From assembly GCA_027623015.1 (NCBI GenBank), contig JAQBVR010000001.1, positions 14,773-78,772 on the forward strand: a stretch of 64,000 nucleotides of DNA, in the 5' to 3' direction. Source of the stretch: a bacterium. Its GTDB lineage: Bacteria; Patescibacteriota; Gracilibacteria; Peribacterales; Peribacteraceae. Positions 1 through 64,000 of this stretch are shown here, one piece after another. The position numbers were made by a program, and so were the translations under genes. Below the pieces are notes generated by a model that saw only the letters and a list, made by a program, of their open reading frames with translations, had not been told where the DNA came from and searched no databases. Each line of letters starts with the position of its first letter. Position 1 is the first letter of the stretch.

Positions 1-468
1 TACCCAGGTGGCCCTGCTATCGCAGCTGCAGCAGAAGGTGGGGATCCACATGCATACCCATTCCCTTCCCCCTTAAAAGGTGACTCGACGTTGAATTTCA
101 GCTTCTCTGGACTCAAGACTGCTCTCAAATATACTTTGCGAGATATGAAGTCTGATCCTCGTATTGCGGATATCACTGCATCATATCAACATGCTCTTTG
201 CATGCATCTAACAGACCAACTTGTACAAGCAATAAGCCAGTATCCTGAAGTAAAGCAGGTCCACATCGTTGGAGGAGTTTCTGCAAATCTATATCTGCGA
301 TCACTTGTTGCAGAGAGATGTAGCATTCCAGTCATTACACCTTTACTGATAGCATACTGCACAGACAATGCTGCCATGATAGCTAGTGCAGCATTCTTTA
401 TTCACCAAGAGTCAGGAATAAAGGCATATGAAGCCTTTGAAACCTCTGCATCAAATGTCTTACTCTAA
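1..468 (+). CDS. tsaD: tRNA N6-adenosine threonylcarbamoyltransferase TsaD (Kae1/Gcp family), C-terminal part; 5' end outside window
   Basis: Frame 1 is open from nt 1 (YPGGPAIAAAAEGGDPHAYPFPSPLKGDSTLNFSFSGLKTA...) and continues into listed ORF 91..468. The blocks FSFSGLKTA, VHIVGGVSAN and AYCTDNAAMIA are typical TsaD C-terminal motifs. Confidence 0.85.
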   Translation, partial: YPGGPAIAAAAEGGDPHAYPFPSPLKGDSTLNFSFSGLKTALKYTLRDMKSDPRIADITASYQHALCMHLTDQLVQAISQYPEVKQVHIVGGVSANLYLRSLVAERCSIPVITPLLIAYCTDNAAMIASAAFFIHQESGIKAYEAFETSASNVLL

Positions 469-473
469 GGTCC

Positions 474-566
474 CTAAAATGCTGTGATCACTGGAAGCAA
501 AGCTCCAAGTAAGAGACCAACAACTCCGAGAATTGCCACGATACGGACGACTTTCTTTTGTTTCAT
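474..566 (-). CDS. Unlisted 30-aa micro-ORF encoding a single-pass membrane peptide (MKQKKVVRIVAILGVVGLLLGALLPVITAF)
   Basis: Hand translation of the minus strand. Its ATG (566..564) overlaps the TGA stop (565..563) of the upstream PKD gene as ATGA. It has a basic N-terminus followed by a hydrophobic helix. It is below the 60-aa cutoff of the ORF track. Confidence 0.35.
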   Translation of the reverse strand: MKQKKVVRIVAILGVVGLLLGALLPVITAF

Positions 567-2491
567 TCGTTTTCTGCGGTAATGATCAAAACTTCTTGAC
601 TGACACTTCCAGATTGGTCCTGTAGCTGCAAACGAACGTTATACACTCCGGAACGCTCAAATACATGGATGGGAGAAGCTTCTTCACTCTGTGCACCATC
701 ACCAAAGTCCCATTTGACCGAGGTGGAATTTCCAGTGGAGCATGACATATCAAAGCTTACTCCCAGCGGCGCTTTTCCACTTACACGACTGGTACTGAAG
801 CATGCATCGAGAACCGGCGCACGTATGACGATAGTTTTCGTCGCAGAGATCTTATCTCCTGTTACTGTAAATGCTGTAGCAGTCACTTCGTATGTGCCTG
901 GGCTATCAAACAGATACTCTACCTGCGCTCCTCCTTGCAATGGTGTTGATAGGCCTCCCTTTCTGTCCCTACTACCAAATACCCATTCAAATCCTGTAAT
1001 CTCATCTCCTGGAATGACTGTCTCTGACGCATCAAATCGAACGAGAAGAGGTGCAACTCCGTTATCTGGACTCATGCGAAATGTTACACTTGAACCTGGT
1101 GGCCTTGCATCAAGTGTAAGAGGCAATCGCAATACACTCCCTTCGGCATCTGTCGCAATAAGTGTGAGAATATAGGTGCCAGGTCTTCGGTACGTTGCTT
1201 TCAGTGTTGTGTCTGTTTGGAGAACTACCGTAGCCTTAGGAGCCTCCCAGAAGAAGTCAATAAGTGGCTGACTAGTGATGGGTGTTAGACTTACTTCTAC
1301 AGGGATTTCCGCAGATAATTTATTCCCCTGAACCACTGGCATTCCTTCGAAGCGCAGATCGTTTATGGAAAGAACACTGACGACACTTACATCTTTGTAC
1401 ACTTTAGCGATCATACCCCCGCTAAGAGAGCGTACTTCTGCTGTTACACGATGTTCGTTAATATCTCTAAATGTGTGCCCCACCCTGTCTCCAGTAGCAA
1501 CTTCCCCATCCCCAAATTCCCATTGAACTTCATGATGAGGCTCATCAGTATTTATGGTAAATATGACACCAAATGGTGGGGGACTAATGAGGTACTCTGG
1601 TTCTGTAGTTATCGATACTGGAAATGGTAACGGTAATGGTAAGTGAACAGTGATCGTTTTATCCATCTCTACTTGATTTTGGTTTTGAAAGAGGATCACT
1701 GCACGAATAGCTTCTTCACCTGTACGTAGGAATGTGTATCGTACTGATGGCTCATCTGAAACTTTGTCAATTTCTCCGTCGTTATTGAAGTCCCAGCGAA
1801 CTTCGCGAATAGGATTATCTTTTGATATTAGATGTGCAATGCTAAATGTCACAGGTTCATCGACGATTGGTTTAATAGGCTTTACTGAGAATACTGCACG
1901 AGGAATAGTGATACGCATCAACACAGTTCTAGATGAACCGTCATTCATATACATGCGTGCACGAACGACAAAGACACCCTTCTTGTCGTATACAGCAGAT
2001 GCAAATGGCTCAAATGTCTCATCTTCCATCTTTCCATCACCATCAAAGTCCCATTCATACTTCACAGGCTTCAAGCCTCGGACTGCAAGTATCTGGACTG
2101 ACTCTTCGAGGCTAAATGTGATAGAAATTGGTGCAACTAACTCTCGTACATTTACTGGATCAGCTATATGTAAAACAAGAGCTGGTTCTTTTGGAATAGT
2201 CATAGGCACGATGACACTCATCACAATGCCTGGAAGTATTGCTACTACCACTTTAGAAATAGATATGGATTTCGACTGAAGTGTCGCATATTGGTTACGT
2301 AAAATACGCCGTATAAACATTGTTGCTATAAACGTGATTAACGTTCCAAATGATAACGTGCTCATGCTTCCTACGGATATAAGCTCTTGGTAATCTCCTT
2401 GTGGGTTTGGCAATACACCCAACAAAAAGACACACCACAGCAAGTAGATGATATATGGTGTGACGAGTAACCCAAGTATTAGATACTTCAT
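563..2491 (-). CDS. Membrane-anchored surface protein with about six PKD-type repeats
   Basis: N-terminal hydrophobic helices (LILGLLVTPYIIYLLWCVFLLGVL, LSFGTLITFIATMFI, VVVAILPGIVMSVIVPM). These are followed by recurring PKD signatures: WDFDGDGKMED, WDFNNDGEID, WEFGDGEVATG, FEWVFGSRD, WDFGDGAQSE. Confidence 0.8.
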   Translation of the reverse strand: MKYLILGLLVTPYIIYLLWCVFLLGVLPNPQGDYQELISVGSMSTLSFGTLITFIATMFIRRILRNQYATLQSKSISISKVVVAILPGIVMSVIVPMTIPKEPALVLHIADPVNVRELVAPISITFSLEESVQILAVRGLKPVKYEWDFDGDGKMEDETFEPFASAVYDKKGVFVVRARMYMNDGSSRTVLMRITIPRAVFSVKPIKPIVDEPVTFSIAHLISKDNPIREVRWDFNNDGEIDKVSDEPSVRYTFLRTGEEAIRAVILFQNQNQVEMDKTITVHLPLPLPFPVSITTEPEYLISPPPFGVIFTINTDEPHHEVQWEFGDGEVATGDRVGHTFRDINEHRVTAEVRSLSGGMIAKVYKDVSVVSVLSINDLRFEGMPVVQGNKLSAEIPVEVSLTPITSQPLIDFFWEAPKATVVLQTDTTLKATYRRPGTYILTLIATDAEGSVLRLPLTLDARPPGSSVTFRMSPDNGVAPLLVRFDASETVIPGDEITGFEWVFGSRDRKGGLSTPLQGGAQVEYLFDSPGTYEVTATAFTVTGDKISATKTIVIRAPVLDACFSTSRVSGKAPLGVSFDMSCSTGNSTSVKWDFGDGAQSEEASPIHVFERSGVYNVRLQLQDQSGSVSQEVLIITAENE

Positions 2492-2550
2492 TCCACTTGA
2501 AGCTGCAGGAGCAGATTCTTCTTCAGGGCCGATACTGTCTACACTTGGGC

Positions 2551-3546
2551 TTATGGGGAGATTTGGTTAGAGTATGGATTTGCTGCTCCTTCATCGAAAA
2601 GCTGCTGTAGCAAATCTTCTTCAAATACAGATGGATCTAGAGGAACTATTTCTGCCGTAGGGAGAGGTGTGTTGAGCAACTGCATAGGTATAAATGGCTT
2701 CGCATCTGCTGGAGGTACTACATCTGGAGCATTGTTATGGTCAAATATATCGACAGTTACTGAAGTGAACAAAGACTGTGCTCCTGTTTTCATTGGTACT
2801 GTAACGGTCCATTGAAGCTTACGGATGAGAAATGATTCAGCATCTATCCAGATTTGCCCTTTTGCATCAATACCAGCAAGGTCTTCTTCCGTGGTACCTG
2901 TATTGACATCTTCTCCACGGCTCTCAGCAAGTTCTGTGAGATATGCGATAAGCTTTTCATGGTCTATCTCAACATCATACCGATAGCACTCACTGCCACG
3001 AATAGAAGCGAAGCCTCGCTCTTCTGTGATCCGCACAACTTCAGCTTGTGCTTGTAAGATGCGAGGGTCTGGAGTGAGCTGAACAGGACTTACTGCTGAG
3101 TCATCTCGTGGCAGTACCCACCAAATTCCAATGAACTTCTTTAAAAGATCTTCTCGAAATAGAGTTTGGGCCATAAGCCCCGTCCAACTGTTTGCACGAA
3201 GAAAGATATCATCTGGTCCAGTGACTACCAGATCAATACTTGCCTGTAGATCTGCAGTACCTTGGAGTGCGTTCACACCAACAGTAAGAGCTATCTTTTC
3301 ACCGAAGTCTTGTAATAATCCTTCTAAAGAAAATGTCCCTTTTGTCGTCTGGGCATCTTTATGCAACAACGAGAAGGAGCCTTCAGCATCGTAACGAGCA
3401 GATACTAGTTCAGCGCTTTTTAGTGCTGCCTTCTGCAAAACCTCAGCTGCTGGCAAAATATCATGGTGCTGTTGCACTGTCGGTGTGCACCCAATAAGGA
3501 GTGACAACGAGAGGAATCCGATGGAGTAGATACAGCGCTTCAACAT
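2551..3546 (-). CDS. Putative lipoprotein, function unknown
   Basis: The internal Met gives MLKRCIYSIGFLSLSLLIGC, a classic lipobox (L-I-G-C). The listed ORF extends to 3609 but that extension lacks signal-peptide character. I recognised no catalytic motif. Confidence 0.6.
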   Translation of the reverse strand: MLKRCIYSIGFLSLSLLIGCTPTVQQHHDILPAAEVLQKAALKSAELVSARYDAEGSFSLLHKDAQTTKGTFSLEGLLQDFGEKIALTVGVNALQGTADLQASIDLVVTGPDDIFLRANSWTGLMAQTLFREDLLKKFIGIWWVLPRDDSAVSPVQLTPDPRILQAQAEVVRITEERGFASIRGSECYRYDVEIDHEKLIAYLTELAESRGEDVNTGTTEEDLAGIDAKGQIWIDAESFLIRKLQWTVTVPMKTGAQSLFTSVTVDIFDHNNAPDVVPPADAKPFIPMQLLNTPLPTAEIVPLDPSVFEEDLLQQLFDEGAANPYSNQISP

Positions 3547-3611
3547 CGGTTCATACTGTACACGATGAATCACTGTGGGCAAAGACAGAAAGGGCAATGC
3601 AAACCCCATTT

Positions 3612-4535
3612 TTAGTCACTACGTCTTCCTTTGAGCACCTCTGACTCAATGTCACCTGGCTCCTCCAGAAGAAGTTGGATTGTTCTACTCCTACTAGCAC
3701 GTACATCTGCCCTAAGTGTAAGCGTTTTTGCTTGATTCTTTTTTAAGAAGAATGGCGGACTAAAAACAAGCCTAACACGATTATTTTGCAGTTGCGAAAC
3801 AATGTTTGTCACTCGCCTCGTACCTGCTTCTAGGTACAACCCGCTTAAATCTGCATCTCGTGCAGAACCATTGTTGGTGATAGTCACTGCTGTGACACGG
3901 TGATCATCTGCACCGTCTGCCTCTATACCTAGTCGCATGACGACACGGTCTGCTCCGTAACGAATGCGTTGCAAGACCTTGGGGTACGACACTGTGATGT
4001 TCCCTTGCCTTGTGCCGACAGTCCTTTGTTGTATATCATGCTGTGCACCTCTGCGAAGGTGTACATACGCTCCAGATGTTTCTATATCATCTGGGCTCTC
4101 AATAATAAATGTATGCTCTCCAGAGAGAGAAGCATCTGGGGAAAAGTCTGCAAATATATCTATAGTTTCTGACGAACACGCAGCTACAACAAACGACCGA
4201 AGATTCAACTGTGCATAGCCCTTTCTGCTTACCTGACGACCACGTGTAAGACGCTGGTTGCCGCTCATGGCATAGACAGAGAGTACGTCGTTACTACTAC
4301 CAAATCCTCGGCGACGGACTTCGATGGTATGTATAGGAACATCTGCATGGCACGATGCGTCTAGAGTTAGTGATAACATAGGCACACGCTGTGAACCAGG
4401 GGCAAAGCTACGCCCAGCCGTCTGACGTAATTCTACAGTGAGATTGCTACCAGAAGGCTGTGACAACTCAGTGCCACGTAGCACTGGAATAGCAAAATGA
4501 TGCAATGAGTATGCTATAAGCAAAGAAGTGATCAT
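3612..4535 (-). CDS. Secreted or membrane-anchored hypothetical protein (two similar beta-rich halves)
   Basis: Long ORF and first gene of a same-strand trio with 2551..3546 and 563..2491. The ATG at 4535 is preceded by TATACT plus 6 nt. The listed start at 4541 is TTG. Hydrophobic N-terminus: MITSLLIAYSLHHFAIPVL. Confidence 0.6.
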   Translation of the reverse strand: MITSLLIAYSLHHFAIPVLRGTELSQPSGSNLTVELRQTAGRSFAPGSQRVPMLSLTLDASCHADVPIHTIEVRRRGFGSSNDVLSVYAMSGNQRLTRGRQVSRKGYAQLNLRSFVVAACSSETIDIFADFSPDASLSGEHTFIIESPDDIETSGAYVHLRRGAQHDIQQRTVGTRQGNITVSYPKVLQRIRYGADRVVMRLGIEADGADDHRVTAVTITNNGSARDADLSGLYLEAGTRRVTNIVSQLQNNRVRLVFSPPFFLKKNQAKTLTLRADVRASRSRTIQLLLEEPGDIESEVLKGRRSD

Positions 4536-4541
4536 GCACAA

Positions 4542-4547
4542 AGTATA
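4542..4547 (-). promoter_or_regulatory. -10 box TATACT, 6 nt upstream of ATG 4535 (leaderless-type promoter)
   Basis: The minus strand reads CCG TATACT TTGTGC ATG. Confidence 0.45.
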
Positions 4548-4591
4548 CGGTGACCTTCAATTTTAAGATAATTGCCTTATATTTATTATTG

Positions 4592-4600
4592 TGTTATAAT
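4592..4600 (+). promoter_or_regulatory. Extended -10 box TGTTATAAT, 7 nt upstream of ATG 4608 (leaderless-type promoter)
   Basis: The plus strand reads GTG TTATAAT GTAACAA ATG. There is no Shine-Dalgarno sequence. Confidence 0.5.
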
Positions 4601-4607
4601 GTAACAA

Positions 4608-4853
4608 ATGAATATCAACCCCATTGAAGTAGGTGCTAGTCCTATAGGTCCAACACCAGGAATCGAAAGTATGGTAAGTCCTATAGGCGCACCACCAAAT
4701 ATAGCAGCACAGAGCTCTAATGTTGTAGGAAATCTTGCTACATCTATAAACGGCGCAGGGGCTGAACTTCTTGGTGCTGGTATTGGAATCTTCCTCATTG
4801 TCTATGCAACTCGCAAAGTGCTGCAGGGTCTAGGTGTAATCAAGCAGACCTAG
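4608..4853 (+). CDS. Small C-terminally anchored protein with SPIG(P/A)xP repeats, function unknown
   Basis: A consensus extended -10 sits immediately upstream. There is a C-terminal TM helix (LLGAGIGIFLIVYATRK). I prefer it over the antisense ORF 4586..4798 because of the promoter and the TM topology. Confidence 0.45.
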   Translation: MNINPIEVGASPIGPTPGIESMVSPIGAPPNIAAQSSNVVGNLATSINGAGAELLGAGIGIFLIVYATRKVLQGLGVIKQT

Positions 4854-5201
4854 AGACACTGACTGTATATCACGTTGTGTTTTTGGTATGGCGACATTTG
4901 GATCTGTAGAAACAGTAAGTACTGAGTTCCTATTTGCCTCAGCAACAAGGTTATCTATATGCTTCTGTGATACAGTTGATAGTAATTGGATGACAAGCCC
5001 ATCGTCTTGAGAACTATACGATATACAGTGTTCTGTTAGGGTATCGACTTCAAGTATCGTACGAATACGATCAAGTTGTTGTATGATCTGATTATTGATC
5101 TCTAGGATAACAGCACACAGGTCTTCCCCTAAGCGCAATCGAGAAGCCTGCATCTTGTCTTGATCGTAGACAATGCCGAGATAGTACGTACTTGAAGACA
5201 T
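4830..5201 (-). CDS. Hypothetical protein
   Basis: 123-aa ORF with balanced composition and no recognisable motif. It converges on and overlaps the end of 4608..4853. Confidence 0.4.
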   Translation of the reverse strand: MSSSTYYLGIVYDQDKMQASRLRLGEDLCAVILEINNQIIQQLDRIRTILEVDTLTEHCISYSSQDDGLVIQLLSTVSQKHIDNLVAEANRNSVLTVSTDPNVAIPKTQRDIQSVSLGLLDYT

Positions 5202-5651
5202 GAGAGATCACTCTCTCATACATCTGAAACTCCTAAAGAATAAATCTCATGAAAATAGTGTCGGATGTATACACTCGAAGAACTATAAAGAATTCTCATC
5301 CTTTTAGCTAACCTAAGATGAATACCCCATATTTTAGCCATTTGTGAACACTTTATTTGTTCATAACTATCCTTTGCATATTCTGGAGCAATGTAAGGAC
5401 TTCTTGGCTTAGGTTAGACGAGTACCCTACTCTGTAGTCCTATATTAGTCTGAACACATAATTTACCCATATAGTACTAGACATCACATGGGGAATCCGT
5501 ACACTGCCCGAGCTCTATAAATGAGCCTATTATGGTATACGTGAAACAGTTCTCACATCACATGTCTTCTAGCGTCGTGCTCATGCACGTACTGCTTATC
5601 ACCGCGTTCACGGTGAGTATGATGACACTTGGCTAATACCTAGAAGAAGAA

Positions 5652-6179
5652 TTGATCCCTAACCAGAACAAGCGTAGCTTGCTTCCAATTTTTATGCGTG
5701 AACAATTACTTCAACCAGAGGTGATCGAAAGTCTAGCGGTTCCAGATTCTGACAACCTCCGTCTAGAACTTTTGTGCACTGGGGGAATTGGCAATAGCTA
5801 TGCGATACCAGCATTGCCAATGAGAGAATCTCACTTGTATACATCTAGACGTATGATAGATAGCAGCGGTGAACATCCGAGAAACATTCTTTGGTCTAGG
5901 AGTACTTTACGTAAATGGTCTCCAGAATCTAATGAGATGGATGTAAGTAGCATTGTACATTTAATCGAACAAGATCGAAACATACTTGGTCGCAATCTAG
6001 CAAAAATGGTTGAAATCGGAATAGATGAATACCTCAGACTATATGCTGGAAAAGATCCACAAAATTGCCTAGAAAAAGATCTTTTTAGAATTTGTGAAAT
6101 GATACGATTGACCAAAGATGGGCTACTCTTAGTCTTCAATGGAGACATAAGACTGGTGCCTATCTCTGATGATGCGTAA
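5652..6179 (+). CDS. Hypothetical protein
   Basis: 175-aa ORF with a TTG start as listed and no recognisable motif. The antisense ORF 5831..6148 has S/L/R-rich composition typical of a shadow frame. Confidence 0.45.
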   Translation: MIPNQNKRSLLPIFMREQLLQPEVIESLAVPDSDNLRLELLCTGGIGNSYAIPALPMRESHLYTSRRMIDSSGEHPRNILWSRSTLRKWSPESNEMDVSSIVHLIEQDRNILGRNLAKMVEIGIDEYLRLYAGKDPQNCLEKDLFRICEMIRLTKDGLLLVFNGDIRLVPISDDA

Positions 6180-6669
6180 GCACTCCTTCTGCAACATGCC
6201 CAGCAGGTGCAGGATCACCGTCGTCAGGCTCAAGAGTGATGACGACTTTTGTGTATCCTGTTAGGTTCTTGTCTGTTTCAAACTGAATGAAGTGTCGTAC
6301 ATCTCCGAAGCGGCTCTTTGCATGACCTGTGCTGATGACATCTCCATCTTTGATGATCCACCCCTCGTAGAAGTATCCATCTTCCGGACGTTTAATATTG
6401 AGCTGAGCTGTGTGAAGAGAGGCACCATCTGCATATACATGCACCTGTGCAACACCATTGGCAATAGCTGCTTCTACTCCCGTTAGAGACCCAATGGCAA
6501 ACCATTCTTCTTGCCCATGTTTGAGGTCTGCTACCTTTCCCCCTGTAGGCATAGGCTTGCGGATCACCTCGACATTATCGACGCCATTAAATCCGACTTC
6601 AACATCGACTGTATCTCCACATGCAGAGAGCAGGAGTACAAAAGCCAGCGCTCGGAAGATCTTCTTCAT
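6160..6669 (-). CDS. Putative lipoprotein, function unknown
   Basis: MKKIFRALAFVLLLSACGD carries a lipobox (L-S-A-C). The rest is beta-rich. CATAGTAC lies just upstream of the ATG. Confidence 0.65.
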   Translation of the reverse strand: MKKIFRALAFVLLLSACGDTVDVEVGFNGVDNVEVIRKPMPTGGKVADLKHGQEEWFAIGSLTGVEAAIANGVAQVHVYADGASLHTAQLNIKRPEDGYFYEGWIIKDGDVISTGHAKSRFGDVRHFIQFETDKNLTGYTKVVITLEPDDGDPAPAGHVAEGVLTHHQR

Positions 6670-6692
6670 AAGAACGTACTATGTTATGTACT

Positions 6693-8696
6693 CTACCATA
6701 AGAATCCTGGAGCACGAGAGCGAATCTTGTTCCTTTCGAGTTTAGCATTGTGGTCCACTCTGGCTGCAAGCACTTCGTAGAGCGGCGCTTCTCGTCGGTA
6801 GATACGTGCAAAGGTATCTGCCAGATCTATGAAATCCTCTACATTTGGCGATAGGGCTATGAAGTGGGTGTTCTTTGTGATGGCATCCGCAAAGCCACGT
6901 AAGAGTACATCGACTTCTTCTCGACGATCATCTACAGATTTGCGACCACCTCTATCGAGTTCTATAGCGATGATACCACCCATAATTCCAATGTCATTAA
7001 ACCCACCAAGTGATAAAGCATGTTCGTAGTCCTCAATCGCACCTTGTGTTTCACTTTGAAGATTGCGCAGAGCAGCGCGCCTCTTCCATGCCCGAGCATC
7101 TTCTCCGTTCCTTTTGAAGTACTCCGCAATAGCATCATTTGCTCTGCCATACTTACCCATATCTGTAAGGATCTCTGCCCTACTAAGTTGTAAGTCTCTT
7201 GCAAAGAGCTCACCCGAAGCTCTGTTGAACCAGATCATAGCAGCCTCAGAGTCCCCTGCTGCTTGCGCATGACGCCCTACAGATGATAGTACTAGATACC
7301 CTCCTTCAAGGATTGCGAAAGTAAGAAATATAATAGCTATTACCATCTCTGTGTGTCGTGCGATATACGCTGGAGCTCGCTTTGCCTTAGCCCACTCTAT
7401 GCGACTTGCTAGTACTCCAAGGAGTAACCAAAAGAGCATCGCTATAGAAACGAACTGCATGTTATAGTCTATGAGGTTGTGTGCCAGAGATCCCGCTAAG
7501 GCTACGCTAAGGAGTACACCAAAAGAGGCATGGTGTGGCCGTATAAATTCCTTTTTAAACTCTCCCTGTAAACCAGAGAGCATAACAGATCCAAAGAGCA
7601 CGAGAAGTGCAATAGCAACAGGCCAACCACGTTCGGCAGCAGCTTTTAGAAACACATTGTGTGGATGGTCTGATGTTGCTAGGACAGTAGTTTGGAATCG
7701 AGGTTGTACAAATCTGAAACTATACGGACCCCAACCAAACAGCGGCTTCTGGTTTGCTAGTGCTATAGCTTGCACCCAGAATTCTTGGCGCTCAGACACA
7801 GAGGATACACCTTCGTCTGCTGAGAACGTTACCTTTTCATTTACGGATATCACGTCATGTACGCGTTGCCTGAGAGCATTGGCAGCGCTGAAGTATGTCA
7901 GTGCAACAAGGAAGATGCCAGCTGTAACTGCAAGAACCTTTTTCCATGGAAAAGACTTTTTGAAGATGAAACCGTATAACGCTCCAAGTAGTACAAGCTG
8001 GCCACACAGTGCGATAGTTGCTCCGCGTGAGTAACTCAAGAAGAACGAGCCAAGCACGATGCCAACAGCGACACACCTTACCGCTGTATCTATGACTGTT
8101 TGCCTGTCCAGTTTAACAAAGCTCCACCCGCGAAATGCCCAGTAATAGACAAAAGGCCATGTCAGAAGTACAAAGTTGCTCCATGCATTTGGCCAGTAGT
8201 CAGTATGAAACCTCGCATCAAAGAATGTACCAACAAAGCGGTTTACTGGTTGCAATGTGTAGACAGCAAATCCGATACCACATGCAGTAAGTGTTACTAT
8301 CGCAATAGTACGAATGAGCTGAAGAAGAGTCTTATCGTAGAGTCTTTTATTCTGCGATGCCGTAAGTCGAACGACCCAAAGAAAAAGTAGTCCACAGGCT
8401 CCTGTTCGTAAGAGTTCGTCGAACCCATAATTTTGCGTACTTGAGAATGCAAAACTTATGAAGGTCCAACATATGAGAAAAATAACTGGTGCCCACAGCG
8501 CAAGATGAACACTGTCTTTTGCGTCTGTCCTCTTGAGAGTTTTATGAAGAAAGATAGTAAGAGCAAAAACAGCGCCAGCAAATATCCATGTTGACTCAAG
8601 ACTCTTGCCTCCTTTCCAAAGAACAGCAAAAGCAATCAGGGCAAAGATCCCATGGATGATATGATCTGTGGTGAGCGGTTTTCGAAGAAACTGCAT
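6693..8696 (-). CDS. O-antigen ligase-like (Wzy_C family) polytopic membrane protein with C-terminal TPR-like region
   Basis: More than 10 predicted TM helices. The loop SDHPHNVFLKAAAERGWP matches the conserved H-x-H-N...G signature of O-antigen ligase/polymerase domains. The C-terminal soluble part has TPR-like repeats (AIAEYFKRNGEDARAWKRRAALRNL, AIEDYEHALSLG). Confidence 0.7.
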   Translation of the reverse strand: MQFLRKPLTTDHIIHGIFALIAFAVLWKGGKSLESTWIFAGAVFALTIFLHKTLKRTDAKDSVHLALWAPVIFLICWTFISFAFSSTQNYGFDELLRTGACGLLFLWVVRLTASQNKRLYDKTLLQLIRTIAIVTLTACGIGFAVYTLQPVNRFVGTFFDARFHTDYWPNAWSNFVLLTWPFVYYWAFRGWSFVKLDRQTVIDTAVRCVAVGIVLGSFFLSYSRGATIALCGQLVLLGALYGFIFKKSFPWKKVLAVTAGIFLVALTYFSAANALRQRVHDVISVNEKVTFSADEGVSSVSERQEFWVQAIALANQKPLFGWGPYSFRFVQPRFQTTVLATSDHPHNVFLKAAAERGWPVAIALLVLFGSVMLSGLQGEFKKEFIRPHHASFGVLLSVALAGSLAHNLIDYNMQFVSIAMLFWLLLGVLASRIEWAKAKRAPAYIARHTEMVIAIIFLTFAILEGGYLVLSSVGRHAQAAGDSEAAMIWFNRASGELFARDLQLSRAEILTDMGKYGRANDAIAEYFKRNGEDARAWKRRAALRNLQSETQGAIEDYEHALSLGGFNDIGIMGGIIAIELDRGGRKSVDDRREEVDVLLRGFADAITKNTHFIALSPNVEDFIDLADTFARIYRREAPLYEVLAARVDHNAKLERNKIRSRAPGFLW

Positions 8697-8785
8697 GCTG
8701 CTATTTTGTCATATATGATCGGTAAAAGCACGTACATTGATCCTGTCAGTAGGTTGATCTTATGATAACCTGTAGGTACTAGCAG

Positions 8786-8990
8786 TCCGTCTACGTTCTG
8801 AGGAACTTCGGACGGGTGAATGACTCAATAATTGATTATTCTGGTAAGATGTTTGTACAGTGCCGACCCTCCTACGCTGAAGCTTCGAAGGGCAGGCGTG
8901 GCGGCCCGCCTTCGTCCGCTGCGGCGGACTTCGGACGGGTGAATGACTCAATAATTGATTATTCTGGTAAGATGTTTGTACAGTGCCGAC
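8786..8990 (+). repeat. Reiterated leader modules upstream of tRNA-Leu(CAG): an identical 63-nt block at 8805..8867 and 8928..8990, plus three related GC-rich hairpins (8786..8816, 8867..8892, 8905..8939)
   Basis: Direct comparison of the sequence. Both 63-nt blocks read ACTTCGGACGGGTGAATGACTCAATAATTGATTATTCTGGTAAGATGTTTGTACAGTGCCGAC. The hairpins share the CCC[G/T]CC-T(A/T)CG...CTTCG-GA[C/A]GGG architecture. Confidence 0.85.
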
Positions 8991-9070
8991 GTGGCGGAAT
9001 GGTAGACGCGCACGCTTCAGAAGCGTGTAGGAGTATTCCTGTGAGAGTTCAACTCTCTCCGTCGGCACCA
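8985..9070 (+). tRNA. tRNA-Leu (anticodon CAG), class II, CCA encoded
   Basis: Acceptor GCCGACG/CGTCGGC. D-arm GTGGCGGAATGGTAGACGC. Anticodon stem-loop CACGC-TTCAGAA-GCGTG. Long variable arm. T-arm GAGAG-TTCAACT-CTCTC. Terminal ACCA. Confidence 0.92.
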
Positions 9071-9139
9071 ATTATTAATTCAGCTCTATTCTAAGCCATA
9101 AATAGGCTATTGAATTGTTGCTGAATTTCAAGAAGTAGG

Positions 9140-9145
9140 CATAAT
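9140..9145 (+). promoter_or_regulatory. -10 box CATAAT, 7 nt upstream of ATG 9153 (leaderless-type promoter)
   Basis: The sequence reads GGCATAAT TATATCT ATG. There is no Shine-Dalgarno sequence. Confidence 0.45.
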
Positions 9146-9152
9146 TATATCT

Positions 9153-12100
9153 ATGGTCTTACAGGGAGTTGATTTCAATGGCATGGGAGAATTAGAAAGA
9201 GCTGAAATCTCTGAATTGTGGCATTATGGAGACGAGGTAACTAGAAGAAACATCTTTGATCGACTATATGGAGAAGCTGAGTCTGGGCTTGTTGAGGCTA
9301 GAGCAAATGTAAATGGAGGTACTACTAGTGAATTTGATGCTGAGATGCTGCAAATAAGTCAGAATGCACTTGATGGGAATCGAAGAGTGATGGGAAATCT
9401 TCTTGAAAATGCTCCAGGACTTACCAAAAAGAAGGCTGCTGAATGGACAAGGTACATGAGTGATAGACAAGAAGGATTTCGTAGAAACTTTGATCAAGCT
9501 ATAGAAGTGACAAACAGAGTTGCAGATCGTCTCGAAAGTCTAGGGACTCCTTTTGATTTTACTGATATGGAGCAGTTTACTATATTTCAATCAAGCATAG
9601 GTGAAGCTAGAGAAGCAAATGACAGTGAATTGGCTGTAATAGAGAAACTGAGAAATAACCACCCAAGAGCTGCTGAACGGCGAGAGTTTCTGGTGCAGGA
9701 CAACAAATATCTGAGACAAGCGTCAAAAGACTATACTCAAGCTAAAAAACAGTTCCCACTTAAAGAAGCATCTATACAAACGAATCAAGCGATGCGGAAA
9801 TTTAGAGACCATAAATCCTTGGACGATTGCAAAACATTTTATGAGGTTCGAAGTTTTCGTGAAACTCTTAAAAGTGCATGGAATACGAATGCACAGGAAT
9901 CTGAGATCATCGATGAGCTAAAATTTGAGCACCCACAGAAGGAAAACAGACTAGATACGCTACAAGCAAACTATGAGGTTCTACAGCCTTTAGGAAAGCC
10001 CACAGAAGAAAGATTTAGCATGCTGAAGCAAACAACTCCTGAGATAGAGCTCGTTGACGATATGGAAGATCGTTTTGCTGCTGTCATCGAAGGGCGTCGT
10101 CCTGAAATGGAAAAAGCTCAAAAGATTGCATCTGACATAAAAGCTGCAATGAAAGAAGATCCTGACCCCATAAAGCTCTACCTGACAGAGATGGGCGCAG
10201 TACCACTACTCAAACGTCCAGATGAAGATGAGCTTTCGTATTTATTCGAACAGTCAGAACTTGCACGAAGGCAGCATGCTCTCACCTCTCCATTTCTTGT
10301 TGAGCGAGCCATCTCTATGATAAACAGAGTACGAGATGGAACACTCCCCGCTGAGCGAACCATGGAGATAAATGCTACAAAGGGTCAGCTACTGCGATAT
10401 GGAGCATCTGAAGAAGAAGTAGCTGAACTTAAGAAAAGAGAATATCCTGGAGTAAATCCTGTGGCTGCAATGGAACGCTACGAAGGCCATATGAAACTAA
10501 TACAGAAACTACAAGAAAGATGTAAATCCAACTATACGACTATGCGATCTGCACAAAGTGCTGAAAAGGGAGTGAAAGCTAAGGAAGCACGAGATAGTGA
10601 CCTTCTGAAAATCTCTATGTTACTCGATGAGATGTCGATACGACGCGATAAGTTTGAGCCGCACATTAAGTCTCTCAAAGAGATACTTTCTAGAATGGAA
10701 ACTCTTCAATCTGCAATTGAGATTACAGACAAAAGTTATGGCCCAGGAGGAAGAATGCAGTACCCGAAAGATCAGATCACTCTTACCGAATCTATAGTCT
10801 CACCACCTGGAGTGCGACGTGCTATAAAGGGAAGAGTAGTGATGCAATCTGCTGGTAAAGATGTTGAGCGAACAATTGTCACAGACTACTCTGGAGAATT
10901 TGGAAGACTACAAAAACCAGCTGCTCATGCAGTATTCAAAAGTGGATCGAATTCGAAAGGTGCTGCTGCAGACCCTGCTCGCATAGAGGCAAAAAGAGTC
11001 ATGGAGCAAGAACTTCAAACTCTTGTTGAAATGACACAGCAAACACCTGAAGAGCTCCGAGTATGGATGGAAAAGTATGACAAGATTGTTAAATTGAATA
11101 GTCGAGTTTCTGATGAGCGTGTTACTGCTAACTTACGTCTAGTCATTCACAACGCAAAGAAGTACAGACATAGAGGACTTGATTTTCTTGAACTGATCCA
11201 AGAAGGAAGCGCAGGACTTTTGCGTGCAGAGACAAAGTTTGAGCCAAGAAAGGGGTTTAAGTATTCAACATACGCAACATGGTGGATCAAACAAGCATGT
11301 GGTCGCGCTGTTGCAGACCATGCTCGACTCATCCGTATCCCCGTTCACAACATAGCTGTATTTAAACACATCAAAACGATAAATGACGACTACCTCAACA
11401 CACTAGGACGGGACGCAACTACGGAAGAGATTCATGCCAAGCTTCCAGAGCTCATGGCAAAGCCACCAGACTTCACTACTCTGCAAGAGCTACGCACTAT
11501 TTGGAAGAATCCTTCCTCTCTCGATGCTCCTGTTGGAGAAGATGGTGGATCTTCTACTGGAGACTTTGTAGCTGATAATAAAAGTAGTGCATCTATGAGT
11601 GCAGCGGAAAACAGATTGCTTGGTGACCAATTCGATACGCTACTACGCAATGTCGATAAACGAAGTGGAGACATCGTTAAGCTGCGCTTTGGGCTCGCTA
11701 GTAAAGTTGTCATTTCTGTGCAACGAAAGGTTTTTATCGAGTTTTTGACTTCGAAAGCAGGCACTGTAGGAGAGCGTGAAGGTGACTCCCCTGCTGGCTT
11801 TATCACCATTGATGGCATAGCGATTATTGAAAGTGATTTTGTACAAGCGGAAGGAGAATATGACGTTTCCGACATTGAAGATGCTTACCTTGAAACAGAT
11901 GAGACTATCGAGAACTCTACTCTTGAAGCAGTCGTTACTACTGCTGCCGACGAGCCAGAAGGTACTACTGACCAGCAAGATGAAGAGCCTGCTGAAGAAC
12001 TAGATTCGACTGGGAATACAATTGACGAGAATACGATCACATTTACAATATCTGGATACCCTTGCACTCTTGAACAAACTGGAAAGCTCCACGGCGTAAC

Positions 12101-12221
12101 TCGAGAGCGCATACGTCAGATAGAAAAGAAGGCACTCAAAAGACTAACTGCAGATGCAACTCGCACTGGAATGGAAAGCCACTTTGAGCCAGAGGGTGCT
12201 AAAGACGACGATGAACTCTAA
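9153..12221 (+). CDS. Giant (1022 aa) sigma-70 family factor with N-terminal extension and two large insertions
   Basis: Region 1.2: YLTEMGAVPLLKRPDEDE. Region 2: [73 protein letters not shown]. Region 3/4.1: SLDAPVGEDGGSSTGDFVAD...DIVKLRFGL. Region 4.2 HTH: [27 protein letters not shown]. Confidence 0.85.
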   Translation: MVLQGVDFNGMGELERAEISELWHYGDEVTRRNIFDRLYGEAESGLVEARANVNGGTTSEFDAEMLQISQNALDGNRRVMGNLLENAPGLTKKKAAEWTRYMSDRQEGFRRNFDQAIEVTNRVADRLESLGTPFDFTDMEQFTIFQSSIGEAREANDSELAVIEKLRNNHPRAAERREFLVQDNKYLRQASKDYTQAKKQFPLKEASIQTNQAMRKFRDHKSLDDCKTFYEVRSFRETLKSAWNTNAQESEIIDELKFEHPQKENRLDTLQANYEVLQPLGKPTEERFSMLKQTTPEIELVDDMEDRFAAVIEGRRPEMEKAQKIASDIKAAMKEDPDPIKLYLTEMGAVPLLKRPDEDELSYLFEQSELARRQHALTSPFLVERAISMINRVRDGTLPAERTMEINATKGQLLRYGASEEEVAELKKREYPGVNPVAAMERYEGHMKLIQKLQERCKSNYTTMRSAQSAEKGVKAKEARDSDLLKISMLLDEMSIRRDKFEPHIKSLKEILSRMETLQSAIEITDKSYGPGGRMQYPKDQITLTESIVSPPGVRRAIKGRVVMQSAGKDVERTIVTDYSGEFGRLQKPAAHAVFKSGSNSKGAAADPARIEAKRVMEQELQTLVEMTQQTPEELRVWMEKYDKIVKLNSRVSDERVTANLRLVIHNAKKYRHRGLDFLELIQEGSAGLLRAETKFEPRKGFKYSTYATWWIKQACGRAVADHARLIRIPVHNIAVFKHIKTINDDYLNTLGRDATTEEIHAKLPELMAKPPDFTTLQELRTIWKNPSSLDAPVGEDGGSSTGDFVADNKSSASMSAAENRLLGDQFDTLLRNVDKRSGDIVKLRFGLASKVVISVQRKVFIEFLTSKAGTVGEREGDSPAGFITIDGIAIIESDFVQAEGEYDVSDIEDAYLETDETIENSTLEAVVTTAADEPEGTTDQQDEEPAEELDSTGNTIDENTITFTISGYPCTLEQTGKLHGVTRERIRQIEKKALKRLTADATRTGMESHFEPEGAKDDDEL

Positions 12222-13660
12222 TACAACTTCAACGTCACATTACTCGGTGTTGAGATAGTTGTATCTCCTGTTGCGTTACTCAGTTTGACGTTCACTGTTT
12301 CTCCACCATCTGAAAGTACATCTTTGTAAATAGTAATGTTGAACCATTTGCGAGACTCTCCATCGCGGAAGATCAGTGTGCTGTCTGCAGTTTCGTAGTC
12401 AGTGCCAGCACCTGCAGAACCTGGGATAGTTTCGTAGTGAACGCTTGCTTCACCTTTTGCTCCTCCAGTGCGGTTTACTGTTATGGTAGCAAAGCCATCT
12501 GATTCTGTTCCTTCATAGCTAGAGTTTTCGAATCGGAATGCTCCTTCATTATATGTTCCAACTTCGTTATCAAAGATCTTGAGCACAGACGTAGAGACAA
12601 GGCCAAGCTCAGAACCCCCTGTCGGCAGAGTTAATGATAGATTTACTGTCTTATTTCCTCCGATAGAGCTGTTATCTTCTATGCCTACGGTAAATGTCTT
12701 CGATGTAACTCCATTGCCAAACTCGAGAACTTCACTTGTTTTTGAATAATCAATACCTGTCTGTGCTGTTCCATCGGTCATAAGGTACTTTACTGATGCC
12801 GAACCTTTGCTTCCTCCTATTCTTTCTATGGTTACAGTAACATCACCTTGGTCCTCTGATGCACTGTACTCCATTGCGCTAAATACGAAACTCCCCTCCT
12901 CTGGACCCGAATTACTCACTGCTGCTGCAGACGAACTACTTGCAGACTCATCATCTCTAATAGTGACTGTTACTTCTGTCGGCGTCGAGAAGCCTGCACC
13001 ACCTGTAGCATTTTTGATGATAAGATTAATGGTCTCGTCATCCTCTTGATCTGTATCATTCTTGATACCAATTTCTATCGTTTTACTTGTCTCACCGTCA
13101 TTGAACTGCAATGTACCAATTATCGGTTCATAGTCTATGTCTTTTGTGGCTGTACCATCGCTCGTCTCATACTCGACAACGACCACCCCCGTCTTTCCTC
13201 CTGTACGTACGACAGTAACTCGTGCTGTTTCTTCGTCCTCATCTACAGAATAATTATCTGTGGTAAACCTGAGCATCCCTTCTGGACTGACTGAGGATAC
13301 AGAGAATTGAGAAGACTCAGAAGACTGAGAGGAGGATGAGCTGCTGGATCGTGTACGTGTTCGAACCGATGAGGAGGAGGATGCTTCTGGCGTGATACCA
13401 AGGACATCATTACGAAGACGCTGCAATAGAACTGCTGCTTGCCCCCGAGTAAGATTTTCATTCGGCTTAAAGGTTCCATCATTAAACCCTGTAATAATAC
13501 CAAGGTCATACATCTCCCCTATTGCATCATCATAGTATGATCCTGAATCTACATCTGGAAAAATGGTGGAGCCAAGTAGACTTGCACCAAGACTGGTACC
13601 GACTACTCCTACGAAGGTACCCATAGCAAAGACGCCAATATAAATATGTCTCTTATTCAT
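12218..13660 (-). CDS. S-layer-homology (SLH) domain protein with four Calx-beta repeats
   Basis: N-terminal signal/TM sequence. SLH motif: YYDDAIGEMYDLGIITGFNDGTFKPNENLTRGQAAVLLQRL. Ser-rich linker. Four Calx-beta units follow, for example TSDGTATKDIDYEPIIGTLQFNDGETSKTIEIGIKNDTDQEDDETINL and MTDGTAQTGIDYSKTSEVLEFGNGVTSKTFTVGIEDN. Confidence 0.8.
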   Translation of the reverse strand: MNKRHIYIGVFAMGTFVGVVGTSLGASLLGSTIFPDVDSGSYYDDAIGEMYDLGIITGFNDGTFKPNENLTRGQAAVLLQRLRNDVLGITPEASSSSSVRTRTRSSSSSSSQSSESSQFSVSSVSPEGMLRFTTDNYSVDEDEETARVTVVRTGGKTGVVVVEYETSDGTATKDIDYEPIIGTLQFNDGETSKTIEIGIKNDTDQEDDETINLIIKNATGGAGFSTPTEVTVTIRDDESASSSSAAAVSNSGPEEGSFVFSAMEYSASEDQGDVTVTIERIGGSKGSASVKYLMTDGTAQTGIDYSKTSEVLEFGNGVTSKTFTVGIEDNSSIGGNKTVNLSLTLPTGGSELGLVSTSVLKIFDNEVGTYNEGAFRFENSSYEGTESDGFATITVNRTGGAKGEASVHYETIPGSAGAGTDYETADSTLIFRDGESRKWFNITIYKDVLSDGGETVNVKLSNATGDTTISTPSNVTLKLY

Positions 13661-13774
13661 TAATCTAGTATAATAGCGTTTATCTTTAATGCAAAATTAA
13701 ATATTTTTGTCTTATGGCCTGCAAGATTTAAGACCTAAGCTATACATAATTACGCTATAAAATAATGGATTTTG

Positions 13775-13801
13775 TTGGCACTCTATTCTTTAGAGTGCTA
13801 A
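13775..13801 (+). promoter_or_regulatory. CIRCE element (HrcA operator) upstream of groES
   Basis: TTGGCACTC-TATTCTTTA-GAGTGCTAA. This is a near-perfect match to the TTAGCACTC-N9-GAGTGCTAA consensus, 37 nt upstream of the groES ATG. Confidence 0.88.
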
Positions 13802-13837
13802 TCTGCTGCAGATTCATAATCTTCCCAAATTTTAGCT

Positions 13838-14167
13838 ATGTCTACTATCCCTGAACTAGCGGTTACTGTCTCCCCCATAGGAGATCACGTACTTGTCATC
13901 CCAATAGAAAAGGAACAAATTACTGCTTCTGGAATCGTCATACCAGATACTGCCAATAGTGAAAAGACTGGCCAAGGTGTTGTCGTTGCCCTTGGAAGTG
14001 GTGGCATAGGAAAAGACCAAGGCAATCCTCATGACTACCTTAAGCTTGGCGACACCATCATTTATGGTAAGTACGCAGGAAATGACCTCAAGCTTAAAAC
14101 AAAGAATGGTAAAGAGGTCGAAGTCAATGTCATGCGATTGGACTCTGTCCTTGGTGTCGTTTCGTAA
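13838..14167 (+). CDS. groES: Co-chaperonin GroES
   Basis: Length of 109 aa. Motifs [33 protein letters not shown]. It lies immediately upstream of groEL. Confidence 0.95.
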
Positions 14168-14204
14168 AGTAAATATTCTTTTAGTAATTTTCTTCATTCT
14201 TATC

Positions 14205-15848
<1,644 letters not shown>

Positions 15849-15866
15849 TGTACTGTGAAATATTGG

Positions 15867-15912
15867 AATACTGGACTACTGGACTACTGGAAGAATGCCA
15901 GTATCCAGTATT
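15867..15912 (+). repeat. Short tandem repeats forming an imperfect hairpin downstream of groEL
   Basis: AATACTGGA-CTACTGGA-CTACTGG, then loop AAGAATG, then CCAGTAT-CCAGTATT. The right arm is the reverse complement of the left-arm unit. Confidence 0.7.
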
Positions 15913-15981
15913 TCATACCAATTCCATTTCAAAAGATAACAATGGTCGTTTAACCATTATGTTCAGAAAGAATGCCTCGTA

Positions 15982-16016
15982 GCCCCGCACCAAAACACAG
16001 CCGACTGGTGCGGGGC
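15982..16016. terminator. Perfect 11-bp GC-rich hairpin between convergent groEL and the GT-C-like gene (possible bidirectional terminator, no U-tract)
   Basis: GCCCCGCACCA - 13 nt - TGGTGCGGGGC. Confidence 0.45.
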
Positions 16017-16041
16017 GAAGTGGTATCAGTTATCCTAATAT

Positions 16042-18147
16042 TCACGTACCTCTGTAATACAACGTGTACTTCGGATCAATGAGATGCTGGTATGGCTTAG
16101 CACACTCCCACGGAGTGGTGTGTACATCGAAGTTTAATACAGACTTGGTTTCATATTCTAAGTCTGGAGAGATAACTTGATGTAGTACTATGAGTTCAGC
16201 TGTATGGAGATTGTGTACGAATGACTTCTGAAATTCGGGCCTGTCGCTATTCAACAAATAGGGAAGCTGGAAAAATATTGGTCCCATGGGAGAATGGTCT
16301 GTATACGCATACGGTTGTGCACCTATTGAACCGAGAAACATGTACGTGTCTTTGCCACAGGCTTCAAGAATACCATCTATCGCCTGCGCAGTCGTTACTG
16401 CTTTCTCTTTTTCACTCTTCAAGCCAGTGAGATTCGCACTGAAGTTTGTTTGATGAATTTGCGTGATGCCAATTGCACTGAATGAAAGAATGCTTAACAT
16501 GAGCAATTTAGCGCTTTTTCTATACCAGTGCATTCTTGTACTGCGCATTGCCACCACTGCAATGGCAGCGTATCCGGGAATGGCAAAAGCAAAGTGATGA
16601 TTGTAATACTGCCCACCGATGCCCACCGCAAGGCTCAAAAGAAATATGGCAACGCAGATTGCAACACCATTGCCCATGGTCCAGGTTAGTAGATGATTCT
16701 TACGGTGATGCATGAATGAACTTATGAGTGAGACAATCATGATGAAATACAAATACTTGGAATACCCTTCAATGTCATACACTAAGCTCCAGATATTTTG
16801 TGCTCGTTCAAAGAGTGGTACATGCGAATGAGAAGAAATATGTTTCCCCAACATTTCTGGAAGATATACTGTGAGGTACGGATGCAGGAATCCGAGAAAT
16901 GCCATGAGGAGCGTTCCTATCAATGCAGCAAAAAAGAGAGGCTTTATGCAGCGCTCGAGCGTTTGCTCCCATGAACGATTCAGCAGCAAACTCGCTGCAA
17001 GTATCGATAACAGAAATGGCTCTTTTAAACCAACTGCTGCGAGTATAGACAAGGTTGCAATTGCCAGTTGCACTTTTGTAAATCGAGGTCGAGCCAAGAC
17101 TACTACCCACACATAGAGAATGCCAAAAAATGCTCCAAATGATTCCACCTGATATTCTCCGCTCCTTTGAGCTGAATAGAGTGCAAACAGTGTTCCTATG
17201 AGTAGCCCTGTACCTGTGTAGAGCAATCGTGATTGCTGATTGAGTTTTCGAGACTCGTGTGATGCAATGGATGCGAAAAGAAATGGAATACCAATGATAC
17301 ATATTCCCTGAAGTATATGACCAAAAATGACTGTATCGGTCATCCAAATAGACAGTGCGCTCAACAGAAAGATGCCAGGTGGTTTCGATTCCCACAGATC
17401 TACATAGGGAACCAGACCGTTGAGAATTCCACGTCCTACTGCCCAATACATAGGGGAATCTACTGTATATGCCCCAGAAAATTCATACGCAACACGATTT
17501 CCTAGCTTGATCATCGCGATGTACATTGCATAGAAAACTATTACAGATAGTAAACCGGTACACACATGCGAAGCGAGTAGTCGCTTTCGCTTTGGAAGCT
17601 TATAGTACAGACTCTCTAAAGAATGTTGAGAGCTGCTGTCTATATATGGAAGAATGAACCAATACAAAAGCGCTACCAACAAAAGCATGAGTAGTATATT
17701 CACTGGATCACGAACACTGCTATGGGCCTTTAAGCCAGTATACCAGCCTGTATCCCGCACACGAACTTCTAGAGTATTTACTCCAATAACAAGGCTTTCG
17801 CGGAGATTGATAGTCCGTCCACGAAATCTATCGCAAAATGGCTGAAACCCTGGTACAAAGTTATCGTTCACTTTTATGTATTCTATACAGTCATCTGGGA
17901 TGAACGTATAGAACGTTGGCGAGAATGTATTTCTTTGGAACTCTGTTTTCACAACGTAGTACTTCGACGGAAAGACCTTGGCATAAAATGGCAAGGTAGT
18001 AGATTGAACGCCAGCCCCATCAAACTGCACTGTTGTCTTCACTGCCATCGGTCGCACAGCACCGTAAGTAATTGCCAGACATATCACTCCTGTTAGAGCA
18101 ATATTGATTCGTCGTAGATGATATGATTTGTCTATTTTTTTAGACAT
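16042..18147 (-). CDS. Large polytopic membrane protein, probably a GT-C fold glycosyltransferase (ArnT/PMT_2-like) with an extra N-terminal extracytoplasmic domain
   Basis: More than 12 hydrophobic helices. The first-loop motif VDLWESKPPGIFLLSAL resembles the D/E...KPPL loop of ArnT/PMT_2 enzymes. The assignment is by resemblance only. Confidence 0.5.
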   Translation of the reverse strand: MSKKIDKSYHLRRINIALTGVICLAITYGAVRPMAVKTTVQFDGAGVQSTTLPFYAKVFPSKYYVVKTEFQRNTFSPTFYTFIPDDCIEYIKVNDNFVPGFQPFCDRFRGRTINLRESLVIGVNTLEVRVRDTGWYTGLKAHSSVRDPVNILLMLLLVALLYWFILPYIDSSSQHSLESLYYKLPKRKRLLASHVCTGLLSVIVFYAMYIAMIKLGNRVAYEFSGAYTVDSPMYWAVGRGILNGLVPYVDLWESKPPGIFLLSALSIWMTDTVIFGHILQGICIIGIPFLFASIASHESRKLNQQSRLLYTGTGLLIGTLFALYSAQRSGEYQVESFGAFFGILYVWVVVLARPRFTKVQLAIATLSILAAVGLKEPFLLSILAASLLLNRSWEQTLERCIKPLFFAALIGTLLMAFLGFLHPYLTVYLPEMLGKHISSHSHVPLFERAQNIWSLVYDIEGYSKYLYFIMIVSLISSFMHHRKNHLLTWTMGNGVAICVAIFLLSLAVGIGGQYYNHHFAFAIPGYAAIAVVAMRSTRMHWYRKSAKLLMLSILSFSAIGITQIHQTNFSANLTGLKSEKEKAVTTAQAIDGILEACGKDTYMFLGSIGAQPYAYTDHSPMGPIFFQLPYLLNSDRPEFQKSFVHNLHTAELIVLHQVISPDLEYETKSVLNFDVHTTPWECAKPYQHLIDPKYTLYYRGT

Positions 18148-18173
18148 TATGTGTGTGTGGTGTGTGTATGAAT

Positions 18174-20594
18174 TTATATGTCCTTCTTTTCGATAGGGAT
18201 GACGTCACCCCGTTTTACATCGTGCTCAAGCAGATAATCTGCAAGGAAGTTTTCGATGATGTCTAGTATGGCTCGGCGCATCTCACGAGCACCAAACTCA
18301 ATGCTATACCCTTGTTTCACGATCTCCACGATGACATCTTCTGCGATCCGGATCTTGTAGCCTTTCTTTTCTTCTATGTCTGTGACGATACCGTCAAGCA
18401 TAAGAAGTGCTACCTTGATGGCATTTTCGATAGTCATGGGGTAATACAATATGACTTCATCAAATCTGTTTACAAACTCAGGTGTGAAGATCCTCTGTTC
18501 TAATATCGTATCGACCAATGCGTCCTTGAAGTCCTCTCTGCTTTTTTGCTGGTTCTCTTTTATGAAGTCTCGGATGAAGAGTGCACCAGCATTTGACGTA
18601 GCGATGATGATCGTGTTTTTAAAGTCTGTCTTTACACCCCGACTATCGCTGAGCATTCCTTCGTCGAGGATCTGCAGAAATAGATTAAGTACTTTGGGGT
18701 GAGCCTTCTCTATCTCATCTAAGAGGATCAGTGAGAACGGATTGTCTTGTACCTGTTTCGTGAGGAAGCTCTGTGCAGTAACACTTGGATCTGGGTCTCC
18801 TACGATACCTATGGTGGACTCCTCACTTCCGTATTCGTTCATATCTACTCGGATAAGAGCATCTGCAGAACCAAAGTATTCTTTTGCAAGGATCTTCGCT
18901 GTGTAGGTCTTACCCACACCTGTTGGTCCAAGGAAGAGAAATGTTCCCATTGCTCTTTTTCCTGCGTTGATGTCCAGTCGTGCTCGCTTGAGTGTATTTA
19001 CCAGCGCATCGATAGCTACTTCCTGACCGATGACCGTAGTCTGCAGTTTCTCTGCAAGTGTTACCAGTTTACTTTTCTCATCTTTCGACACTTCAGAGAT
19101 GTCCATGTGTGCTTTGAGCGATATAGCTTTGCGAATGTGCTCTTCATCGACCACCTTGAGTCCGTCGTTCCGTGTAGCAACCATAGAATCACTCAAGATG
19201 TCTATTGCCTTTCCTGGGAGTCCGCCCTTATTGATGTACCTCTTTGTAAGATCCAGTAGTAGGTTCAGTGTGCGGTAGGTCAGAGTCACTCCATATTTTC
19301 TTTTAAGCTTGAAGTATTCTACGTAGAGTGCTGCAAGTGTCTCGTCATCTCCCGTGTCGTCGATGTAGAGCTTCTCAAACATGCTATCGAGTGTAGGGTC
19401 TACTTTCACATACGTGTGATAATCTTCTGGTGCTGCTACTGAGCAGATCGTTATGTTTTTACTTTGTAAGAATTTGGTAAATACACTACGCAAGTTTCCT
19501 TCTGCAGACCGTAGAAAGACGGCTATGTTTGGAACAATAAGAAAAAACTTACCAGACTTTTCCGCTTTAGCTAGGGCTCGAAGCAATACCTTATCTGCAT
19601 GATCCACTCCAGAAAGTAGCATCTCTGTATTGAGAACTACGATACGTGTAAGCGGCAACCCCTTCGACATCTCCTGCTTGCGTAGCAGTGCAGTTACGTT
19701 CTCGATCATGGTGTGGCGACCTACTCCTGTCTTTCCAATGAATAAAGCATTCCGCTGTGAAGCACGTGAGATTATCTGTACGGTACTTTCCAGTTCCTTC
19801 TCATGCATGATGACACCACGCTTTTCCTCTCTCCAAATGACAGAACCACTGATATCTTCTGTGATGACATCTAGATCGTTGGTGTACCCCTGAGACCATG
19901 AACGTCCTATGGTACCAAAGCTACGAACAAGTTGCTGTGGTTCCCAGAACTTTTCTACTATGTCTACCTGCTTATGGAACTTCTCCCACCTGAGGATCGT
20001 TTCAAGGTCATCGATAGAGATATCTAGCTCATTCATGAAGTCTGTGAACACTCCTTTTCGTCTGAAGAATGCAAGCAAGACAGCGTTGGATGCGATGCGA
20101 CTTTCTTCAAGTTCTTTTGCGATGTCTGCGACTTCGGACATAAACGGTAAAACGAGTTCCTTTTTATCAACACTCGACAAACACGCTGCAATAAACGCCT
20201 TTGGTGTCGTCCCCATCTGGGCAAGGATAAACTTGCCTCGAGTCGTATGAGCAGCAGCTTTTAAAAGTTTTGGCAGTGTGATGTGACCTCTTCCATGAAG
20301 ATGGCTTACCATCTCATACGTCACATAGCACCCGAGATTTGATTTTGAAAGAACCTTCTCTTCGTCATCAATGAGCTTATGTTTTATGAACAGACTCTCT
20401 ATATGAAATCCAAATGCGATCAGTGCGATGATGATACCAAGGAGGAGATACTTTCCTGACGTATATGAACTAAATCCAAGTGGTACGAGAGCTGCAGTGT
20501 ACACAATGATGGAGAACCAACTCACAAAGACTCTATGCAAGATGAGTCCTGCATATGCTCTTGTGGGCCGTACGTTAAAACTACATTCAGACAT
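18174..20594 (-). CDS. Membrane-tethered Clp/Hsp100-family AAA+ ATPase with degenerate D1 and intact D2
   Basis: Two N-terminal TM helices. A Clp_N-like segment (LPKLLKAAAHTTRGKFILAQMG). D1 has Walker A GKTGVGRH and, in place of Walker B DE, FLIVPNIAVF. D2 has GPTGVGKT, LLDEIEKAHPKVLNLFLQILDEG and IIIATSNAG. ATG 20594 overlaps the upstream stop as ATGTCTGA. The listed start is 20633. Confidence 0.8.
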   Translation of the reverse strand: MSECSFNVRPTRAYAGLILHRVFVSWFSIIVYTAALVPLGFSSYTSGKYLLLGIIIALIAFGFHIESLFIKHKLIDDEEKVLSKSNLGCYVTYEMVSHLHGRGHITLPKLLKAAAHTTRGKFILAQMGTTPKAFIAACLSSVDKKELVLPFMSEVADIAKELEESRIASNAVLLAFFRRKGVFTDFMNELDISIDDLETILRWEKFHKQVDIVEKFWEPQQLVRSFGTIGRSWSQGYTNDLDVITEDISGSVIWREEKRGVIMHEKELESTVQIISRASQRNALFIGKTGVGRHTMIENVTALLRKQEMSKGLPLTRIVVLNTEMLLSGVDHADKVLLRALAKAEKSGKFFLIVPNIAVFLRSAEGNLRSVFTKFLQSKNITICSVAAPEDYHTYVKVDPTLDSMFEKLYIDDTGDDETLAALYVEYFKLKRKYGVTLTYRTLNLLLDLTKRYINKGGLPGKAIDILSDSMVATRNDGLKVVDEEHIRKAISLKAHMDISEVSKDEKSKLVTLAEKLQTTVIGQEVAIDALVNTLKRARLDINAGKRAMGTFLFLGPTGVGKTYTAKILAKEYFGSADALIRVDMNEYGSEESTIGIVGDPDPSVTAQSFLTKQVQDNPFSLILLDEIEKAHPKVLNLFLQILDEGMLSDSRGVKTDFKNTIIIATSNAGALFIRDFIKENQQKSREDFKDALVDTILEQRIFTPEFVNRFDEVILYYPMTIENAIKVALLMLDGIVTDIEEKKGYKIRIAEDVIVEIVKQGYSIEFGAREMRRAILDIIENFLADYLLEHDVKRGDVIPIEKKDI

Positions 20595-21018
20595 GTATAC
20601 CAACGGAGTAACCAATGAAATACATATACCCAAGTCCTATCACTGCTACGGGGTAAAGAAACCAAAGACCTAAGTATATGAAGAATCCTACAAACAATAT
20701 GATCTGAATTGCTAAGCTAAAAGCGAGAGCAATCGTTCGAATGACAAATCCAATAACACGCGTCGTGATGTTGAGTGTAATTGCCTGTGCCCAGCGTTCG
20801 AGGTTAAAACCTGGGTGATCATTTTCATCTGTGATGCTCTTCCACGGAGAGAGTAAAGTCATGAGCAAGTGCTTGATGGAGAGAATCTCCAACCATGCCC
20901 CTGCATATGCTCCGTACATCCGGAGAATCCGCATCGGCTGCTCGTAAAAATACCATGGCAGCATGGAGCCCACGAGTAGTCTCGGCATCACCCAGAAGAT
21001 TTGAAATATTCCTAACAT
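20587..21018 (-). CDS. Small polytopic membrane protein coupled to the Clp-like ATPase
   Basis: 143 aa with about four hydrophobic helices. Its stop overlaps the start of the ATPase gene by 8 nt. Confidence 0.6.
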   Translation of the reverse strand: MLGIFQIFWVMPRLLVGSMLPWYFYEQPMRILRMYGAYAGAWLEILSIKHLLMTLLSPWKSITDENDHPGFNLERWAQAITLNITTRVIGFVIRTIALAFSLAIQIILFVGFFIYLGLWFLYPVAVIGLGYMYFIGYSVGIHV

Positions 21019-21163
21019 ATATATGGGGTAATCATCTGATTATAGCAGAAAAACAGCTTTTTGACATGTTCGTAGATTGGACAGATTGTGTTTATGTGTT
21101 TTATTAGTAGTTTGAGGATTGTTCTGTGTTGTGTGTTCATTAGCAACTGAGCATTGTAACCTA

Positions 21164-21184
21164 GAACTCAGAACTCAGAACAGA
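21164..21184 (+). repeat. Heptamer repeat AGAACTC-AGAACTC-AGAACAG upstream of tmk, preceded by a TG-rich heptamer-phased tract at about 21085..21140
   Basis: Read directly from the sequence. Confidence 0.7.
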
Positions 21185-21236
21185 AAAACTATAAAAGATA
21201 TACAACACCAAAAGATTTCTCTACAGTTAGAGATCT

Positions 21237-21854
21237 ATGAAAGGTCAGTTCATCGTTATCGAAGGCCCAGACGGTAGTGGTACTACACGTCACAGTCAGA
21301 TGCTTGCAGACAATCTCCGTAAGAGTGGTACTGAAGTGATACTTACTGCAGAACCTACCGAAGGATCTATCGGTAAACAGATTCGTAGCATGCTACACAG
21401 TTCTAGCATGCCTCCGCCCGATGCTGTACAACTCCTTTTTTGTGCAGATAGAGCTCAGCATGTCTCTGAACTCATCATCCCTGCGCTTGAGCAGGGGAAG
21501 ACTATAGTTTGCGATAGGTATGCGCTCTCTACTATCGTGTATGGAAAGACGCTTGGTCTCGATGAGAAATGGTTACTAGCAATCAACAAAGCATTCCCAA
21601 CTCCAGATCTTACAGTTGTCACATTGCCTCCTGTAGAGGTATGTATAGACCGCGTCGGCCGAAGAGATACGCAAGATATGTTTGAAAATGAATTATTTAT
21701 GCGCCGAATATACGAAGGATATGAGCGAATAGAAGAACCATCGACTATCTTTGTCGATACCTCTGGAGAAAAAGAGGATGTTGCTCAACATATATTTGAG
21801 ATCGTTTCTGAGCATCTAACACCAATTTCACGAGAAACGATTGCGAACATTTAG
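21237..21854 (+). CDS. tmk: Thymidylate kinase
   Basis: P-loop FIVIEGPDGSGTTRHSQML, the DRY motif (VCDRYALS), and a length of 205 aa. Confidence 0.9.
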   Translation: MKGQFIVIEGPDGSGTTRHSQMLADNLRKSGTEVILTAEPTEGSIGKQIRSMLHSSSMPPPDAVQLLFCADRAQHVSELIIPALEQGKTIVCDRYALSTIVYGKTLGLDEKWLLAINKAFPTPDLTVVTLPPVEVCIDRVGRRDTQDMFENELFMRRIYEGYERIEEPSTIFVDTSGEKEDVAQHIFEIVSEHLTPISRETIANI

Positions 21855-21876
21855 CTGCTAACAGTACTCTAGAGCT

Positions 21877-22719
21877 ATGTCCGCTACTCTCCTCTCCGGC
21901 AAGGATGCTTCTGCAGCAGTATTGCAAAGCTTAGAAAGTGACATCGCATCTCTTGATCCGAAGCTTGTTGTCGTACAAGTAGGGGAAGACCCTGCCAGCA
22001 GTAGCTACATCAAACAAAAATTCAAAAGCTGCCAATCTGTTGGCATGCGTAGTGAGCACAAACATATGCCAGCAACGACAACTCTTGACGAACTGATGCA
22101 TGAAATAGTAGCCCTCAATGCAGATCCAGATGTTTCTGGCTTCATTGTTCAACTACCACTACCCGCACACTTAGAAAAACATGTTCCAGACATCATCAAA
22201 TCAATAGAGCCTCGAAAAGACGTAGATGGATTTGGTGCATACAATCTTGGAAAGATGTTTCTCAATAAAGATTTTGAGGATCTTCCACCTGCTACACCAT
22301 CGGGGATCATCCTTCTTTTAGATCATTATAACATCGATGTTGCAGGCAAACACGTCGTCGTAGTGGGTCGCAGTAATATCGTGGGAAAGCCAGTCTCTAT
22401 GATGCTTCTGAACCGCAGCGCAACAGTGACGATATGTCACAGTAAAACAAAAGATCTCGGTACGATTACACGGCAAGCAGATATTCTCATTGCTGCAGTA
22501 GGACGACCGAAGATGATTACAGCAGATATGGTAAAAGATGGCGTAGTCGTCATCGATGTTGGCATGAATAGAACCGATGATGGCCTCTGTGGTGATGTAG
22601 ATTTTGATGCAGTTGCTGAAAAAGCGAGTGCTATTACGCCCGTTCCTGGGGGCGTAGGCCCTATGACTGTCGCCAGCTTGATACGTAATTGTGTACGAGC
22701 GGCACAGCGTCAGGAGTAG
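21877..22719 (+). CDS. folD: Bifunctional methylenetetrahydrofolate dehydrogenase / methenyl-THF cyclohydrolase
   Basis: SSYIKQK, GFIVQLPLP, VVVVGRSNIVGKPVSMMLL, ITPVPGGVGPMTVASL. Confidence 0.92.
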   Translation: MSATLLSGKDASAAVLQSLESDIASLDPKLVVVQVGEDPASSSYIKQKFKSCQSVGMRSEHKHMPATTTLDELMHEIVALNADPDVSGFIVQLPLPAHLEKHVPDIIKSIEPRKDVDGFGAYNLGKMFLNKDFEDLPPATPSGIILLLDHYNIDVAGKHVVVVGRSNIVGKPVSMMLLNRSATVTICHSKTKDLGTITRQADILIAAVGRPKMITADMVKDGVVVIDVGMNRTDDGLCGDVDFDAVAEKASAITPVPGGVGPMTVASLIRNCVRAAQRQE

Positions 22720-22873
22720 GGTACTCTTGGAAGAATTTAGGCGTTACTCGGTAGATAATTTTGCTTGCAAATTTAAAGATCTTCTATAGAATATCTCTGT
22801 GGAAAACGACCTTCCGCCAACTATTTCGGCTTTAACGGTACTGTTCCGTCGAGGCTTCTTTTCTCTATAATTT

Positions 22874-24376
22874 ATGTGTGGAATTATCGCAATCTCTGGA
22901 AAGAACGATGTGATCCAAGATCTCTACGATGGACTTATTTTACTACAACATCGTGGACAGGATGCTGCAGGGATCATGACATATGATAATCAGTTTCACC
23001 TAAAGAAGAGCAATGGAATGGTTCGAGATGTATTTCACACCAAGTCACTGTCTCGCCTTCGTGGCAGCATGGGGATTGGCCATGTGCGTTACCCGACAGC
23101 TGGCTGTAGTAGTGAGTTTGAAGCGCAACCATTTTTTGTAAATACGCCATATGGCATAGCACTCGCACATAATGGAAATCTCACAAACTATAAAGAACTT
23201 AGTAAAGAGCTACTCGAAAAGGAATATCGTCACTTGAATACAAATTCAGACTCCGAGATACTACTCAATGTATTTTCTGTAGCGCTCAAGGATCAAAAGC
23301 CAACAAAAAAACTCACTCCTGGTCAAGTATTTGGAGCTGTAAAAACAGTATTTGCAAAGTGTAAGGGAGCGTATTCAGCTGTTACTCTTGTTGGTGGTCA
23401 AGGTATCGTTGCATTCCGAGACCCGCATGGTATCCGCCCTTTACAAATAGGTAGGCGAAAGCTAAACGGAAAGGAGGAATATATTATCGCTTCTGAGAAT
23501 ACTTCATTTAAAGCTCTCGACTTTGAATTTATTCGAGACATTAAACCAGGTGAGGCTGTCTTTATAGACAGAAATAATAAACTACACACAAAGATATGTA
23601 TAAAAGGAAAGCCGCACCCTTGTATTTTTGAATGGATATACCTTGCTGCTCCTGACTCAATGATCGATGGTGTCAGCGTCTATAAAGCACGGGTTCGCAT
23701 GGGAGAATATCTGGCTAAACAGATTAAAGATGCAGGTATTAAGATCGACTCTGTTATTCCTATACCAGATACAGGAAGACCTATGGCTACTGGAGTAGCT
23801 GATAAGCTGAAAGTTCGTTACAGAGAAGGTTTTGTGAAGAATCGATACATAGGACGTACTTTCATCATGGCTGGACAGCATATGCGCAAACGTAGCCTAC
23901 AATTCAAACTTCACCCAATTGACCTAGAGTTTAAAGGGAAGAATGTTCTTCTTGTCGATGATTCTATCGTACGTGGAAACACAAGTAAGAAGATCGTAGA
24001 GATCGTTCGAAAGGCAGGTGCTAGGAAAGTCTACTTTGCTTCTGGCTCACCTCCAATTATAGGGCCTGACCCTTATGGCATAGATCTTCCTACAACGACT
24101 GAACTTATAGCAGGACACAAAAGTATTGAGCAGATTCGAAAGTTTATAGGAGCTGATGAGTTATTCTATGCATCTATTGAAGATACACGCAAAGCAGTAC
24201 AAAGAGGAAATCCTAAAATTAAGAATTTTAGTGAGGGCTGTTTTACAAAAAAGTACCCAACAAAAGAAGTAACACCTAAGCTTCTTAAAGATCTTGGCAA
24301 AAGTCGAAATTCAACGAGAGCTATACATGATGATAGCTCAAGTGATGAAGATGGTGATGCTAGTAAAGATATGTAA
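22874..24376 (+). CDS. purF: Amidophosphoribosyltransferase
   Basis: N-terminal MCGI (Ntn catalytic Cys), HRGQDAAGI, HVRYPTAG, and the PRTase motif VLLVDDSIVRGNTSKKIV. Confidence 0.93.
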   Translation: MCGIIAISGKNDVIQDLYDGLILLQHRGQDAAGIMTYDNQFHLKKSNGMVRDVFHTKSLSRLRGSMGIGHVRYPTAGCSSEFEAQPFFVNTPYGIALAHNGNLTNYKELSKELLEKEYRHLNTNSDSEILLNVFSVALKDQKPTKKLTPGQVFGAVKTVFAKCKGAYSAVTLVGGQGIVAFRDPHGIRPLQIGRRKLNGKEEYIIASENTSFKALDFEFIRDIKPGEAVFIDRNNKLHTKICIKGKPHPCIFEWIYLAAPDSMIDGVSVYKARVRMGEYLAKQIKDAGIKIDSVIPIPDTGRPMATGVADKLKVRYREGFVKNRYIGRTFIMAGQHMRKRSLQFKLHPIDLEFKGKNVLLVDDSIVRGNTSKKIVEIVRKAGARKVYFASGSPPIIGPDPYGIDLPTTTELIAGHKSIEQIRKFIGADELFYASIEDTRKAVQRGNPKIKNFSEGCFTKKYPTKEVTPKLLKDLGKSRNSTRAIHDDSSSDEDGDASKDM

Positions 24377-24380
24377 CGGG

Positions 24381-24450
24381 GTTACTGGTTACTCGTTACT
24401 GGTTACTAGTTGTAGGTTGTAGGTTGTAAGTTGTACGTTGTACGTTTATT
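24381..24450 (+). repeat. Ten phased heptamers between purF and purD (GTTACTN x4, then GTTGTAN x5, then GTTTATT)
   Basis: GTTACTG GTTACTC GTTACTG GTTACTA GTTGTAG GTTGTAG GTTGTAA GTTGTAC GTTGTAC GTTTATT. Confidence 0.9.
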
Positions 24451-24458
24451 GTAATGCA

Positions 24459-25787
24459 GTGAAAGTACTACTGATAACAAGTTCGGCTAGGGGGCATGCG
24501 ATAGCTGATGCGTTGTCTCGAAGTCGTCATAAACCTGAGATTATAGCGGTAAGTCCGAGTCATAATCCTGGCATACTATCCTTAGCAACTGAGCAGCATG
24601 TTTGTGACATCATGAATTTCGATTCAGTCTTAGATATAGCCAAGAAGTCATCACCTGACTTTGCATTCATCGGACCAGATGACCCTATTGGCATGGGACT
24701 AGCAGATGCATTGCAAGAGATAGGCATTTCCTCAGTTGCACCAAAGAAGTCCTGTGCAAGAGTGGAAGCGAGTAAGGGGTTCACTCGAGAGCTACTTGCG
24801 AAGAAAGGTATCGACGCCTCTCCTAAGTTTTCTGTATTTACTAGGGCTGAACCCGAATTATTACTTTCATATATTTCTGATGAGCTTTGTGGAGATTATG
24901 TCGTAAAGTATGACGCTCTTAAGGGTGGCAAAGGTGTAAAAGTTTCTGGTGATCATTTGGAGACTGTAGAAGATGGCGTTGCGTATGCGATGGAATGCAT
25001 AGCGGAGTGTGGACGTGTTGTTATAGAGGAAAAACTTATTGGGGTTGAGTTTAGTTTATTGAGCTTTGTGTCTGGTACTCAAGTAGTGGACATGCCTGCA
25101 GTACAAGATCACAAAAGAGCATATACAGGAGATACAGGTCCGAATACTGGCGGAATGGGTACCTATAGCGACAGTAACCACACACTTCCATTTATTACTG
25201 AGGCAGACCTAGAACAGGCATCTCTATTTAACCGTTTGACAGCGAAAGCCCTAGAAGAAGAATGTGAGGAGCCATTTGTCGGCATCCTCTATGGTGGATT
25301 TATAGCAGTAAAAAATGGTGTTCGACTTATAGAATATAATGCACGGTTTGGTGACCCTGAGGCACTGAACATTCTGCCTCTACTCAAAACTGACTTTGTA
25401 GATATTTGCCAGGCGATGATCACAGGTCAACTCACCGATGATCTTGTTGAATTTACAAATCAAGCTACCGTCTGTAAGTACATAACGCCGGAGGGATATC
25501 CCGAGAATAAGGATCAAGTTGGTAAGATTGTTTCTTTCCCAGAGATTCCAAACAACGCAAGACTCTACTATGGAGATGTCACTGAAGATAATGATGGAAT
25601 ACTTAGACTTGGAGGATCTCGAACAGCTGGGATTGTTGGGATTGGCGATACTATCTCTGAAGCTGAAAATATTGCAGAGACATTGTGCAAACAAGTACAA
25701 GGGCCAGTCAGATATCGCTCAGATATAGGTACAAAGGCTGTTTTAGACTGCCGTATTAATACACTGTTACAGATTCGTTCCTCCTAA
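24459..25787 (+). CDS. purD: Phosphoribosylamine-glycine ligase
   Basis: (V)KVLLITSSARGHAIADAL, GGKGVKV, DHKRAYTGDTGPNTGGMGTY, IEYNARFGDPE. The GTG at 24459 is preferred because the listed TTG 24438 lies inside the heptamer repeat. Confidence 0.9.
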   Translation: MKVLLITSSARGHAIADALSRSRHKPEIIAVSPSHNPGILSLATEQHVCDIMNFDSVLDIAKKSSPDFAFIGPDDPIGMGLADALQEIGISSVAPKKSCARVEASKGFTRELLAKKGIDASPKFSVFTRAEPELLLSYISDELCGDYVVKYDALKGGKGVKVSGDHLETVEDGVAYAMECIAECGRVVIEEKLIGVEFSLLSFVSGTQVVDMPAVQDHKRAYTGDTGPNTGGMGTYSDSNHTLPFITEADLEQASLFNRLTAKALEEECEEPFVGILYGGFIAVKNGVRLIEYNARFGDPEALNILPLLKTDFVDICQAMITGQLTDDLVEFTNQATVCKYITPEGYPENKDQVGKIVSFPEIPNNARLYYGDVTEDNDGILRLGGSRTAGIVGIGDTISEAENIAETLCKQVQGPVRYRSDIGTKAVLDCRINTLLQIRSS

Positions 25788-25789
25788 AT

Positions 25790-27115
25790 ATGCGACAACG
25801 CCTCACCAGACTACTCATTCCATTTGTATACTTTATTGCTGGTGCAACAGGTCTAGCGAGTGTCGCTGCTACGTTTTATTACAAAGAAGATCTCGCTCTT
25901 AGCATTGAGCAAGTTCAGATACTTGGATCTATTGCCATCATCCCTTGGAGTATAAAACCTCTCTATGGATTCCTTTCCGATCGACGTCCTATCTTCAAAC
26001 TCCGTCGTAAGCCCTACTTAATAATTGCAGGATTGCTTGGTTCACTTGGCTACGTATCACTTGCTCTGTGGGTACATAGTTTTAGAGGAGCAGCCATAGC
26101 ACTTATGGTTTCTGGCATGGGCTTTGCTTTAGCAGATGTGATAGTCGATGGCATAGTTGCACAGATGAGCAAGAGCCAAAAAGAGGCTGGCAGACTCCAG
26201 ACTATTTGTAGAGCTGCTATTATGCTTGGAGCCCTAATGGTAGCGTATTTATCTGGCATACTCGTCGAGAAAATTGGTGCAAGAAATGTCTTCCTCATAA
26301 CAGGCTCGCTACCCCTTATGACTTCCCTCTTTGGAATACTTATGCATGAGGAGCCATGCAAAGTTGTTACTTTTTCTATTAAAGAGACATGGAAGAGTAT
26401 TAAAAGTGCTATCACACCATCTGTACTATGGGCTGCCCTGTTTCTCTTCATCTGGAGAAGCACACCTAACAGTGGTGGTAGCTTAAGCTACTATATGATC
26501 GATGAGCTTGACTTCGGTCCTGAGTTTTTCGGCCGGCTTGCAGTCATCAGCTATGCTATGAGCTTAGTCGGAATTCTTATCTTTCGGAAGTGGCTCATCT
26601 CTATACCTATAAAGAAGCTACTCTACTGGATCATCATAACGAGTGTCGTCCTTTCACTTCCGACCCTTGGACTTGTTTACAAGTGGTATGAAGTCCTTGG
26701 TATGAGCCCCAAGATGTTTGCAATGGCAGATACTCTTATATCGGGACCTCTTGCGGAGATAGGATTTTTGCCTCTCATGGTCCTCGTTGCTCGGATCTGT
26801 CCAAAGGGAGTTGAAGCTACGATGTTTGCACTCCTTGCAAGCCTCATGAATATAGGTCTTGCTGTGTCAGATCTGGGAGGTGCATGGCTTGTTCATGCAT
26901 TTGATGTACACCAAGCAACTGGAGATATAGCAGCAAACTACACTCATATCGATAAAGTGCTTTGGATCGCTATCCTTAGCAGCTTCCTCCCTATGCCATT
27001 TATCCGGTTCCTCCCAGATATTCGAGCAGTTGAGCAAACTGTTGTCGATATTTCTCCTTCTAAGATGCCTGAGAAAGCTGAAGATTTGCTTCCAGGAGAT
27101 GAGCGTATTGTTTAG
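25790..27115 (+). CDS. MFS transporter of the folate-biopterin transporter (BT1) type
   Basis: LSIEQVQILGSIAIIPWSIKPLYGFLSDRRPIFKLRRKPYLIIAG matches the BT1 signature region. About 12 TM helices. Confidence 0.75.
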   Translation: MRQRLTRLLIPFVYFIAGATGLASVAATFYYKEDLALSIEQVQILGSIAIIPWSIKPLYGFLSDRRPIFKLRRKPYLIIAGLLGSLGYVSLALWVHSFRGAAIALMVSGMGFALADVIVDGIVAQMSKSQKEAGRLQTICRAAIMLGALMVAYLSGILVEKIGARNVFLITGSLPLMTSLFGILMHEEPCKVVTFSIKETWKSIKSAITPSVLWAALFLFIWRSTPNSGGSLSYYMIDELDFGPEFFGRLAVISYAMSLVGILIFRKWLISIPIKKLLYWIIITSVVLSLPTLGLVYKWYEVLGMSPKMFAMADTLISGPLAEIGFLPLMVLVARICPKGVEATMFALLASLMNIGLAVSDLGGAWLVHAFDVHQATGDIAANYTHIDKVLWIAILSSFLPMPFIRFLPDIRAVEQTVVDISPSKMPEKAEDLLPGDERIV

Positions 27116-28176
27116 TTAGCCCCAAGAGAAGCCAGTTTGTCTTCTTGGTCTTTGTGCTGAAGGCTTTCGATAATTGAGCCTATATCACCTTCAATAATTC
27201 CTGGAAGATTACTAAAGTTCTGACCGATTCGGTGGTCTGTAACACGATCTTGCGGAAAGTTGTACGTGCGTATCTTCTCACTTCTATCCCCAGACCCGAT
27301 CTGCCCTTGGCGCATATCCCCTCTTTCTTTTGCGAGTCGTTCTTGCTCTGCTGCATAGAGTCTACTACGTAAGATACCCATAGCCTTAGACTTATTCTTC
27401 AACTGACTCTTTTCATCCTGACAGATAACAACAACACCCGTTGGAACGTGCGTGATTCGTACTGCAGAGTCTGTTGTATTTACGGATTGACCACCAGGGC
27501 CACTGCTACGGTAGACGTCTATCTTCAAATCTACTTCTTTTATGGCGATATCTACTTCTTTTGCCTCAGGGAGTATAGCTACAGATGCAGCTGAAGTATG
27601 AAGTCTGCCTTTGCTTTCTGTTGAAGGTATACGTTGTACACGGTGGACACCTGACTCATACTTAAGCTTTCCATACGCTCCGACTCCATCTATCTTACAT
27701 ACCGCCTCTTTTACTCCTCCAGTATCTGCATCTGTTTTATGCATAAGCTCTGCAGTCCATTTTTGCTCCTCAGCAAAGCGAAGGTACATACGCAATAGCT
27801 CTCCAGCAAAAAGTGCAGCTTCATCTCCACCAGTTCCTGCTCGAAGCTCAAGAATAACAGAACGATCATCATCTGGGTCATGAGGAATAAGAAAGAGCTT
27901 CATGGCTTCTTTCAGATCGATGATCTTTTGCCTAGCCGCTGTTGCCTCTTCTTCAGCCATGGCTTTTACTTCTGGATCTTCTTGATGCTCTTCTGCGTAG
28001 TCAATTGCTTGCTGGCACTCATCAAACTCCTTGAGCATTTGGAGCAGCGGCTCAAGATCAGACATACGCTTTCCAATTATGGCGAGCTGTTTAGGATCAC
28101 ATAACACCTCTGGATTTTGGATACTATTTTGAAGATCTAAATACGTTTGGGCCAGTGCTCTAAGTTTATCAATCAT
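27112..28176 (-). CDS. prfA: Peptide chain release factor 1
   Basis: GGQ motif (SGPGGQSVNTTDSAVRITH), an RF1-type P-x-T tripeptide (RIPSTESKGR), and a length of 354 aa. Confidence 0.93.
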   Translation of the reverse strand: MIDKLRALAQTYLDLQNSIQNPEVLCDPKQLAIIGKRMSDLEPLLQMLKEFDECQQAIDYAEEHQEDPEVKAMAEEEATAARQKIIDLKEAMKLFLIPHDPDDDRSVILELRAGTGGDEAALFAGELLRMYLRFAEEQKWTAELMHKTDADTGGVKEAVCKIDGVGAYGKLKYESGVHRVQRIPSTESKGRLHTSAASVAILPEAKEVDIAIKEVDLKIDVYRSSGPGGQSVNTTDSAVRITHVPTGVVVICQDEKSQLKNKSKAMGILRSRLYAAEQERLAKERGDMRQGQIGSGDRSEKIRTYNFPQDRVTDHRIGQNFSNLPGIIEGDIGSIIESLQHKDQEDKLASLGAN

Positions 28177-28224
28177 TGCGTCTACGCGATAAGAGTAAGA
28201 ATTCTATTTACAATTTTAACGAAC

Positions 28225-28256
28225 ATGACGGCATAGCGATATCGCTTCACCGTCAT
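28225..28256. terminator. Hairpin between the 28288 gene stop and the prfA start
   Basis: ATGACGG-CAT-AGCGAT|ATCGCT-TCA-CCGTCAT, followed by TTTT on the plus strand. The direction of action is unclear. Confidence 0.35.
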
Positions 28257-28287
28257 TTTGAGAAGCGATACTTAAGGGATTAATTCG

Positions 28288-29313
28288 CTATTGCGGAGCC
28301 GCATTACCACAGTTCGAGCAAGCTGCTTCCCATGTAAAGTGAGGTTTCTTGCATGATTTGCAATCTTGTTTTAACTCGCTACCACAACCACCACAGTAGT
28401 TGCTAGATAGTGAAAGTGGGTAGCTACATGTTGGACAACCACCATTTCGAATCCTCTTTCGCCCACCACGGACAGGGTCTGTCATTCGACGGTGTATGAA
28501 GATGATACATGCACCAAATATGAAGATGACTATACCGACCATTACGTAATAGCCGATGATTCTTGTGAGTAGTGTGGCGCTCAAAAGTTCCCACAATATT
28601 TCAAGAAGTCTCCGTGGTATCCAACTCCAAAGAAGTACACATGTGGATTGTAATGCAAGAAGTGACGCTGCAATGTAAGAAGACAGTGAAATGATCTCCC
28701 ACTTACTTTGCTTCTTCTTACTGCGAGTGTGCCAAGAAAGCGTCAGCAAAAAGAATGGCAACCAGAAGAGTGCTTCCCAGGCAAAGACCTTTGCCTGCCT
28801 CCACTTATTATCAACTCTCCATAAATCTTCTAAGACTTTATACTCTGCTTCAGCACTAGCAATCATACCTTGGTACTTTTCCTCAACGTCATCCAATTTA
28901 TCTTTAAGGCGAGAAACTTCTTGAGTTGTGAGTTTTACCTGGCTGCGTATCTGACTGGGCTCACCGTAGAGTCGATCTTTTTCCCCTGCGAGATTTTCGA
29001 GTAGTGTAGAATCATATGCTCCACGTATCCTATCAAGATCTACACCTGCTTCGTAGAGACTATCTCTAAGGGGGCGCACTTCCTTACCCCAAAAATCTTG
29101 AGCGTTTTCATAAGACTGAAGCTCATGAAGATATGGATAATGAATTGTTGGTATACCATCAGAGATATCGGAAAGAGCTCTTTCGCCAAGGCTAAATACA
29201 AACACTGTCATAAAGAACACAAGTACAAGCACTCCTAGAGGATAGTGCTTCTCATCATATGAGAATTGTATGGTGTCTTCAGATTTGCCAAATAAACTAC
29301 TTAAGAGCTTCAT
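28288..29313 (-). CDS. Membrane protein with coiled-coil region and C-terminal double zinc-ribbon
   Basis: ATG at 29313 (MKLLSSLFGK); the listed start 29364 is TTG. TM helices are present. The C-terminus reads CPTCSYPLSLSSNYCGGCGSELKQDCKSCKKPHFTWEAACSNCG. Confidence 0.6.
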   Translation of the reverse strand: MKLLSSLFGKSEDTIQFSYDEKHYPLGVLVLVFFMTVFVFSLGERALSDISDGIPTIHYPYLHELQSYENAQDFWGKEVRPLRDSLYEAGVDLDRIRGAYDSTLLENLAGEKDRLYGEPSQIRSQVKLTTQEVSRLKDKLDDVEEKYQGMIASAEAEYKVLEDLWRVDNKWRQAKVFAWEALFWLPFFLLTLSWHTRSKKKQSKWEIISLSSYIAASLLALQSTCVLLWSWIPRRLLEILWELLSATLLTRIIGYYVMVGIVIFIFGACIIFIHRRMTDPVRGGRKRIRNGGCPTCSYPLSLSSNYCGGCGSELKQDCKSCKKPHFTWEAACSNCGNAAPQ

Positions 29314-29359
29314 GAAAAATGATTCTACAGTATTTATACACGTAATCCTACTCAAACTA

Positions 29360-29365
29360 TACAAT
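29360..29365 (+). promoter_or_regulatory. -10 box TACAAT, 6 nt upstream of mnmA ATG (leaderless-type promoter)
   Basis: The sequence reads CTA TACAAT AGTAGT ATG. Confidence 0.45.
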
Positions 29366-29371
29366 AGTAGT

Positions 29372-30445
29372 ATGAAAATACTAGTAGCAATGTCGGGAGG
29401 AGTTGATTCCTCAGTTGCAGCTCATCTTCTTAAAGAAGAAGGGCACGATCTAATCGGAGTAATGATGAAGCTCTGGGTCGACCCACTTGCACCAGAGGTT
29501 CGTAGAGCTATTCCTACTAAATGCTGCAGTGTGGAACATATTCAACGAGCTCGCAGTGTTTGTAAGACACTTGGTATCCCATTCTATGTGATGAATCTAG
29601 AAGAGGAATTTAAGAAGGATGTTGTTGATCCTTTTCTAGCAGACTACAAGGCTGGCAAAACACCAAACCCTTGCATCGAATGCAATCGCAACATTAAGTT
29701 TGGCCAACTCCTAGTCAAGATGAAAGAGTTAAATTGTGACAAGCTTGCGACTGGGCATTATGCACAGATTAAAGATCGCCTGCATGGCTATGGATTATAT
29801 GAAGCTGAAGATATTACTAAGGATCAAAGCTATTACCTCTACGGTCTTTCGCAGGAGCAGCTTTCTCATGTTATTTTTCCTCTTGGATCTAAAAAGAAAT
29901 CAGATGTATTTGCACTTGCGCACCATTTTAAGATATCGATAGATGATGAATACAGAGAAAGTCAGGATCTATGTTTCTACCCTGAAAAAGATCCTACATC
30001 ATTTCTAAAACGTTATATAACTAATTTAAGCCGAGGCCCAATAGTAGACCAGAAAGGAGTTACAGTTGGTGAGCATAAAGGTCTGCCTTTCTATACTATA
30101 GGACAGAGGAAAGGTCTGAATATTGGCGGACTAAGAATACCTCTTTATGTAGAAAGAAAAGACCCATCAACTAATACAATATTTGTAGCTGAAGATGGCA
30201 AAGATAAAAAGAGTATTATACAGATTTCTGATATACGTTTAATCAGTTCCAGCCCTGATATTAGCAGTTTATCAAGTATAAAAGTTAGAACTAGCTCTTT
30301 GGGAACACTTTGGAATGGATCTCTTTCAATACGTGGAGATTGTGGAGTATTTACTTTTACTGAGCCTGTTAGAGGTCTAGCAGAAGGTCAATCAATAGTA
30401 TTTTACTCCAATAATGAGGTTTTAGGCGGTGGTGTGATGTGTTAA
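29372..30445 (+). CDS. mnmA: tRNA-specific 2-thiouridylase MnmA
   Basis: PP-loop MKILVAMSGGVDSSVAA, NPCIECN, ATGHYA, KDQSYYL. The listed ORF start 29270 is an upstream extension. Confidence 0.92.
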   Translation: MKILVAMSGGVDSSVAAHLLKEEGHDLIGVMMKLWVDPLAPEVRRAIPTKCCSVEHIQRARSVCKTLGIPFYVMNLEEEFKKDVVDPFLADYKAGKTPNPCIECNRNIKFGQLLVKMKELNCDKLATGHYAQIKDRLHGYGLYEAEDITKDQSYYLYGLSQEQLSHVIFPLGSKKKSDVFALAHHFKISIDDEYRESQDLCFYPEKDPTSFLKRYITNLSRGPIVDQKGVTVGEHKGLPFYTIGQRKGLNIGGLRIPLYVERKDPSTNTIFVAEDGKDKKSIIQISDIRLISSSPDISSLSSIKVRTSSLGTLWNGSLSIRGDCGVFTFTEPVRGLAEGQSIVFYSNNEVLGGGVMC

Positions 30446-30499
30446 GTATTGATTTAGCCCTATTTATAAACGATTTATAGCTTCTCTCTGTCAATACCA

Positions 30500-31786
30500 A
30501 TGCTGTATAATGCAGTCAGAGAAAGTGCATTTATTCAGTCTATATGGTACAATAGTATGATTTCTGACTCACAACACAACCAACGGGGAGGATACGATGA
30601 TGAAGGTAATATCATATTGCCAGAGACAGGCACGCCTGGATCTGCGGGTACATTTCGTAAGCCTCTATGGACAAATATCGATGAGCAGAATGATCTGAAT
30701 GAAGCTACATTTCAAAAAGTTGAGGGTAGTAGAATCTCTCGTAATAAGACAGTTGAGGATCCTCCAACCAAGATATGGAAAGATGCTCGAAAAAAGATTG
30801 GTGGTGTAACTCAAGACTTTTTTAAAGAAGGTGCAAAGCAATACAAGTGGAGTATAAAAGCAGCGCTCAAAGGAATGAGGTCATCTCTAGACTCTGGCCA
30901 ATATGGCATTGATCACATATGGGGATTTCTTGCACAACCAGTATGGGTCCTCAATAGAAAGAGACATAAGGCTAAGCAATATAGTCGGTTTTCCCTTTTC
31001 CTTTTAGACACAGTTCGATTTGGTGGAACCTTTGCTATTCTTTTTGTTACCTTGTTTGTATCATTAAATTACCAAAGCTTCTGGAAGATAAGTCAGTCGT
31101 ATATAAATCCCATCCGGAGAGCACAAAGCTCGATCATCACCAATGCCAATACAGACAATATTCTTGCTCAGAAACTTCTTCGTAGCCCCTCTCTCGCAAC
31201 TGCTGGTGGATCAAAAGGTGATCTACTTAGCTACCTTCCAGAGGTTGGACCACCTGAAAATAGAATCATCATTCCTCGTTTGGACCTTAATATTCCTTTG
31301 GTTACACCTTCTTATAAGGCTCTACTTTCTGAGGATTGGGACCAACTAGAAGAAGACATTCAAGATGCTCTACAGATGGGCGTAGTGCATTACCCCGGCA
31401 CTGCTAGACCAGGGCAAGCAGGAAACTTCTTCGTCACCGGTCATAGCTCATATTACCCTTGGGCAGATGGTAAATATAAAACAGTATTTGCTCGCCTTCA
31501 AGACCTAGATGTTGGAGATGAGTATTGGGTGTACTACGGCGGTGACAAATACCGATATATTGTACGAACGAAAAAAGAAGTAAAGCCAACAAATGTAGAT
31601 GTATTAGATCAGCCAGTTTCTAAACGCATGGCCACTCTTATGACCTGCAGTCCAGTAGGAACGACTTTACGACGACTGATTTTAAGTTCAGAAGAGGTAG
31701 ATCCAGATACAGGAATCGCAATGCATGTTGGGGAGCAACACAAAAGAACTGAACCAAAGATTAATGTTGGGGCACTGCCAATCTAG
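30500..31786 (+). CDS. Sortase family transpeptidase with long N-terminal region and TM anchor
   Basis: Catalytic His context FFVTGHSSY. Catalytic Cys motif ATLMTCSP (TLxTC). TM helix FGGTFAILFVTLFVSL. The start is uncertain (Met1 at 30500 or Met20 at 30557). Confidence 0.8.
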   Translation: MLYNAVRESAFIQSIWYNSMISDSQHNQRGGYDDEGNIILPETGTPGSAGTFRKPLWTNIDEQNDLNEATFQKVEGSRISRNKTVEDPPTKIWKDARKKIGGVTQDFFKEGAKQYKWSIKAALKGMRSSLDSGQYGIDHIWGFLAQPVWVLNRKRHKAKQYSRFSLFLLDTVRFGGTFAILFVTLFVSLNYQSFWKISQSYINPIRRAQSSIITNANTDNILAQKLLRSPSLATAGGSKGDLLSYLPEVGPPENRIIIPRLDLNIPLVTPSYKALLSEDWDQLEEDIQDALQMGVVHYPGTARPGQAGNFFVTGHSSYYPWADGKYKTVFARLQDLDVGDEYWVYYGGDKYRYIVRTKKEVKPTNVDVLDQPVSKRMATLMTCSPVGTTLRRLILSSEEVDPDTGIAMHVGEQHKRTEPKINVGALPI

Positions 31787-31805
31787 AGCTATACTCTGTT
31801 TAATT

Positions 31806-31977
31806 GCCGCTGTGGTGGCCCGCCTACGTCTGCGGACTTCGGACGGGTGAATAGCTCTGAAATAGCTCTTTGTGATAACATCTCTGTAATTGCCGCTGTG
31901 GTGGCCCGCCTACGTCTGCGGACTTCGGACGGGTGAATAGCTCTGAAATAGCTCTTTGTGATAACATCTCTGTAATT
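31806..31977 (+). repeat. Two perfect 86-nt tandem units upstream of tRNA-Leu(TAA). Each unit is the first 13 nt of the tRNA, a GC-rich hairpin and an AT-rich spacer.
   Basis: Units 31806..31891 and 31892..31977 both read GCCGCTGTGGTGG CCCGCCTACGTCTGCGGACTTCGGACGGG TGAATAGCTCTGAAATAGCTCTTTGTGATAACATCTCTGTAATT. The intact tRNA starts at 31978 with the same 13 nt. Confidence 0.9.
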
Positions 31978-32065
31978 GCCGCTGTGGTGGAATGGTAGAC
32001 ACGGGGGACTTAAAATCCCCTGACCTTAAACGGTCGTACTGGTTCGAATCCAGTCAGCGGCACCA
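31978..32065 (+). tRNA. tRNA-Leu (anticodon TAA), class II, CCA encoded
   Basis: Acceptor GCCGCTG/CAGCGGC. D-arm GTGGTGGAATGGTAGACAC. Anticodon stem-loop GGGGA-CTTAAAA-TCCCC. Long variable arm. T-arm ACTGG-TTCGAAT-CCAGT. Terminal ACCA. Confidence 0.92.
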
Positions 32066-32184
32066 ATACTTAAAATCATCATATATTTTGACCTGTATCT
32101 ACTGTTTTGAGTATATATTAACTTATTGCGATTGTATTACTTTAACTGTAATACTTTAACGATATGGCTATTTGAGAGCAAGTA

Positions 32185-32193
32185 TGCTATAAT
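32185..32193 (+). promoter_or_regulatory. Extended -10 box TGCTATAAT, 13 nt upstream of ATG 32207
   Basis: The sequence reads AGTA TGCTATAAT ATAACTAACACAA ATG. Confidence 0.45.
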
Positions 32194-32206
32194 ATAACTA
32201 ACACAA

Positions 32207-33208
32207 ATGAAGTCCCTAACACTTACACTGCCCTTGCTTCCAAGGCACACCTATCGTGTGAATTCTGGTATAGCAGCTGGAAGCTTGGCTATGGTTATAA
32301 ATGTAATATCTTCTTCAACATTCCCTGTTTTTGGAAAGCAACTTGCAGGTTCATTCTCCCCTCTTTCTCTACTCTTCGTCGGTGAGATCATGGGTGGGAT
32401 CTTTGTACTACTTTCTTTTGGGTTTCTCCCTCTTCTTAAAATCGTCTGGTCTCTCAAGCATACTCAAAAGATATACCTAGCCATTGGAGGTGTAATCACT
32501 GGAATTGTAGCGCCATATATGTGGTACATGGGACTCTTACAAACAACTGCTATCAATGCAGGACTCTTTAGTCGATCGGAAGCAATATTTTTAATTCTTT
32601 TTTCTGCATTGTTTCTGAAAGAGTCGATCGGGAAGAAGCAGTATCTCTCTCTTATTGTGATCTTATTTGGTGTGATGTTTGTAGCACTGAAAGGATTCAC
32701 TGTTGGATTTACTATGCAAATGGGTGACGTTCTCATCATAGTATCATCTTGTCTTTATGCAATTGGAGGCATCATCGTGAAAAAGCTTTTAAACGATGTT
32801 CATCCTGAAGCCATCATATTTGCAAGAGCGTTCTCTGCCACAGTACTTTTTATACTTTGTACTATGTTCTATACGCATACACTTGGATCCGAGCTTCGCA
32901 ATATCGATCCATCTTTGATCACCGTTCTTCTATGCTACGGTTTCCTCACGAGGTTCCTTGGCATCTACAGCTTTCATGAAGCTATAGATAAGCTAAAAGT
33001 CTCCACCGTGTCTATGATGGGAACGCTATCTATCGTAGGAAGTATTTTCTTTGCAGCAGCGTATCTCGGTGAGTACATTCACTGGTATCAGACTGTTGGA
33101 GGCGCAGTCATAGTGATTGGTGTAATGATGATGCAATATTTCGGTATTCATGCAACGTCAGATGTTCATAAGCACCACATTCGTTCGCACCACAACAACC
33201 ACTTTTAG
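32207..33208 (+). CDS. EamA/DMT-family transporter
   Basis: Ten hydrophobic helices in two homologous halves, typical of the drug/metabolite transporter superfamily. His-rich C-terminal tail. Confidence 0.75.
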   Translation: MKSLTLTLPLLPRHTYRVNSGIAAGSLAMVINVISSSTFPVFGKQLAGSFSPLSLLFVGEIMGGIFVLLSFGFLPLLKIVWSLKHTQKIYLAIGGVITGIVAPYMWYMGLLQTTAINAGLFSRSEAIFLILFSALFLKESIGKKQYLSLIVILFGVMFVALKGFTVGFTMQMGDVLIIVSSCLYAIGGIIVKKLLNDVHPEAIIFARAFSATVLFILCTMFYTHTLGSELRNIDPSLITVLLCYGFLTRFLGIYSFHEAIDKLKVSTVSMMGTLSIVGSIFFAAAYLGEYIHWYQTVGGAVIVIGVMMMQYFGIHATSDVHKHHIRSHHNNHF

Positions 33209-33213
33209 ACTGG

Positions 33214-34041
33214 CTAGAGTCCGTAGATTTCTATTGCGAGTATTATTATTTTCGCTGTTTCAGCACGATTGACCGGTGTTCTAGGGCCAAAGTTTCCCGT
33301 GAGAATACCAAATTCATCTTCAAAACCAGACACCATACTATCTTGCGCTGCTTTTTCGATGGCACCACTAAATTCTGTCGATACAGTAACATCTTTGAAT
33401 ACATCTCCAGAACCTCTACTCACTGGAACTAGGAAGGCCTGAAGGATAGTTATGACGACCTCCGACCTTGTAGCAGGTCTAGTGATCTCTACTGACCCGT
33501 CACTATATACAGCCCAACCAAGACCTTCGGTACATGCAATATATTGCTCTGACCACGTACCAACTGCGCTACCGTTCTTCAGTGCGCCATCGCAAGCTGT
33601 GATGTCTACTCCGGATGCTTCTAATGCGATCTTTGCAAGCTGCTCTATGGTCACATTGTCTCCTGGGCCATACTCACCTTTTGGTATGCCATATTGATCA
33701 TTGTATCCAGAGACGATCCCCCGCTGAGCTGCAGACTCAACAAACCTAGCAAACCATGCTGAACTTGGTACATCTTTGAGCGTGAGTGGAACACCATCAA
33801 TGATAATACGGATAGGATCATCGGTCACTTCGCCTTTTTCCATTTCATTGCCGTCACCAGGAAATAGTGCACTTTCTTCTTGCAGCTGAGTCTCATTTCT
33901 CTCTAATTTTTCGTGCATCATCTCCTGAGAAATATCGTCTTCAAACATATCTACATCACCTACTAGCTGATCAAATTCAGCTGCAATCACTGATGACGTG
34001 CTTAATAGAGTAACTATCGATAGCGTAATGAAGGTCTTCAT
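33214..34041 (-). CDS. Secreted SLH-domain protein
   Basis: Signal peptide MKTFITLSIVTLLSTSSVIAAE from ATG 34041. SLH-like units: FARFVESAAQRGIVSGYNDQYGIPKGEYGPGDNVTIEQLAKIALEA and FSGAIEKAAQDSMVSGFEDEFGILTGNFGPRTPVNRAETAKII. Confidence 0.7.
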   Translation of the reverse strand: MKTFITLSIVTLLSTSSVIAAEFDQLVGDVDMFEDDISQEMMHEKLERNETQLQEESALFPGDGNEMEKGEVTDDPIRIIIDGVPLTLKDVPSSAWFARFVESAAQRGIVSGYNDQYGIPKGEYGPGDNVTIEQLAKIALEASGVDITACDGALKNGSAVGTWSEQYIACTEGLGWAVYSDGSVEITRPATRSEVVITILQAFLVPVSRGSGDVFKDVTVSTEFSGAIEKAAQDSMVSGFEDEFGILTGNFGPRTPVNRAETAKIIILAIEIYGL

Positions 34042-34142
34042 AGTCCATAGAATGACAGGACAAGACTCGCAAATCAATCAGTGATGGTACGTGATAGAAA
34101 AAGTAGACCTCACACTTGTCCTTCTAGAAGGGACAGCGTAAG

Positions 34143-37100
34143 ATGCTTCGGAACATGAATACACTGGAAGCTACCGGCTCATCGGAGCCCTCTAAGGGCG
34201 ACGGGAAGCTGTTTTCTCATGTCCGCGATCCTCAAACTATACTTCTTTTGGGCTCAGGCGCTTTGAAGATAGGTGAGGCAGGTGAATTTGACTATTCTGG
34301 AAGCCAAGCAATCAAAGCTTTTAAGGAAGAAGGACACAGAGTTGTCCTTGTAAATCCAAACATTGCAACCAATCAGACGAGTTGGGGTCTTGCAGATACT
34401 GTCTATTTTGTTCCTGTAACGCCAGACTTTGTCACTCGCATCATTGAGAAAGAACAACCAAGTACTATAGCACTGAGCTTCGGTGGTCAGACGGCACTAA
34501 ACTGCGGAGTTGCATTGCATAAGAATGGCACTTTAAAAAAATATGGCATCGAAGTGCTTGGTACCCCTGTAGCAAGCATTGAAAAGACTGAAGATAGAGC
34601 TATCTTCAATGCACAACTAAAAAGTATCAACATCCCTGTTCCAAAGTCCCACGCATGTGAAAGCGTCGATGAGGCACTGAAAGCAGCTGAAGACATCTCC
34701 TATCCTGTTATCATACGTGGAGCTTTTGCTCTCGGTGGCAAAGGAAGTGGCCGTGCTATGAATGAATCTGAACTTAAAGAACTTGCAACTACAGCCTTTG
34801 TCGAGTCTCCCCAGGTTCTTGTTGAAGAAGACCTAACGGGGTGGAAAGAAATAGAGTACGAAGTAGTTCGAGATAACTGTGATAACTGCATCACAGTTTG
34901 CAATATGGAGAATGTCGATCCACTAGGTATTCACACAGGTGAATCTATCGTCGTTGCTCCTAGTCAAACGCTAGATAATGAAGACTACCAAATGCTTCGC
35001 AGTACAGCTACAAAAGTTATCCGTCACCTCGGCATCATAGGAGAATGTAATATCCAATACGCTCTAGACCCAAAATCTCGTGATTATAGAGTCATAGAAG
35101 TAAATGCTCGACTGAGTAGGAGCTCAGCACTTGCTTCAAAGGCCACAGGCTACCCTCTTGCATTTGTCGCAGCAAAGCTTGGTCTTGGGTACACCCTACC
35201 AGAACTAAAAAATGCAATTACGAAAGTAACATGTGCAAACTTTGAGCCCTCTCTAGACTACGTTGCCGTAAAAGTTCCTCGTTGGGATCTACAGAAATTT
35301 CGTTTTGTCTCAGACCATGTAACTACAGAAATGAAGTCTGTTGGAGAGGTGATGGCACTTGGACGAACATTTGAAGAAGCTTTACAAAAAGCAATGCGAA
35401 TGTTAAACATTGGATCAGAAGGACTACTCCCCCACCCTTTTGAATTTGATGATCTTGATGCAGAGGTTCGACAGCCTACTCCAAGGCGTATTTTTTCTAT
35501 AGCAGAAGCGCTCATGGGAAAATGGACAGCAGAGCAGATAAATATAGCAACAGGAATGGACATGTGGTTTCTCAACCGCATCGAGGCATGTAGTAAAACA
35601 GCCATCGAGATTCAAAAGGAGGGGTCGAAAGATCTATCACCAGATCTTCTTCGTAAAGCAAAGCTCCATGGCTTTTCAGACTCTGGTATAGGACTACTAA
35701 GTAATCATACATCTGACGATGTACGCAAAAAGCGTCTAGCGGCCAACATCAGCCCTATTGTAAAACAGATCGACACTCTCGCTGGAGAATTCCCTGCACA
35801 AACAAATTACTTGTATCTCACCTACAACGGTACAGAAAACGATATTGAGCTACCAGAAGGTAAACGTGCCATTGTTCTTGGTGGTGGACCATACTCAATT
35901 GGCTCATCTGTAGAGTTTGATTGGTGCTGTGTGCAGGCAGCACATGAGTTACAGAAGCAAGGATATGAAGTAGCTATGATCAATAGTAATCCAGAAACAG
36001 TAAGCACGGACTATGATGAGTGTGATCTTCTTTTTTTTGATGAACTTAGCAAAGAACGTGTTCTAGACATCATAGATATAGTAAAACCAGAAGGTGTGAC
36101 TGTCTCTATGGGAGGTCAGATACCCAACTCACTTGCTCCAAAGTTAGCAGCTCTTGGTGTACCAATCTTTGGAACTGACCCTGCAAATATCGATAAAGCT
36201 GAAAACAGAAGAAAGTTTAGTGCAATTCTTGATGATCTAAAGATAGACCAACCTGTGTGGAAGGACTTTACAGAAATCGACAGTGCAATAGTATTTGCGA
36301 ATGATGTTGCTTATCCTGTCATTGTGCGACCTAGTTATGTGCTCTCTGGAGCCTCTATGGCTGTCGTGCATTCAGATGAAGACCTAGAGCAATATGTCAT
36401 TGGTACCGCATTTGTAAACAAAGAAGCACCTATTGTCATATCTAAGTTTGAAAAAGGTGCAAAGGAGATCGAGTTTGATGGAGTTGCACAAGATGGAACG
36501 GTGCTCATATATGCCATCTCAGAACATATCGAAAATGCAGGTGTTCACTCTGGAGACGCTTCTATGGTTATGCCTCCACAGCGTGTGAATCTTGAAACTC
36601 TTCGCAGAGTGAAGATCATCGCGAAGAAGATCGCAAAGGGTCTCAATATCTCAGGACCTTTTAATATCCAGATTCTTGCAAAGAGTAATAGGCTCAAAGT
36701 CATCGAATGCAACCTTCGTGCTAGTCGCAGCTTTCCATTTGCTAGCAAAGTAACTGGCGAGAATTTTATCACTCTTGCTACTCAGGCACTGCTCAAGAAG
36801 GCTCCTACAGATAAGAAATATCAAACCATCGACCTAGACCATGTCGCAGTCAAGGCAGCACAATTTAGCTTTAGTAGACTCAAGGGCGCAGACCCAAGAC
36901 TTGGGATTGAGATGGCAAGTACGGGTGAGGTAGCATGCTTTGGACTCAACGCTGAGCAGGCATTACTCAGCGCTATGATCGCTGTAGGATTTACCATGCC
37001 AAAGAAAAACATTCTCCTTACTATCGGCAGCCTAGAAGACAAAGTCGACATGCTCCCGTCTATTCGTTTGTTGCAGGAAAAAGGCTTTTCATTCTTTGCC

Positions 37101-37418
37101 ACAAAAAATACACATGACTTCTTAGAATCTAGAGGTGTTACGTCTGCCCTACTTCATAAGGTTAGCCAGCCTCGTAGTCCAAATATTCGAGAATACCTCG
37201 AGAAGAAACGTATTGAGCTTGTTATAAACATACCAAGTTCAAGTCGCAGCAAAAACGAAAGGACGGATGGGTACTTTATTCGTCGCATAACGATAGACCA
37301 CGGGATTCCACTTATTACAAATGTACAACTTGCAAAGCGAATCATCGAAGCAGTCGCACAGGAAAAGATCGAAGAACTACCACTTATGCAGTGGCCAGAG
37401 CTGCTGTCTGCCTCTTAG
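34143..37418 (+). CDS. carB: Carbamoyl-phosphate synthase large subunit
   Basis: 1091 aa with duplicated ATP-grasp halves ([36 protein letters not shown]; second half [20 protein letters not shown]). The C-terminal domain is MGS-like. Confidence 0.95.
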   Translation: [1091 protein letters not shown]

Positions 37419-37523
37419 TAGAGAGCTACGATCCACCTTTTTTTACGAAAGAAGTGAAACCAAAACGGCTGCAATCACTTTATTGATTTCAGGCTAGTGA
37501 AGTGAAGGATACAAAATGGCACC

Positions 37524-37916
37524 CTACGTATTCTCGATCTGCTTTAGCAAGTCATCTGTCATCTCTGATTCGCCAACTTCAGCCTCAGCTTCTTGTGCCT
37601 GTCTTGCTGTACGACGTTGCAAGCGCTCCATACCAGTCTTCTTCACAAGCTCCTCTTGCCCTATCTCCTCTATCTCTTTACTGTATTTGTTGTCTATTGC
37701 TGCAAGCTGCTGCTTCTCGTTTGATAAGATACCACGGAGATTCTCTACTTGGTCTGGTGTCATAATTGGAAGAATGTTTAACCAATACTGACGCTCTTCA
37801 TCGTTCATACTTTCTGACCCCAAAATAAGCTCTAAGAGGTCGGGATACTTTGTACGAACGTCATCAGATATTACTAGTCCACTTTGGGCCATTGTAGTAG
37901 CAGGGTCATCAGCCAT
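37524..37916 (-). CDS. Hypothetical acidic, coiled-coil-rich protein
   Basis: 130-aa ORF with protein-like composition (NDEERQYWLNILPIMTPDQVENLRGIL). The antisense plus-strand ORFs are S/L/C-rich shadows. Confidence 0.55.
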   Translation of the reverse strand: MADDPATTMAQSGLVISDDVRTKYPDLLELILGSESMNDEERQYWLNILPIMTPDQVENLRGILSNEKQQLAAIDNKYSKEIEEIGQEELVKKTGMERLQRRTARQAQEAEAEVGESEMTDDLLKQIENT

Positions 37917-37949
37917 GTATTGATAGAATACGAGGAGTAAGTAAAACTA

Positions 37950-38462
37950 TCAAGCAACCTTGATCACTTCATACTTCTGTATGCCACTGGGTGTATCGAC
38001 AGTAAGTATATCTCCTTTTTTGCTTCCAAGTAGTGCTCTTCCAATTGGAGATTCGTTGCTGAGTTTTTCATTCATAGGATCCGCCTCTGTTGTTCCAACA
38101 ATTGTGAAATTTTGTGGCTCCTCGTTATCTGTTTTGTTACGGACTGTAACCGTCGATCCGACGTTTGCTTCTATGCCACCAGATACCTTCTTGTCAGATA
38201 TGATCTTGGCGTTCTTGACCTTCATCTCCAGTTCAATGATACGACCCTCAACGAATGCTTGTTCATTTTTTGCCTCTTCGTACTCAGAGTTTTCTGAAAG
38301 GTCTCCGTACGAAATAGCTTCTTTCAATCGCTCAGCTAACTCCAAACGTCGAGTTTTCTTTAAGAAGTCGAGTTCTTCTTTTAACTTTTTAAGACCTTCT
38401 TTGGTAAGAAGCGTGTGGTCCTGATCATCAAAATCTCCTGCTGCTCCCGTTGTAGTTGTCAT
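37950..38462 (-). CDS. greA: Transcription elongation factor GreA
   Basis: LTKEGLKKLKEELDFLKKTRRLELAERLKEAISYGDLSENSEYEEAKNEQAFVEGRIIELE, plus a C-terminal FKBP-like domain. Confidence 0.9.
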   Translation of the reverse strand: MTTTTGAAGDFDDQDHTLLTKEGLKKLKEELDFLKKTRRLELAERLKEAISYGDLSENSEYEEAKNEQAFVEGRIIELEMKVKNAKIISDKKVSGGIEANVGSTVTVRNKTDNEEPQNFTIVGTTEADPMNEKLSNESPIGRALLGSKKGDILTVDTPSGIQKYEVIKVA

Positions 38463-38568
38463 AGAAATAGGGTGAAAGTGGGCGTATGTTAGAGAATTAC
38501 GGGTATAGGGGCAAGTATTTTACAGAGAATCAAGGGCGTTGTTCCCCTTTCATCTTTGTGGAATTATC

Positions 38569-39561
38569 TTATATAAACGACAATATCGAGCGATCTATAA
38601 GCGCAAGAAGCTCTTCTGGGGATTCAGCTGTTGCCCTGTATTTCCCTGTTTTTATACCTTTATCTGCATCTATTGCAAAGTCTAAAATACGTTTAAGAAC
38701 TGCTTTATCTAACTGTTTTGCATAGGGCAGCATTGCCTTTATCCCCATAGGATTTGCTCGGATTTCTTTGGCAATATTCCACGGATTTGTTTCTCCTCCT
38801 TGGACATATGCAGCTATATCTATAATAACAGAAAGCATCCAGAGGTATGTGCTCCAAAGAGCCTGTGGGCTAAATCCCTTGTCGAGGAGTGTGTGGACAT
38901 ACTGGAGAGCTACCTCCGGCTTACCTTCACCAAGTATATCCATGAGCTTCCAAGCTTCACGCTCAGCACTTGTTGCTACTAGCAGCTCTATATCTGCATC
39001 TGTGACATCTTTTCCAGTGCAATACATGGAAATTTTATCTATTTCTTGAGCGATAAGCGCCTGATCATCCCCTACGCTATCTAGCAAGAGTCCTACAGCA
39101 GAAGGTATAACGCGTGCATTATTCGCTGCAAATCTTGCTGTTATCCACTGTAGCTGCTTTGCGTGGTTCAGGGATGGGCACTCCTTTATTGTAGCAAGCT
39201 CATAGAGTTCCTTGGATGGAACTGTAAGTTTTGCACGTTTACCTATGTCAGATTCTAGAACAAATAATAGAATAGTGTCTTGATGCATGGTCTTGAGAAT
39301 ATGTGCGATGTCTCCTTTTTTTCCTCTTGGCATACCTTCGACTACAACTAAACGTTTTGGAGCGATAAATGGTGCTGTTGTACACTCACTCTCTATATCT
39401 GAAAAGCTTGCTTTCTTTGCATCGATTCGTAGTAAATTCTCTTCTCCATGCTTCTCTATAAATGTCCTTGTCCAACGAATACGCTCCTCTACTAAACAAA
39501 ATCTATTTGGACCAACGATGAAATGAATCTGATTACTAGCCATAGATAGGAATACTAACAT
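38569..39561 (-). CDS. holA: DNA polymerase III delta subunit
   Basis: Size and layout fit delta. The N-terminal clamp-loader-like domain lacks a P-loop. The C-terminal helical domain reads AWKLMDILGEGKPEVALQYVHTLLDKGFSPQALWSTYLWML. The start may be Met7 (39543). Confidence 0.7.
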   Translation of the reverse strand: MLVFLSMASNQIHFIVGPNRFCLVEERIRWTRTFIEKHGEENLLRIDAKKASFSDIESECTTAPFIAPKRLVVVEGMPRGKKGDIAHILKTMHQDTILLFVLESDIGKRAKLTVPSKELYELATIKECPSLNHAKQLQWITARFAANNARVIPSAVGLLLDSVGDDQALIAQEIDKISMYCTGKDVTDADIELLVATSAEREAWKLMDILGEGKPEVALQYVHTLLDKGFSPQALWSTYLWMLSVIIDIAAYVQGGETNPWNIAKEIRANPMGIKAMLPYAKQLDKAVLKRILDFAIDADKGIKTGKYRATAESPEELLALIDRSILSFI

Positions 39562-39784
39562 AATCTAATCCATTGTTTCTAGTTGCAAGTTGCTAGTCCT
39601 GAAATACTTTTTTAGATTGACATTTAATGCATTTGTATCTTATGAGTCATTTTATTAGCGATATTGCCTCAGAACGAGTAAGAAGTAGCAAATTATACTG
39701 CCAACATATCTACATAAATACTATATGATGATACTATTGCATTGAGTCAATGTTCAGCGCATTGAGAAATTACGTAAATTGGCT

Positions 39785-39790
39785 TATAAT
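39785..39790 (+). promoter_or_regulatory. -10 box TATAAT, 8 nt upstream of ATG 39799 (leaderless-type promoter)
   Basis: The sequence reads GGCT TATAAT AGATTGAT ATG. Confidence 0.5.
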
Positions 39791-39798
39791 AGATTGAT

Positions 39799-40128
39799 AT
39801 GTACAAAAACATCCATTCCATTTTCTCCCAAAGAAACCTTCAGGTGTTCGCACTTAGTGCGTTCGCTATAGCAGGTTCTTTTTCTCTGGGGATACAATCG
39901 GCAGGTGAGGTACGACCTATCTCACTTATAGAAGCCGGAAGTATTCAGATCGCAGGAGACATAGATGGGAATGGCGAAGTTGACCTTCGAGATGTCATAA
40001 GCATCTTGGAGATTGTTCAAGGATATAGCGTTGCTACTCCTGAGCAAATGCGCGCTGACCCAAACAGGGACGGCAAGCTAACTGTCGATGATGCTATTCG
40101 CATTCTATCTCAACTTTCATTGCGGTAA
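39799..40128 (+). CDS. Small secreted dockerin-only protein
   Basis: Signal/TM sequence (VFALSAFAIAGSFSLGIQSAG). It is followed by two dockerin Ca-binding repeats: GDIDGNGEVDLRDVISILEIVQG and ADPNRDGKLTVDDAIRILSQL. Confidence 0.8.
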   Translation: MYKNIHSIFSQRNLQVFALSAFAIAGSFSLGIQSAGEVRPISLIEAGSIQIAGDIDGNGEVDLRDVISILEIVQGYSVATPEQMRADPNRDGKLTVDDAIRILSQLSLR

Positions 40129-40145
40129 TTACTGATCTTCCTTTT

Positions 40146-41567
40146 ATGAACTTTTCTGAGTTTCACACTCGGCTACGCATTAACAGCATATTGACTCTAT
40201 CGAGTATGCTTGTCGTATTATTTATGCCTCTACAAGCACAAGCTGCAACTCAAGACACAAGAATCTACGTTCGTCCACACTGTGAAGGTGAATTTGAAAA
40301 TGAGGTAAGTCTCTTTGGAGAAGTGCCTGATTATGGTGGACTCAATCTTTTTGAAGAGCGATGTAGTAACTTCTCTGTAGAAAATCCACAAACGCTCATG
40401 ACACCAAAGTTGCTCGTTGGTGAAGAGCTCAACATCGATATAGTCGTTCGGAACACGAGTGGCCAGGCAGTAAATCATGTTCGGTCATGGCTTTCGTATG
40501 ACCCAAATGTTCTTGAAGGAGTATCTGTTGATGTTCACGCAAACTTTCCTGCAGTCACTCCTGGTGAAAGCAACTTCGATACGACCAATGGTTATGTGAT
40601 GGTAGAAGCAAGTAACGATGCATCGGATGCGAACAAGCAGCTCTTTGTACGAGTTGCTCAAGTAAAGCTAAAGGTGAAACAAGCTCCACCATCTGGGACA
40701 TTTATTAGCTTCTATGATGTTCAGCGTGGTGGTCATACCACTGTAGACACAACAGAAAATAGTGCAGATGAAAACATTCTTGGCGAGGAACCAGGTGGAC
40801 TGCATGTTGTTCTGGATGCTGGTGAAGGCGATCGTACAGATACGACTGGAACAGCAGATACATCTGATGACACTGAAAGTAATGGAGGCGCAGCTACGCC
40901 AAACCCCGGAACAGCAGGAGGGCCAGCACCTACTCCAGCATTTGGGGCACCACCGTTACCAAATGGTGGTGGAGACACTTCTGGAGAAAACCCATTTGCA
41001 AATCAAGATAATGCATTTGGTACATCTGGTGAAGGACTCACCGCAAATACGAGTGACCAAGGCACGCCAGACCGAACAGCATTCTCGCTACTCCAAGTGC
41101 GAAATGTACGCACAACCACAGAAGGAACATCTATCTACCTCGCATGGGATCAATTGAATTCTTCTACACTTAAAGCATATAACGTTTACTATGGAACTAC
41201 GACTGGGCGTTACATACAGCGCAAGACTGTCGACAAAGAGATGAAAAGTGTGATATTGCGATCTTTACCTATCGATGCAAAGTATTTTATGGCTGTACGA
41301 GCAGTAAGCATTGCAGATGAAGAAAGTGCATTTAGCCAAGAGGTAGCCATAGTTGTCGGCGATCCTAGCTCATCTACTGCACTTCTCATCGAAGGTGACC
41401 CTGGAAGTGACATCGTCACTAGCCCAGTAAGTGGATCTGTAAACGGTCAGATCCCCGGGGGAGAAACTGGGGTGCCATCTAGTCTCGCACTCTTCCTTCT
41501 CATTTCTGCAATCCTTGGAACACTTCTTGCTTCTCGTAGACAGCTCATCGTCTCTTCAACTCGATAG
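40146..41567 (+). CDS. Surface protein: signal peptide, cohesin-like domain, G/P/T-rich linker, FN3 domain, C-terminal sorting signal
   Basis: The cohesin-like core LNIDIVVRNTSGQAVNHVRSWLSYDPNVLEGVSV...LFVRVAQVKLKVKQAPPSGTFISF resembles clostridial cohesins (YDPNVLE block). FN3: TSIYLAWDQLNSSTLKAYNVYYGTTTGRY. C-terminus: IPGGETG-VPSSLALFLLISAILGTLLA-SRRQ. Confidence 0.72.
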   Translation: MNFSEFHTRLRINSILTLSSMLVVLFMPLQAQAATQDTRIYVRPHCEGEFENEVSLFGEVPDYGGLNLFEERCSNFSVENPQTLMTPKLLVGEELNIDIVVRNTSGQAVNHVRSWLSYDPNVLEGVSVDVHANFPAVTPGESNFDTTNGYVMVEASNDASDANKQLFVRVAQVKLKVKQAPPSGTFISFYDVQRGGHTTVDTTENSADENILGEEPGGLHVVLDAGEGDRTDTTGTADTSDDTESNGGAATPNPGTAGGPAPTPAFGAPPLPNGGGDTSGENPFANQDNAFGTSGEGLTANTSDQGTPDRTAFSLLQVRNVRTTTEGTSIYLAWDQLNSSTLKAYNVYYGTTTGRYIQRKTVDKEMKSVILRSLPIDAKYFMAVRAVSIADEESAFSQEVAIVVGDPSSSTALLIEGDPGSDIVTSPVSGSVNGQIPGGETGVPSSLALFLLISAILGTLLASRRQLIVSSTR

Positions 41568-41569
41568 CC

Positions 41570-42514
41570 ATGAGTTCGCCCATCCATCCAGACTGGCAGA
41601 ACACCGATGCAGAGACTGAAGAAGTGCCCGTTCACGACGTAAATGCACCTGCACCAACTGAGATGCATACCATCTCCAGGCGACCAGCAGCTATAGCAGG
41701 GATCTTACTTGTTGTCGGTTCCGCATCTTTGTTTATGCACGGTGTGGATACGCTCACAGGTCAGCTTACAGAACCTATTTCCGTCATATTAGCAGATACT
41801 GGTATAGACCCAGTTGAGATCACCGTTCCAGCAGGAGAAGAAGTGAGATGGACGAATCAACAGGAAATCCCACAGTACTTAATCTCCGATACACTGTGTA
41901 GCCCAAGTGCAGATGAATGCATGAGCACATCAACGATGTTTGAAGGAGATGAGATCAGCTATACTATACCTGCAGATGTTCCAGCTGGCTCATACGAATA
42001 CTTCTCTCCTACAGATCCAAGCCTTACAGGAACAATCATAGTCACCAAAGGATCTAGTAAAACTGTAACACCAGCTAAGAATGGAGATACTCCAGCAGCT
42101 GGAACTACTGAACCAAGTCCAGTGGATTCTGTTGCAAGCGCACTGACATCTGCCCAGCAGCGACTACTAGACTCTATACAAAAACAGCTACAGATTGAAA
42201 AAGACACCAATAAGACAAAAACAATACATCGAAATACTGATACATCTATCCCTACAGCAAACGCACCGATCAATGGTATAGCGCAAAACCCATACACCAT
42301 CGGAGGTATTGCAAATGTACCTATCGCCAATGCTGGTAATGGACAGGGATTTGTACCGCCTACACAAGAGAGACCTCAGACATTTGGAAATAATCAAATC
42401 CAGAAGCCATACAGGCAGGCGGATACAGGGGCAGAAGTTTGGGCAGTACTTGTACTTGCTATTGCTGGGCTATGGCTTGTCACCAGAGGATACTTCGTTG
42501 GATACACAGAGTAG
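41570..42514 (+). CDS. Surface protein with amicyanin-like cupredoxin domain lacking copper ligands; C-terminal sorting signal
   Basis: ITVPAGEEVRWTNQQEIPQYL...GSYEYFSPTDPSLTGTIIV aligns with the amicyanin pattern V-x-W-x-N...P-H-N...Y-x-Y-x-C-x-x-H-x-x-M-x-G-x-V-x-V, with H, C, H, M replaced by Q, S, D, L. C-terminus: RQADTG-AEVWAVLVLAIAGLWLV-TRG. Confidence 0.55.
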   Translation: MSSPIHPDWQNTDAETEEVPVHDVNAPAPTEMHTISRRPAAIAGILLVVGSASLFMHGVDTLTGQLTEPISVILADTGIDPVEITVPAGEEVRWTNQQEIPQYLISDTLCSPSADECMSTSTMFEGDEISYTIPADVPAGSYEYFSPTDPSLTGTIIVTKGSSKTVTPAKNGDTPAAGTTEPSPVDSVASALTSAQQRLLDSIQKQLQIEKDTNKTKTIHRNTDTSIPTANAPINGIAQNPYTIGGIANVPIANAGNGQGFVPPTQERPQTFGNNQIQKPYRQADTGAEVWAVLVLAIAGLWLVTRGYFVGYTE

Positions 42515-42517
42515 AAA

Positions 42518-42526
42518 TGATAGTAT
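42518..42526 (+). promoter_or_regulatory. Extended -10 box TGATAGTAT, 6 nt upstream of ATG 42533
   Basis: The sequence reads AAA TGATAGTAT GAAGAC ATG. Confidence 0.45.
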
Positions 42527-42532
42527 GAAGAC

Positions 42533-43282
42533 ATGACCCCAAAGCGAGATCTTCAAAAAGCACTGGAAGAACATCAGAGAAGCGACCGCCATGGCACACG
42601 CCTTGGTAGCTTTATTCAAGACGTCGTCTACGGTGGTAACGATGGCATCGTCACAACCTTTGCTGTCGTCGCAGGAACAGTGGGTGCAGATCTTCCTCGG
42701 TATGTCATCATCATCCTTGGTATGGCAAATCTCTTTGCCGATGGAAGCTCTATGGCAACAGGTGCTTACCTCTCACTACGATCGGAGTTTGACCAGTATA
42801 GGAGACTGCGCAAAGAGGAGAACCAAGAAATAGACGAAGACCCAGAGATAGAGGCAGAAGAAATACGTTCTCATTTCAAAGGCAAAGGCATCGAAGGAAA
42901 AGACCTAAGTGAACTGACAAGGATCCTCACATCCAACCGTGAAGTCTGGATCGATACGATGATGCATACAGAGCATGGCATGACAGAGGATTCCTTCTCG
43001 CAACCTATGCTTCATGGATTTATGACATTCATCTCGTTTGTCATCTTTGGCTCTCTTCCTCTGCTCCCCTACATCTTCGATGTTGACCCAGCCAATAGAT
43101 TTCGCATTGCTATATATGCAGCCTTCGGTGCACTAGCAGCACTTGGCCTCACACGTAGCATCGTCACCAAAGAACGCTTGATCCGAGGACCACTGGAGAT
43201 CATCAGCGTCGGTGCGATAGGCGCGATAGTTGCGTACGGTATTGGTGTATTACTCAAGAGCACCGTCGGGCTTGCTATCTGA
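42533..43282 (+). CDS. VIT1/CCC1-family iron/manganese transporter
   Basis: [17 protein letters not shown] signature, a central acidic cytoplasmic region, and C-terminal TM helices. Confidence 0.82.
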
Positions 43283-43322
43283 TGGTTAAGTATTTTTAAT
43301 AGAATGCTAGTTATAAGAGTGA

Positions 43323-43348
43323 GCGGAAGTTGGATGACCAACTCCCGC
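43323..43348 (+). terminator. Hairpin downstream of the VIT1 gene
   Basis: GCGGAAGTTGG-ATGA-CCAACTCCCGC (11-bp stem with one mismatch). A T-rich tract (CCTTTTGTTGTT) lies about 10 nt further on. Confidence 0.4.
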
Positions 43349-43554
43349 AACTCCGTCCTTTTGTTGTTCCGCACTCCTTGGTCATGTAACAGCCCTTCGA
43401 ACGTGTCCGAGAAGTTCGACAGCGTACGGATACTTTTTTCTAAATTGGTAGTTGGTGTCTCCGTTTTGTAGAAGATTACCATTTTCGAATTCGATTCTGT
43501 AATCTGGCAATCAGGTATAGCAGAAACGTCTGAAGTCACGGAGCGATCAATGCA

Positions 43555-43965
43555 CTAGCCCATTACCTGCAAGATGCTTACAGCAACGATGTACGTAACG
43601 AGGGAGCAACCTGCGTTGATGTAGAGAAGCTGCATAGGACGCTTCTCCCACGCAACACCGTGGAGTTCGCTAGGAAGAGTAGTAGCGAGCCAAACGATGA
43701 ATGCGACCTCTAAGCCTTCTCTGACACCACCAGCACCCGTAATATAGAGAAGCACAGCTAGGAAATATGTGGAGACGAGTGTCGCTATGAGACCTGTAGC
43801 CATAGCCTGCTGCATATCTTTTTCTGCATTAGCCTTGGTCATCTTAGTCAGTTTCATCCATTGCAAGCCAAAGAGTTTTGGACTGTACCAGAAGAAACCG
43901 ATACCCATGCTAGCTACAGTAGCGATGATGACTGCTACAAAATTTACCGATGCGATTGAAATCAT
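43555..43965 (-). CDS. DUF1761-family membrane protein
   Basis: The N-terminus NFVAVIIATVASMGIGFFWYSPKLFGLQWMKL matches the DUF1761 signature. Four TM helices. Confidence 0.65.
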   Translation of the reverse strand: MISIASVNFVAVIIATVASMGIGFFWYSPKLFGLQWMKLTKMTKANAEKDMQQAMATGLIATLVSTYFLAVLLYITGAGGVREGLEVAFIVWLATTLPSELHGVAWEKRPMQLLYINAGCSLVTYIVAVSILQVMG

Positions 43966-44025
43966 GAAATTGGAGGGAAAGTGCCTCTACAGTGTACGTT
44001 TCTCTATACGTCATGACCATAGAAA

Positions 44026-44490
44026 TTACATCACCCACCCACCGTTTACACTGGTCAAAGAATCAGGATGCTTGCGTCCATCTTGTAATAATTCGTTGAA
44101 ATGAGATAGTCCATCTGCATACGGCGCACTTTTATGTGCTTCACCAATGGCACTTCCATCGGTAACTCCAGCAAATGCTGCTGCTCCATACATTTTTCGC
44201 AGTCCTGCAGCTACTCTAAACCATCGCTGCAACTGTGCAGACTCATCTTCATGAATCTCATTTGTTACAGCACACTTTTCTGAAACTCCCCAAGGAACGC
44301 CTGCAGCATTTGCTATCAATGTGTTCTGCAGATCTTCATTTCGTGAGCCAGGCCACCTATGACAAATAGTTGCAAGAAGAGGTAGGACAGTATCAAAACG
44401 ACCTAGAGTTCCACCTCCTTGCAAAATATTTACCTGATTACCATGCGCTGCATCTAGTAAGGAATATATAGGAGGGATTGTGCGATCCAA
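44026..44490 (-). CDS. Hypothetical protein
   Basis: 154-aa ORF with a TTG start. It is preceded by AGAGGAG about 10 nt upstream, one of the few clear Shine-Dalgarno sequences in the window. I recognised no motif. Confidence 0.45.
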   Translation of the reverse strand: MDRTIPPIYSLLDAAHGNQVNILQGGGTLGRFDTVLPLLATICHRWPGSRNEDLQNTLIANAAGVPWGVSEKCAVTNEIHEDESAQLQRWFRVAAGLRKMYGAAAFAGVTDGSAIGEAHKSAPYADGLSHFNELLQDGRKHPDSLTSVNGGWVM

Positions 44491-44560
44491 ATTTGGAATG
44501 CTCCTCTATTGTATTTAGCTAATTGCTAGTTTATATAGAAGATGAGATAATATATAGGTT

Positions 44561-45127
44561 ATGGTAAATCCCTTTCTCGTGATAGACACCCTTTCTATCC
44601 TGACAATTATCGGTCAGGTAATAGCCGTCTTTGCAGCAACTGCATTGCTTCTTTCTCTTGCAGGAAATAGATTTGGCATCCGCATACGTCACTGGATCGC
44701 TACACATGGACTCAAGCTTATGTTTGTCGTAGCCATAGTCGCGACGTCTGGCAGCCTCTTCTTTTCGGAGATGGCACTCTTTGCTCCGTGTAAAGACTGT
44801 TGGATACAGAGGATCTTCATGTATCCCCAAGTCGTACTGCTGGGCATTGCCCTCTGGAGGAAAGATGCAAATATCGCATGGTACATCCTTGCACTATGTC
44901 TCCTTGGAGGTGCTATGTCTGGGGAGCATTACATAGAACAATGGGAGGCAATGCTTGACCCTATAGCACATGACCCAGCAACACCGTGTGACCTTTCTGG
45001 CGTTTCCTGTAGTGCAACCTACATCTTCGAGTACGGGTACATCACCATTCCTCTCATGGCAGGAACAGCATTTTGCTTAAACATCGTTGGTAGCTTGAGT
45101 ATGGTTTTGGAGAAGCTGAGGAAGTAG
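44561..45127 (+). CDS. Disulfide bond formation protein, DsbB/BdbC family
   Basis: Four TM helices. The first Cys pair sits in the context FAPCKDCWIQRIFMYPQVV. The second pair is PCDLSGVSCSAT. Confidence 0.75.
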   Translation: MVNPFLVIDTLSILTIIGQVIAVFAATALLLSLAGNRFGIRIRHWIATHGLKLMFVVAIVATSGSLFFSEMALFAPCKDCWIQRIFMYPQVVLLGIALWRKDANIAWYILALCLLGGAMSGEHYIEQWEAMLDPIAHDPATPCDLSGVSCSATYIFEYGYITIPLMAGTAFCLNIVGSLSMVLEKLRK

Positions 45128-45134
45128 TGTCGGC

Positions 45135-45383
45135 TTATTTTTTGTACTCACCCCACGCAGACCACAGAGCGCTGATAGTTGCTGCAAAAAAGAGGTATGA
45201 TAGCTTTTCTGAAGACACACCGAAGTTGTATAGTTTACTCAAGTCGTAAAAGACATAAACGACAAATGTGAAGGTAAGTCCGTAAAAATACGATTTACCT
45301 CGTAAGGCAATGAGAAAAAACAATACAGCTATAGCTGCCTCAAAGACAATGGAAAGGAGCTGTAGGTAATTCACACTATGCAT
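45135..45383 (-). CDS. Small three-helix membrane protein
   Basis: 82 aa with three hydrophobic segments. No motif recognised. Confidence 0.45.
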   Translation of the reverse strand: MHSVNYLQLLSIVFEAAIAVLFFLIALRGKSYFYGLTFTFVVYVFYDLSKLYNFGVSSEKLSYLFFAATISALWSAWGEYKK

Positions 45384-45422
45384 CTTAGCATAGAGTTACG
45401 TTGACTCTATAGTTATTTTGAA

Positions 45423-45507
45423 TGGTGGGCCGGGAGGGATTCGAACCCCCGAAGGCGGAGCCGCCTGGTTTACAGCCAGGTGCGTTTGTCCACTTCGCTA
45501 CCGACCC
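45423..45507 (-). tRNA. tRNA-Tyr (anticodon GTA), class II, CCA encoded
   Basis: The minus strand reads GGGTCGG TA GCGAAGTGGACAAACGC A CCTGG-CTGTAAA-CCAGG, then a long variable arm, then GGGGG-TTCGAAT-CCCTC CCGGCCC ACCA. Confidence 0.9.
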
Positions 45508-45567
45508 ACAATTGAATTCGAGCTAAGTCCGAGCCTGTAAGGCGATGGACAAAGCCGAAGATACTAT

Positions 45568-45626
45568 GTCCGCCGAAGCTTGCTTGCTGGCCATAGCATG
45601 TAGTGCGACGGCTGGCGTAGGCGGAC
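45568..45626 (-). other. GC-clamped hairpin in the tRNA-Tyr leader, related to the tRNA-Leu leader hairpins
   Basis: The minus strand reads GTCCGCC-TACG-(37 nt)-CTTCG-GCGGAC. This is a perfect 7-bp outer stem with the same TACG / CTTCG junctions as the Leu-leader hairpins. Confidence 0.5.
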
Positions 45627-45871
45627 AAATACAGATAAAGAGCAGATGTGGACAAATTATGTAAGCCCACATCGCTATTGTAACCAAAAAGCCCAGAGCT
45701 ACAAGGAAAGATGGAAGAAGATTAGAGATATCCCATTGAACTCATCTTAAAAACTGTAATCCATACCCCATTTCGGAGCTGTCGTCGCTTGAATATGGTT
45801 AATAATTGACTATAATAGAGGTGTTATTTCTTTCCCAATTTCTATCTATGTGCAAGGGATAAAAACTCTTT

Positions 45872-45905
45872 AAGAGCGGATAACACACTCGTGTTATCCG
45901 CTCTT
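45872..45905 (+). promoter_or_regulatory. Perfect 15-bp inverted repeat (4-nt loop) immediately upstream of the methyltransferase -10 box; candidate operator or 5' hairpin
   Basis: AAGAGCGGATAACAC-ACTC-GTGTTATCCGCTCTT, followed by TTCTTC TAAT CTACTTCT ATG. Confidence 0.5.
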
Positions 45906-45923
45906 TTCTTCTAATCTACTTCT

Positions 45924-46643
45924 ATGGATAACTACGATGCATTTGCCCCTTTTTACGACACAATTCTCGGTGTCAGAAAAGAGCGAGTAGTGGAATTCAT
46001 CACTCCCCTGCTACAAAAACACGCACCAAAAGCTACTTCTCTTCTAGAAATTGCCTGTGGTACTGGGAACATCATGGGAGAGTACAAAGACACCTATGAG
46101 GTAGCTGGATTAGATCTTTCTCCTTGCATGATCAAGGTTGCGAAGGAAAAGTTTCCGGATGTAGATGTGAGAGTAGAAACTATGACCGAGTTTGACTTTG
46201 GCAGATCATTTGACATCATTATTTGCTTATTTGATTCCATCAACCATCTTGCGTCCTTTGAAGAATGGGAACAGACATTCGCTTCTGCACATAAGCATTT
46301 GAATACTGGAGGTATTCTATTATTTGATATGAATACAAAGGCTCAATTTGATCGTTACCGTGGAAGAGACCCCCTTGGGAGACAGTACGGAAATGATTTT
46401 GTGATTATGGAAGAAGTTGACGGCGAGAACGACATGGAATCGTACTCAAACTTTAAGATTTTTGCTCAAGGAGATGATGGCAAGTACACAATGCATGAAG
46501 AACATCTTCGTGAGCGAACATATCCAATGGCTCAGGTATCTGCATCCCTCGATAGTCTCTTCTCATCTGTATCTATCTATACAGAAAAAGGTAAGCCTGT
46601 TAGCGACACTACTGAGAGGCTGTACTTTGTGTGTGAGAAGTGA
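45924..46643 (+). CDS. Class I SAM-dependent methyltransferase
   Basis: Motif I LLEIACGTGNIMGE, post-I AGLDLSPCMIKVA, and motif II-like IICLFDSINHL. Confidence 0.8.
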   Translation: MDNYDAFAPFYDTILGVRKERVVEFITPLLQKHAPKATSLLEIACGTGNIMGEYKDTYEVAGLDLSPCMIKVAKEKFPDVDVRVETMTEFDFGRSFDIIICLFDSINHLASFEEWEQTFASAHKHLNTGGILLFDMNTKAQFDRYRGRDPLGRQYGNDFVIMEEVDGENDMESYSNFKIFAQGDDGKYTMHEEHLRERTYPMAQVSASLDSLFSSVSIYTEKGKPVSDTTERLYFVCEK

Positions 46644-46794
46644 TGATGGGATCAAAATAGCAAAATGCAAATAACAGATGTCAAACAAATGCCAAAGCGC
46701 AAATCAACAAATTACAAACCATTGCCCACTGAATTATTTACTTTTTACAGTTAATATTTGAGCTAATAGCGCGTAAGGTGTACGTTAGTACACT

Positions 46795-47142
46795 ATGCAA
46801 CCATCAGCAAAAGCACCATATGATCTAGAATAGCGAACATTGGCGTTTGCTATTTCTGTAAGAGACTATGTGAAAATTTTAGATCAAAGCATATCGAACA
46901 AAGTATATATTAACCAGATAGTCAGATCTTCATCCTCTATAGCAGCGAACTACATCGAAGCAAATGAAGCGATGAGTAAGAAAGATTTTATTAAACATGT
47001 AAGAATTTCATTAAAAGAATCAAGAGAAACAGTGCATTGGCTCCATTTATTAGATACCAATTATAATCAAAAGCTATTATCACTCATTGATGAAGTACAT
47101 CAGATAACAAGAATACTTTCAGCAATACTGCAAAAAGTTTGA
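46795..47142 (+). pseudogene. Four-helix-bundle protein gene (23S rRNA intervening-sequence protein family) interrupted by an in-frame TAG
   Basis: ATG 46795 gives MQPSAKAPYDLE, then TAG (46831..46833), then RTLAFAISVRDYVK...SIAANYIEANEAMSKKDFIKHVRISLKESRETVHWLHLL. Together these reconstruct the family's usual YDLEERT..FA N-terminus and the NIAEG/S..E core. Confidence 0.65.
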
Positions 47143-47222
47143 GCAAAGACATTAAAGTAACAAATTGCATAGCACTCTCTGTTTGCTGTTTTCTATTTGC
47201 AATTTGTATTTTGCAATTTCCG

Positions 47223-48440
47223 TCACCCCTCCCACCTAATAGCCTCCATCGGACTCAAGGCTGCTGCTTTTCTGGCTGGGTAGAGCCCAAATGCTACTCC
47301 TATGACTCCTGCCATAAGTGCAGCTGCGAGGACGGCTGGGAGAGACATAGCAAAGGAAATGTCTCCAAGGAACTTGCCTGCTACTGCTGTCAGTACGAGG
47401 CCTAGAAGCAGAGCACCGATAATACCTATAACTCCTCCTGCAATAGTAAGAGCAACTGCTTCTATGAGGAACTGGAAGAGGATGTCCTGCCTACGTGCAC
47501 CAAGCGCTTTACGTAACCCTATCTCTCTAGTGCGCTCAGCAACAGATACGAGCATGATGTTCATGATCCCGATACCACCTACGAGGAGAGAAATACCTGC
47601 AATAAGGCCCATAAATGCAGTAAGCCCTAGGCTAACAGAGTTGATGATCTCCGTAACTTGCTCTGAGCTTCGCACAAGAAAGTCGTCTTTGTCTGGATCA
47701 TCTTCTGGGTTTCGGATGCTATGGCGCTTTCGCAATATTGTCTTTATATCTTGCTGTGCTAGCTTATCATCTCCAACTGCAAGGAGATTTATATAACTTA
47801 AATACCGCTGACCAGTTACTGAGCGTGCTGTGCTATAGGGTACGTAGACAAATTCATCGAGGTCTTGGAGAAGCAGTGATCCTACAGTTTTCAATGTACC
47901 GATAACTGTGTAAAACCTTTCTCCTATACGTATGCGTTCTCCAATAGGGTTTGCATTCCCAAATAGATTTTCTGCAGTCTCAGATGCAAGAACTGCTACA
48001 GAGCTTGCGGACTTCACATCTCTCTCATCGATGAACCGTCCTAGGTCGAGCTTGAGACCATAGTTTCTCTGGATCTCTTTCGTCGTACCAAATACCATCG
48101 GAGATGCCTCTTCTGTGCCGTAGGTTATCTTCTCTGTGACTATTATAACAGGAGCGATGCTTTCGACTGTAGAAAGTCTTTTGACTGCTTCATAGTCTTC
48201 GAACTTTAGACTATCGAGAGTCTGGCCAAACTTTTCAAACCCTGTGGGGTAGAGGTCTATTGCTCCGCCACCAAATGAATCTATCTGATCTAAGATGTAC
48301 CCCTCGAAGCTTCGTCCTACCGAGACCATGAGCACCACAGAACCAACTCCGATGATGATACCAAGCATTGTCAGCGCTGAACGCATCTTATTGATGGTTA
48401 GTGCTCTAGCCGATGTACGGATGGTATCGCGAAGTTTCAT
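47223..48440 (-). CDS. ABC transporter permease, MacB/FtsX type
   Basis: N-terminal TM helix (ALTMLGIIIGVGSVVLMVSVG), a large extracytoplasmic domain, and a C-terminal FtsX module (ERTREIGLRKALGARRQDILFQFLIEAV). Confidence 0.85.
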   Translation of the reverse strand: MKLRDTIRTSARALTINKMRSALTMLGIIIGVGSVVLMVSVGRSFEGYILDQIDSFGGGAIDLYPTGFEKFGQTLDSLKFEDYEAVKRLSTVESIAPVIIVTEKITYGTEEASPMVFGTTKEIQRNYGLKLDLGRFIDERDVKSASSVAVLASETAENLFGNANPIGERIRIGERFYTVIGTLKTVGSLLLQDLDEFVYVPYSTARSVTGQRYLSYINLLAVGDDKLAQQDIKTILRKRHSIRNPEDDPDKDDFLVRSSEQVTEIINSVSLGLTAFMGLIAGISLLVGGIGIMNIMLVSVAERTREIGLRKALGARRQDILFQFLIEAVALTIAGGVIGIIGALLLGLVLTAVAGKFLGDISFAMSLPAVLAAALMAGVIGVAFGLYPARKAAALSPMEAIRWEG

Positions 48441-48441
48441 A

Positions 48442-49671
48442 CTATTCGTAACGAAGGGCGGTCATAGGAGACAAATTTGCTGCTTTTCGTGCTGGGTAGA
48501 TACCAAAGATCAATCCTGTAGATGCAGCCATAGCCATAGCCAGACCCATGGCAGGTATAGAGTAGGCAAATGTATATGCTGCAAAGAACTTCTCTAGCAC
48601 TGCAGCGATGAGTGCAGAGAGTCCAAACCCGAGTACTAAGCCTATAACACCTGCGATAAGTGTTAGCAGAACTGCCTCGATAAGAAATTGCAGTAAGACA
48701 TCACTTTTGCGTGCTCCAACTGCTTTGCGCAGTCCTATCTCTCGTGTGCGTTCTGTTACTGCCACCAGCATGATGTTCATGATCCCTATGCCTCCAACGA
48801 TGAGGGAGATACCAGCGATCATGGTGATGAACATGGTTATGCCAAGGGACACAGAGCCAAGGATCTCACTGGCCTGTGCGGAGCTTCGTACAATGAAGTC
48901 ATCTTTGTCTGAGTCGTCTTCGGGGTTTTGTATGTCATGCCGTCTACGGAGTACAGACTTTACCTCTGAAATTGCGACATCAAATGACTCTGAAGCTTGA
49001 AGAGTTACGAAGTTTACATACTTCTGACTTGTGACTGCTTTTGCCGTGCTGAGTGGAACGAAGATGCGCTCATCAAAGTTTTGGAAAAACTGAGAGCCCA
49101 CAGGTTCGAGGATACCTATGACAGTAAAGCTTCTGTCATTGATCTTTACCTTCTGGCCTAGTGGATCACTCACACCAAAGAGATCTATAGCACTGTCTTT
49201 ACCGAGTACGGCAACTGAACGCGCACCCTCTATGTCTCTCGACTCAATGATGCGACCTCTTGCTGCAGTGACATCTTGGTTTTTGAAGTAGTTTGGGACA
49301 ACACCAGAGATCATGGGCGAGACCTGTTCTCGACCATAGGTAACCTTTCCAGGGATCAAAACAATCGGCGAGATACTTTCGATAGCAGAAAGCTTCTGTA
49401 GAACTTCGATGTCCTCAAATGTTAATTTATCACTCCCTGTTGTCGCTACTGCACCCCCAGGACCTGCTTGTTGCCCAGGAAAAATGACCATGCTTTTACT
49501 TCCAAGGGAGCTGATCTGGCCCAAGATTAGCTCTTCCATACTTGCGCCCACTGCTGTCATCAGAACTACAGAACCTACACCTATGATGATACCGAGCATC
49601 GTAAGAGCACTGCGACGTCCGTTTGTCGTAATTGCGATGATGGCCGTATGCAATGTGTCGCGTAGTCGCAT
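48442..49671 (-). CDS. ABC transporter permease, MacB/FtsX type (second paralogue)
   Basis: ATG 49671 gives MRLRDTLHTAIIAITTNGRRSALTMLGIIIGVGSVV. FtsX module: TERTREIGLRKAVGARKSDVLLQFLIEAV. The listed start 49791 overlaps the ATPase gene. Confidence 0.85.
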   Translation of the reverse strand: MRLRDTLHTAIIAITTNGRRSALTMLGIIIGVGSVVLMTAVGASMEELILGQISSLGSKSMVIFPGQQAGPGGAVATTGSDKLTFEDIEVLQKLSAIESISPIVLIPGKVTYGREQVSPMISGVVPNYFKNQDVTAARGRIIESRDIEGARSVAVLGKDSAIDLFGVSDPLGQKVKINDRSFTVIGILEPVGSQFFQNFDERIFVPLSTAKAVTSQKYVNFVTLQASESFDVAISEVKSVLRRRHDIQNPEDDSDKDDFIVRSSAQASEILGSVSLGITMFITMIAGISLIVGGIGIMNIMLVAVTERTREIGLRKAVGARKSDVLLQFLIEAVLLTLIAGVIGLVLGFGLSALIAAVLEKFFAAYTFAYSIPAMGLAMAMAASTGLIFGIYPARKAANLSPMTALRYE

Positions 49672-49672
49672 A

Positions 49673-50404
49673 CTACTTAAGAGTGTTACTCTTCTTTGCA
49701 ATGATGCGTTTGAAGTTGGTGCTATCTTTGTCGACTTTTCCATCCAGCAGCTGGATGATGCGCTGGGCATGCTGTGCAGTAGACATCTCATGTGTCACAA
49801 GAATGATGGTATGACCTTGTTTGTGCAGATCTTGCAGAACCTCCATCACTGCAACTCCAGACTTACTATCGAGGTTACCTGTTGGCTCATCTGCAAATAT
49901 CAAGTCTGGCTCTGTTACGAGAGACCGTGCTATAGCGACACGCTGTTGCTGGCCACCAGAGAGTTGGTTCGTTAAATAATCTGCCCTATCGGTTAGACCA
50001 ACTTTCTCAATTGCTTTTCGTGCCCTGTCTTCTCTTTCATATACTGGAATGGTTGGATGATAAAGCAAAGGAAGCATCACATTATCCAATACAGAGGTCC
50101 TCGGCAAAAGGTTAAACGCCTGGAAGACGAAACTTACTCGTGTCGCTCGGATCTGTGCAAGCTCATCGTCAGACATGGTCCGTGTAGGTTTTCCACGAAA
50201 TAGATACTGACCACTCGTGATGTTATCGAGAAATCCTAAGATGTGCATAAGTGTAGATTTACCTGAACCCGATGGCCCCATGATAGACACAAACTCTCCT
50301 TCTTGAATGGTAAGGTCTAGATCAAATAAAACTGGTGTCTCTAGCTCCTCATTGAAATACGATTTACAGAGAGCCTTTGTTTGAATCAAGGGTACTTTTG
50401 GCAT
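49673..50404 (-). CDS. ABC transporter ATP-binding protein (MacB/LolD-like)
   Basis: Walker [10 protein letters not shown], signature [15 protein letters not shown], Walker [13 protein letters not shown], and H-loop VTHE. Confidence 0.92.
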
Positions 50405-50407
50405 TTT

Positions 50408-50456
50408 TGGGATTTGGGATTTCGTCGTTGGGATTTGGGATTTGGTTCTTGGAATT
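50408..50456. repeat. Seven phased heptamers between the HlyD-like gene and the ABC ATPase gene
   Basis: TGGGATT TGGGATT TCGTCGT TGGGATT TGGGATT TGGTTCT TGGAATT (plus-strand reading). Confidence 0.9.
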
Positions 50457-50462
50457 TAGTAG

Positions 50463-52256
50463 TTAGTCTTTTATCAACAGTATCACCTCTTCACCTATTG
50501 AAAGGCCAGAGAGGATCTCCATCTCTGTATCAGTTTCCATACCAACATCAACGATACGTTCTTCGTATTCTTGTTCACCAGTCCGTACACGAACGACGTT
50601 GTTATCTATGACTGCTCGTGCAGGTACATAGATTGTATCTACACGTACATCGGTAATGATGTCAACATCTCCTGTCATTCCTATCTTCAAGCTGTCCTCT
50701 TCGTCGTCTATGAAGTCGAGCTTGATACGATACTTTGGCACACCATCAATATCCGTCGCTGCGGGGTCTATCTCTGTCACACTTAAGAAAAAGTCACGGT
50801 TTGGGTATGCATCTAACGCTATTACACCAGTCTGCGAGTATGTAACCTTCGGTATGTCGATCTCAGAAACATGCACCTCTATACGATATGGACTGTCGCC
50901 AAGCATTGTTATAGAGCGAGAGGTGTTGTCGAAATCCCCCGTAAATTCCCCTTCTTTAAGAGATACTTTTGTGATGCTTCCTGCTATCGGTGCACGGAGG
51001 ATATGGTCTTCATACTGTGCTTGTACACGACGTACATCTGCATATGCTTGGTTTACACGTGCCTTCGATGCATCGATGTCTGCTTGGCGTGTTCCTGCTT
51101 TTCTTAGTTCTAGTTGTGCCTCTTGGATACGTAGTGATGTCTGGAACGTAAGGATGTCTGCAAGTGCAGTATCTTTCTTTCCTTGTGCGATCGATACATT
51201 GCCATCCTCTGTTGCTATCTGTGTTCGGTAGTTTGCAGATGCATCTTGTAGAGACTTGATAGCACTATCGATAGACTTGATTGCGTCTTGTACAGTATCT
51301 CGCTCTGTTGCAATTGTATTTTTTTGTGTCTCTTTCACAGAAACAGAGAAATATGATGTTGGATTCAGTGAAAGAATAACAGCATATGCTTTATTCGCTG
51401 CTTCTGATGTCTGTGTTAGTGCATCACGTGTAGTACGCAGTCCGCTCAAAGCATCTGCGTAATGTGTAAGCGGTGCTATGCGTGATGTTTGAAGTAATAC
51501 ATTTTCAGCAAGTTTCTTTGTGATGCTGTACTCATCAAAGGTACGCGCCTGTTGAAATTCAACTGCATTTTCTACGATAGTAGTCTGGAATACATCATCG
51601 AAAACGTTTAATGAGTTTTGTGCAGTGGTGATTTGCTCGGAAATGGTACTTCGTGCTGTTTGTACATAGCCAATAAGCCCAATATCCGTCTCTAAGTTTA
51701 GCTCTTTAAGCTTACGTAAAGAGTTCTCTAGGTTTGCCTCGGCACTTTCAAGAGTAGCCTGTGCAGCTTGCAGTGATGCTTTTTTGTTCTCTACCTCCGC
51801 TTGAGTGATAGCGATGTCCTCTGGGCGAGCCCCCTCCTCGAGAGCGCGAAGCTCTGCACGTGCTGCCTGCAATTTAGCTGATGCAGATGCAACGTCTGCA
51901 GAGATGCTTGTTGTACGGAGAAGCGCTAGTTCCTGACCTACGATCACAATATCACCTTCATCGACAAGAACTTGCTCTACGAGACCTGTAAGTGGGAATT
52001 TGAGATCAAGATCCTTTTCGGAGATCACAGAGCCCACAGCTTCTACTGTCTGGTACAAGTCCCCTCTTTCTACTTCTGCAGTGATGAACTCCACTTTGTC
52101 AGGAGCCATGATGAACATCGTCAATGCTACAGCTGGTACACCGATAACTACCAAAAGTATCGTTTTGATCTTATGCGAATGCAGGAACTTCAATACAAAG
52201 CGTATTGGGTGGAATACTGTCTGAATGACCGATGATAAACGTGTAGATAGAGTCAT
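50463..52256 (-). CDS. HlyD/MacA-type periplasmic adaptor with unusually long coiled-coil
   Basis: N-terminal TM helix. Lipoyl-like motif VLVDEGDIVIVGQELALL. Long heptad-rich region. Beta-barrel/MP domain with GMTGDVDIITDVRVDTIYVPARAV. Confidence 0.8.
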   Translation of the reverse strand: MTLSTRLSSVIQTVFHPIRFVLKFLHSHKIKTILLVVIGVPAVALTMFIMAPDKVEFITAEVERGDLYQTVEAVGSVISEKDLDLKFPLTGLVEQVLVDEGDIVIVGQELALLRTTSISADVASASAKLQAARAELRALEEGARPEDIAITQAEVENKKASLQAAQATLESAEANLENSLRKLKELNLETDIGLIGYVQTARSTISEQITTAQNSLNVFDDVFQTTIVENAVEFQQARTFDEYSITKKLAENVLLQTSRIAPLTHYADALSGLRTTRDALTQTSEAANKAYAVILSLNPTSYFSVSVKETQKNTIATERDTVQDAIKSIDSAIKSLQDASANYRTQIATEDGNVSIAQGKKDTALADILTFQTSLRIQEAQLELRKAGTRQADIDASKARVNQAYADVRRVQAQYEDHILRAPIAGSITKVSLKEGEFTGDFDNTSRSITMLGDSPYRIEVHVSEIDIPKVTYSQTGVIALDAYPNRDFFLSVTEIDPAATDIDGVPKYRIKLDFIDDEEDSLKIGMTGDVDIITDVRVDTIYVPARAVIDNNVVRVRTGEQEYEERIVDVGMETDTEMEILSGLSIGEEVILLIKD

Positions 52257-52306
52257 ATGTACTATAATTATACAGCAATTTGGGCTTTTGCGCGATATTT
52301 CATGAA

Positions 52307-53137
52307 TTATTCAGCCTTCGTCTTCATTTCCCCTAAAGCAGTCTGAACAGCCGTTTCTATTGGACTGAGCTCAATCCCCTCTTTGGAAAGCTTTTCGCAG
52401 TTCAAAATACAGTTACTACGGCCAGCTTTTACCACGCTTGGAAGATCATCGAGTGTGAGCTTTTCAAACATATGTGAGGGGTCTACGATATCACGATATT
52501 TCTCCATGATCTGATACGGAGACATCGCTCCAGGATTCACGATGTTGTATATGCCAGTCGCTTTCTTTTCTATCAGTGCCTTCGCAGCGGCGAGAAAATC
52601 TGGGATGTATGTTATGGAGTTTGGCACGTCGAGCACTCGGTCGTACTTCTTGAGTTTAGCTATAAGTGTGCGTGGATTACCCGATCCATCGAACGGCATG
52701 CGGATACGGAGAATAAGTACAGGAAATTGATTGAGATACTGATCTATCTCGCCCTTGGTTTTAGAGTAAAAGCTTCCTGTAAAGTTTGGTATGTCCTCTT
52801 CTGTAAATCCACTACCTCCGTTGTCCCCTTCGTAGATACACCCCGAACTCATGTGCACCCAGTAGATGTTGCGCTTACCACATTCTTCAAGAAGCACTTT
52901 TGGTCCTGTCACATTACTATGGATCGTTTCCTCTTTATGGTCTTCACACCAATCGATGTTTGGCTTTCCTGTTTTACCAGCAGCGTTGATTACTACATCT
53001 GGCTTATGCTTTTCGAGCGCAGCAGCTACAGCTGTAGCGTCTGCTATGTCTATGGAACTGGCAATAGCTTCGTCTCCAAACAGTGAGAGAAACTGTGAGC
53101 CGATGTAGCCTTTTGCTCCGAAAATTAATACCTTCAT
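52307..53137 (-). CDS. NAD(P)-dependent 4-keto-6-deoxyhexose 3,5-epimerase/4-reductase of the NRS/ER (UER1) type, RmlD-related
   Basis: MKVLIFGAKGYIGSQ Rossmann start. AAGKTGKPNIDWCEDHKEETIHSNV, SSGCIYEGD, FTEEDIPNFTGSFYSKTKGEIDQYL and LRIRMP closely parallel plant NRS/ER blocks as I recall them (GRPNVDWCESHK, GCIFEYD, EEDxPNFTGSFYSKTKAMVEELL, LRVRMP). Confidence 0.8.
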   Translation of the reverse strand: MKVLIFGAKGYIGSQFLSLFGDEAIASSIDIADATAVAAALEKHKPDVVINAAGKTGKPNIDWCEDHKEETIHSNVTGPKVLLEECGKRNIYWVHMSSGCIYEGDNGGSGFTEEDIPNFTGSFYSKTKGEIDQYLNQFPVLILRIRMPFDGSGNPRTLIAKLKKYDRVLDVPNSITYIPDFLAAAKALIEKKATGIYNIVNPGAMSPYQIMEKYRDIVDPSHMFEKLTLDDLPSVVKAGRSNCILNCEKLSKEGIELSPIETAVQTALGEMKTKAE

Positions 53138-53384
53138 ATATGGAGTTTAGCGCTACTATCCTCTGTTCTCAATTTTACTTGACCTATTTTTTTGAAAGCA
53201 TACTATCGAATCATGAGCACTACATTAGAAACAGGCCCAAGTTGTATTGTTGTCAGTGGAGACGAAAACTACAAAGGTCTTAGGGGTTTTATGCGTAACT
53301 CTATACAATTGGCAGAAGAGAATGTACCCCCTAAGTGCTTTACCAGTGAAGAAGCTTAGATAATTTCTATTACTTTCATACGTA

Positions 53385-53843
53385 GTGAATTCTAAATCAG
53401 AATCAACGGCAGTGCCTACAATAGACACAGAACAATCAACTGGAGAGATGCTTGATCATCTTATCGCAAAATCTAAGGATTTTATCGTTCAACCAGATGA
53501 GACAAATGATTATCATCGTCACATTGATCCGGAATTTGCACAGGTCCTTGTAGGTAAGTTAAAAGAACAGCTATTGAGTGTTGAGATATTTGCTCTGCAT
53601 CAAGAAGTAAAAAACCGAATAATTTTGCTGAATTTAGGTATTATTATTCATGAATGGAGAACAGTGATTGCAAACTGCTTCAGAAGAGTCCAGTTCGGCC
53701 CTGCTACAGCAAAAGGCGGCATGCTTACTGCACAAAAAACATACGCTCAACTTCTTCAACGTGATGTTCTTGATGGGCTATATAGAGATGCCGAAACCCG
53801 TCTATGGGCTATTGATCAACCAGTAGAGCCTTACGAATTATAG
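53385..53843 (+). CDS. Hypothetical protein
   Basis: 152-aa ORF with a GTG start as listed. No motif recognised. Confidence 0.4.
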   Translation: MNSKSESTAVPTIDTEQSTGEMLDHLIAKSKDFIVQPDETNDYHRHIDPEFAQVLVGKLKEQLLSVEIFALHQEVKNRIILLNLGIIIHEWRTVIANCFRRVQFGPATAKGGMLTAQKTYAQLLQRDVLDGLYRDAETRLWAIDQPVEPYEL

Positions 53844-53881
53844 TCACTTGTCAAAAATCCATTTCGCGTTGATAGTAAATT

Positions 53882-53890
53882 TGTTACACT
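53882..53890 (+). promoter_or_regulatory. Extended -10 box TGTTACACT, 6 nt upstream of ftsK ATG
   Basis: The sequence reads TT TGTTACACT GTTTGT ATG. Confidence 0.45.
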
Positions 53891-53896
53891 GTTTGT

Positions 53897-56143
53897 ATGG
53901 CTCGAACACGACGTAGACGGCGTACTAAGAGGAAGAAAAAGAATAGTTGGAATCTGGGTGAAAGTACACGCCGCCAGATCAGCGGAACTGTACAATTGTG
54001 TTTTGGCATGCTTCTGTTTCTTGTCTTGCAACAACAGGCAGGGGTTTTAGGAGAAAGCTTGCGTCGGTCTATGACGTTTCTCTTTGGCAACTACAGCTCT
54101 GTATTTCCTGTGACATTGATCTTATCTGGTCTCATCCACTGGTTTGCAAAACCAAACAAGAAAGGAAAGATCTCTACCATGCGCTGGTTAGGACTTGCGA
54201 TGTGCCTTGGAGCATTTCTCGGGATCATGCATATAGGAGCACCTCTTGAAGAAATAGGAGTGCGTTTCACAGAGCTTGGTGGTGCTATCGGGTTTATGAT
54301 GAGCATGCCATTTCTGATGTTTGCTAGTCGGGAGGTTGGCTACACCGTACTTGTTTCTGTATTCATCGCAGGACTCTTCATCTCCTTTGAACCAGACCTT
54401 GTGGGCATCTCGGAAAAGATAAACAAGATGGTAAAGAAGAAGCAAAAAGCTAAACGAAAAGCTAGACGAGTAGCTGCCGAAGAAGATGAATATGAAGAGG
54501 AGGAAGAAGAAGACGAGGAAGAAGAAGAGGAGGAAGAATGGGAGGAGGAAGATGCAGAAGACCTCATAGAAGAAGACTCCGAAGCTCCAGAGCTGAATAT
54601 TGTTCGTCCTTCGTTTGCGAAGAAAGTCCTCCAGAAGACCACACAAAAAAGCATCAAGGATCAGCTAAAAGACACTCTGCAAATGCAAGATACACGCTAT
54701 GAGGAATGGACGTTCCCCGCTTACGACCTCCTCGATGATGCACAAAGTGAACTCAAGATTGATGACGAACAACTCAAGCTGCAAGCACGTCTTATCGAAG
54801 AGAAGTTTCAGGAATTTGATATCGAGGTAACAATGAAGGACGCACACCCTGGCCCTACAGTTACTCAATTTACTCTGAAGCCATCGGAAGGTGTAAAGCT
54901 AAGTAAGATCAGTGCACTCAAAAGTGATCTTGCACTTGCACTTGCAGCTCCTAGCCTCCGCATAGAAGCACCTATCCCTGGTAAATCCCTTGTAGGTATC
55001 GAAATGCCAAATTCAGAACGTACAACTGTCCATCTTCGTGAGATTCTTGAGAGTCCTGAGTTCGTAGAAAGTGAATCAAACCTTACACTCCCACTTGGTC
55101 GGGATGTGTCTGGAAACGCTACAGTCTGTGCGCTCGATACTATGCCTCACCTTCTCATCGCAGGAGCGACAGGCTCTGGTAAGTCTGTCTGTATGAATAC
55201 GTTCCTTACAGCACTGCTCTACCAGAATGCTCCAGATCAACTCAAACTCATCTTGATAGACCCGAAACGTGTAGAGCTTATGCCATACGATAACATCCCT
55301 CATTTACTCACTCCTGTTATCACGGATGCTGAGAAAGCTCTTCAAGCTCTCAGGTGGACTGTTGCAGAGATGGGACGGAGACTTCACCGTTTTTCAGAAG
55401 CGGGTGTACGAAACATCGAGGAATTCAATGAGAAGCAAGAGAATGATGAAAGTGTTCTCCCTCGTATTGTTATCGTTATCGATGAGCTTGCAGACTTGAT
55501 GATGCGTCAGTACCGCAGAGATACAGAAACAATGATAGCACGCATAGCGCAGATGGCTCGTGCTGTTGGTATGCACTTGATTCTCGCAACACAGCGACCA
55601 AGCGTAGATGTTATAACAGGACTCATCAAAGCAAACATCCCAACGCGTATCGCTTTCCGAACAGTAAGTGCAGTGGATAGTCGCACGATCATAGACTCCA
55701 TTGGATCAGAAGATCTCCTAGGTAAAGGGGACATGCTCTACATGACAGCGGAGACATCTCGTCCAGTTCGAATCCAAGGAATCATGATCGGTACAAAAGA
55801 AGTTGAACGTGTGATCAATGCTGTAAAAATTGCAGGAGGAGGAAAGATTACCCAAGATATCGGTCTTCTCGATAGAGACGATGAAGACGAGATGAATGAA
55901 CAAGATATTATGCAGCACATCGATCTAGAAGCAGATGATAATGGAGGGGATGATTTGTTTTTCGAGGCTGTTCGTGTCATACAAGAAACAGGAAAAGCAT
56001 CTGCAAGCCTGCTTCAACGTCGTCTCAGTGTCGGCTACGCACGTGCAGCTAAGCTACTCGACATCATGGAAGCGAAGGGTCTCATTGGCCCTCCAAACGG
56101 AGCAAAAGCCCGAGAGGTATACCTAGAGAAACTTGCAAACTAA
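53897..56143 (+). CDS. ftsK: DNA translocase FtsK
   Basis: N-terminal TM helices and an E-rich linker. Motor domain with LIAGATGSGKSVCMN (Walker A) and IVIVIDELADLMM (Walker B). Gamma wHTH: ASASLLQRRLSVGYARAAKLLDIMEAKGLIG. Confidence 0.92.
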   Translation: MARTRRRRRTKRKKKNSWNLGESTRRQISGTVQLCFGMLLFLVLQQQAGVLGESLRRSMTFLFGNYSSVFPVTLILSGLIHWFAKPNKKGKISTMRWLGLAMCLGAFLGIMHIGAPLEEIGVRFTELGGAIGFMMSMPFLMFASREVGYTVLVSVFIAGLFISFEPDLVGISEKINKMVKKKQKAKRKARRVAAEEDEYEEEEEEDEEEEEEEEWEEEDAEDLIEEDSEAPELNIVRPSFAKKVLQKTTQKSIKDQLKDTLQMQDTRYEEWTFPAYDLLDDAQSELKIDDEQLKLQARLIEEKFQEFDIEVTMKDAHPGPTVTQFTLKPSEGVKLSKISALKSDLALALAAPSLRIEAPIPGKSLVGIEMPNSERTTVHLREILESPEFVESESNLTLPLGRDVSGNATVCALDTMPHLLIAGATGSGKSVCMNTFLTALLYQNAPDQLKLILIDPKRVELMPYDNIPHLLTPVITDAEKALQALRWTVAEMGRRLHRFSEAGVRNIEEFNEKQENDESVLPRIVIVIDELADLMMRQYRRDTETMIARIAQMARAVGMHLILATQRPSVDVITGLIKANIPTRIAFRTVSAVDSRTIIDSIGSEDLLGKGDMLYMTAETSRPVRIQGIMIGTKEVERVINAVKIAGGGKITQDIGLLDRDDEDEMNEQDIMQHIDLEADDNGGDDLFFEAVRVIQETGKASASLLQRRLSVGYARAAKLLDIMEAKGLIGPPNGAKAREVYLEKLAN

Positions 56144-56146
56144 CGT

Positions 56147-56734
56147 ATGCAGCTTCTAATAGGAACCGACAACGCGGGGAAAGTGACAGAGCTTTCTGAG
56201 TGCCTTGCACATCTTCCTTTTGACATACTTACCCCCAAGCGACTAGAGATAGAACTTCCTCCTCCAGAAGAGACTGGTTCGAGCTACACAGAAAACGCTA
56301 TGCTCAAAGCTCGCTACTACTACAACGCAACGGGTATCCCTACACTTGCAGACGACTCTGGTATCGTCATCGACTCACTTGAAGGAGAGCTAGGCGTACA
56401 CACGCGTCGCTGGGGTGCAGGTGCTGATGCAACTGACAGCGAGTGGATAGAGCACTTTCTGGAGCGTATGAGTAAAGAGGAGAACAAACGTGCTCGCTTT
56501 GTCTGTACTATTGCGTACATCGATCCAGAAGGTCGAGTACATGTGTTCGAGGGTGTGAACGAGGGTGTGATAACCGACAAGCTAGAGGCAGAGTATTTGC
56601 CAGGATTGCCCATCGCTGGTTGTTTCAAACCAGACGGGCATGACTTGGTCTATAGCGCGATGTCTGTAGACCAAAAAAACACTGTCTCTCATAGAGGCAT
56701 GGCTATGCAGCAGTTTTTAGAGCATATCAACTAA
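56147..56734 (+). CDS. rdgB: Non-canonical purine NTP pyrophosphatase (RdgB/HAM1 family)
   Basis: GTDNAGKVTE, TENAMLKA, LADDSGIVIDSLEGELGVHTRRW, RARFVCTIAY, TVSHRGMA. Confidence 0.88.
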   Translation: MQLLIGTDNAGKVTELSECLAHLPFDILTPKRLEIELPPPEETGSSYTENAMLKARYYYNATGIPTLADDSGIVIDSLEGELGVHTRRWGAGADATDSEWIEHFLERMSKEENKRARFVCTIAYIDPEGRVHVFEGVNEGVITDKLEAEYLPGLPIAGCFKPDGHDLVYSAMSVDQKNTVSHRGMAMQQFLEHIN

Positions 56735-57432
56735 GCAGCAGTTGATGAATCATCATTAATAGCTTTACCACCCTCTTCAAGCTTTCTTGTAGATGGTCTC
56801 TTAAATAATGCTTGTGTTCTCGTCCGCATCCTCTTCATAGCACTTGCACGCTGTTCTTCTTTTAGCTGGCTATGGTCTACAACTCCTCTTTGCATATCTA
56901 CATTCAGGTGCCTTGCAGCATCAAAGAGCGCATTAAATGTAAGATCATTTTTAGGATCTAATCTCGAAATATCCATACTTGGAGCTTCTCCATCATGAAA
57001 GTGCTTCATTTCAATTGTTGGCTCATCCTTAGAAGCCTTTGGTGGAAATGTCATCACCATAACACCTTTACTACTATCTCGATGACCAAGTTCGGATCGA
57101 ATATCGATAAGCACTCTTGTAAAAAATCGATCTTGGTAAGAAGAATGCTTAAAGTCTATATTTGGAATTTGCCAACGAGTGATCGTTATATGTCGCCCAG
57201 GTAATCCATCAGGAGCTATCTTTTTAACAAAAACTTGATCTGCTTCCTTTTCTTCAAATCCAGTTGGGTAATTCATGTTTAACTCCTTTAGATCTCCTTC
57301 TAAAGTATATCCTTTTACTATTTCTCCAGATGCTGCAAGCGTGTCTGCATTATCTAAGCTTGAAGACAGTAGATTTGCGTATCGATCTTCTCGTGTCTCT
57401 AGGTCTGGTGCTAATTCATCTTGTTCGTCCAT
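56731..57432 (-). CDS. Hypothetical protein
   Basis: ATG 57432 (MDEQDEL...) is preceded by a consensus extended -10, TGGTATAAT, plus 7 nt. The listed TTG start 57480 is less likely. No motif recognised. Confidence 0.5.
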   Translation of the reverse strand: MDEQDELAPDLETREDRYANLLSSSLDNADTLAASGEIVKGYTLEGDLKELNMNYPTGFEEKEADQVFVKKIAPDGLPGRHITITRWQIPNIDFKHSSYQDRFFTRVLIDIRSELGHRDSSKGVMVMTFPPKASKDEPTIEMKHFHDGEAPSMDISRLDPKNDLTFNALFDAARHLNVDMQRGVVDHSQLKEEQRASAMKRMRTRTQALFKRPSTRKLEEGGKAINDDSSTAA

Positions 57433-57476
57433 GTTTAATATTATACCATTTTTTTCGTTTTTAAGCAATTTTATTA

Positions 57477-57995
57477 TCAAGAGTTGAGATTATTCCAGTA
57501 ATCTGGGCTAAGAACATGATTCATTGCTATGAGTTCAAGTTGCTCCTGCTCCTTTAATGTAAGCGCATCTTTCAGCTCCCAGCGTTCACATATAGTTAGT
57601 GATGAAAACATTTCTCCAAGAATCTTTCTGTTCTGTTCTATCTTTAATAACGCTTTATTCATAGTATCAGAACCAATCTTTAAGATTCCAGCAATACTAA
57701 TGAGAGTATAGGTAGTTGCCTGAATGCCAGCGAACCATGATAGATATACAGGAACTGATGACATCAATAAAACCGACCTCATTGTAATTCGGATTGATCG
57801 CACCTTTCTATCGAGCTTATTTTTTTTCTCTACTTCACTACGAAGTATGTCTACTGGACCATCTAATTCATAAGGTTCCTGTATGTCATCTCCAAATACA
57901 AGAGTAACAGTATTTTCTCCATCTTCGTTTGAAAATACAGCTATCGGATAACTACTTGATTCTTCAGCAATCATAAATTCATCAACTTTCTGCAT
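57477..57995 (-). CDS. Hypothetical membrane protein
   Basis: ATG 57995 (MQKVDEF...) is preceded by TAAGAT plus 8 nt. Two central hydrophobic helices (VLLMSSVPVYLSWFAGIQ, TYTLISIAGILKI). Confidence 0.5.
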   Translation of the reverse strand: MQKVDEFMIAEESSSYPIAVFSNEDGENTVTLVFGDDIQEPYELDGPVDILRSEVEKKNKLDRKVRSIRITMRSVLLMSSVPVYLSWFAGIQATTYTLISIAGILKIGSDTMNKALLKIEQNRKILGEMFSSLTICERWELKDALTLKEQEQLELIAMNHVLSPDYWNNLNS

Positions 57996-58006
57996 AGCGA
58001 TTGATC

Positions 58007-61006
58007 TTACAGAGACGTGAAGTCGAGTGCAATAATCTTGGCCCAAACTTGCTGAATAAGCTCTGTGAGCTCGCGTTTCTCTGTTTGGGATACCTCATAC
58101 GTACGAAGGACTGGGTGCTCGCTGCCTTCTCCAACGAAGTCGAGGATGAACTGCTGTGGCTGGATGATGCTGTATCCATGCTCCATAAGCAGAGCATAGA
58201 ACACGAGCTGTCTGTGATAACCGTAGTCTTCTATCTGCTTTGGCGTCTTTGGCTTTCCTGTTTTGAAGTCGATCACTACTGCATGGGAGGAGTGTGGTTC
58301 GAGGAGATCTATGCGGTCTACCTTTCCTTTGATGGGAATGTCTCCAAGATGTGCGTTTATACCGAACTCTATGCGATCGATTATTGAGTAGGGAGACTGT
58401 AAACGCTGATCATAGTAGCGCGTGAGAGTCTCTTGCCCCATATGTTCCAAACGTGCATTTTCTGCTTCTGTGAGTAATTCACGGTCACGTAAGTGCGTGC
58501 TAAATTGTGCTATGCACTGCTCTTTGGTAAGAATGTCTCCAGACTTTACAGACTGCGCCCACTTTGCAAGGACGTGATGTATAGCATTTCCATACGCGAA
58601 CTGCGCCTCTTTTGCTTGAGGTCTTTGCATCAGGTCAATTTCTAAAAAGACATTTGGATCTTCTAGGAAATGGTTGAGAGCTGTCGGAGACATTGCAAAG
58701 TTTTCTATCCTTTGTCTTAGAAATGCCTCATACTCACTGTCAAACTCTCGTATGGGCTTCGCTAGAAGCACAGACATCTTCTCTGGGTTTTCTACTTCTC
58801 TGTCTACTTCTTTCAAATCCCCTGCTTCCGCAAAGAAACCTGAAGGAGATACTGTTTTAGTACTGTCACCTGTCGTAAGTTCTCGAGGGCACGTAAAGAG
58901 GAGTTCCCGCTTAGCTCTTGTCATAGCGACGAAAGTCACTCTGCGTTCATCTTGCTGTTTCTCAAATGACTTCTGGTCTTTGTGCCATCCAAAGAGGAGA
59001 TCTTCGGGAATAGTGATGCTTGGAGGGTTACGACGCTTGTCCCAGTGCCCCTCGCGAAATCGTGCCAATATAACTGTTTGGAATTCTAGCCCCTTACTCT
59101 TATGTGCAGTCATGAGCTGAACACCCGTCTCCGTGAGATGCGGTAAGTCGTATTTGAGACGTAGATCGCTATAATCTGGGTTGCTATAAAAGTCGAGATC
59201 ACTCAGTAACTTCGCAAATGAGAAGTTTGGTTGTTCATACGCACGCTGTTTAATTCGGTCAAAGAACTCTTGGCCTGCTGCAAAGTCGACTATATCCATC
59301 TCACCTTTGGTGAAGTCTTGCAAGAGTCCACTGTCTATATAGATATGTTCCAGTGTTTCAACGACGGTACGAGAGCCAAGTTTCTGATGTAGTGAGAAGA
59401 TAGTGTCTCTTGCTGCTAGTACACGATCTAGAAAGCGCAGAGAAATTTTAGGCGCATCTTCAGTGTCGAGTATGAGTAACAGATCATACAGAGATGCTTT
59501 TTGCTCTCTTCGTAGGCGAAAGAGGAGCCCCAAGTCGGCTGGGTGACAATCAAAACATTCACAACTAAGTGCATCTGCTAAAAGTGCGGAGTTTTCCGGA
59601 GTTGCTATAGCACGAATAATACACAGTGTCTGTTGGACTAGAGGATGTGAGAGCAAGTCGAGCTTTCCAGATAGCTGCACAGGGATGCCACTTGCTTTGA
59701 GTACTTCGTAATACGGCAGTAGCTCTGCATTTGTTTGTACGAGAATTGCGATTTCTTCAGGAGCCTGCCCACTTGTCACTCGCTGCTCAACAAGATCTGC
59801 GATCATCCACGGTTCAGTCATATCACTAGCGGCGAAGAGAAGTTGTGGCTCCTTTCCTTCATCTTCAGTCGCAGATACAAGATGCTTGTCGAGTCCGTCT
59901 ATCTTCCCAACAAGTCGCTCTTCATTGTTCTCTATAAGAGACTCAGCAGCGTCTAATATCTTCTGTGTGCAGCGATAACTCGTTGTCAGTGCGATAACTG
60001 GTGCTGAGGGAAACCGTTCCCGAAAGGATAATATATTTGTAAGGTTTGCTCCTTGAAACCTGTAGATTGCTTGGTCATCGTCTCCTACTACAAAAAGATT
60101 TGGGCTATTATTGCCTGTAGGATCTTTTGTAAGAAGTTCTATGAGTTTGTTTTGCGATCCGTTTGTATCTTGAAACTCATCGACTAGAACATACTGGTAG
60201 CGCTCCTGTAATCCAGCAAGCATCCATTCCTCTTGTGCTAGGGCTTGGGTGACGTTCAATATCATATCTTCATAGTCATATCTACCAGTGTCTTGCAGCA
60301 TCTTTTCATACCGGTGAAAGACCTCTATACATTCACGAAATTTCCGTGCTGTAAGCATGTTCCTCTCATGGATCTTGGTTCCCTCTTTACTTTTAGATAC
60401 CATCTCTTGATCAAAGGTCTTTACGATAGTTTCCAAAGCATCCCTATCTACCGCCCCCTCGCGTTTGAGTTGTGATATACGACTGAGTATGTCTCTTGAT
60501 CTGCTGTACGGGGACTTAGGATTTACAAGCTTAAGATCTGGGAGCAACTGGTCGATGATAGTATTGACCGTTCTGTAACGCTCTACATCTGAGATCTGTT
60601 CTAGAGAATTCCAGTCTTCGAATACTACAGGGTGGCTAGATATAACATCATTACAGAAGCCATGGATAGTGTTAACGGTAACACTGTACGCATCACTGCC
60701 TATAAACTTGCGCAGTCGTTGGCGCATAGCTGTAGCGCCGCTTGTTGAAAATGTTAAACAAAGTATATTACTTGGTCGCATCTGTGTTTTTTGCAGTATA
60801 TTTGCTACGCGCAAAGCAACCACCTGGGTTTTTCCTGTTCCGGGACCAGCAACTACCATTACTGGACCTTCTATTGTATCGACTGTAAGGCGCTGCTGCG
60901 GATTTAGTGTTTCATATGCTGCATGAAACTCCGTTGCTTGCATGAGCTTACGTGCAGCTTTTCTCTTACTTGCTTCTGTGGATGAATCCTTTACTGGAGC
61001 ACTCAT
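58007..61006 (-). CDS. UvrD/PcrA-family SF1 helicase fused to a C-terminal PD-(D/E)XK (RecB/AddB-like) nuclease domain
   Basis: Walker A VVAGPGTGKTQVV, motif II VLVDEFQDTN, TTSYRC, VQLMTAHKSKGLEFQTVIL, FVAMTRAKREL. Nuclease motifs GKVDRIDLL, VVIDFKTGKPK, YHRQLVFYALL. Confidence 0.85.
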   Translation of the reverse strand: MSAPVKDSSTEASKRKAARKLMQATEFHAAYETLNPQQRLTVDTIEGPVMVVAGPGTGKTQVVALRVANILQKTQMRPSNILCLTFSTSGATAMRQRLRKFIGSDAYSVTVNTIHGFCNDVISSHPVVFEDWNSLEQISDVERYRTVNTIIDQLLPDLKLVNPKSPYSRSRDILSRISQLKREGAVDRDALETIVKTFDQEMVSKSKEGTKIHERNMLTARKFRECIEVFHRYEKMLQDTGRYDYEDMILNVTQALAQEEWMLAGLQERYQYVLVDEFQDTNGSQNKLIELLTKDPTGNNSPNLFVVGDDDQAIYRFQGANLTNILSFRERFPSAPVIALTTSYRCTQKILDAAESLIENNEERLVGKIDGLDKHLVSATEDEGKEPQLLFAASDMTEPWMIADLVEQRVTSGQAPEEIAILVQTNAELLPYYEVLKASGIPVQLSGKLDLLSHPLVQQTLCIIRAIATPENSALLADALSCECFDCHPADLGLLFRLRREQKASLYDLLLILDTEDAPKISLRFLDRVLAARDTIFSLHQKLGSRTVVETLEHIYIDSGLLQDFTKGEMDIVDFAAGQEFFDRIKQRAYEQPNFSFAKLLSDLDFYSNPDYSDLRLKYDLPHLTETGVQLMTAHKSKGLEFQTVILARFREGHWDKRRNPPSITIPEDLLFGWHKDQKSFEKQQDERRVTFVAMTRAKRELLFTCPRELTTGDSTKTVSPSGFFAEAGDLKEVDREVENPEKMSVLLAKPIREFDSEYEAFLRQRIENFAMSPTALNHFLEDPNVFLEIDLMQRPQAKEAQFAYGNAIHHVLAKWAQSVKSGDILTKEQCIAQFSTHLRDRELLTEAENARLEHMGQETLTRYYDQRLQSPYSIIDRIEFGINAHLGDIPIKGKVDRIDLLEPHSSHAVVIDFKTGKPKTPKQIEDYGYHRQLVFYALLMEHGYSIIQPQQFILDFVGEGSEHPVLRTYEVSQTEKRELTELIQQVWAKIIALDFTSL

Positions 61007-61012
61007 ATATTG

Positions 61013-61021
61013 ATGTTACCA
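61013..61021 (-). promoter_or_regulatory. Extended -10 box TGGTAACAT, 6 nt upstream of the helicase ATG
   Basis: The minus strand reads C TGTGGTAACAT CAATAT ATG. Confidence 0.45.
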
Positions 61022-61022
61022 C

Positions 61023-61139
61023 AGAAAGAAATAGAAGAAATAGAAGCAATAAAGGATTCTCCTAATTCGATTTATTGCAATTACAGATATATTTTATCCT
61101 CTATTTCCTCTATTTCTTTTATTGCCTCTACTTCTTTTC
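61023..61139. repeat. Strand-symmetric 9-mer repeat arrays in the divergent helicase / DUF378 promoter region
   Basis: The left arm reads AGAAATAGA AGAAATAGA AGCAATAAA on the plus strand. The right arm reads TCTATTTCC TCTATTTCT TTTATTGCC TCTACTTCT on the plus strand. Each gene therefore sees TCTATTTCY-type repeats on its own sense strand upstream. Confidence 0.7.
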
Positions 61140-61270
61140 GCTCTATATATAAGATGTAATACGCTGTATATATATTGTATTACATTTCTGTAGACAAATA
61201 CTATCCTCTATGCTCTATTTATGTTTTTTCATGCTACAATTGTTTTACTAATTCTTTCCCCTTTATCCCT

Positions 61271-61501
61271 ATGGGTGATTCATGTAGTAACAAATGCACC
61301 GTTTGCAAAGTCGGTTGCATCCTTATTCTCATCGGAGGTATCAACTGGGGCCTTGTCGGTCTTGGTGGATTCCTCGGTAGCGACTTAAACGTCGTACACA
61401 TGATCCTTGGCGCTTGGCCAAAAGTAGAATGGCTCGTCTACCTCCTTGTTGGAGTAAGTACACTTTGCAAAGCTATGAAGTGCTGTAAGTGCTGTAAATA
61501 A
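61271..61501 (+). CDS. DUF378-family small membrane protein with Cys-rich termini
   Basis: ATG 61271. DUF378 core ILIGGINWGLVGLGGFLGSDLNVVHMILG. N-terminus CSNKCTVCKVGC and C-terminus CKAMKCCKCCK. Confidence 0.72.
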   Translation: MGDSCSNKCTVCKVGCILILIGGINWGLVGLGGFLGSDLNVVHMILGAWPKVEWLVYLLVGVSTLCKAMKCCKCCK

Positions 61502-61535
61502 TTCCGTTTTATTCTCTTTTCTTCTTCATTATCCT

Positions 61536-61736
61536 ATGGAAAAATCTATGATAAAAACGGTTGCAAAGTTCCTTGTAATTATCGGAGCGATAAACTGGGG
61601 ACTTGTCGGTCTTGGGAATCTTATGGGTAGCGATATGAATATCGTTCATATGCTTCTCGGTGGTATGGATATGCTAGAGGACATTGTTTATGTTCTTGTT
61701 GGTCTTAGCGGAATCTACGGTTTGATTCGCAAATAA
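61536..61736 (+). CDS. DUF378-family small membrane protein
   Basis: VIIGAINWGLVGLGNLMGSDMNIVHMLLG. This paralogue of the preceding gene lacks the Cys-rich termini. Confidence 0.75.
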   Translation: MEKSMIKTVAKFLVIIGAINWGLVGLGNLMGSDMNIVHMLLGGMDMLEDIVYVLVGLSGIYGLIRK

Positions 61737-61789
61737 TTTTACAAATAAAAGGGTGAAGCTCCTGCCTCGCCTTTTTGTTGCATGAAGAT

Positions 61790-63223
61790 CTATGCCATCT
61801 TCTTGTCTTTCATCTCTTCTACACCAAAGTCTGGATCGAAGAACGGATTGCTAGGAACAAATCCTGCTCTCTTTGGAGCCTCACCGTGCTCACGAATAGT
61901 CATTGAACGTGGATGGTCACGCATTTTCTGGAGCACTTTTGCTTCGATCTGACGGATTCGCTCACGTGTAACACCAAACTCTTTTCCTACCTCCTCCAGA
62001 GTGTGTCCGATACCATCACTGAGTCCAAATCGCATCTCAACGATCTTACGTTCACGTGGAGTGAGGAACTCTAACATGGAGTGTACGTTTTCCTTCTTGA
62101 GCTGACGGCTTGTTGCATCAAAGGGATTGATGGCCTCCTCATCTTCGATAAAGTCTCCAAGCTTACTATCTTCTTCACTTCCAACTGGAGACTCAAGTGA
62201 GATGATATCTTGGCTGATCTTCTGAATGTGACGCACTTTTTTCACGTCCATCTCCATCTCAACAGATAGCTCTTCTACAGTTGGCTCACGTCCAAGCTCT
62301 TGTACGAGACGACGTTGTGTATGTGTAAGCTTATTAATGGTCTCTACCATGTGCACTGGAATACGAATAGTACGCGCTTGGTCTGCAATTGCACGCGTGA
62401 TAGCCTGACGTATCCACCATGTCGCATATGTAGAGAATTTAAATCCACGCTCTGGGTCAAACTTCTCTACAGCACGAAAGAGTCCGATATTTCCCTCTTG
62501 GATAAGATCTAGGAATGAAAGTCCGCGGCCAATGTACTTCTTTGCTATAGAAACAACCAATCGAAGGTTTGCTTCAGCAAGTTGTTGTTTTGCAGATGCG
62601 TCACCTTTGCGGATGCGACGAGCAAGCTCTACTTCTTTTTTTGCATCAATCAGTGGAACACGACCTATCTCTGAGAGATACATTCGTACGGAGTCATTGC
62701 TGATCTCAAGAAGGTCTACCTCTCGCTCACGTCGACGCTTTGTCTTTTCCTCTTCATTAATATCTTTCTCATCTATGGCAATACCAGCTGTAGCAATCAT
62801 ATCACGCATTTCATCATTCTTATCACTCTTCTCCACCTTAGATTCGACATCTTCGGTATCGTCGTCATCGTCGTCATCGTCATCAAATCCAATATCGACA
62901 TCGACATCGACATCTGCATCGTCTGAACTAACGATCTCTGTAAGGTCTTCTGTAGGTTCACCAATATCTGCTTTTGTTTTCTTCTGCCATATAAGAGCGT
63001 CTTTTACATCGATTACTTGAATACCAAGATCCACGAGCAATGAGTAAATATCATCAAGTAGATCGACGTTTGTCTCTGCGTTTGGCACCACAGCCATAAT
63101 TTCTTGATGTGTCACATATCGTTGTTCTCTGCCTTTTTTAATCAAATGCCTTACCTCATCAGGAAAACCTTTCAGATCTTCATCTGTTGGTTGCGCGATG
63201 AATTTACGTGGATGCGAAGCCAT
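61790..63223 (-). CDS. rpoD: Primary sigma factor RpoD
   Basis: From ATG 63223 (MASHPRKF...). It has an acidic region 1.1 and region 1.2 [23 protein letters not shown]. Region 2: [73 protein letters not shown]. Region 4.2: [27 protein letters not shown]. Confidence 0.93.
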
Positions 63224-63370
63224 AAGTCCGAAGTAGCCTAAACCTCTTCTCTGTATAAGGAAAGTGAATTTATGGGGAAATAGGGCAAAATTGAGAAGAT
63301 GCAGATGAGTTAGAGGATGTAGAGGATACAGATGAAATGCTATAATTCTTTGCATCTTTTGAATCTTTCG

Positions 63371-64000
63371 TCAGGTAGCCATCTTCGCCAATTTCAGGAC
63401 TTCTTGATATTTGGTAGAGAGTTGAGCCTCATCGCCAAATCTTCCTTCTGCTTTTGCCTTTGCTAGTTCCTTGGCAATCTCCTTCTGTTTATGCTGTAGA
63501 ATGTTGCGATTCGCTACTGTGCAATTTTTTTTGAGTTCACGTTGAGCTGTGGATTCAGACCAATCTGACATATCATGATTTTCACAATACAAAAGAAGTA
63601 TACCTACACGCTCTGCGTCTTCCCCTTCAAGTCCAAGTGTTTCTGCAGTAAACAGCTTTAGATCTTCTGGTGCACTTTTTATTGCTTCATATAGCACAGC
63701 ACTAAATCCCTCATCTGGTGGTAAAAGCTTCTCTATCATACTGCGCAATGTTGGATAGAGGAGAAAGATGCCCATGACGACTTCTGTTGCGGATAAGTGT
63801 TTCTTCTTTTCTGCCTGACGTTCACTACTTGTTGGCTCTACATATGTTGGAAAGATCTGCTTCTGCTGTAGTCTTTCGAGATCTTCTTTTAGCGCAGTCT
63901 CGCTAGTTTGTAAAACACCAGCGGCTTTTGTGAAGTAATGTTCACGTTCTACAGAAGTTGGAATCGACTCCATCAGCGGATATAAGATTTTCATAGCATC
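63371..64000 (-). CDS. dnaG: Probable DNA primase DnaG, C-terminal region (5' end outside window)
   Basis: The frame is open to the window edge. The position immediately upstream of rpoD matches the widespread dnaG-rpoD arrangement. The helical C-terminal sequence has little diagnostic conservation, so this call rests mainly on synteny. Confidence 0.5.
   Translation of the reverse strand, partial: DAMKILYPLMESIPTSVEREHYFTKAAGVLQTSETALKEDLERLQQKQIFPTYVEPTSSERQAEKKKHLSATEVVMGIFLLYPTLRSMIEKLLPPDEGFSAVLYEAIKSAPEDLKLFTAETLGLEGEDAERVGILLLYCENHDMSDWSESTAQRELKKNCTVANRNILQHKQKEIAKELAKAKAEGRFGDEAQLSTKYQEVLKLAKMAT

What the first reader, a model, noticed from the sequence alone, without database searches (positions are those of the whole stretch)
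8786..9070. tRNA-Leu(CAG) is preceded by reiterated modules that copy the tRNA 5' end and carry a covarying GC-rich hairpin
A 63-nt block (ACTTCGGACGGGTGAAT...TGGTAAGAT...GTACAGT GCCGAC) occurs twice, exactly 123 nt apart (8805..8867 and 8928..8990). The second copy runs straight into the intact tRNA. The first copy ends with the same first 6 nt of the acceptor stem (GCCGAC). It is then interrupted by 30 nt, resumes with the next tRNA nucleotides (GTGGCGG), and then diverges into a hairpin. Three hairpins of one family are present. The first is at 8786..8816: TCCGTC-TACG-TTC(TGAG)GAA-CTTCG-GACGGG. The second is at 8867..8892: CCCTCC-...-GAAGGG. The third is at 8905..8939: CCCGCC-TTC-GTCCGC(TGCG)GCGGAC-TTCG-GACGGG. 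Differences in the outer stem are compensatory: G:C becomes T:A at position 4, and the C.A mismatch at position 5 becomes T:A in one copy. The inner stem varies from 3 to 6 bp and keeps a TGMG tetraloop where it is present (two of the three copies). Each module also carries an extended -10 (TGGTAAGAT) about 11 nt before the tRNA or tRNA-fragment start. Upstream modules should therefore produce short transcripts made of a leader, the acceptor 5' strand and a hairpin. I know of no described element with this layout. It could be a tandem promoter/insulator array, a processing or decoy RNA, or the footprint of a small element that targets the tRNA 5' region.
Basis: seen in the sequence. Interest (0 to 1): 0.75.

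Follow-up and report, generated by a model that had tools for sequence, protein, structure and literature searches.

The report
Hairpin insertion cassette in tRNA-Leu genes
The repeated modules in front of this tRNA-Leu gene are real, and are most likely copies of a small hairpin-carrying insertion cassette that lands at nucleotide 13/14 of tRNA-Leu genes in one group of uncultured bacteria and leaves the gene intact because its first 13 nucleotides are repeated on both sides.

Summary
The window holds six hairpins of one family. All lie upstream of its three tRNA genes and on the tRNA strand.

The hairpin is not tRNA-specific. The same ~30-nt element (CCCGCC-TWC-[variable inner hairpin]-TTC-GGACGGG-CAGGC) occurs in about 45 low-GC genomes, including Patescibacteria, a cultured Flavobacterium isolate and MAGs labelled as other phyla. 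Most copies are far from tRNAs and some lie in frame inside genes.

The special feature is a ~75-80-nt cassette, hairpin + TGAATNNCTC + 44-45-nt spacer. It sits after nt 13 of three different tRNA-Leu genes (CAG and TAA here, GAG in another Peribacteraceae lineage). In the TAA and GAG genes it is flanked by direct repeats of tRNA nt 1-13. At CAG the leftmost hairpin has no fragment upstream. Relatives have empty sites.

Best reading: a non-autonomous insertion cassette with tandem amplification, probably neutral. The insertion enzyme is unknown.

Copy number is unreliable. Another public version of the same scaffold has 4.2 units at TAA rather than 2.2, and an N-gap in the CAG array.

Short decoy transcripts and restriction to class II tRNAs are not supported.

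The parts
8737..8766 (+). Sigma-70-like promoter match TTGATC-N18-TATGAT upstream of the whole array (candidate native promoter)
   Evidence: It is the only + strand consensus promoter match in 8600-9200.
8786..8816 (+). Hairpin H1 (TCCGTC-TAC-GTTC TGAG GAAC-TTC-GGACGGG)
   Evidence: 32.9 bits.
8817..8861 (+). Spacer B, copy 1 (45 nt). It starts with TGAATGACTC and contains the extended -10-like TGGTAAGAT at 8842-8850.
   Evidence: Homologous in register to the spacer at the TAA locus: 29/44 identical, p<5e-5.
8862..8867 (+). Truncated tRNA copy, nt 1-6 (GCCGAC)
8868..8897 (+). Hairpin H2 with the canonical CAGGC tail. It is a clean 30-nt nested insertion between tRNA nt 6 and 7 of the truncated copy (boundary ambiguous by 1 nt) with no target duplication.
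   Evidence: 39.4 bits. The CAGGC tail matches the family consensus.
8898..8904 (+). Truncated tRNA copy, nt 7-13 (GTGGCGG)
   Evidence: family D7.
8905..8939 (+). Hairpin H3, joined directly to tRNA nt 13
   Evidence: 37.8 bits. Nearly identical to the copy in Peribacteria locus L091.
8940..8984 (+). Spacer B, copy 2 (identical to copy 1)
   Evidence: In the ENA version an N-gap and a third copy follow here.
8985..9070 (+). Intact tRNA-Leu(CAG)
31806..31818 (+). tRNA-Leu(TAA) nt 1-13 fragment attached to the native leader
31819..31977 (+). Two cassettes: hairpin (31819-31847) + 44-nt spacer (31848-31891) + nt 1-13 fragment (31892-31904), then hairpin (31905-31933) + spacer (31934-31977). Together with the fragment at 31806-31818 they form exact 86-nt units (31806-31891, 31892-31977).
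   Evidence: 2.2 copies, 100% identical. The ENA version has 4.2 copies.
31978..32065 (+). Intact tRNA-Leu(TAA)
45567..45627 (-). Hairpin H6 (TGTCCGCC-TAC-GC...GC-TTC-GGCGGACA) with a 35-nt expanded inner loop, 59 nt upstream of tRNA-Tyr. No tRNA fragment accompanies it.
   Evidence: 13.7 bits, E=0.2, not in the seed. The same subtype (pair 1 U-A, no bulge) occurs in L042 and L070.
45423..45507 (-). tRNA-Tyr(GTA)

Best explanation
The modules are copies of a small non-autonomous insertion cassette of about 75-80 nt. Each cassette is a GC-rich hairpin of a widely dispersed repeat family, then TGAATNNCTC, then a 44-45-nt promoter-like spacer. In Peribacteria (CPR) the cassette sits at nt 13/14 (start of the D-loop) of tRNA-Leu genes.

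Where the native leader is visible upstream of the array (the TAA locus here and the GAG locus in Peribacteraceae), the cassette is flanked by direct repeats of tRNA nt 1-13, sometimes with a few leader bases. The layout is then: native promoter, truncated 5' fragment, cassette, complete tRNA. The gene survives because nt 1-13 are present again downstream of the insert. At the CAG locus no fragment precedes the leftmost hairpin H1. The tRNA is then made either by read-through from the native promoter followed by RNase P cleavage, or from an extended -10 inside the spacer.

Exact multi-unit arrays arise by repeated insertion into the regenerated target or by unequal crossing-over. They are unstable, or at least unresolved in assembly. 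Bare hairpins of the same family can also insert alone, as H2 did.

Shown: the architecture, its recurrence, empty versus filled sites, homology of the cassettes, and the dispersed family.

Inferred: mobility of the cassette as a unit, and near-neutrality.

Unknown: the enzyme. One candidate is a site-specific recombinase that uses nt 1-13 as its core, a mirror image of the classical tRNA 3'-end att site. The other is transposition with staggered cuts.
For: 1. The architecture 'nt 1-13 | hairpin | TGAAT.. spacer | intact tRNA' occurs in three different tRNA-Leu genes. The junction is the same (after GTGGYGG) and the hairpin-to-tRNA distances are 45, 44 and 45 nt.
2. The spacers are homologous in register: CAG vs TAA 29/44 (p<5e-5; 21/34, p=6e-4 without the first 10 nt), and CAG vs the GAG locus 24/45 (p=5e-5). 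They do not resemble the native leaders of relatives.
3. Orthologous empty sites exist. L141 (GroEL 83%) has Wzy_C, an 82-nt spacer and tRNA-Leu(CAG), with no hairpin and no fragment. L128, L132 and L136 are empty at purB-tRNA-Leu(GAG), whereas L124-126 are filled. In the PurB tree the empty L128 is nested among filled lineages.
4. The native promoter always precedes the truncated copy.
5. The GAG architecture is identical in three independent assemblies and contains no long exact repeat, so it is not an assembly product.
6. The hairpin family is dispersed and insertion-like. About 45 low-GC loci carry it. H2 is a nested insertion. There is a 13-nt target duplication in L036. It sits in frame inside tsaD. 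Hairpins lie inside pseudo-tRNA copies in L084, L082 and L129.
7. Family-wide covariation supports a real hairpin.
8. All six window copies lie 5' of the three tRNAs, with none elsewhere in 64 kb or in 10 kb of adjoining scaffold.
Against: - No transposase, integrase or reverse transcriptase was found in the window or in flanks already annotated.
- Most family members show no target duplication.
- No tRNA fragment lies upstream of H1, so the CAG array does not fit a simple 'fragment-cassette-fragment' scheme.
- H1 and H3 precede identical spacers yet differ completely in their 5' halves.
- In L127 and L130 the same 13/14 junction carries a filler not recognisable as the hairpin.
- L129 has a longer decayed pseudo-tRNA. 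This argues that at least some events are plain tandem duplications.
- Spacer similarity could partly reflect shared promoter constraints.
- Only two genomic lineages were sampled.
- Some 'other phylum' hits may be mis-binned CPR contigs, although L015 is a cultured Gelidibacter isolate.
Confidence: 0.5

Rival explanations
1. Plain local tandem duplication came first, by replication slippage or unequal crossing-over over promoter, leader and the tRNA 5' part. The dispensable upstream copy then decayed, with dispersed hairpins inserting into it and deletions trimming it. In this view there is no cassette and no site specificity.
For: - L129 has an upstream pseudo-tRNA reaching nt 24 plus a decayed anticodon arm, and a second copy of its own -10/leader.
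- L082 and L084 show pseudo-tRNA copies riddled with hairpins at various positions.
- The L124 spacer's 3' part weakly resembles its own native leader (22/45, p=0.017).
- The exact 86-nt and 123-nt units are typical of recent slippage.
- H2 shows that hairpins insert into dead copies.
Against: - The hairpin lies exactly at the unit boundary, after nt 13, in three different tRNA-Leu genes.
- Spacers at different loci are homologous to each other in register, but not to the native leaders of relatives.
- The hairpin-to-tRNA distance is the same, 44-45 nt, at all three loci.
- H1 and H3 differ although the repeats that follow are identical.
Confidence: 0.22
2. The array is a selected regulatory device. 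It could be tandem tRNA promoters separated by a structured insulator, by a protein-binding hairpin placed just upstream of the -35 region, or by a leader or decoy RNA (nt 1-13 + hairpin) that modulates pre-tRNA folding or processing.
For: - All three tRNAs in the window have a family hairpin 45-59 nt upstream on the same strand.
- An extended -10 (TGGTAAGAT / TGATAACAT) sits in the same register in both window spacers.
- The 13-nt fragment is 13/13 conserved in L124, L127 and L130.
- The L127 and L130 fillers are 88% identical despite 77% PurB identity.
- Folding lets the upstream fragment compete for the acceptor 3' strand.
Against: - Close relatives do without it.
- Copy number differs between assemblies of the same sample.
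- There is no terminator signature.
- The same hairpin sits in ORFs and random intergenic sites in other genomes.
- The consensus scan, which requires both hexamers, reports no promoter in the spacers.
- The -10 is degenerate in the L124 spacer.
Confidence: 0.13
3. The repeats are an assembly artefact, either collapsed or chimeric paths through a repeat, or mixed strains.
For: Two public versions of the same region disagree: 2.2 vs 4.2 units at TAA, and at CAG a closed array vs a 100-N gap with an extra spacer copy.
Against: - The nt 13|hairpin junction and the H2-interrupted fragment are unique sequences that must exist in reads.
- Both versions share every junction type.
- The same architecture, without long exact repeats, is identical in three independent assemblies of another organism.
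- Only the copy number is in doubt, not the existence of the modules.
Confidence: 0.04

Closest known systems
REP/BIME elements and REPINs mobilised by RAYT (IS200/IS605-like Y1) transposases (Bertels & Rainey 2011, PMC3116915; other details from my own knowledge)
   Same: A short GC-rich imperfect palindrome with a bulge that makes it asymmetric. A conserved short flank lies on one side only (CAGGC, i.e. 5'-GCCTG on the other strand). Copies are many, dispersed and mostly intergenic, and no coding capacity is present.
   Different: Near-identical copies occur in genomes labelled as several different phyla. Copies also sit in frame inside genes. There is no GTAG-type 5' tetranucleotide. The window copies are not inverted doublets. 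No RAYT gene was seen. REPs are not known to carry a spacer or to be flanked by tRNA 5' fragments.
Integrase att-site duplications at tRNA genes, and integrase-less remnants flanked by att sites (CIME-type cis-mobilisable elements; from my own knowledge)
   Same: The insert is flanked by direct repeats made of a tRNA segment, the gene stays intact, relatives have empty sites, and tandem accretion is possible. Classical-looking 13-18-nt 3'-end duplications do occur at the same tRNA-Leu genes in relatives.
   Different: Here the repeated segment is the 5' end (nt 1-13), so the insert lies between the native promoter and the gene. The insert is only 75-80 nt. No integrase was found.
Rickettsia palindromic elements (mentioned in PMC1779305; details from my own knowledge)
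   Same: Selfish palindromic repeats that can lie in frame inside protein genes and in RNA genes.
   Different: RPEs are about 100-150 bp and confined to Rickettsia. No target duplication or promoter-bearing spacer is known for them.
Cyanobacterial small dispersed repeats and other MITE-like mini-elements (Elhai et al. 2008, from my own knowledge; cited in PMC3116915)
   Same: Hairpin units of about 20-30 nt, nested insertions, and presence in several genera.
   Different: The sequence is unrelated. No tRNA 5' targeting or duplication has been described. MITEs have terminal inverted repeats and a fixed-length target duplication, which the hairpin family lacks.
Tandem P1/P2 promoters of stable-RNA operons (general knowledge)
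   Same: Two or more promoter-like units in tandem upstream of a stable RNA gene.
   Different: The units here include a copy of the first 13 nt of the mature RNA plus a mobile-type hairpin. They are absent in close relatives.

Membership tests
REP/REPIN (RAYT-associated) | Short GC-rich imperfect palindrome present in many dispersed copies | tested here: met
   About 45 low-GC loci carry it, some with 2-3 copies per 8 kb. The stem has a bulged A.
REP/REPIN (RAYT-associated) | Extragenic location | tested here: not met
   It lies in frame inside tsaD and inside ORFs of 338-1736 aa.
REP/REPIN (RAYT-associated) | Conserved GTAG/GTGG-type tetranucleotide at the 5' foot | tested here: not met
   The 5' flank is not conserved. 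Only a 3' CAGGC/CAAGC tail (TGAAT in the Peribacteria subtype) is conserved.
REP/REPIN (RAYT-associated) | A cognate RAYT (Y1 transposase) gene in the genome, flanked by REPs | not testable with these tools
   None was found in 64 kb plus 10 kb. No whole genome was available.
REP/REPIN (RAYT-associated) | REPIN doublets, meaning two REPs in inverted orientation | tested here: not met
   All six window copies are on the tRNA strand and occur as single units.
MITE | Terminal inverted repeats plus a target-site duplication of fixed length | tested here: not met
   Flanking direct repeats are no longer than in controls for most copies. The exceptions measure 13 nt (L036) and 57-59 nt.
Integrative element / CIME at a tRNA att site | Insert flanked by direct repeats made of a tRNA segment, with the gene intact | tested here: met
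   nt 1-13 is repeated at the TAA locus and in L124. At CAG the internal cassette (H3 + spacer) is flanked by nt 1-13, the upstream copy split by H2, but no fragment precedes H1.
Integrative element / CIME at a tRNA att site | Empty site in related genomes | tested here: met
   L141, L128, L132-135 and L136-140.
Integrative element / CIME at a tRNA att site | The repeated core is the 3' part of the tRNA (anticodon loop or T-loop to the 3' end) | tested here: not met
   The core here is the 5' end, nt 1-13. The 3' type does occur separately in relatives.
Integrative element / CIME at a tRNA att site | A cognate integrase in the genome, with excision demonstrated | not testable with these tools
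   No integrase is present in the window. No read-level data were available.
Intrinsic terminator / attenuator | GC-rich hairpin followed by a U-tract | tested here: not met
   The terminator scan found nothing at either Leu locus. The hairpins are followed by TGAAT or CAGGC.
Any curated RNA family (Rfam 15) | A match to a covariance model | tested here: not met
   Only the three tRNAs reach gathering score. Nothing relevant appears at E<=10 in 8700-9100.

The most novel reading that the evidence does not exclude
The cassette is a new type of miniature site-specific element that is the mirror image of classical tRNA-targeting islands. It would recombine in the D-loop region (nt 12-16) of tRNA genes and use the tRNA 5' end as its core. 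It would bring its own promoter-like spacer so that the gene stays expressed. An unidentified recombinase or ssDNA transposase, acting in trans, would mobilise it by recognising the hairpin. That hairpin family would itself be a selfish repeat able to move between distant bacterial groups, including into ORFs and tRNA loops.
Probability: 0.25. Interest if true: 0.75.

Novelty: new variant of a known kind. Interest (0 to 1): 0.5.

Why it matters
If the reading holds, it adds a way in which tiny selfish repeats coexist with essential single-copy genes in the small genomes of CPR bacteria. Insertion into a tRNA gene is tolerated because the 5' end, and perhaps a promoter, is regenerated.

It would document 5'-end targeting of tRNA genes, the opposite polarity to the well-known 3' att sites. 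It would also flag a ~30-nt hairpin family shared by distant bacterial groups whose mobilising enzyme is unknown.

There are practical consequences. These arrays break or collapse short-read assemblies, as shown here by two disagreeing versions of one scaffold. They also create pseudo-tRNA fragments that can confuse annotation.

If it is only slippage plus junk insertion, it is an ordinary scar of genome turnover.

Tried and rejected
- A homologue search with the neighbouring 1022-aa sigma factor gave no relative above 39% identity over a quarter of the protein, so it was useless for synteny. GroEL and PurB were used instead.
- Rfam at gathering score and at E<=10 gave nothing but tRNAs.
- Literal sequence searches of the literature and keyword searches found no description of the hairpin or the layout. 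One keyword search failed on syntax.
- An IMG/VR scan for the canonical hairpin gave 0 hits, so phage carriage has no support.
- A general target-site-duplication test on about 50 family copies showed no excess over controls, apart from L036, L084 and the window-type loci.
- High-GC hits of the genome scan are chance or coding matches (for example the metK motif) and were discarded.
- Local alignments of the spacers with harsh gap and mismatch penalties were not significant. The in-register test was.
- The non-hairpin filler of L127 and L130 is not significantly similar to the hairpin, so calling it a decayed copy was not adopted.
- A 9-nt match between H1's 5' half and the L141 leader (CTACGTTCT) was not significant: 67 of 500 shuffles scored as well.
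- Folding the whole leaders gave no decisive structure.

Full report
**1. What is in the window**

- An exact 63-nt repeat lies at 8805-8867 and 8928-8990. The second copy runs into tRNA-Leu(CAG) at 8985-9070.
- The first copy ends with tRNA nt 1-6 (GCCGAC). A 30-nt insert follows, then nt 7-13 (GTGGCGG, 8898-8904), then a hairpin.
- The locus reads: promoter match TTGATC-N18-TATGAT (8737-8766), H1 (8786-8816), spacer B (45 nt, 8817-8861), tRNA nt 1-6, H2+CAGGC (8868-8897), nt 7-13, H3 (8905-8939), spacer B (8940-8984), tRNA.
- tRNA-Leu(TAA) shows the same logic more cleanly. It has nt 1-13 (31806-31818), a hairpin (31819-31847), a 44-nt spacer, nt 1-13 again, a hairpin, a spacer, and then the tRNA (31978-32065). 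These form exact 86-nt units.
- tRNA-Tyr has a larger hairpin of the same family 59 nt upstream and no fragment.
- I built a covariance model from 33 family members and ran it over all 64 kb with filters off. It finds exactly these six copies, all on the strand of the downstream tRNA, and nothing else above noise.
- Ten further kb from an adjoining scaffold contain neither a tRNA nor a hairpin.

**2. The hairpin itself**

- Folding gives a 6-bp outer stem with a bulged A, a symmetric pyrimidine internal loop (UWC/UUC), and an inner stem-loop of variable length.
- Single copies are only modestly more stable than shuffles.
- A pattern scan of one genome per species returned two kinds of hit. High-GC hits are chance or coding matches. 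About 45 low-GC loci share CCCGCC-TWC-G[inner hairpin]C-TTC-GGACGGG followed by CAGGC or CAAGC.
- The low-GC loci come from Patescibacteria of many classes, Bacteroidota (including a cultured Gelidibacter isolate), Ignavibacterium, Micavibrio and others. Mis-binned CPR contigs may inflate this spread.
- The inner hairpin differs in length and sequence from copy to copy but is always self-complementary. Additional copies found by the model show outer pair 1 switching C-G to U-A and loss of the bulge.
- Pair counts: 96% of cells are paired, 35 cells have changes on both sides, and 0 of 500 shuffles reach the covariation score. The outer stem was partly fixed by the search pattern. The inner stem was not.
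- H2 carries the canonical CAGGC tail. H1, H3 and the two hairpins at the TAA locus (31819-31847 and 31905-31933) carry TGAAT instead.

**3. The hairpin is not a tRNA element in general**

- In the 46 low-GC loci, most copies are not within 300 nt of a tRNA.
- Copies occur in either orientation relative to neighbouring genes. Several lie inside long ORFs in the sense orientation.
- One lies in frame within tsaD in two species.
- No copy of the canonical form occurs in IMG/VR.
- There is no Rfam match, and literal sequence searches found no paper.
- It behaves like a REP-, RPE- or MITE-like selfish repeat, but it fails several defining features of each family (see the membership table).

**4. 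What is specific: a cassette at nt 13/14 of tRNA-Leu**

- I scanned JGI metagenomes for the junction 'GTGGYGG + hairpin'. This returned one contig carrying tRNA-Leu(GAG). Its layout is GCCCAGGTGGCGG (nt 1-13), a hairpin, TGAAT plus 40 nt, and then the intact tRNA.
- The same structure is identical in three independent assemblies.
- By PurB this organism is Ca. Peribacteraceae. By GroEL (82-83%) the window organism is also Peribacteria.
- The three modules align colinearly. After the hairpin all have TGAATNNCTC, and the hairpin-to-tRNA distance is 45, 44 and 45 nt.
- The spacers are homologous in register: CAG vs TAA 29/44 (p<5e-5), and CAG vs GAG 24/45 (p=5e-5). They do not resemble the native leaders of relatives.
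- So hairpin plus spacer is one unit of about 75-80 nt, present at three different tRNA-Leu isoacceptor genes.

**5. Empty and filled sites**

- The orthologous CAG locus in a relative (L141, same Wzy_C neighbour) has 82 nt between Wzy_C and the tRNA. It has a good promoter match by eye (TTGCAC-N16-TATACT, not run through the scan), no hairpin and no fragment.
- At purB-tRNA-Leu(GAG) the states are as follows:
  - L128 (83% PurB), L132-135 and L136-140 are empty.
  - L124-126 carry the hairpin cassette.
  - L127 and L130 carry nt 1-13 plus a 66-nt filler not recognisable as the hairpin.
  - L129 has a longer, decayed pseudo-tRNA.
- In a PurB tree the empty L128 is nested among filled lineages. 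This implies a precise loss or several gains.
- The conserved native promoter always precedes the truncated copy, so the insert lies between the promoter and the gene.

**6. Mechanism**

The minimal description is an insert after nt 13, flanked by direct repeats of nt 1-13, which leaves a complete gene downstream. This description fits the TAA and GAG loci. At CAG no fragment precedes H1.

I favour a non-autonomous cassette that inserts site-specifically and is then amplified in tandem. Two routes are possible:
- recombination with nt 1-13 as the core, a mirror image of classical 3' att sites;
- transposition with staggered cuts.

Observations that do not fit neatly:
- There is no fragment upstream of H1.
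- H1 and H3 share their last 12 nt and identical downstream sequence but differ completely in the rest.
- L127 and L130 carry a different filler at the same junction.
- L129 looks like a plain tandem duplication.

Analogous 5' fragments with hairpin-rich filler precede tRNA-Thr, tRNA-Ser and tRNA-Pro genes in other genomes. Their breakpoints fall at nt 12-16. Hairpins also sit in loops of pseudo-tRNA copies. This hints at a preference for the D-loop region or for single-stranded tDNA, but it remains an inference.

**7. Function**

- The terminator scan finds nothing, so short terminated transcripts are not predicted.
- TGGTAAGAT and TGATAACAT are in-register extended -10 matches in the two window spacers. 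The consensus scan, which requires both hexamers, reports no promoter there.
- The L124 spacer has lost its -10.
- The simplest expectation is read-through from the native promoter and RNase P cleavage. The array would then be neutral baggage.
- Two observations leave room for selection: the 13/13 conservation of the fragment in three lineages, and the 88% identity of the L127 and L130 fillers.

**8. Assembly caveat**

- The window corresponds to the NCBI contig version, which joins two ENA scaffolds.
- The ENA scaffold has 4.2 exact units at TAA, against 2.2 in the window.
- At CAG the ENA scaffold has a 100-N gap followed by a third spacer copy.
- All junction types are shared. The modules are therefore real, but their number is unknown.

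**9. Verdict**

The kind is known (small selfish hairpin repeats; insertions flanked by tRNA-derived direct repeats). The variant, with 5'-end polarity, a cassette with a spacer, and a hairpin family shared across distant bacterial groups, appears to be undescribed. The mechanism is unresolved.

Noticed in passing
window 31801-31990 vs L002 4302-4663; window 8940-8984 vs L001 2640-2830: Two public versions of the same region differ in repeat copy number. The TAA array has 2.2 units in the window and 4.2 in the other version. In the other version the CAG array is broken by a 100-N gap, with an extra spacer copy after it.
   Followed up: yes
L141 2527-2640; L124 4059-4165; L127 4855-5035(-); L132 3476-3660: The last 13-18 nt of tRNA-Leu (including CCA) are duplicated downstream of ~85-190-nt fillers. 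The fillers are rich in other hairpin repeats and partly homologous between loci, like classical att-type scars or miniature elements.
   Followed up: partly
L050 449-480 and L109 74-105; also L024, L028, L032, L091: The hairpin lies in frame (translated TRLRQGFGRA) inside the tsaD gene of two Patescibacteria species. It also lies in the sense orientation inside other long ORFs of up to 1736 aa.
   Followed up: partly
L082 ~6780-7150; L087 4247-4480(-); L112 3370-3640: Truncated 5' copies (nt 1-12 to 1-16) of tRNA-Thr, tRNA-Ser and tRNA-Pro lie 130-250 nt upstream of the intact genes, separated by hairpin-rich filler. L112 also has a partial 3' duplicate.
   Followed up: partly
L084 5141-5420(-): In a Patescibacteria genome an intact tRNA-Leu(TAG) is preceded by a partial copy (59 nt identical). 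That copy's T-loop carries the family hairpin plus a second hairpin, and its acceptor strand differs from the intact gene's.
   Followed up: partly
L060 7900-8000(-): In a Peribacteraceae contig the hairpin (antisense) appears to sit inside the anticodon loop of a tRNA-like sequence with an intact T-arm and 3' end. The locus ends before the 5' half, so it is unclear whether this is a gene or a pseudogene.
   Followed up: no
window 9153-12221 (+): A 1022-aa sigma-70 family protein with a ~600-aa N-terminal extension has no homologue above 39% identity (over 23% of its length) among 5.8 billion proteins. A second, ordinary 521-aa RpoD is at 61790-63355(-).
   Followed up: no
L013, L042, L068, L070 (around the hairpin hits): Other GC-rich hairpin repeat families co-occur and cluster with the hairpin in CPR and Micavibrio contigs. 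Examples are GTCATTGCGAGCG...GCAATCC and GCTCGGCTTCGCTACGCTACGCCGAGCAGGC.
   Followed up: no
window 45567-45627 (-): The tRNA-Tyr hairpin has a 35-nt non-palindromic expansion in place of the short inner hairpin, possibly a nested insertion.
   Followed up: no
window 54479-54552: A 15-nt tandem repeat (GAAGAGGAGGAAGAA, 4.9 copies, 84% matches) lies inside the FtsK-like ORF.
   Followed up: no

Follow-up and report, generated by a model that had tools for sequence, protein, structure and literature searches.

The window examined here, a 64,000-nucleotide stretch of DNA from a Peregrinibacterium, carries a canonical rpoD and, in addition, a gene for a sigma-70 family protein of 1022 residues (hereafter the giant sigma). 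The first-pass annotation had taken this protein for a sigma-70 paralogue enlarged by an N-terminal extension, by added mass between regions 1.2 and 2 and by an insertion in region 4. Two questions follow: is a protein of this size a genuine, working sigma factor, and which of its added parts are in fact unusual?

Domain anatomy and family assignment

The giant sigma is encoded by a single ORF beginning at position 9153, the first start codon past an upstream stop, and its Pfam domains confirm the presence of a second sigma-70 protein beside the canonical RpoD. The regions follow in the order 1.2, non-conserved region (NCR), 2, 3 and then a split region 4 (Table 1). All of the core regions recognised in the first-pass annotation were found by Pfam: region 1.2, region 2 (Sigma70_r2, aa 657-725, E 2e-15), region 3 (Sigma70_r3, aa 739-811, E 1.6e-4, under the gathering score) and region 4, matched at profile positions 18-48 only (Sigma70_r4, aa 968-998, E 1.3e-8). 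Regions 2 and 4 exceed the curated cut-offs for the sigma-70 family (PF04542, 56.6 bits against 24; PF04545, 34.6 bits against 24.1), and TIGR02937 gave 82.8 bits against a cut-off of 42.9.

Scores against the RpoD equivalog models were far under every cut-off; the best was NF004208 with 269.5 against 555 bits, and TIGR02393 gave 230 against 354 bits. Pfam found no match to region 1.1 (PF03979) in the giant sigma, though the window RpoD has one. Region 1.1, the equivalog models, and lineage-wide conservation together with dnaG context all speak against assignment to group 1, the housekeeping RpoDs. Regions 1.2 to 4.2 without region 1.1, beside a separate primary sigma, place the protein with group 2, but an NCR of about 290 aa and a total of 1022 aa do not agree with the short NCR and compact size of that group.

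Table 1 Features of the giant sigma locus and of the rpoD locus in the window.
Feature	Coordinates	Strand	Basis or remark
tRNA-Leu(CAG), left border of the variable slot	8985..9070	+	ARAGORN
Promoter-like element, TTGCTG (9118-9123), 16-nt spacer, CATAAT (9140-9145)	9118..9145	+	conserved in L002
Giant sigma-70 family gene	9153..12221	+	single ORF, 1022 aa plus stop, NCBI MDA1208425.1
N-terminal extension (aa 1-337), orphan, all-alpha with long helices, in the place of region 1.1	9153..10163	+
Internal repeat copy 1 (aa ~144-194), motif E..I..L+..HP...R..L	9582..9734	+	hhalign
Internal repeat copy 2 (aa ~234-284)	9852..10004	+	hhalign
Region 1.2 (aa 338-363)	10164..10241	+	Pfam PF00140 Sigma70_r1_2, E 8e-6
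NCR (aa 364-655)	10242..11117	+	HMMER, alignment, Foldseek
NCR insert (aa 526-607), most weakly conserved structured part	10728..10973	+	no counterpart in Planctomycetota-type sigmas
Region 2 (aa 656-733), 2.1-2.4 and start of 3.0	11118..11351	+	PF04542, alignments
Region 3 (aa 734-830), with 3.2 finger motif DAPVGEDGGSSTGDF	11352..11642	+	PF04539, alignments
Region 4.1 (aa 831-848), VKLRFGL at its end	11643..11696	+	alignments
Region 4.1/4.2 loop insertion (aa 849-971)	11697..12065	+	alignments
Variable part of the region-4 insertion (aa 906-960), acidic and disordered	11868..12032	+	pLDDT below 50
Region 4.2 helix-turn-helix (aa 972-1000)	12066..12152	+	PF04545
Canonical housekeeping rpoD, 477 aa	61790..63223	-	r1.1, r1.2, r2, r3, r4 (Pfam)
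ORF just upstream of rpoD	63371..63994	-

DNA- and core-contacting residues

Alignments were used to follow the residues that contact DNA and core RNA polymerase, and equivalents are given in E. coli numbering. Both region 2 motifs singled out in the first-pass annotation, YATWWIKQA and IRIPVH, are present, and region 2 keeps the equivalents of Y430, W433, W434 and Q437. The T440 equivalent has become G in the giant sigma, and the E458 equivalent A. In region 4.2 the equivalents of R584, E585, R588 and Q589 are all retained, and columns T983, R984, E985, R986, R988 and Q989 are invariant in an alignment of eight sequences. Core-binding positions have changed in places: the N409 equivalent is S in both the giant sigma and its orthologue P0044 (see below), which also has C at the E407 equivalent. 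Retention of the residues predicted to bind core polymerase, to melt DNA and to read the -35 element is supported by these alignments.

The stretch between regions 1.2 and 2 is an NCR

About 300 aa of added sequence had been reported between regions 1.2 and 2. The spacing itself was confirmed (293 aa by Pfam boundaries; in RpoD it is about 6-38 aa, according to how it is measured), but its reading as new mass was not, because the stretch is homologous to known NCRs and because the corresponding spacing is longer in the alphaproteobacterial RpoDs of the same data set (330-332 aa, against about 320 aa in the giant sigma). Some 300 HMMER matches span aa ~329-523, the named ones being Pirellulaceae or Planctomycetota; this homology has E-values of about 1e-10 to 1e-8 and appears again at aa ~608-655. 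When the model of the full-length protein was searched with Foldseek, the best match was E. coli sigma70 with its NCR (E 1e-14, 515-700 columns). The Pfam Sigma70_ner model gave no match in the giant sigma, and Pfam searches of the NCR at E up to 10 gave noise only.

Two further inserts specific to the family lie inside the NCR, at aa ~412-440 and aa 526-607. The second is 26% identical to its counterpart in P0044, has a pN of 0.59 against a pS of 0.74, and is modelled with a small beta-hairpin at 561-574. As a helical domain between regions 1.2 and 2.1 with homology to other NCRs, the stretch is identified as a sigma NCR of the Planctomycetota type and is not a novelty; it is no longer than the NCR of a proteobacterial RpoD. 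The unusual parts of the giant sigma are the N-terminal extension and the region-4 insertion.

N-terminal extension and region-4 insertion

The N-terminal extension is charged and helical, as first described, with 34% charged residues over 337 aa and a prediction of helix throughout; the AF2 model is likewise all helix (pLDDT ~72). Identity between the giant sigma and P0044 is 32% in this part. Two internal repeat copies were aligned with a probability of 82% and an E-value of 1e-5 (hhalign of sub-alignments). Pfam searches at E up to 10 returned noise only, a profile of the extension had no match among PDB sequences, and PHROGs matched nothing outside the sigma core. In fold searches with the model of the extension, neither the PDB nor BFVD yielded a match better than E 0.05, and TM scores reached 0.33 at most. 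Spectrin repeats, 14-3-3 proteins and tape-measure proteins were discarded as relatives, these being meaningless matches among generic helical bundles. A remnant of region 1.1 was also rejected (probability 0.1% by hhalign against a region 1.1 alignment). Tethering domains had been proposed as well, or built-in regulation that might stand in for a separate anti-sigma factor. Nothing speaks for tethering, as the giant sigma contains no hydrophobic segment (maximum Kyte-Doolittle mean over 19 residues, 1.13), and a membrane tether was rejected. No anti-sigma domain is recognisable in cis, the extensions being devoid of Pfam domains.

The insertion within region 4 was placed precisely by the alignments, exactly between RFGL(848) and TLEQ(972), whose counterparts in Streptomyces HrdB are the adjacent residues 465 and 466. 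It adds 117 aa net and replaces the 6-residue loop equivalent to D566-Y571 of E. coli. Counted from the RFG[LI] motif, regions 4.1 and 4.2 are 134 aa apart in the giant sigma and 80 aa apart in P0044; in the other 189 of the 191 sigmas compared, this spacing is almost fixed, at 17-18 aa. The insertion consists of a conserved alpha/beta module, about 60 aa long, and then a variable acidic tail, of which aa 906-960 are missing from P0044; the net charge of the 119-aa insert segment is -25. Models of the inserts have low confidence, and the region-4 insertion had no match in Pfam (noise only at E up to 10), among PDB sequences or in PHROGs.

Locus and promoter-like element

The giant sigma gene lies directly downstream of a tRNA-Leu, as had been noted: tRNA-Leu(CAG) ends 82 nt before the ATG. 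The same tRNA gene also borders the slot in L002 (86% identical DNA) and in L006; for synteny, contigs were searched with the neighbouring SLH/Calx gene as query. In two sister Peregrinibacteria the slot is bounded by tRNA-Leu(CAG) and the SLH/Calx-beta surface-protein gene; in the more distant syntenic relative L006 it is filled by other, unrelated genes. The neighbours of the giant sigma are envelope genes and chaperonins (Wzy_C, SLH/Calx-beta, groES/groEL). Codon use and GC content of the gene are host-like, and a recent foreign origin was rejected by composition.

The ATG is positioned 7 nt past CATAAT and has no Shine-Dalgarno sequence. At the orthologous locus L002 the two hexamers of the window recur unchanged, with the same 16-nt spacer and the same 7 nt to the ATG. 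A generic consensus promoter scan did not call the element, because its -35 hexamer matches the consensus at only 3/6 positions. The leaderless-type promoter proposed in the first-pass annotation is supported by this conservation but stays putative; the arrangement suggests that the mRNA may be leaderless or near-leaderless.

Orthologue and rate of divergence

The size of the family was taken from an exhaustive HMMER scan of 1.84 billion representative proteins, in which the sole full-length homologue was P0044 (973 aa, 38% identity). It is encoded by an intact ORF that occupies the corresponding locus of a sister Peregrinibacterium, sampled independently, and it shares the N-terminal extension, the NCR and the region-4 insertion, all in one frame. 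No further members were found by a word-index search with the whole protein, in JGI metagenome contigs (two scans) or in IMG/VR, nor by a profile built from both N-terminal halves, a leaky search that missed P0044 itself.

The sample that carries P0044 also holds an RpoD 93% identical to that of the window, and the flanking proteins are 76-85% identical between the sister genomes, against 38% for the giant sigma. Identity between the two giants is 65% in region 1.2 and 71% in region 4.2, regions 1.2, 2 and 4.2 spanning 64-71%, and is lowest in the N-terminal extension and the NCR insert (26-32%). Such a pattern is what would be expected of a working sigma. Since dS was saturated in all genes, dN/dS could not be used, and dN and pN/pS were compared instead. 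The dN was 0.62 for the giant sigma, 0.16 for Wzy, 0.18 for SLH/Calx, 0.085 for GroES and 0.033 for RpoD; over the whole giant sigma, pN was 0.42 and pS 0.76. In this comparison of one pair, from a family of two members, non-synonymous divergence of the giant sigma was about 4 times that of its neighbours and about 19 times that of rpoD, both orthologous ORFs of about 3 kb being intact.

Relation to the canonical RpoD

The window RpoD exceeds the TIGR02393 cut-off (372 against 354 bits) and is 80-93% identical to the RpoDs of Peregrinibacteria/Peribacteria. The position upstream of rpoD is occupied by dnaG in the relatives L003-L005. Identity between the giant sigma and the window RpoD is 42% over regions 2 to 4.1 and 61% in region 4.2. 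In a rough neighbour-joining tree, which has long branches and no support values, both giants group with NCR-type sigmas and away from the Peregrinibacteria RpoDs. With region 1.1 missing and with this grouping, the giant sigma is not a duplicate of the canonical RpoD.

The extensions are not lineage-wide features of an only RpoD, as an ordinary RpoD is conserved at 80-93% and the giant sigma is absent from the slot in L006. Nor is the gene a chimera or a frameshift fusion, because a second, independently collected sample has at this locus an intact ORF for an orthologue of the same architecture, 38% identical. Judged by its sequence, the giant sigma is a genuine second, primary-like sigma factor.

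Discussion

The giant sigma is probably a functional, lineage-restricted and rapidly diverging primary-like alternative sigma factor that did not arise from a recent duplication of the resident rpoD. It would descend from the NCR-bearing branch of primary sigmas typical of Planctomycetota, its composition having since become host-like. The protein would bind core RNA polymerase through its conserved regions 2.1/2.2, the 3.2 finger and region 4, melt a -10 element by means of the aromatic residues conserved in region 2.3, and read a TTGACA-like -35 element with the intact recognition helix of region 4.2. The -12 and extended -10 positions may be read differently through the T440 (G or Q) and E458 (A) equivalents, and the promoters served would for that reason be a subset overlapping that of RpoD yet distinct from it. 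The 337-aa duplicated helical part stands where the autoinhibitory region 1.1 normally sits, and the region-4 insertion adjoins the start of the 4.2 helix-turn-helix, which contacts the DNA backbone. Most plausibly both added modules are regulatory, either as autoinhibitors that keep the free sigma off DNA or as docking surfaces for a partner. A more novel but rather unlikely reading is that the sigma is self-regulated, with the region-4 insertion and the duplicated N-terminus supplying an in-built anti-sigma or DNA-mimic function, and with the extreme divergence between sister genomes driven by co-evolution with, or an arms race against, a partner such as a phage or the cell that hosts this presumably episymbiotic CPR bacterium. 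If true, this would be a fast-evolving primary-like sigma over surface or interaction genes, with an architecture undescribed for sigmas.

Several other explanations were weighed. The low identity (38%, while neighbours keep 76-93%), a pN near pS in NCR insert 526-607, an acidic stretch of 55 aa found in one orthologue only and the substitution of some core-binding residues would all suit a decaying, functionless paralogue that diverges by drift under relaxed selection. At a dN of 0.62, however, neutrality would predict tens of stop codons, and both ORFs of about 3 kb are uninterrupted; overall pN stays below pS, conservation is concentrated in regions 1.2, 2 and 4.2 with the DNA-reading residues invariant, and the promoter-like element is conserved. 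Decay is therefore considered quite improbable. A sigma associated with defence or mobile elements, resembling MzaA or of phage or island descent, diversified by an arms race and dropped beside a tRNA gene, would fit the tRNA junction, the differing slot content among relatives and the very fast evolution, and the NCBIfam and PADLOC models of MzaA as well as the PHROG sigma family phrog_351 do match. Yet the giant sigma reaches 215 bits with the MzaA model, whose cut-off is 800, the part matched by PADLOC is the sigma core alone (aa 619-848), and the housekeeping RpoD outscores the giant sigma against MzaA with 331 bits. MzaA or defence membership was rejected; in addition, no Mza partner genes, integrase or phage genes lie nearby, a scan of IMG/VR found no relatives, the N-terminal extension has no viral fold match and codon use is host-like. 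An origin of this kind is unlikely.

An artefact might be suspected from the unusual length, the near-singleton family and the MAG-derived data: the contig could be chimeric, or a frameshift could have fused a sigma gene with an unrelated N-terminal gene and an inserted fragment. The identical protein is present in an NCBI contig (84.6 kb) and an ENA contig (64 kb), which may share reads; the 38% identical orthologue from a different sample has the same N-terminal extension, NCR and region-4 insertion in frame and the same neighbours, the flanks are syntenic with another Peregrinibacterium, and codon use is again that of the host. Such an artefact is highly implausible. That the giant sigma is the true housekeeping factor, and the smaller RpoD the accessory one, might be argued from its best scores being against RpoD-type models and from an NCR like that of many primary sigmas. 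It is the 477-aa RpoD, however, that has region 1.1, passes TIGR02393, is 80-93% conserved across the class and follows dnaG in relatives, while the giant sigma lacks region 1.1, falls below every RpoD cut-off, is absent in relatives and evolves at about 19 times the rate of rpoD. This exchange of roles has next to no probability and is effectively refuted.

Group 2 sigmas are primary-like and non-essential, are about 300-400 aa long and include E. coli RpoS, M. tuberculosis SigB and cyanobacterial SigB-E. Members of the group lack sigma 1.1 and have a short NCR (PMC7403470). The giant sigma likewise has regions 1.2, 2, 3 and 4 with primary-like residues in 2.3 and 4.2, lacks region 1.1 and coexists with a canonical RpoD; it differs in its full NCR of about 290 aa, its orphan N-terminus of 337 aa and its region-4 loop insertion. 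In a search of PDB sequences it matched RpoS less well than primary sigmas (about 119 against about 180 bits). Its NCR is at the same position as in the primary sigmas of Planctomycetota (Pirellulaceae) and in E. coli sigma70, but those NCR-bearing proteins are housekeeping factors that have region 1.1, an uninterrupted region 4 and neither of the two extra NCR inserts of the giant sigma. MzaA of the MZA anti-phage system (726 aa) is also a large sigma-70 protein with extra N-terminal mass, from which the giant sigma is set apart by its score far under the cut-off and by the missing partner genes. An N-terminal fusion to a primary-like sigma also exists in the ankyrin-sigma P0042 (840 aa). Extra domains in cis are shared with ECF sigmas that carry C-terminal extensions. 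In ECF sigmas regions 1.2 and 3 are missing and the fused domains can be recognised; the added parts of the giant sigma, in contrast, have no known fold, and one lies inside region 4 and is not appended. Literature searches on sigma factors of CPR bacteria and Peregrinibacteria, on region-4 insertions and on MzaA found nothing relevant.

Should the giant sigma be inactive, the finding would shrink to a curiosity confined to two genomes from metagenomes. If it is active, the insertion beside residues that touch the -35 element would represent a new mode of modulating promoter recognition. CPR bacteria have small genomes and few regulators, and a second primary-like sigma of 1022 aa would therefore be a large regulatory investment. 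Between the two sister genomes identity is 93% for RpoD and 38% for the giant sigma. This striking contrast makes the latter a rare example of a primary-like sigma that evolves fast, and one well suited to testing how much added mass the sigma scaffold may tolerate.

Two sigma-70 genes in the window

A second, large sigma-70 paralogue, referred to here as the giant sigma, is encoded in the window in addition to the canonical RpoD, as the first-pass annotation had proposed; no third sigma-like gene was found within the window. The giant sigma is encoded by a single uninterrupted ORF of 1022 codons that begins at the first start codon past the upstream stop, and four sigma regions were recognised in it by Pfam. 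E-values against NCBIfam RpoD models were as low as 1e-80, which excludes a chance match to the sigma family. NCBI lists the protein as MDA1208425.1 ('MAG: bacterium'), from a contig of 84.6 kb, and it also occurs on a 64-kb ENA scaffold. The canonical RpoD (477 aa) has the full Pfam set of regions 1.1, 1.2, 2, 3 and 4 and is 80-93% identical to RpoDs labelled Candidatus Peregrinibacteria, Peribacteria or Peribacteraceae, which places the organism in that class of the CPR. Identity between the two sigmas is 42% across regions 2 to 4.1 and 61% across region 4.2. The canonical rpoD ORF can be extended 44 codons upstream (61790-63355 (-), 521 aa); NCBI and relatives use the 477-aa form. Between its regions 1.1 and 1.2, this RpoD carries a D/E run that includes 8 consecutive Asp.

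Table. Coordinates of the giant sigma, its parts and its neighbours
Feature	Coordinates	Basis or remark
Giant sigma	window 9153..12221 (+)	
Canonical RpoD	window 61790..63223 (-)	
RskA_C-domain protein, 169 aa	window 6160-6669 (-)	
Wzy_C/TPR membrane protein	window 6693-8696 (-)	
63-nt repeat, copies	window 8805-8867 and 8928-8990	perfect, direct, 123 nt apart
tRNA-Leu(CAG)	window 8985..9070	
SLH/Calx-beta gene	window 12218..13660 (-)	convergent
N-terminal extension	giant aa 1-337	AF2, alignment
Region 1.2 (Sigma70_r1_2)	giant aa 338-363	Pfam
Non-conserved region (NCR)	giant aa 364-655	HMMER, alignment
Regions 2, 3 and 4.1	giant aa 656-848	
Sigma70_r2	giant aa 657-725	Pfam
Sigma70_r3	giant aa 739-811	Pfam, weak, under cut-off
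Region 4 loop insertion	giant aa 849-971	alignment, PDB sequence search
Sigma70_r4, second half only	giant aa 968-998	Pfam
Region 4.2	giant aa 972-1000	followed by a 22-aa acidic tail

Anatomy of the giant sigma

An 8-sequence alignment, a PDB sequence search and AF2 models were used to draw the anatomy of the protein. The roughly 300 aa between regions 1.2 and 2, previously counted as added mass, proved to be the known NCR, which is ordinary in many primary sigmas. When aa 1-610 were searched with HMMER against 1.84 billion representatives, about 300 matches were limited to aa about 329-523; the matching sigmas carry an NCR of about 190 aa, and those with names are from Pirellulaceae or Planctomycetota. 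Alignment with these sigmas picks up again at aa about 608-655, and two NCR inserts (aa about 412-440 and aa 526-607) are specific to the giant family. The full predicted model superposed best on the NCR-bearing E. coli sigma70 (E 1e-14), and alphaproteobacterial RpoDs in the data set have a longer spacing between regions 1.2 and 2 (330-332 aa) than the giant. The segment is thus an ordinary feature of primary sigmas, although the canonical RpoD of the same organism lacks it.

The charged helical N-terminal extension described earlier was confirmed. It is predicted by AF2 to consist entirely of long helices (pLDDT about 72), and 34% of its residues are charged (net charge -14). No relatives were found by Pfam, PHROG or PDB sequence search, and its model gave no significant fold match in PDB and BFVD. 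An internal duplication was detected between aa about 144-194 and about 234-284 (hhalign probability 82%, E 1e-5). The extension was compared with region 1.1, and no homology was found.

The insertion reported inside region 4 was also borne out: it splits region 4.1 from 4.2, exactly between the RFGL helix and the helix that opens the 4.2 helix-turn-helix, at a point whose flanking residues in Streptomyces HrdB (465 and 466) are adjacent. Among 191 sigmas, the spacing from RFG[LI] to TRERIRQI was 17 aa in 187, 18 aa in two, 134 aa in the giant and 80 aa in P0044, its 973-aa orthologue from a sister Peregrinibacterium. The first ~55 and last ~9 aa of the insertion are kept in P0044 and were modelled as a small alpha/beta unit in which strands 852-857 and 961-966 would join the ends. 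The 55-aa middle is acidic, disordered and missing from P0044; the function of the family therefore cannot depend on it. No segment of the giant was hydrophobic enough for a membrane helix.

For the functional sites, the residue numbering of E. coli sigma70 was used and compared with the offsets in the 8-sequence alignment. Judged by these residues, the giant looks like a working sigma, apparently one whose -35 reader is normal and whose upstream -10 reader is modified.

Table. Functional residues in the giant sigma and P0044 (E. coli sigma70 numbering)
Site	Giant sigma	P0044
Melting Y430, W433, W434	Y707, W710, W711 (kept)	kept
-12 contact Q437	kept	kept
-12 contact T440	G	Q
Extended -10 H455	kept	kept
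Extended -10 E458	A	A
-35 reading R584, E585, R588, Q589	R984, E985, R988, Q989 (invariant)	invariant
Flap-side motif R562-F563-G564	kept	R-Y-G (F563 to Y)
Core binding N409	S	S
Core binding E407	kept	C

Relatives and rate of evolution

The exhaustive HMMER scan of 1.84 billion representatives recovered exactly one other full-length family member, P0044, and further searches (sequence index, N-half profile, JGI metagenome contigs, IMG/VR) added none. P0044 aligns over the whole length of the giant, including the N-terminal extension, the NCR inserts and the region 4 insertion. Its gene is carried on a 6.9-kb contig from a separate sample with the same neighbours as in the window: a Wzy_C-like gene, tRNA-Leu, the sigma, a convergent SLH/Calx-beta gene and groES/groEL. 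That sample also contains an RpoD close to that of the window. The two source samples are the one underlying ERZ23495043/SAMN03444961, and ERZ27248752. Because dS was saturated in all compared genes and ratios were unusable, dN and pN/pS were used.

Table. Divergence between window and sister genes
Gene	Identity	dN
Wzy	76%	0.16
SLH/Calx-beta	76%	0.18
GroES	84%	0.085
GroEL N-terminus	85%	
RpoD	93%	0.033
Giant sigma	38%	0.62

Identity between the giants was highest in regions 1.2, 2 and 4.2 (64-71%) and lowest in the NCR insert (26%) and the N-terminal extension (32%). Other oversized primary-like sigmas were seen in metagenomic data: P0042 (840 aa) combines N-terminal ankyrin repeats with a sigma core, whereas the C-terminal tails of P0048 (688 aa) and P0099 (704 aa) are long, that of P0048 containing a second region-4.1-like segment (LALRYGL).

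Locus, candidate promoter and proposed origin

GTDB genomes were scanned for synteny with the SLH/Calx neighbour as query. Fourteen Peribacteria loci were found, and synteny on both sides was seen only in L006 (Ca. Peregrinibacteria CG11_..._49_14). There, the 4.2-kb slot between SLH/Calx and tRNA-Leu(CAG) holds no sigma gene; positions 9523-13262 carry a 553-aa TPR membrane protein, a 134-aa ORF, an Asp/Glu racemase, an 83-aa GIY-YIG-like ORF and a 94-aa ORF. The tRNA-adjacent slot is therefore a variable region in Peregrinibacteria. The RskA_C protein lies just downstream of the Wzy_C/TPR gene; RskA_C is the C-terminal domain of the anti-sigma-K factor. This pair also stands beside the slot in L006, where the giant is absent, which rules it out as a partner dedicated to the giant.

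The GC, GC3 and codon use of the giant are typical for the window and no mobile-element genes adjoin it; the gene therefore did not arrive recently. In a rough NJ tree of 405 shared columns, drawn without support values, both giants, on long branches, grouped with Planctomycetota-type NCR sigmas and not with Peregrinibacteria RpoDs. Taken with the shared NCR, this grouping speaks against the giant having arisen by recent duplication of the resident rpoD; an ancient transfer or an ancient paralogue is favoured.

The 82-nt spacer from tRNA to ATG is conserved between the two loci, with TTGCTG, 16 nt, CATAAT, 7 nt and ATG at identical spacings and no Shine-Dalgarno sequence. These elements add weight to the leaderless-type promoter suggested earlier, which is kept as a hypothesis only. 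The conserved spacing also suggests that P0044 has been annotated with 13 codons too many at its start; its true start is probably Met14, matching the ATG of the giant, and the surplus codons (1813-1851 of the P0044 locus) overlap the CATAAT element.

Upstream, the second copy of the 63-nt repeat reaches into the 5' end of the tRNA gene, so the first copy is a duplicated tRNA leader that continues for 6 nt into the tRNA and then stops; the P0044 locus is dissimilar upstream of the tRNA, so the duplication is specific to this genome. The 3' ends of the giant and SLH/Calx-beta genes overlap by 4 nt (12218-12221), leaving no room for a terminator; at the P0044 locus 2 nt separate them.

Interpretation

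The most likely reading, held with moderate confidence, is that the giant works as an alternative sigma of the primary-like kind, restricted to this lineage. That it is a decaying paralogue is improbable: neither ORF is interrupted, regions 1.2, 2 and 4.2 show the highest identity, and pN (0.42) is below pS (0.76), which is the pattern of a constrained, fast-diverging functional protein rather than a pseudogene. An origin in a defence system or mobile element, proposed by reference to MzaA, the sigma-70 family protein of the MZA anti-phage system, has a small chance of being correct, given the window-typical codon use and the lack of adjacent mobile-element genes. Literature searches on CPR/Peregrinibacteria sigmas, region 4 insertions and MzaA returned nothing relevant.

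An assembly artefact is scarcely credible for an uninterrupted ORF with a full-length orthologue among the same neighbours in a different sample. It is equally hard to regard the giant as the true housekeeping sigma, because a complete RpoD is encoded elsewhere in the window and the giant lacks region 1.1. Group 2 sigmas also lack region 1.1 (PMC7403470); the giant resembles them in this respect, but differs in having a full NCR.

For the alternative sigma that we favour, the most economical guess is that the added modules would have an autoinhibitory or partner-docking role, as suggested by their positions: the N-terminal extension replaces the autoinhibitory region 1.1, and the insertion lies beside the point where the helix-turn-helix in contact with the -35 backbone begins. 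The sigma core and NCR are of known kinds, and the two added modules have no known relatives. Three features of the giant are new: its orphan helical repeat domain at the N-terminus, its loop insertion between regions 4.1 and 4.2, and its roughly 19-fold rate excess over rpoD.

What the first reader, a model, noticed from the sequence alone, without database searches (positions are those of the whole stretch)
31806..32065. Second tRNA-Leu locus with the same design: two perfect 86-nt units, each starting with the first 13 nt of the tRNA fused to the conserved hairpin
About 23 kb from the first locus, tRNA-Leu(TAA) is preceded by two identical 86-nt units (31806..31891 and 31892..31977). Each unit contains GCCGCTGTGGTGG, which is the acceptor 5' strand, positions 8-9 and the D-stem 5' strand, identical to the start of the real tRNA at 31978. 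Next comes the hairpin CCCGCC-TACG-TC(TGCG)GA-CTTCG-GACGGG and then TGAAT. An AT-rich spacer follows, ending in TGTGATAAC...TGTAATT. The hairpin and the following GTGAAT are shared with the tRNA-Leu(CAG) locus. The spacers and the tRNA-derived segments are locus-specific, each matching its own tRNA. Each locus has therefore independently duplicated its own tRNA 5' end next to a shared hairpin. Chance duplication is unlikely to give this. It suggests either a recombination or insertion mechanism acting at the D-arm boundary, or selection for tandem leader modules.
Basis: seen in the sequence. Interest (0 to 1): 0.75.

Follow-up and report, generated by a model that had tools for sequence, protein, structure and literature searches.

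The report
Hairpin modules splitting duplicated tRNA-Leu starts
Upstream of two leucine tRNA genes in an uncultured Peribacteria-like bacterium lie tandem non-coding units, each made of the tRNA's first 13 bases, a conserved hairpin and a spacer, and they look like gene-less members of an apparently undescribed class of insertion modules that lodge in the D-arm of tRNA-Leu genes and restore the gene by duplicating its 5' end.

Summary
Perfect 86-nt tandem units (13 nt of the tRNA's own 5' end, hairpin H, TGAAT, 39-nt spacer) precede tRNA-Leu(TAA), and tRNA-Leu(CAG) has the same design.

The unit number is not reliable. A second assembly of the same sample has 4.2 units, not 2.2, and it has a 100-N gap inside the CAG-locus repeat.

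The same junction (nt 13|H) occurs at tRNA-Leu(GAG) and (CAA) genes of other Peribacteria. Orthologous tRNA-Leu loci are variously empty, carry H, carry a decayed H, or carry a second module type. That type joins at nt 24 to a perfect palindrome, with or without a 78-96-aa GIY-YIG nuclease gene. The palindrome/GIY-YIG design also occurs in a Bacteroidota genome.

Best reading (about 0.5): the window's units are gene-less, recombinationally amplified D-arm insertion/duplication modules. RNase P would release the tRNA from the last copy only.

No nuclease has been linked to H. H also shows structure-preserving variation, so a host leader or promoter function stays open. No Rfam family or paper was found.

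The parts
31790..31795 (+). -10-like hexamer TATACT, 10 nt upstream of the first tRNA-fragment copy. It lies just after the sortase stop codon (31784-31786).
   Evidence: Read from the sequence. The consensus scan found no full -35/-10 pair here, so this is an inferred promoter only.
31806..31818 (+). F copy 1: GCCGCTGTGGTGG, identical to nt 1-13 of tRNA-Leu(TAA) (acceptor 5' strand, nt 8-9, D-stem 5' strand).
31819..31847 (+). Hairpin H copy 1. P1 is CCCGCCU/GGACGGG with one C.A mismatch. The internal loop is AC/UUC. P2 is GUC-UGCG-GAC.
   Evidence: Fold. Pair counts over 5 homologues give 92% paired against 28-53% when slid, with 3 pairs changed on both sides. The covariance model scores 52.6 bits.
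31848..31891 (+). TGAAT plus 39-nt AT-rich spacer S copy 1. It contains the extended -10-like TGTGATAAC (31870-31878), 13 nt before the next F.
   Evidence: promoter function is inferred
31892..31904 (+). F copy 2
31905..31933 (+). Hairpin H copy 2
31934..31977 (+). TGAAT plus spacer S copy 2 (TGTGATAAC at 31956-31964)
31978..32065 (+). Complete tRNA-Leu(TAA) with encoded CCA. It is the only F copy followed by a tRNA body.
8737..8766 (+). Promoter-like site TTGATC-18-TATGAT, about 19 nt upstream of the first hairpin of the CAG locus
8785..8816 (+). Hairpin H1 of the tRNA-Leu(CAG) locus. No tRNA fragment precedes it.
   Evidence: 55.3 bits
8817..8867 (+). TGAAT, then 40-nt spacer (extended -10-like TGGTAAGAT at 8842-8850), then GCCGAC (tRNA nt 1-6)
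8868..8892 (+). Small H-like hairpin h2 (CCTCC-TACG-CTGAAG-CTTCG-AAGGG), lodged after nt 6 of the fragment. CAG-GC-GTGGCGG (8893-8904) follows, a gapped second copy of spacer end plus fragment.
   Evidence: It was not recovered by the H covariance model, so kinship with H is loose.
8905..8939 (+). Hairpin H3 (P2 = GUCCGC-UGCG-GCGGAC), joined to ...GTGGCGG (tRNA nt 7-13)
   Evidence: 54.6 bits
8940..8984 (+). TGAAT plus 40-nt spacer (TGGTAAGAT at 8965-8973, 11 nt before the tRNA). The alternative assembly has a 100-N gap inside this repeat.
8985..9070 (+). Complete tRNA-Leu(CAG)
45568..45626 (-). H-like hairpin in the tRNA-Tyr leader (GTCCGCC-TACG...CTTC-GGCGGAC). It lies 60 nt upstream of tRNA-Tyr (45423-45507, minus strand) and downstream of a promoter-like site (45684-45656). 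No tRNA fragment precedes it.
   Evidence: (z = -2.5). It was not recovered by the H model.

Best explanation
**What it is.** Each 86-nt unit is a gene-less module sitting inside a tRNA-Leu gene whose 5' end has been duplicated. Its order is tRNA nt 1-13, conserved hairpin H, TGAAT, and a 39-nt spacer, followed by the next copy. Only the last copy continues into a whole tRNA.

**Origin (inferred).** A site-specific insertion or gene-conversion event after nt 13, the D-stem/D-loop boundary of tRNA-Leu genes, came with a second copy of the leader and 5' segment, so the tRNA stayed intact. This is the same architecture as the cassettes that join tRNA-Leu nt 24 to a perfect palindrome and often carry a small GIY-YIG (UPF0213/SLX1-like) nuclease gene. 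Those cassettes occupy the orthologous loci in other Peribacteria.

**Amplification (inferred).** The perfect repeats then expand and contract by unequal recombination or replication slippage. That would explain the unstable copy number.

**Expression (inferred).** Transcription starts at the -10-like boxes 10-13 nt upstream of the F copies and reads through the array. RNase P cuts only at the last fragment copy, the one with a tRNA body. The fragment-hairpin-spacer leader is discarded.

**Host role.** No host function is required. The conservation of H would then serve the module's own propagation or harmlessness.
For: **Shown**
1. The junction is exact and recurrent. There are 13 tRNA nt before H at Leu(TAA) in the window, Leu(GAG) in L004 and L049, and Leu(CAA) in L006. 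In the window's CAG locus H3 follows tRNA nt 7-13 (GTGGCGG) of a gapped copy of the fragment. Each fragment matches its own tRNA.
2. Occupancy varies at the purB-linked tRNA-Leu(GAG) locus, which keeps a TTGC(C/T)C-N16-17-TACACT promoter. The states seen are: empty (L078); H unit (L004); the same nt-13 junction with no stable hairpin (L077 and L088); a palindrome unit without a gene at nt 24 (L087); and the palindrome plus a 96-aa GIY-YIG gene (Ca. Peribacter riflensis, L082).
3. The window's CAG locus lies between a Wzy_C gene and groES/groEL. It is syntenic with L085 and L086, which share those flanking genes (GroEL about 78% identical), where the palindrome/GIY-YIG cassette sits.
4. L086 has a gene-bearing unit followed by a gene-less 93-nt unit (fragment, palindrome, 50-nt spacer). 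This is a direct analogue of the 86-nt unit.
5. Tandem repetition also occurs in the palindrome type (L084).
6. There are footprints of movement between paralogues. GCGCTAG (GAG type) follows the palindrome in a CAG locus.
7. The nt-24 design recurs in a Bacteroidota genome. It also shows in the translated N-terminal extensions of 20 of 120 and 22 of 59 database homologues.
8. Copy number differs between two assemblies of one sample.
9. H matches no Rfam family and has no terminator-like U-tract.
Against: - No nuclease or any other gene has been found with an H-type unit. tblastn with 120 GIY-YIG homologues finds nothing in the window, L004 or L006. No GIY-YIG homologue has an H-like upstream translation. 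The link between H-type and palindrome-type modules therefore rests on architecture and shared loci, not on sequence.
- H copies within one genome differ in the length of P2 through structure-preserving changes, while the base of the hairpin and TGAAT are invariant across genomes. That pattern fits long-term selection on a structure, which a pure relic would not show.
- H1 and the tRNA-Tyr hairpin have no tRNA fragment in front of them and sit just downstream of promoter-like sites. An H-like hairpin may therefore be a native leader element.
- An 'empty' site can also arise by deletion between the direct repeats, so the polarity (gain or loss) is not shown.
- How a locus-specific second copy of the 5' segment is produced remains unexplained.
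- Only about six H-type loci are known. Both large DNA scans yielded only three H-type loci outside the window (L004, L006 and L049, the last the same type as L004).
Confidence: 0.5

Rival explanations
1. **Host-selected leader/promoter modules.** H is a native structured element of class II tRNA leaders (Leu, Tyr), serving processing, stability or protein binding. Each spacer carries its own promoter. Tandem copies raise or tune expression of single-copy tRNA-Leu genes. On this reading the tRNA fragment is only the part of the gene caught inside the duplicated segment.
For: - Extended -10-like boxes lie 9-13 nt upstream of the next fragment or tRNA: TGGTAAGAT, TGTGATAAC, and TGGTACTAT in L006.
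- H1 and the tRNA-Tyr hairpin lie just downstream of promoter-like sites and have no fragment in front.
- The base of H and TGAAT are invariant, while P2 varies with compensating changes.
- G.U pairs favour the tRNA-sense strand as the folded strand (reasoning from the sequence).
- The insert shared by L077 and L088 is about 86% identical, while the leader next to it has diverged.
Against: - Arbitrary duplication breakpoints would not give the same nt 13|H junction at four isoacceptors.
- The orthologous GAG locus works without any unit (L078), or with a quite different module at nt 24 (L087, L082).
- The hairpin is lost in L077 and L088.
- L004's spacer has no convincing -10, and its conserved promoter lies upstream of the fragment.
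- The consensus promoter scan finds nothing inside the TAA-locus units.
Confidence: 0.22
2. **Guide-like or decoy RNA.** The transcript 'tRNA 5' fragment plus hairpin' is functional. The fragment would act as a guide matching the tRNA-Leu gene and the hairpin as a protein handle, directing a nuclease such as the small GIY-YIG protein encoded in the palindrome-type cassettes. Alternatively, the fragment would act as a decoy for something that recognises the tRNA-Leu 5' end.
For: - The layout (target-identical 13-24 nt followed at once by a conserved hairpin, transcribed from the tRNA promoter) resembles a guide plus scaffold.
- The small GIY-YIG proteins have no DNA-binding domain. They are only 78-96 aa, and their nearest solved relatives are UPF0213 proteins and SLX1.
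- The fragment copy stays identical to the tRNA while neighbouring leader sequence diverges.
- Self-targeting of the regenerated site would predict tandem arrays, and arrays are seen.
Against: - L085 keeps the palindrome and an intact GIY-YIG gene but has lost the upstream fragment.
- In L087 fragment and palindrome decay together.
- H-type units have no associated protein.
- 13 nt is short for a guide.
- No RNA-guided GIY-YIG enzyme is known (own knowledge).
- The regenerated tRNA gene would remain a target in every occupied genome.
Confidence: 0.06
3. **Assembly artefact or plain local duplication.** The tandem units are created or inflated by short-read assembly of a repeat, or are a one-off slippage product with no wider meaning.
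For: Two assemblies of the same sample disagree (2.2 against 4.2 units). The other locus has a scaffold gap inside the repeat.
Against: - Single, unambiguous fragment-H-spacer-tRNA units occur in independent genomes and metagenomes (L004, L006, L049).
- Both assemblies contain at least two units.
- The junction position and the H sequence are conserved across isoacceptors.
Confidence: 0.05

Closest known systems
Free-standing GIY-YIG homing-endonuclease cassettes aimed at tRNA genes (phage T4 SegB; PMC2330249)
   Same: - A GIY-YIG nuclease gene sits among or next to tRNA genes.
- Per the paper's abstract, the recognition site includes a conserved tRNA-gene motif.
- Related genomes show presence/absence polymorphism.
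- The palindrome-type cassettes at the orthologous tRNA-Leu loci carry a GIY-YIG gene.
   Different: - The window's units carry no gene at all.
- SegB is a larger enzyme that recognises the T-arm motif. The proteins here are only 78-96 aa, of the UPF0213/SLX1 kind.
- The junctions here are in the D-arm (nt 13 or nt 24), with a hairpin and a duplicated 5' segment. Neither is a feature of Seg homing.
- No cleavage activity has been tested.
Integrative elements (tyrosine-integrase islands and prophages) that insert into tRNA genes and restore them (own knowledge; Williams 2002, Nucleic Acids Res)
   Same: - The target is a tRNA gene.
- The insert is flanked by direct repeats of a tRNA segment.
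- The tRNA stays functional because the lost part is supplied again.
- Tandem accretion at one site is known.
   Different: - Those elements are kilobases long and encode an integrase.
- They duplicate the 3' part of the tRNA (anticodon loop, T-loop or 3' end).
- Here the insert is 65-75 nt (or about 300-460 nt with the GIY-YIG gene), has no integrase, and the 5' part is duplicated.
E. coli tyrT locus: a 178-bp unit repeated 3.14 times, each starting with the last 19 nt of tRNA-Tyr (own knowledge; Egan and Landy 1978)
   Same: Tandem non-tRNA repeats sit next to a tRNA gene. Each repeat carries a terminal piece of that tRNA, and unequal recombination probably generated and resized them.
   Different: - The repeats are on the 3' side and duplicate the 3' end.
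- There is no conserved hairpin.
- The design is not shared across isoacceptors or genomes.
Mitochondrial free-standing endonuclease genes that bring a replacement gene terminus and leave the displaced fragment behind (Allomyces atp6; own knowledge, Paquin et al. 1994)
   Same: A mobile endonuclease cassette is inserted within a gene. The gene is kept intact by a duplicated terminal segment, and a truncated copy is left beside it.
   Different: - The target there is a protein-coding gene, and the 3' terminus is replaced.
- It occurs in eukaryotic organelles.
- No hairpin or palindrome marks the junction.
TnpB/IscB guide RNAs encoded at transposon ends (bioRxiv 10.1101/2023.11.20.567912, abstract seen)
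   Same: A scaffold encoded at the element's end is fused to a guide that matches the flanking target, and it is used to cut vacant sites. Layout only: target-identical segment next to a conserved hairpin.
   Different: - No TnpB or IscB is present.
- The guide-like segment lies 5' of the hairpin and is only 13-24 nt.
- There is no evidence that the RNA binds a protein.
- The occupied locus still contains the intact target.

Membership tests
GIY-YIG homing-endonuclease cassette | Encodes a GIY-YIG nuclease within the inserted segment | tested here: not met
   tblastn with 120 GIY-YIG homologues finds nothing in the window. The units are 86 nt with no ORF. The feature is met only by the palindrome-type cassettes at orthologous loci (L082, L084-L086, L090).
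GIY-YIG homing-endonuclease cassette | Presence/absence polymorphism at a conserved target site in related genomes | tested here: met
   The purB-linked tRNA-Leu(GAG) locus is empty in L078, H-type in L004, decayed in L077 and L088, and palindrome-type in L087 and L082.
GIY-YIG homing-endonuclease cassette | The nuclease cleaves the unoccupied target | not testable with these tools
   This needs biochemistry.
Integrase-mediated tRNA-gene integrative element | Integrase gene and kilobase-sized element between the repeats, with a direct repeat of the tRNA 3' part | tested here: not met
   The insert is 73 nt, there is no ORF, and the repeat covers tRNA nt 1-13 plus 5 upstream nt.
Miniature inverted-repeat transposable element / insertion sequence | Terminal inverted repeats and a short fixed-length target duplication | tested here: not met
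   The only inverted repeat is the internal hairpin H at one end. The direct repeats are 14-18 nt, or up to 50 nt and more, and vary in length.
CRISPR array | Conserved repeats separated by unique spacers | tested here: not met
   Whole units are identical, and there are no variable spacers.
Intrinsic terminator / attenuator | G+C-rich hairpin followed by a U-tract | tested here: not met
   No terminator-like site lies in 31600-32250 or 8600-9200. H is followed by UGAAUAG.
Any curated RNA family (Rfam 15) | Covariance-model match at or near the gathering score | tested here: not met
   Only the tRNAs match. The best other hits are 16-25 bits against thresholds of 58-68.
Split or permuted tRNA gene | No intact gene; halves joined through complementary flanking sequence | tested here: not met
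   An intact tRNA follows the units. No 3' half carries a complementary leader.
Structured RNA or DNA hairpin under selection (generic) | Pairs kept through changes on both sides across homologues | tested here: inconclusive
   Five sequences give 92% paired against 28-53% when slid, and 3 pairs changed on both sides, all in P2. However, 39 of 500 shuffles do as well.

The most novel reading that the evidence does not exclude
The 'tRNA 5' fragment plus hairpin' transcript is a guide-and-handle RNA for a very small nuclease, the 78-96-aa GIY-YIG/SLX1-like protein of the sister cassettes or an unknown partner for H. It would direct cutting of tRNA-Leu genes and so drive homing into them. The tandem arrays in the window would be the footprint of repeated self-targeting of the regenerated site.
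Probability: 0.05. Interest if true: 0.95.

Novelty: new variant of a known kind. Interest (0 to 1): 0.66.

Why it matters
If the best reading holds, tRNA-Leu genes of candidate-phyla-radiation (CPR) bacteria, and at least one Bacteroidota genome, host a previously unreported class of small site-specific modules.

- These modules enter the D-arm and keep the gene alive by duplicating its 5' end. This mirrors the well-known 3'-end strategy of integrases.
- One member encodes a minimal GIY-YIG nuclease beside a perfect palindrome, which makes a tractable system for asking how so small a nuclease finds its target.

On the practical side:

- The modules create unresolvable tandem repeats and scaffold gaps at tRNA genes in metagenome-assembled genomes.
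- Gene callers extend ORFs through tRNA sequence at these loci.
- The modules add long structured leaders to pre-tRNAs.

If the units turn out to be host leader modules instead, they would be a new structured element of class II tRNA leaders.

Tried and rejected
- **Rfam.** A gathering-threshold scan of the window, and E-value scans of both loci and of L084/L086, matched only tRNAs.
- **Collection scans with H patterns.**
  - Genome contigs gave 4 hits, 2 of them real.
  - Metagenome contigs gave 35 hits, of which 1 was real and 2 were uncertain intergenic hairpins in low-GC contigs with no tRNA (L066, L074). The rest were G+C-rich coding sequence.
  - Viral contigs gave 34 hits, all chance.
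- **Palindrome scan of viral contigs.** It gave 4 hits with no tRNA nearby, so it was uninformative.
- **RpoD as a handle for relatives.** No close homologue exists beyond the organism itself.
- **Covariance model of H.** It recovers only the training copies. It does not recover the tRNA-Tyr hairpin, h2 or anything in the other Peribacteria loci.
- **Readings considered and rejected.**
  - Terminator or attenuator: there is no U-tract.
  - CRISPR-like array: the units are identical.
  - Integrase att remnant: wrong end of the tRNA, no integrase, and a constant 73-nt insert.
  - Unit as a tRNA pseudogene: there is no tRNA covariance-model signal. L004 and L006 spacers do hold a 7-nt complement to their own fragment, but the window loci do not.
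  - Microhomology slippage between the H 3' arm and tRNA nt 9-16: it would not recreate the 5' arm of H next to the fragment.
- **Literature.** Six searches found no description of this design.
Full report
**1. The observation**

The window holds three tRNA genes: Leu(CAG) at 8985-9070, Leu(TAA) at 31978-32065 and Tyr(GTA) at 45423-45507 on the minus strand.

- Upstream of Leu(TAA), Tandem Repeats Finder reports 31801-31990 with period 86, 2.2 copies and 100% identity.
- Each unit reads GCCGCTGTGGTGG (tRNA nt 1-13, here called F), then CCCGCCTACGTCTGCGGACTTCGGACGGG (hairpin H), then TGAAT, then a 39-nt AT-rich spacer (S).
- H folds into an outer stem with one C.A mismatch, a small internal loop and an inner stem-loop.
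- The 16-mer CTTCGGACGGGTGAAT occurs four times in 64 kb, only at the two Leu loci. Shuffles give 0.23 expected matches.
- The CAG locus reads H1-S-GCCGAC-h2-(CAG)GC-GTGGCGG-H3-S-tRNA.

**2. The copy number is not reliable**

- The flanking proteins are found on one ENA scaffold, MEHR18-1_SAMN03444961_METAG-scaffold_972. Its flanks are 100% identical to the window.
- That scaffold has 4.2 perfect units at the TAA locus. It also has a 100-N gap inside the repeat of the CAG locus.
- The arrays are therefore real, but 'two units' reflects one assembly. The true number at both loci is unknown and may be variable.

**3. Relatives**

- A pattern scan of one genome per species found H only in two Candidatus Peribacteria genomes. 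In both it lies upstream of a tRNA-Leu, GAG in L004 and CAA in L006. In both it follows the first 13 nt of that locus's own tRNA, and a 40-nt spacer follows it. The other two hits are coding sequence.
- The metagenome scan added one more copy of the L004 type.
- GroEL of the window is about 78% identical to that of a Peribacteria contig, so the organism belongs to or near that class.
- Across the five H copies the outer stem, the internal loop, the first three inner pairs and TGAAT never vary. The inner stem differs in length with compensating changes. Paired cells are 92%, against 28-53% when the 3' partners are slid, and three pairs change on both sides. With five sequences the shuffle control is weak, with 39 of 500 shuffles doing as well.

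**4. Orthologous loci differ**

I used adenylosuccinate lyase, the gene next to L004's tRNA-Leu(GAG), as a handle. This recovered the same locus from other Peribacteria. All of them keep a TTGC(C/T)C-N16-17-TACACT promoter-like sequence upstream. The states found were:

| Locus | State |
|---|---|
| L078 | no unit |
| L004 | F-H-S |
| L077, L088 | same nt-13 junction, then a 65-nt insert only about 55-60% like H-S and with no stable fold |
| L087 | first 24 nt of the tRNA (one mismatch), a degenerate palindrome CTGCCTGCCAGTAGGTAGG, 8 nt of resumed tRNA sequence, a 58-nt spacer, then the tRNA |
| L082 (Ca. Peribacter riflensis) | 24 tRNA nt, perfect palindrome CTGCCTGCCGGCAGGCAGG, a 96-aa GIY-YIG gene, then a second copy of leader plus tRNA start (direct repeat 50 nt) |

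**5. The palindrome/GIY-YIG cassette is a family**

- Homologues of that protein are 78-96 aa and hit PF01541 only. Their nearest solved relatives are UPF0213 proteins and SLX1.
- All three further Peribacteria contexts fetched lie directly upstream of tRNA-Leu genes and share the palindrome. L084 and L086 also show the nt-24 junction; in L085 the upstream tRNA fragment has decayed and only the palindrome remains.
- L084 is a tandem array.
- L086 has a gene-bearing unit followed by a gene-less 93-nt unit. That unit has the same build as the window's 86-nt unit.
- L085 and L086 are syntenic with the window's CAG locus (Wzy_C gene on one side in L085, groES/groEL on the other in both). At the same tRNA-Leu(CAG) locus the window therefore has H-type units where relatives have the palindrome cassette.
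- A Cyclobacteriaceae (Bacteroidota) genome shows the identical design at tRNA-Leu(CAA).
- Many database homologues have ORF calls that run upstream through the palindrome and the D-arm, giving translations such as AELVDLPAGRQAR and WRNWQTCLPAGR. This holds for 20 of 120 and 22 of 59. Others run through a whole tRNA-Leu.
- The family has 6544 cluster representatives at E <= 1e-3.
- After the palindrome, the sequence sometimes matches a different Leu isoacceptor than the host locus. This suggests transfer between paralogous genes.

**6. What the window's units most likely are**

- The exact junctions (13 or 24), the hairpin at the junction and the few nt of resumed tRNA sequence all point one way. 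(The resumed sequence is AAT(G) after H and GCGC... after the palindrome.) So do the regenerated gene, the variable occupancy of orthologous loci, the gene-less units beside gene-bearing ones, and the tandem repetition.
- Together they point to one kind of event: a site-specific insertion or conversion in the D-arm of tRNA-Leu genes that leaves a truncated 5' copy and an intact gene.
- I take the 86-nt units to be gene-less members of that kind, multiplied by unequal recombination or slippage between perfect repeats.
- How the tRNA is made is inferred. There are -10-like boxes 10-13 nt upstream of each F: TATACT at 31790-31795, and TGTGATAAC at 31870-31878 and 31956-31964. In the CAG locus TGGTAAGAT sits at 8842-8850 and 8965-8973. 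Read-through transcription and a single RNase P cut at the last F would yield the tRNA.
- The consensus promoter scan did not call these sites. It did call sites upstream of H1 and of the tRNA-Tyr hairpin.

**7. What does not fit**

- No gene has been found with any H-type unit. H has no sequence likeness to the palindrome.
- H looks selected: its base is invariant across genomes while its tip varies compensatorily within one genome.
- H1 and an H-like hairpin in the tRNA-Tyr leader have no fragment before them. The Tyr hairpin shares CCGCCTACG and CTTCGG with H, but the H model does not recover it.
- These points keep a host leader or promoter role alive (rival, about 0.22).
- An empty locus may also be a deletion between the direct repeats.
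- The source of the locus-specific second copy of leader plus F is unexplained. The direct repeats range from 14 nt to more than 50 nt with a fixed right end. A simple staggered cut does not predict this.
- One further observation bears on origin. The 5' half of H, CCGCC(T)ACGTC, is the reverse complement of nt 4-13 of the window's tRNA-Leu(CAG) with one extra T. The 3' half plus TGAAT(G) resembles nt 4-17. H may thus have begun as a quasi-palindromic template-switch copy of that region and then spread to the other Leu genes. This is an inference from one alignment.

**8. Comparison with known systems, and novelty**

- The nearest known things are the following:
  - T4 SegB, a GIY-YIG enzyme that recognises a conserved tRNA-gene motif (PMC2330249).
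  - Integrase-borne elements that restore tRNA 3' ends (own knowledge).
  - The tyrT 178-bp repeats of E. coli (own knowledge).
  - Mitochondrial endonuclease cassettes that carry a replacement gene end (own knowledge).
- The window's units fail the defining tests of each: no nuclease or integrase gene, the 5' end duplicated instead of the 3' end, and a hairpin at the junction.
- Six literature searches and Rfam gave no description of either module type.
- I rate it a new variant of a known kind, namely mobile or recombinational modules that target tRNA genes.
- The units are real and reproducible. They are mechanistically unresolved, and the copy number in the window is uncertain.

Noticed in passing
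L082 13550-14030 (-); L084 1-520; L085 2440-2841; L086 2440-2944; L090 1440-1826: A cross-phylum cassette at tRNA-Leu genes. Its order is the locus's own tRNA nt 1-24, a perfect palindrome CTG(C/T)CTGCC(G/A)(G/A)CAGGCAGG, 7-11 nt of resumed tRNA sequence, a 78-96-aa GIY-YIG (UPF0213/SLX1-like) gene, 6-60 nt, and then the full tRNA-Leu. It occurs in Peribacteria and in a Cyclobacteriaceae genome. The protein family has 6544 representatives at E <= 1e-3. No paper was found.
   Followed up: partly
L086 2763-2857; L082 about 13975-13990: After the palindrome, a unit in a Leu(CAG) locus carries GCGCTAG, the Leu(GAG) sequence. The cassette in a Leu(GAG) locus carries GCGCA(T)G, which is CAG/CAA-like. 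This looks like a footprint of transfer between paralogous tRNA-Leu genes.
   Followed up: no
L004 1440-1546 (-); L006 4361-4403 (-); L086 2945-2980; L077 7215-7398 (-); L078 11476-11650: The 3' ends of tRNA-Leu genes also carry modules. One is a shared TTCGACTCG-hairpin-CTCGCTCATGG element directly after CCA. The other is a set of 90-165-nt inserts followed by a second copy of the last 13-18 nt of the tRNA. Neither is present in the window.
   Followed up: partly
L076 1185-1284 (= window about 8983): The ENA scaffold of the same sample has a 100-N gap inside the CAG-locus repeat. The window sequence joins the two sides without a gap, so at least one more fragment-hairpin unit is probably missing from the window.
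   Followed up: yes
window 45568-45626 (-): The tRNA-Tyr leader holds a 59-nt hairpin whose base (GTCCGCC-TACG ... CTTC-GGCGGAC) matches the base of H. It has a long, different tip and no tRNA fragment before it. It lies between a promoter-like site (45684-45656) and the tRNA. All three tRNAs in the window are class II.
   Followed up: partly
window 8868-8904: A 25-nt H-like mini-hairpin (h2) sits after nt 6 of a tRNA fragment, followed by a gapped copy of spacer end plus fragment (CAG-GC-GTGGCGG). It looks like a second, nested event at a different position.
   Followed up: no
L004 1650-1665 (-); L006 4505-4520 (-): The spacers of L004 and L006 contain a 7-nt stretch complementary (G.U allowed) to nt 1-7 of their own fragment, UCUGGGU and CUAUGGU. 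In L006 it resembles the tRNA's own 3' end with C-to-T changes and also reads as an extended -10 (TGGTACTAT). The window's spacers lack a comparable complement.
   Followed up: partly
window 31760-31805: The last codons and stop of the sortase-like gene (30500-31786) lie within about 20 nt of the first unit. The 11 nt before the first fragment repeat the spacer end with 2 mismatches. An older, decayed spacer copy may reach into the gene's 3' end.
   Followed up: no
L074 3662-3690 (-); L066 428-456: Two low-G+C groundwater or metagenome contigs have an H-like hairpin (CCCGCC-TTCG-...-CTTCGGACGGGTG) in intergenic DNA with no tRNA nearby. In L074 it lies just downstream of a TATAAT box and upstream of a protein gene. 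Whether these are related to H or are chance hits is unknown.
   Followed up: partly
protein hits P0165-P0276, P0282-P0430: Gene callers often extend these small GIY-YIG ORFs through the palindrome, the tRNA fragment or a whole tRNA-Leu. This produces spurious N- or C-terminal peptides such as AELVDLPAGRQAR, WRNWQTCLPAGR and EWRNWQTRTTQNRV in public protein sets.
   Followed up: yes
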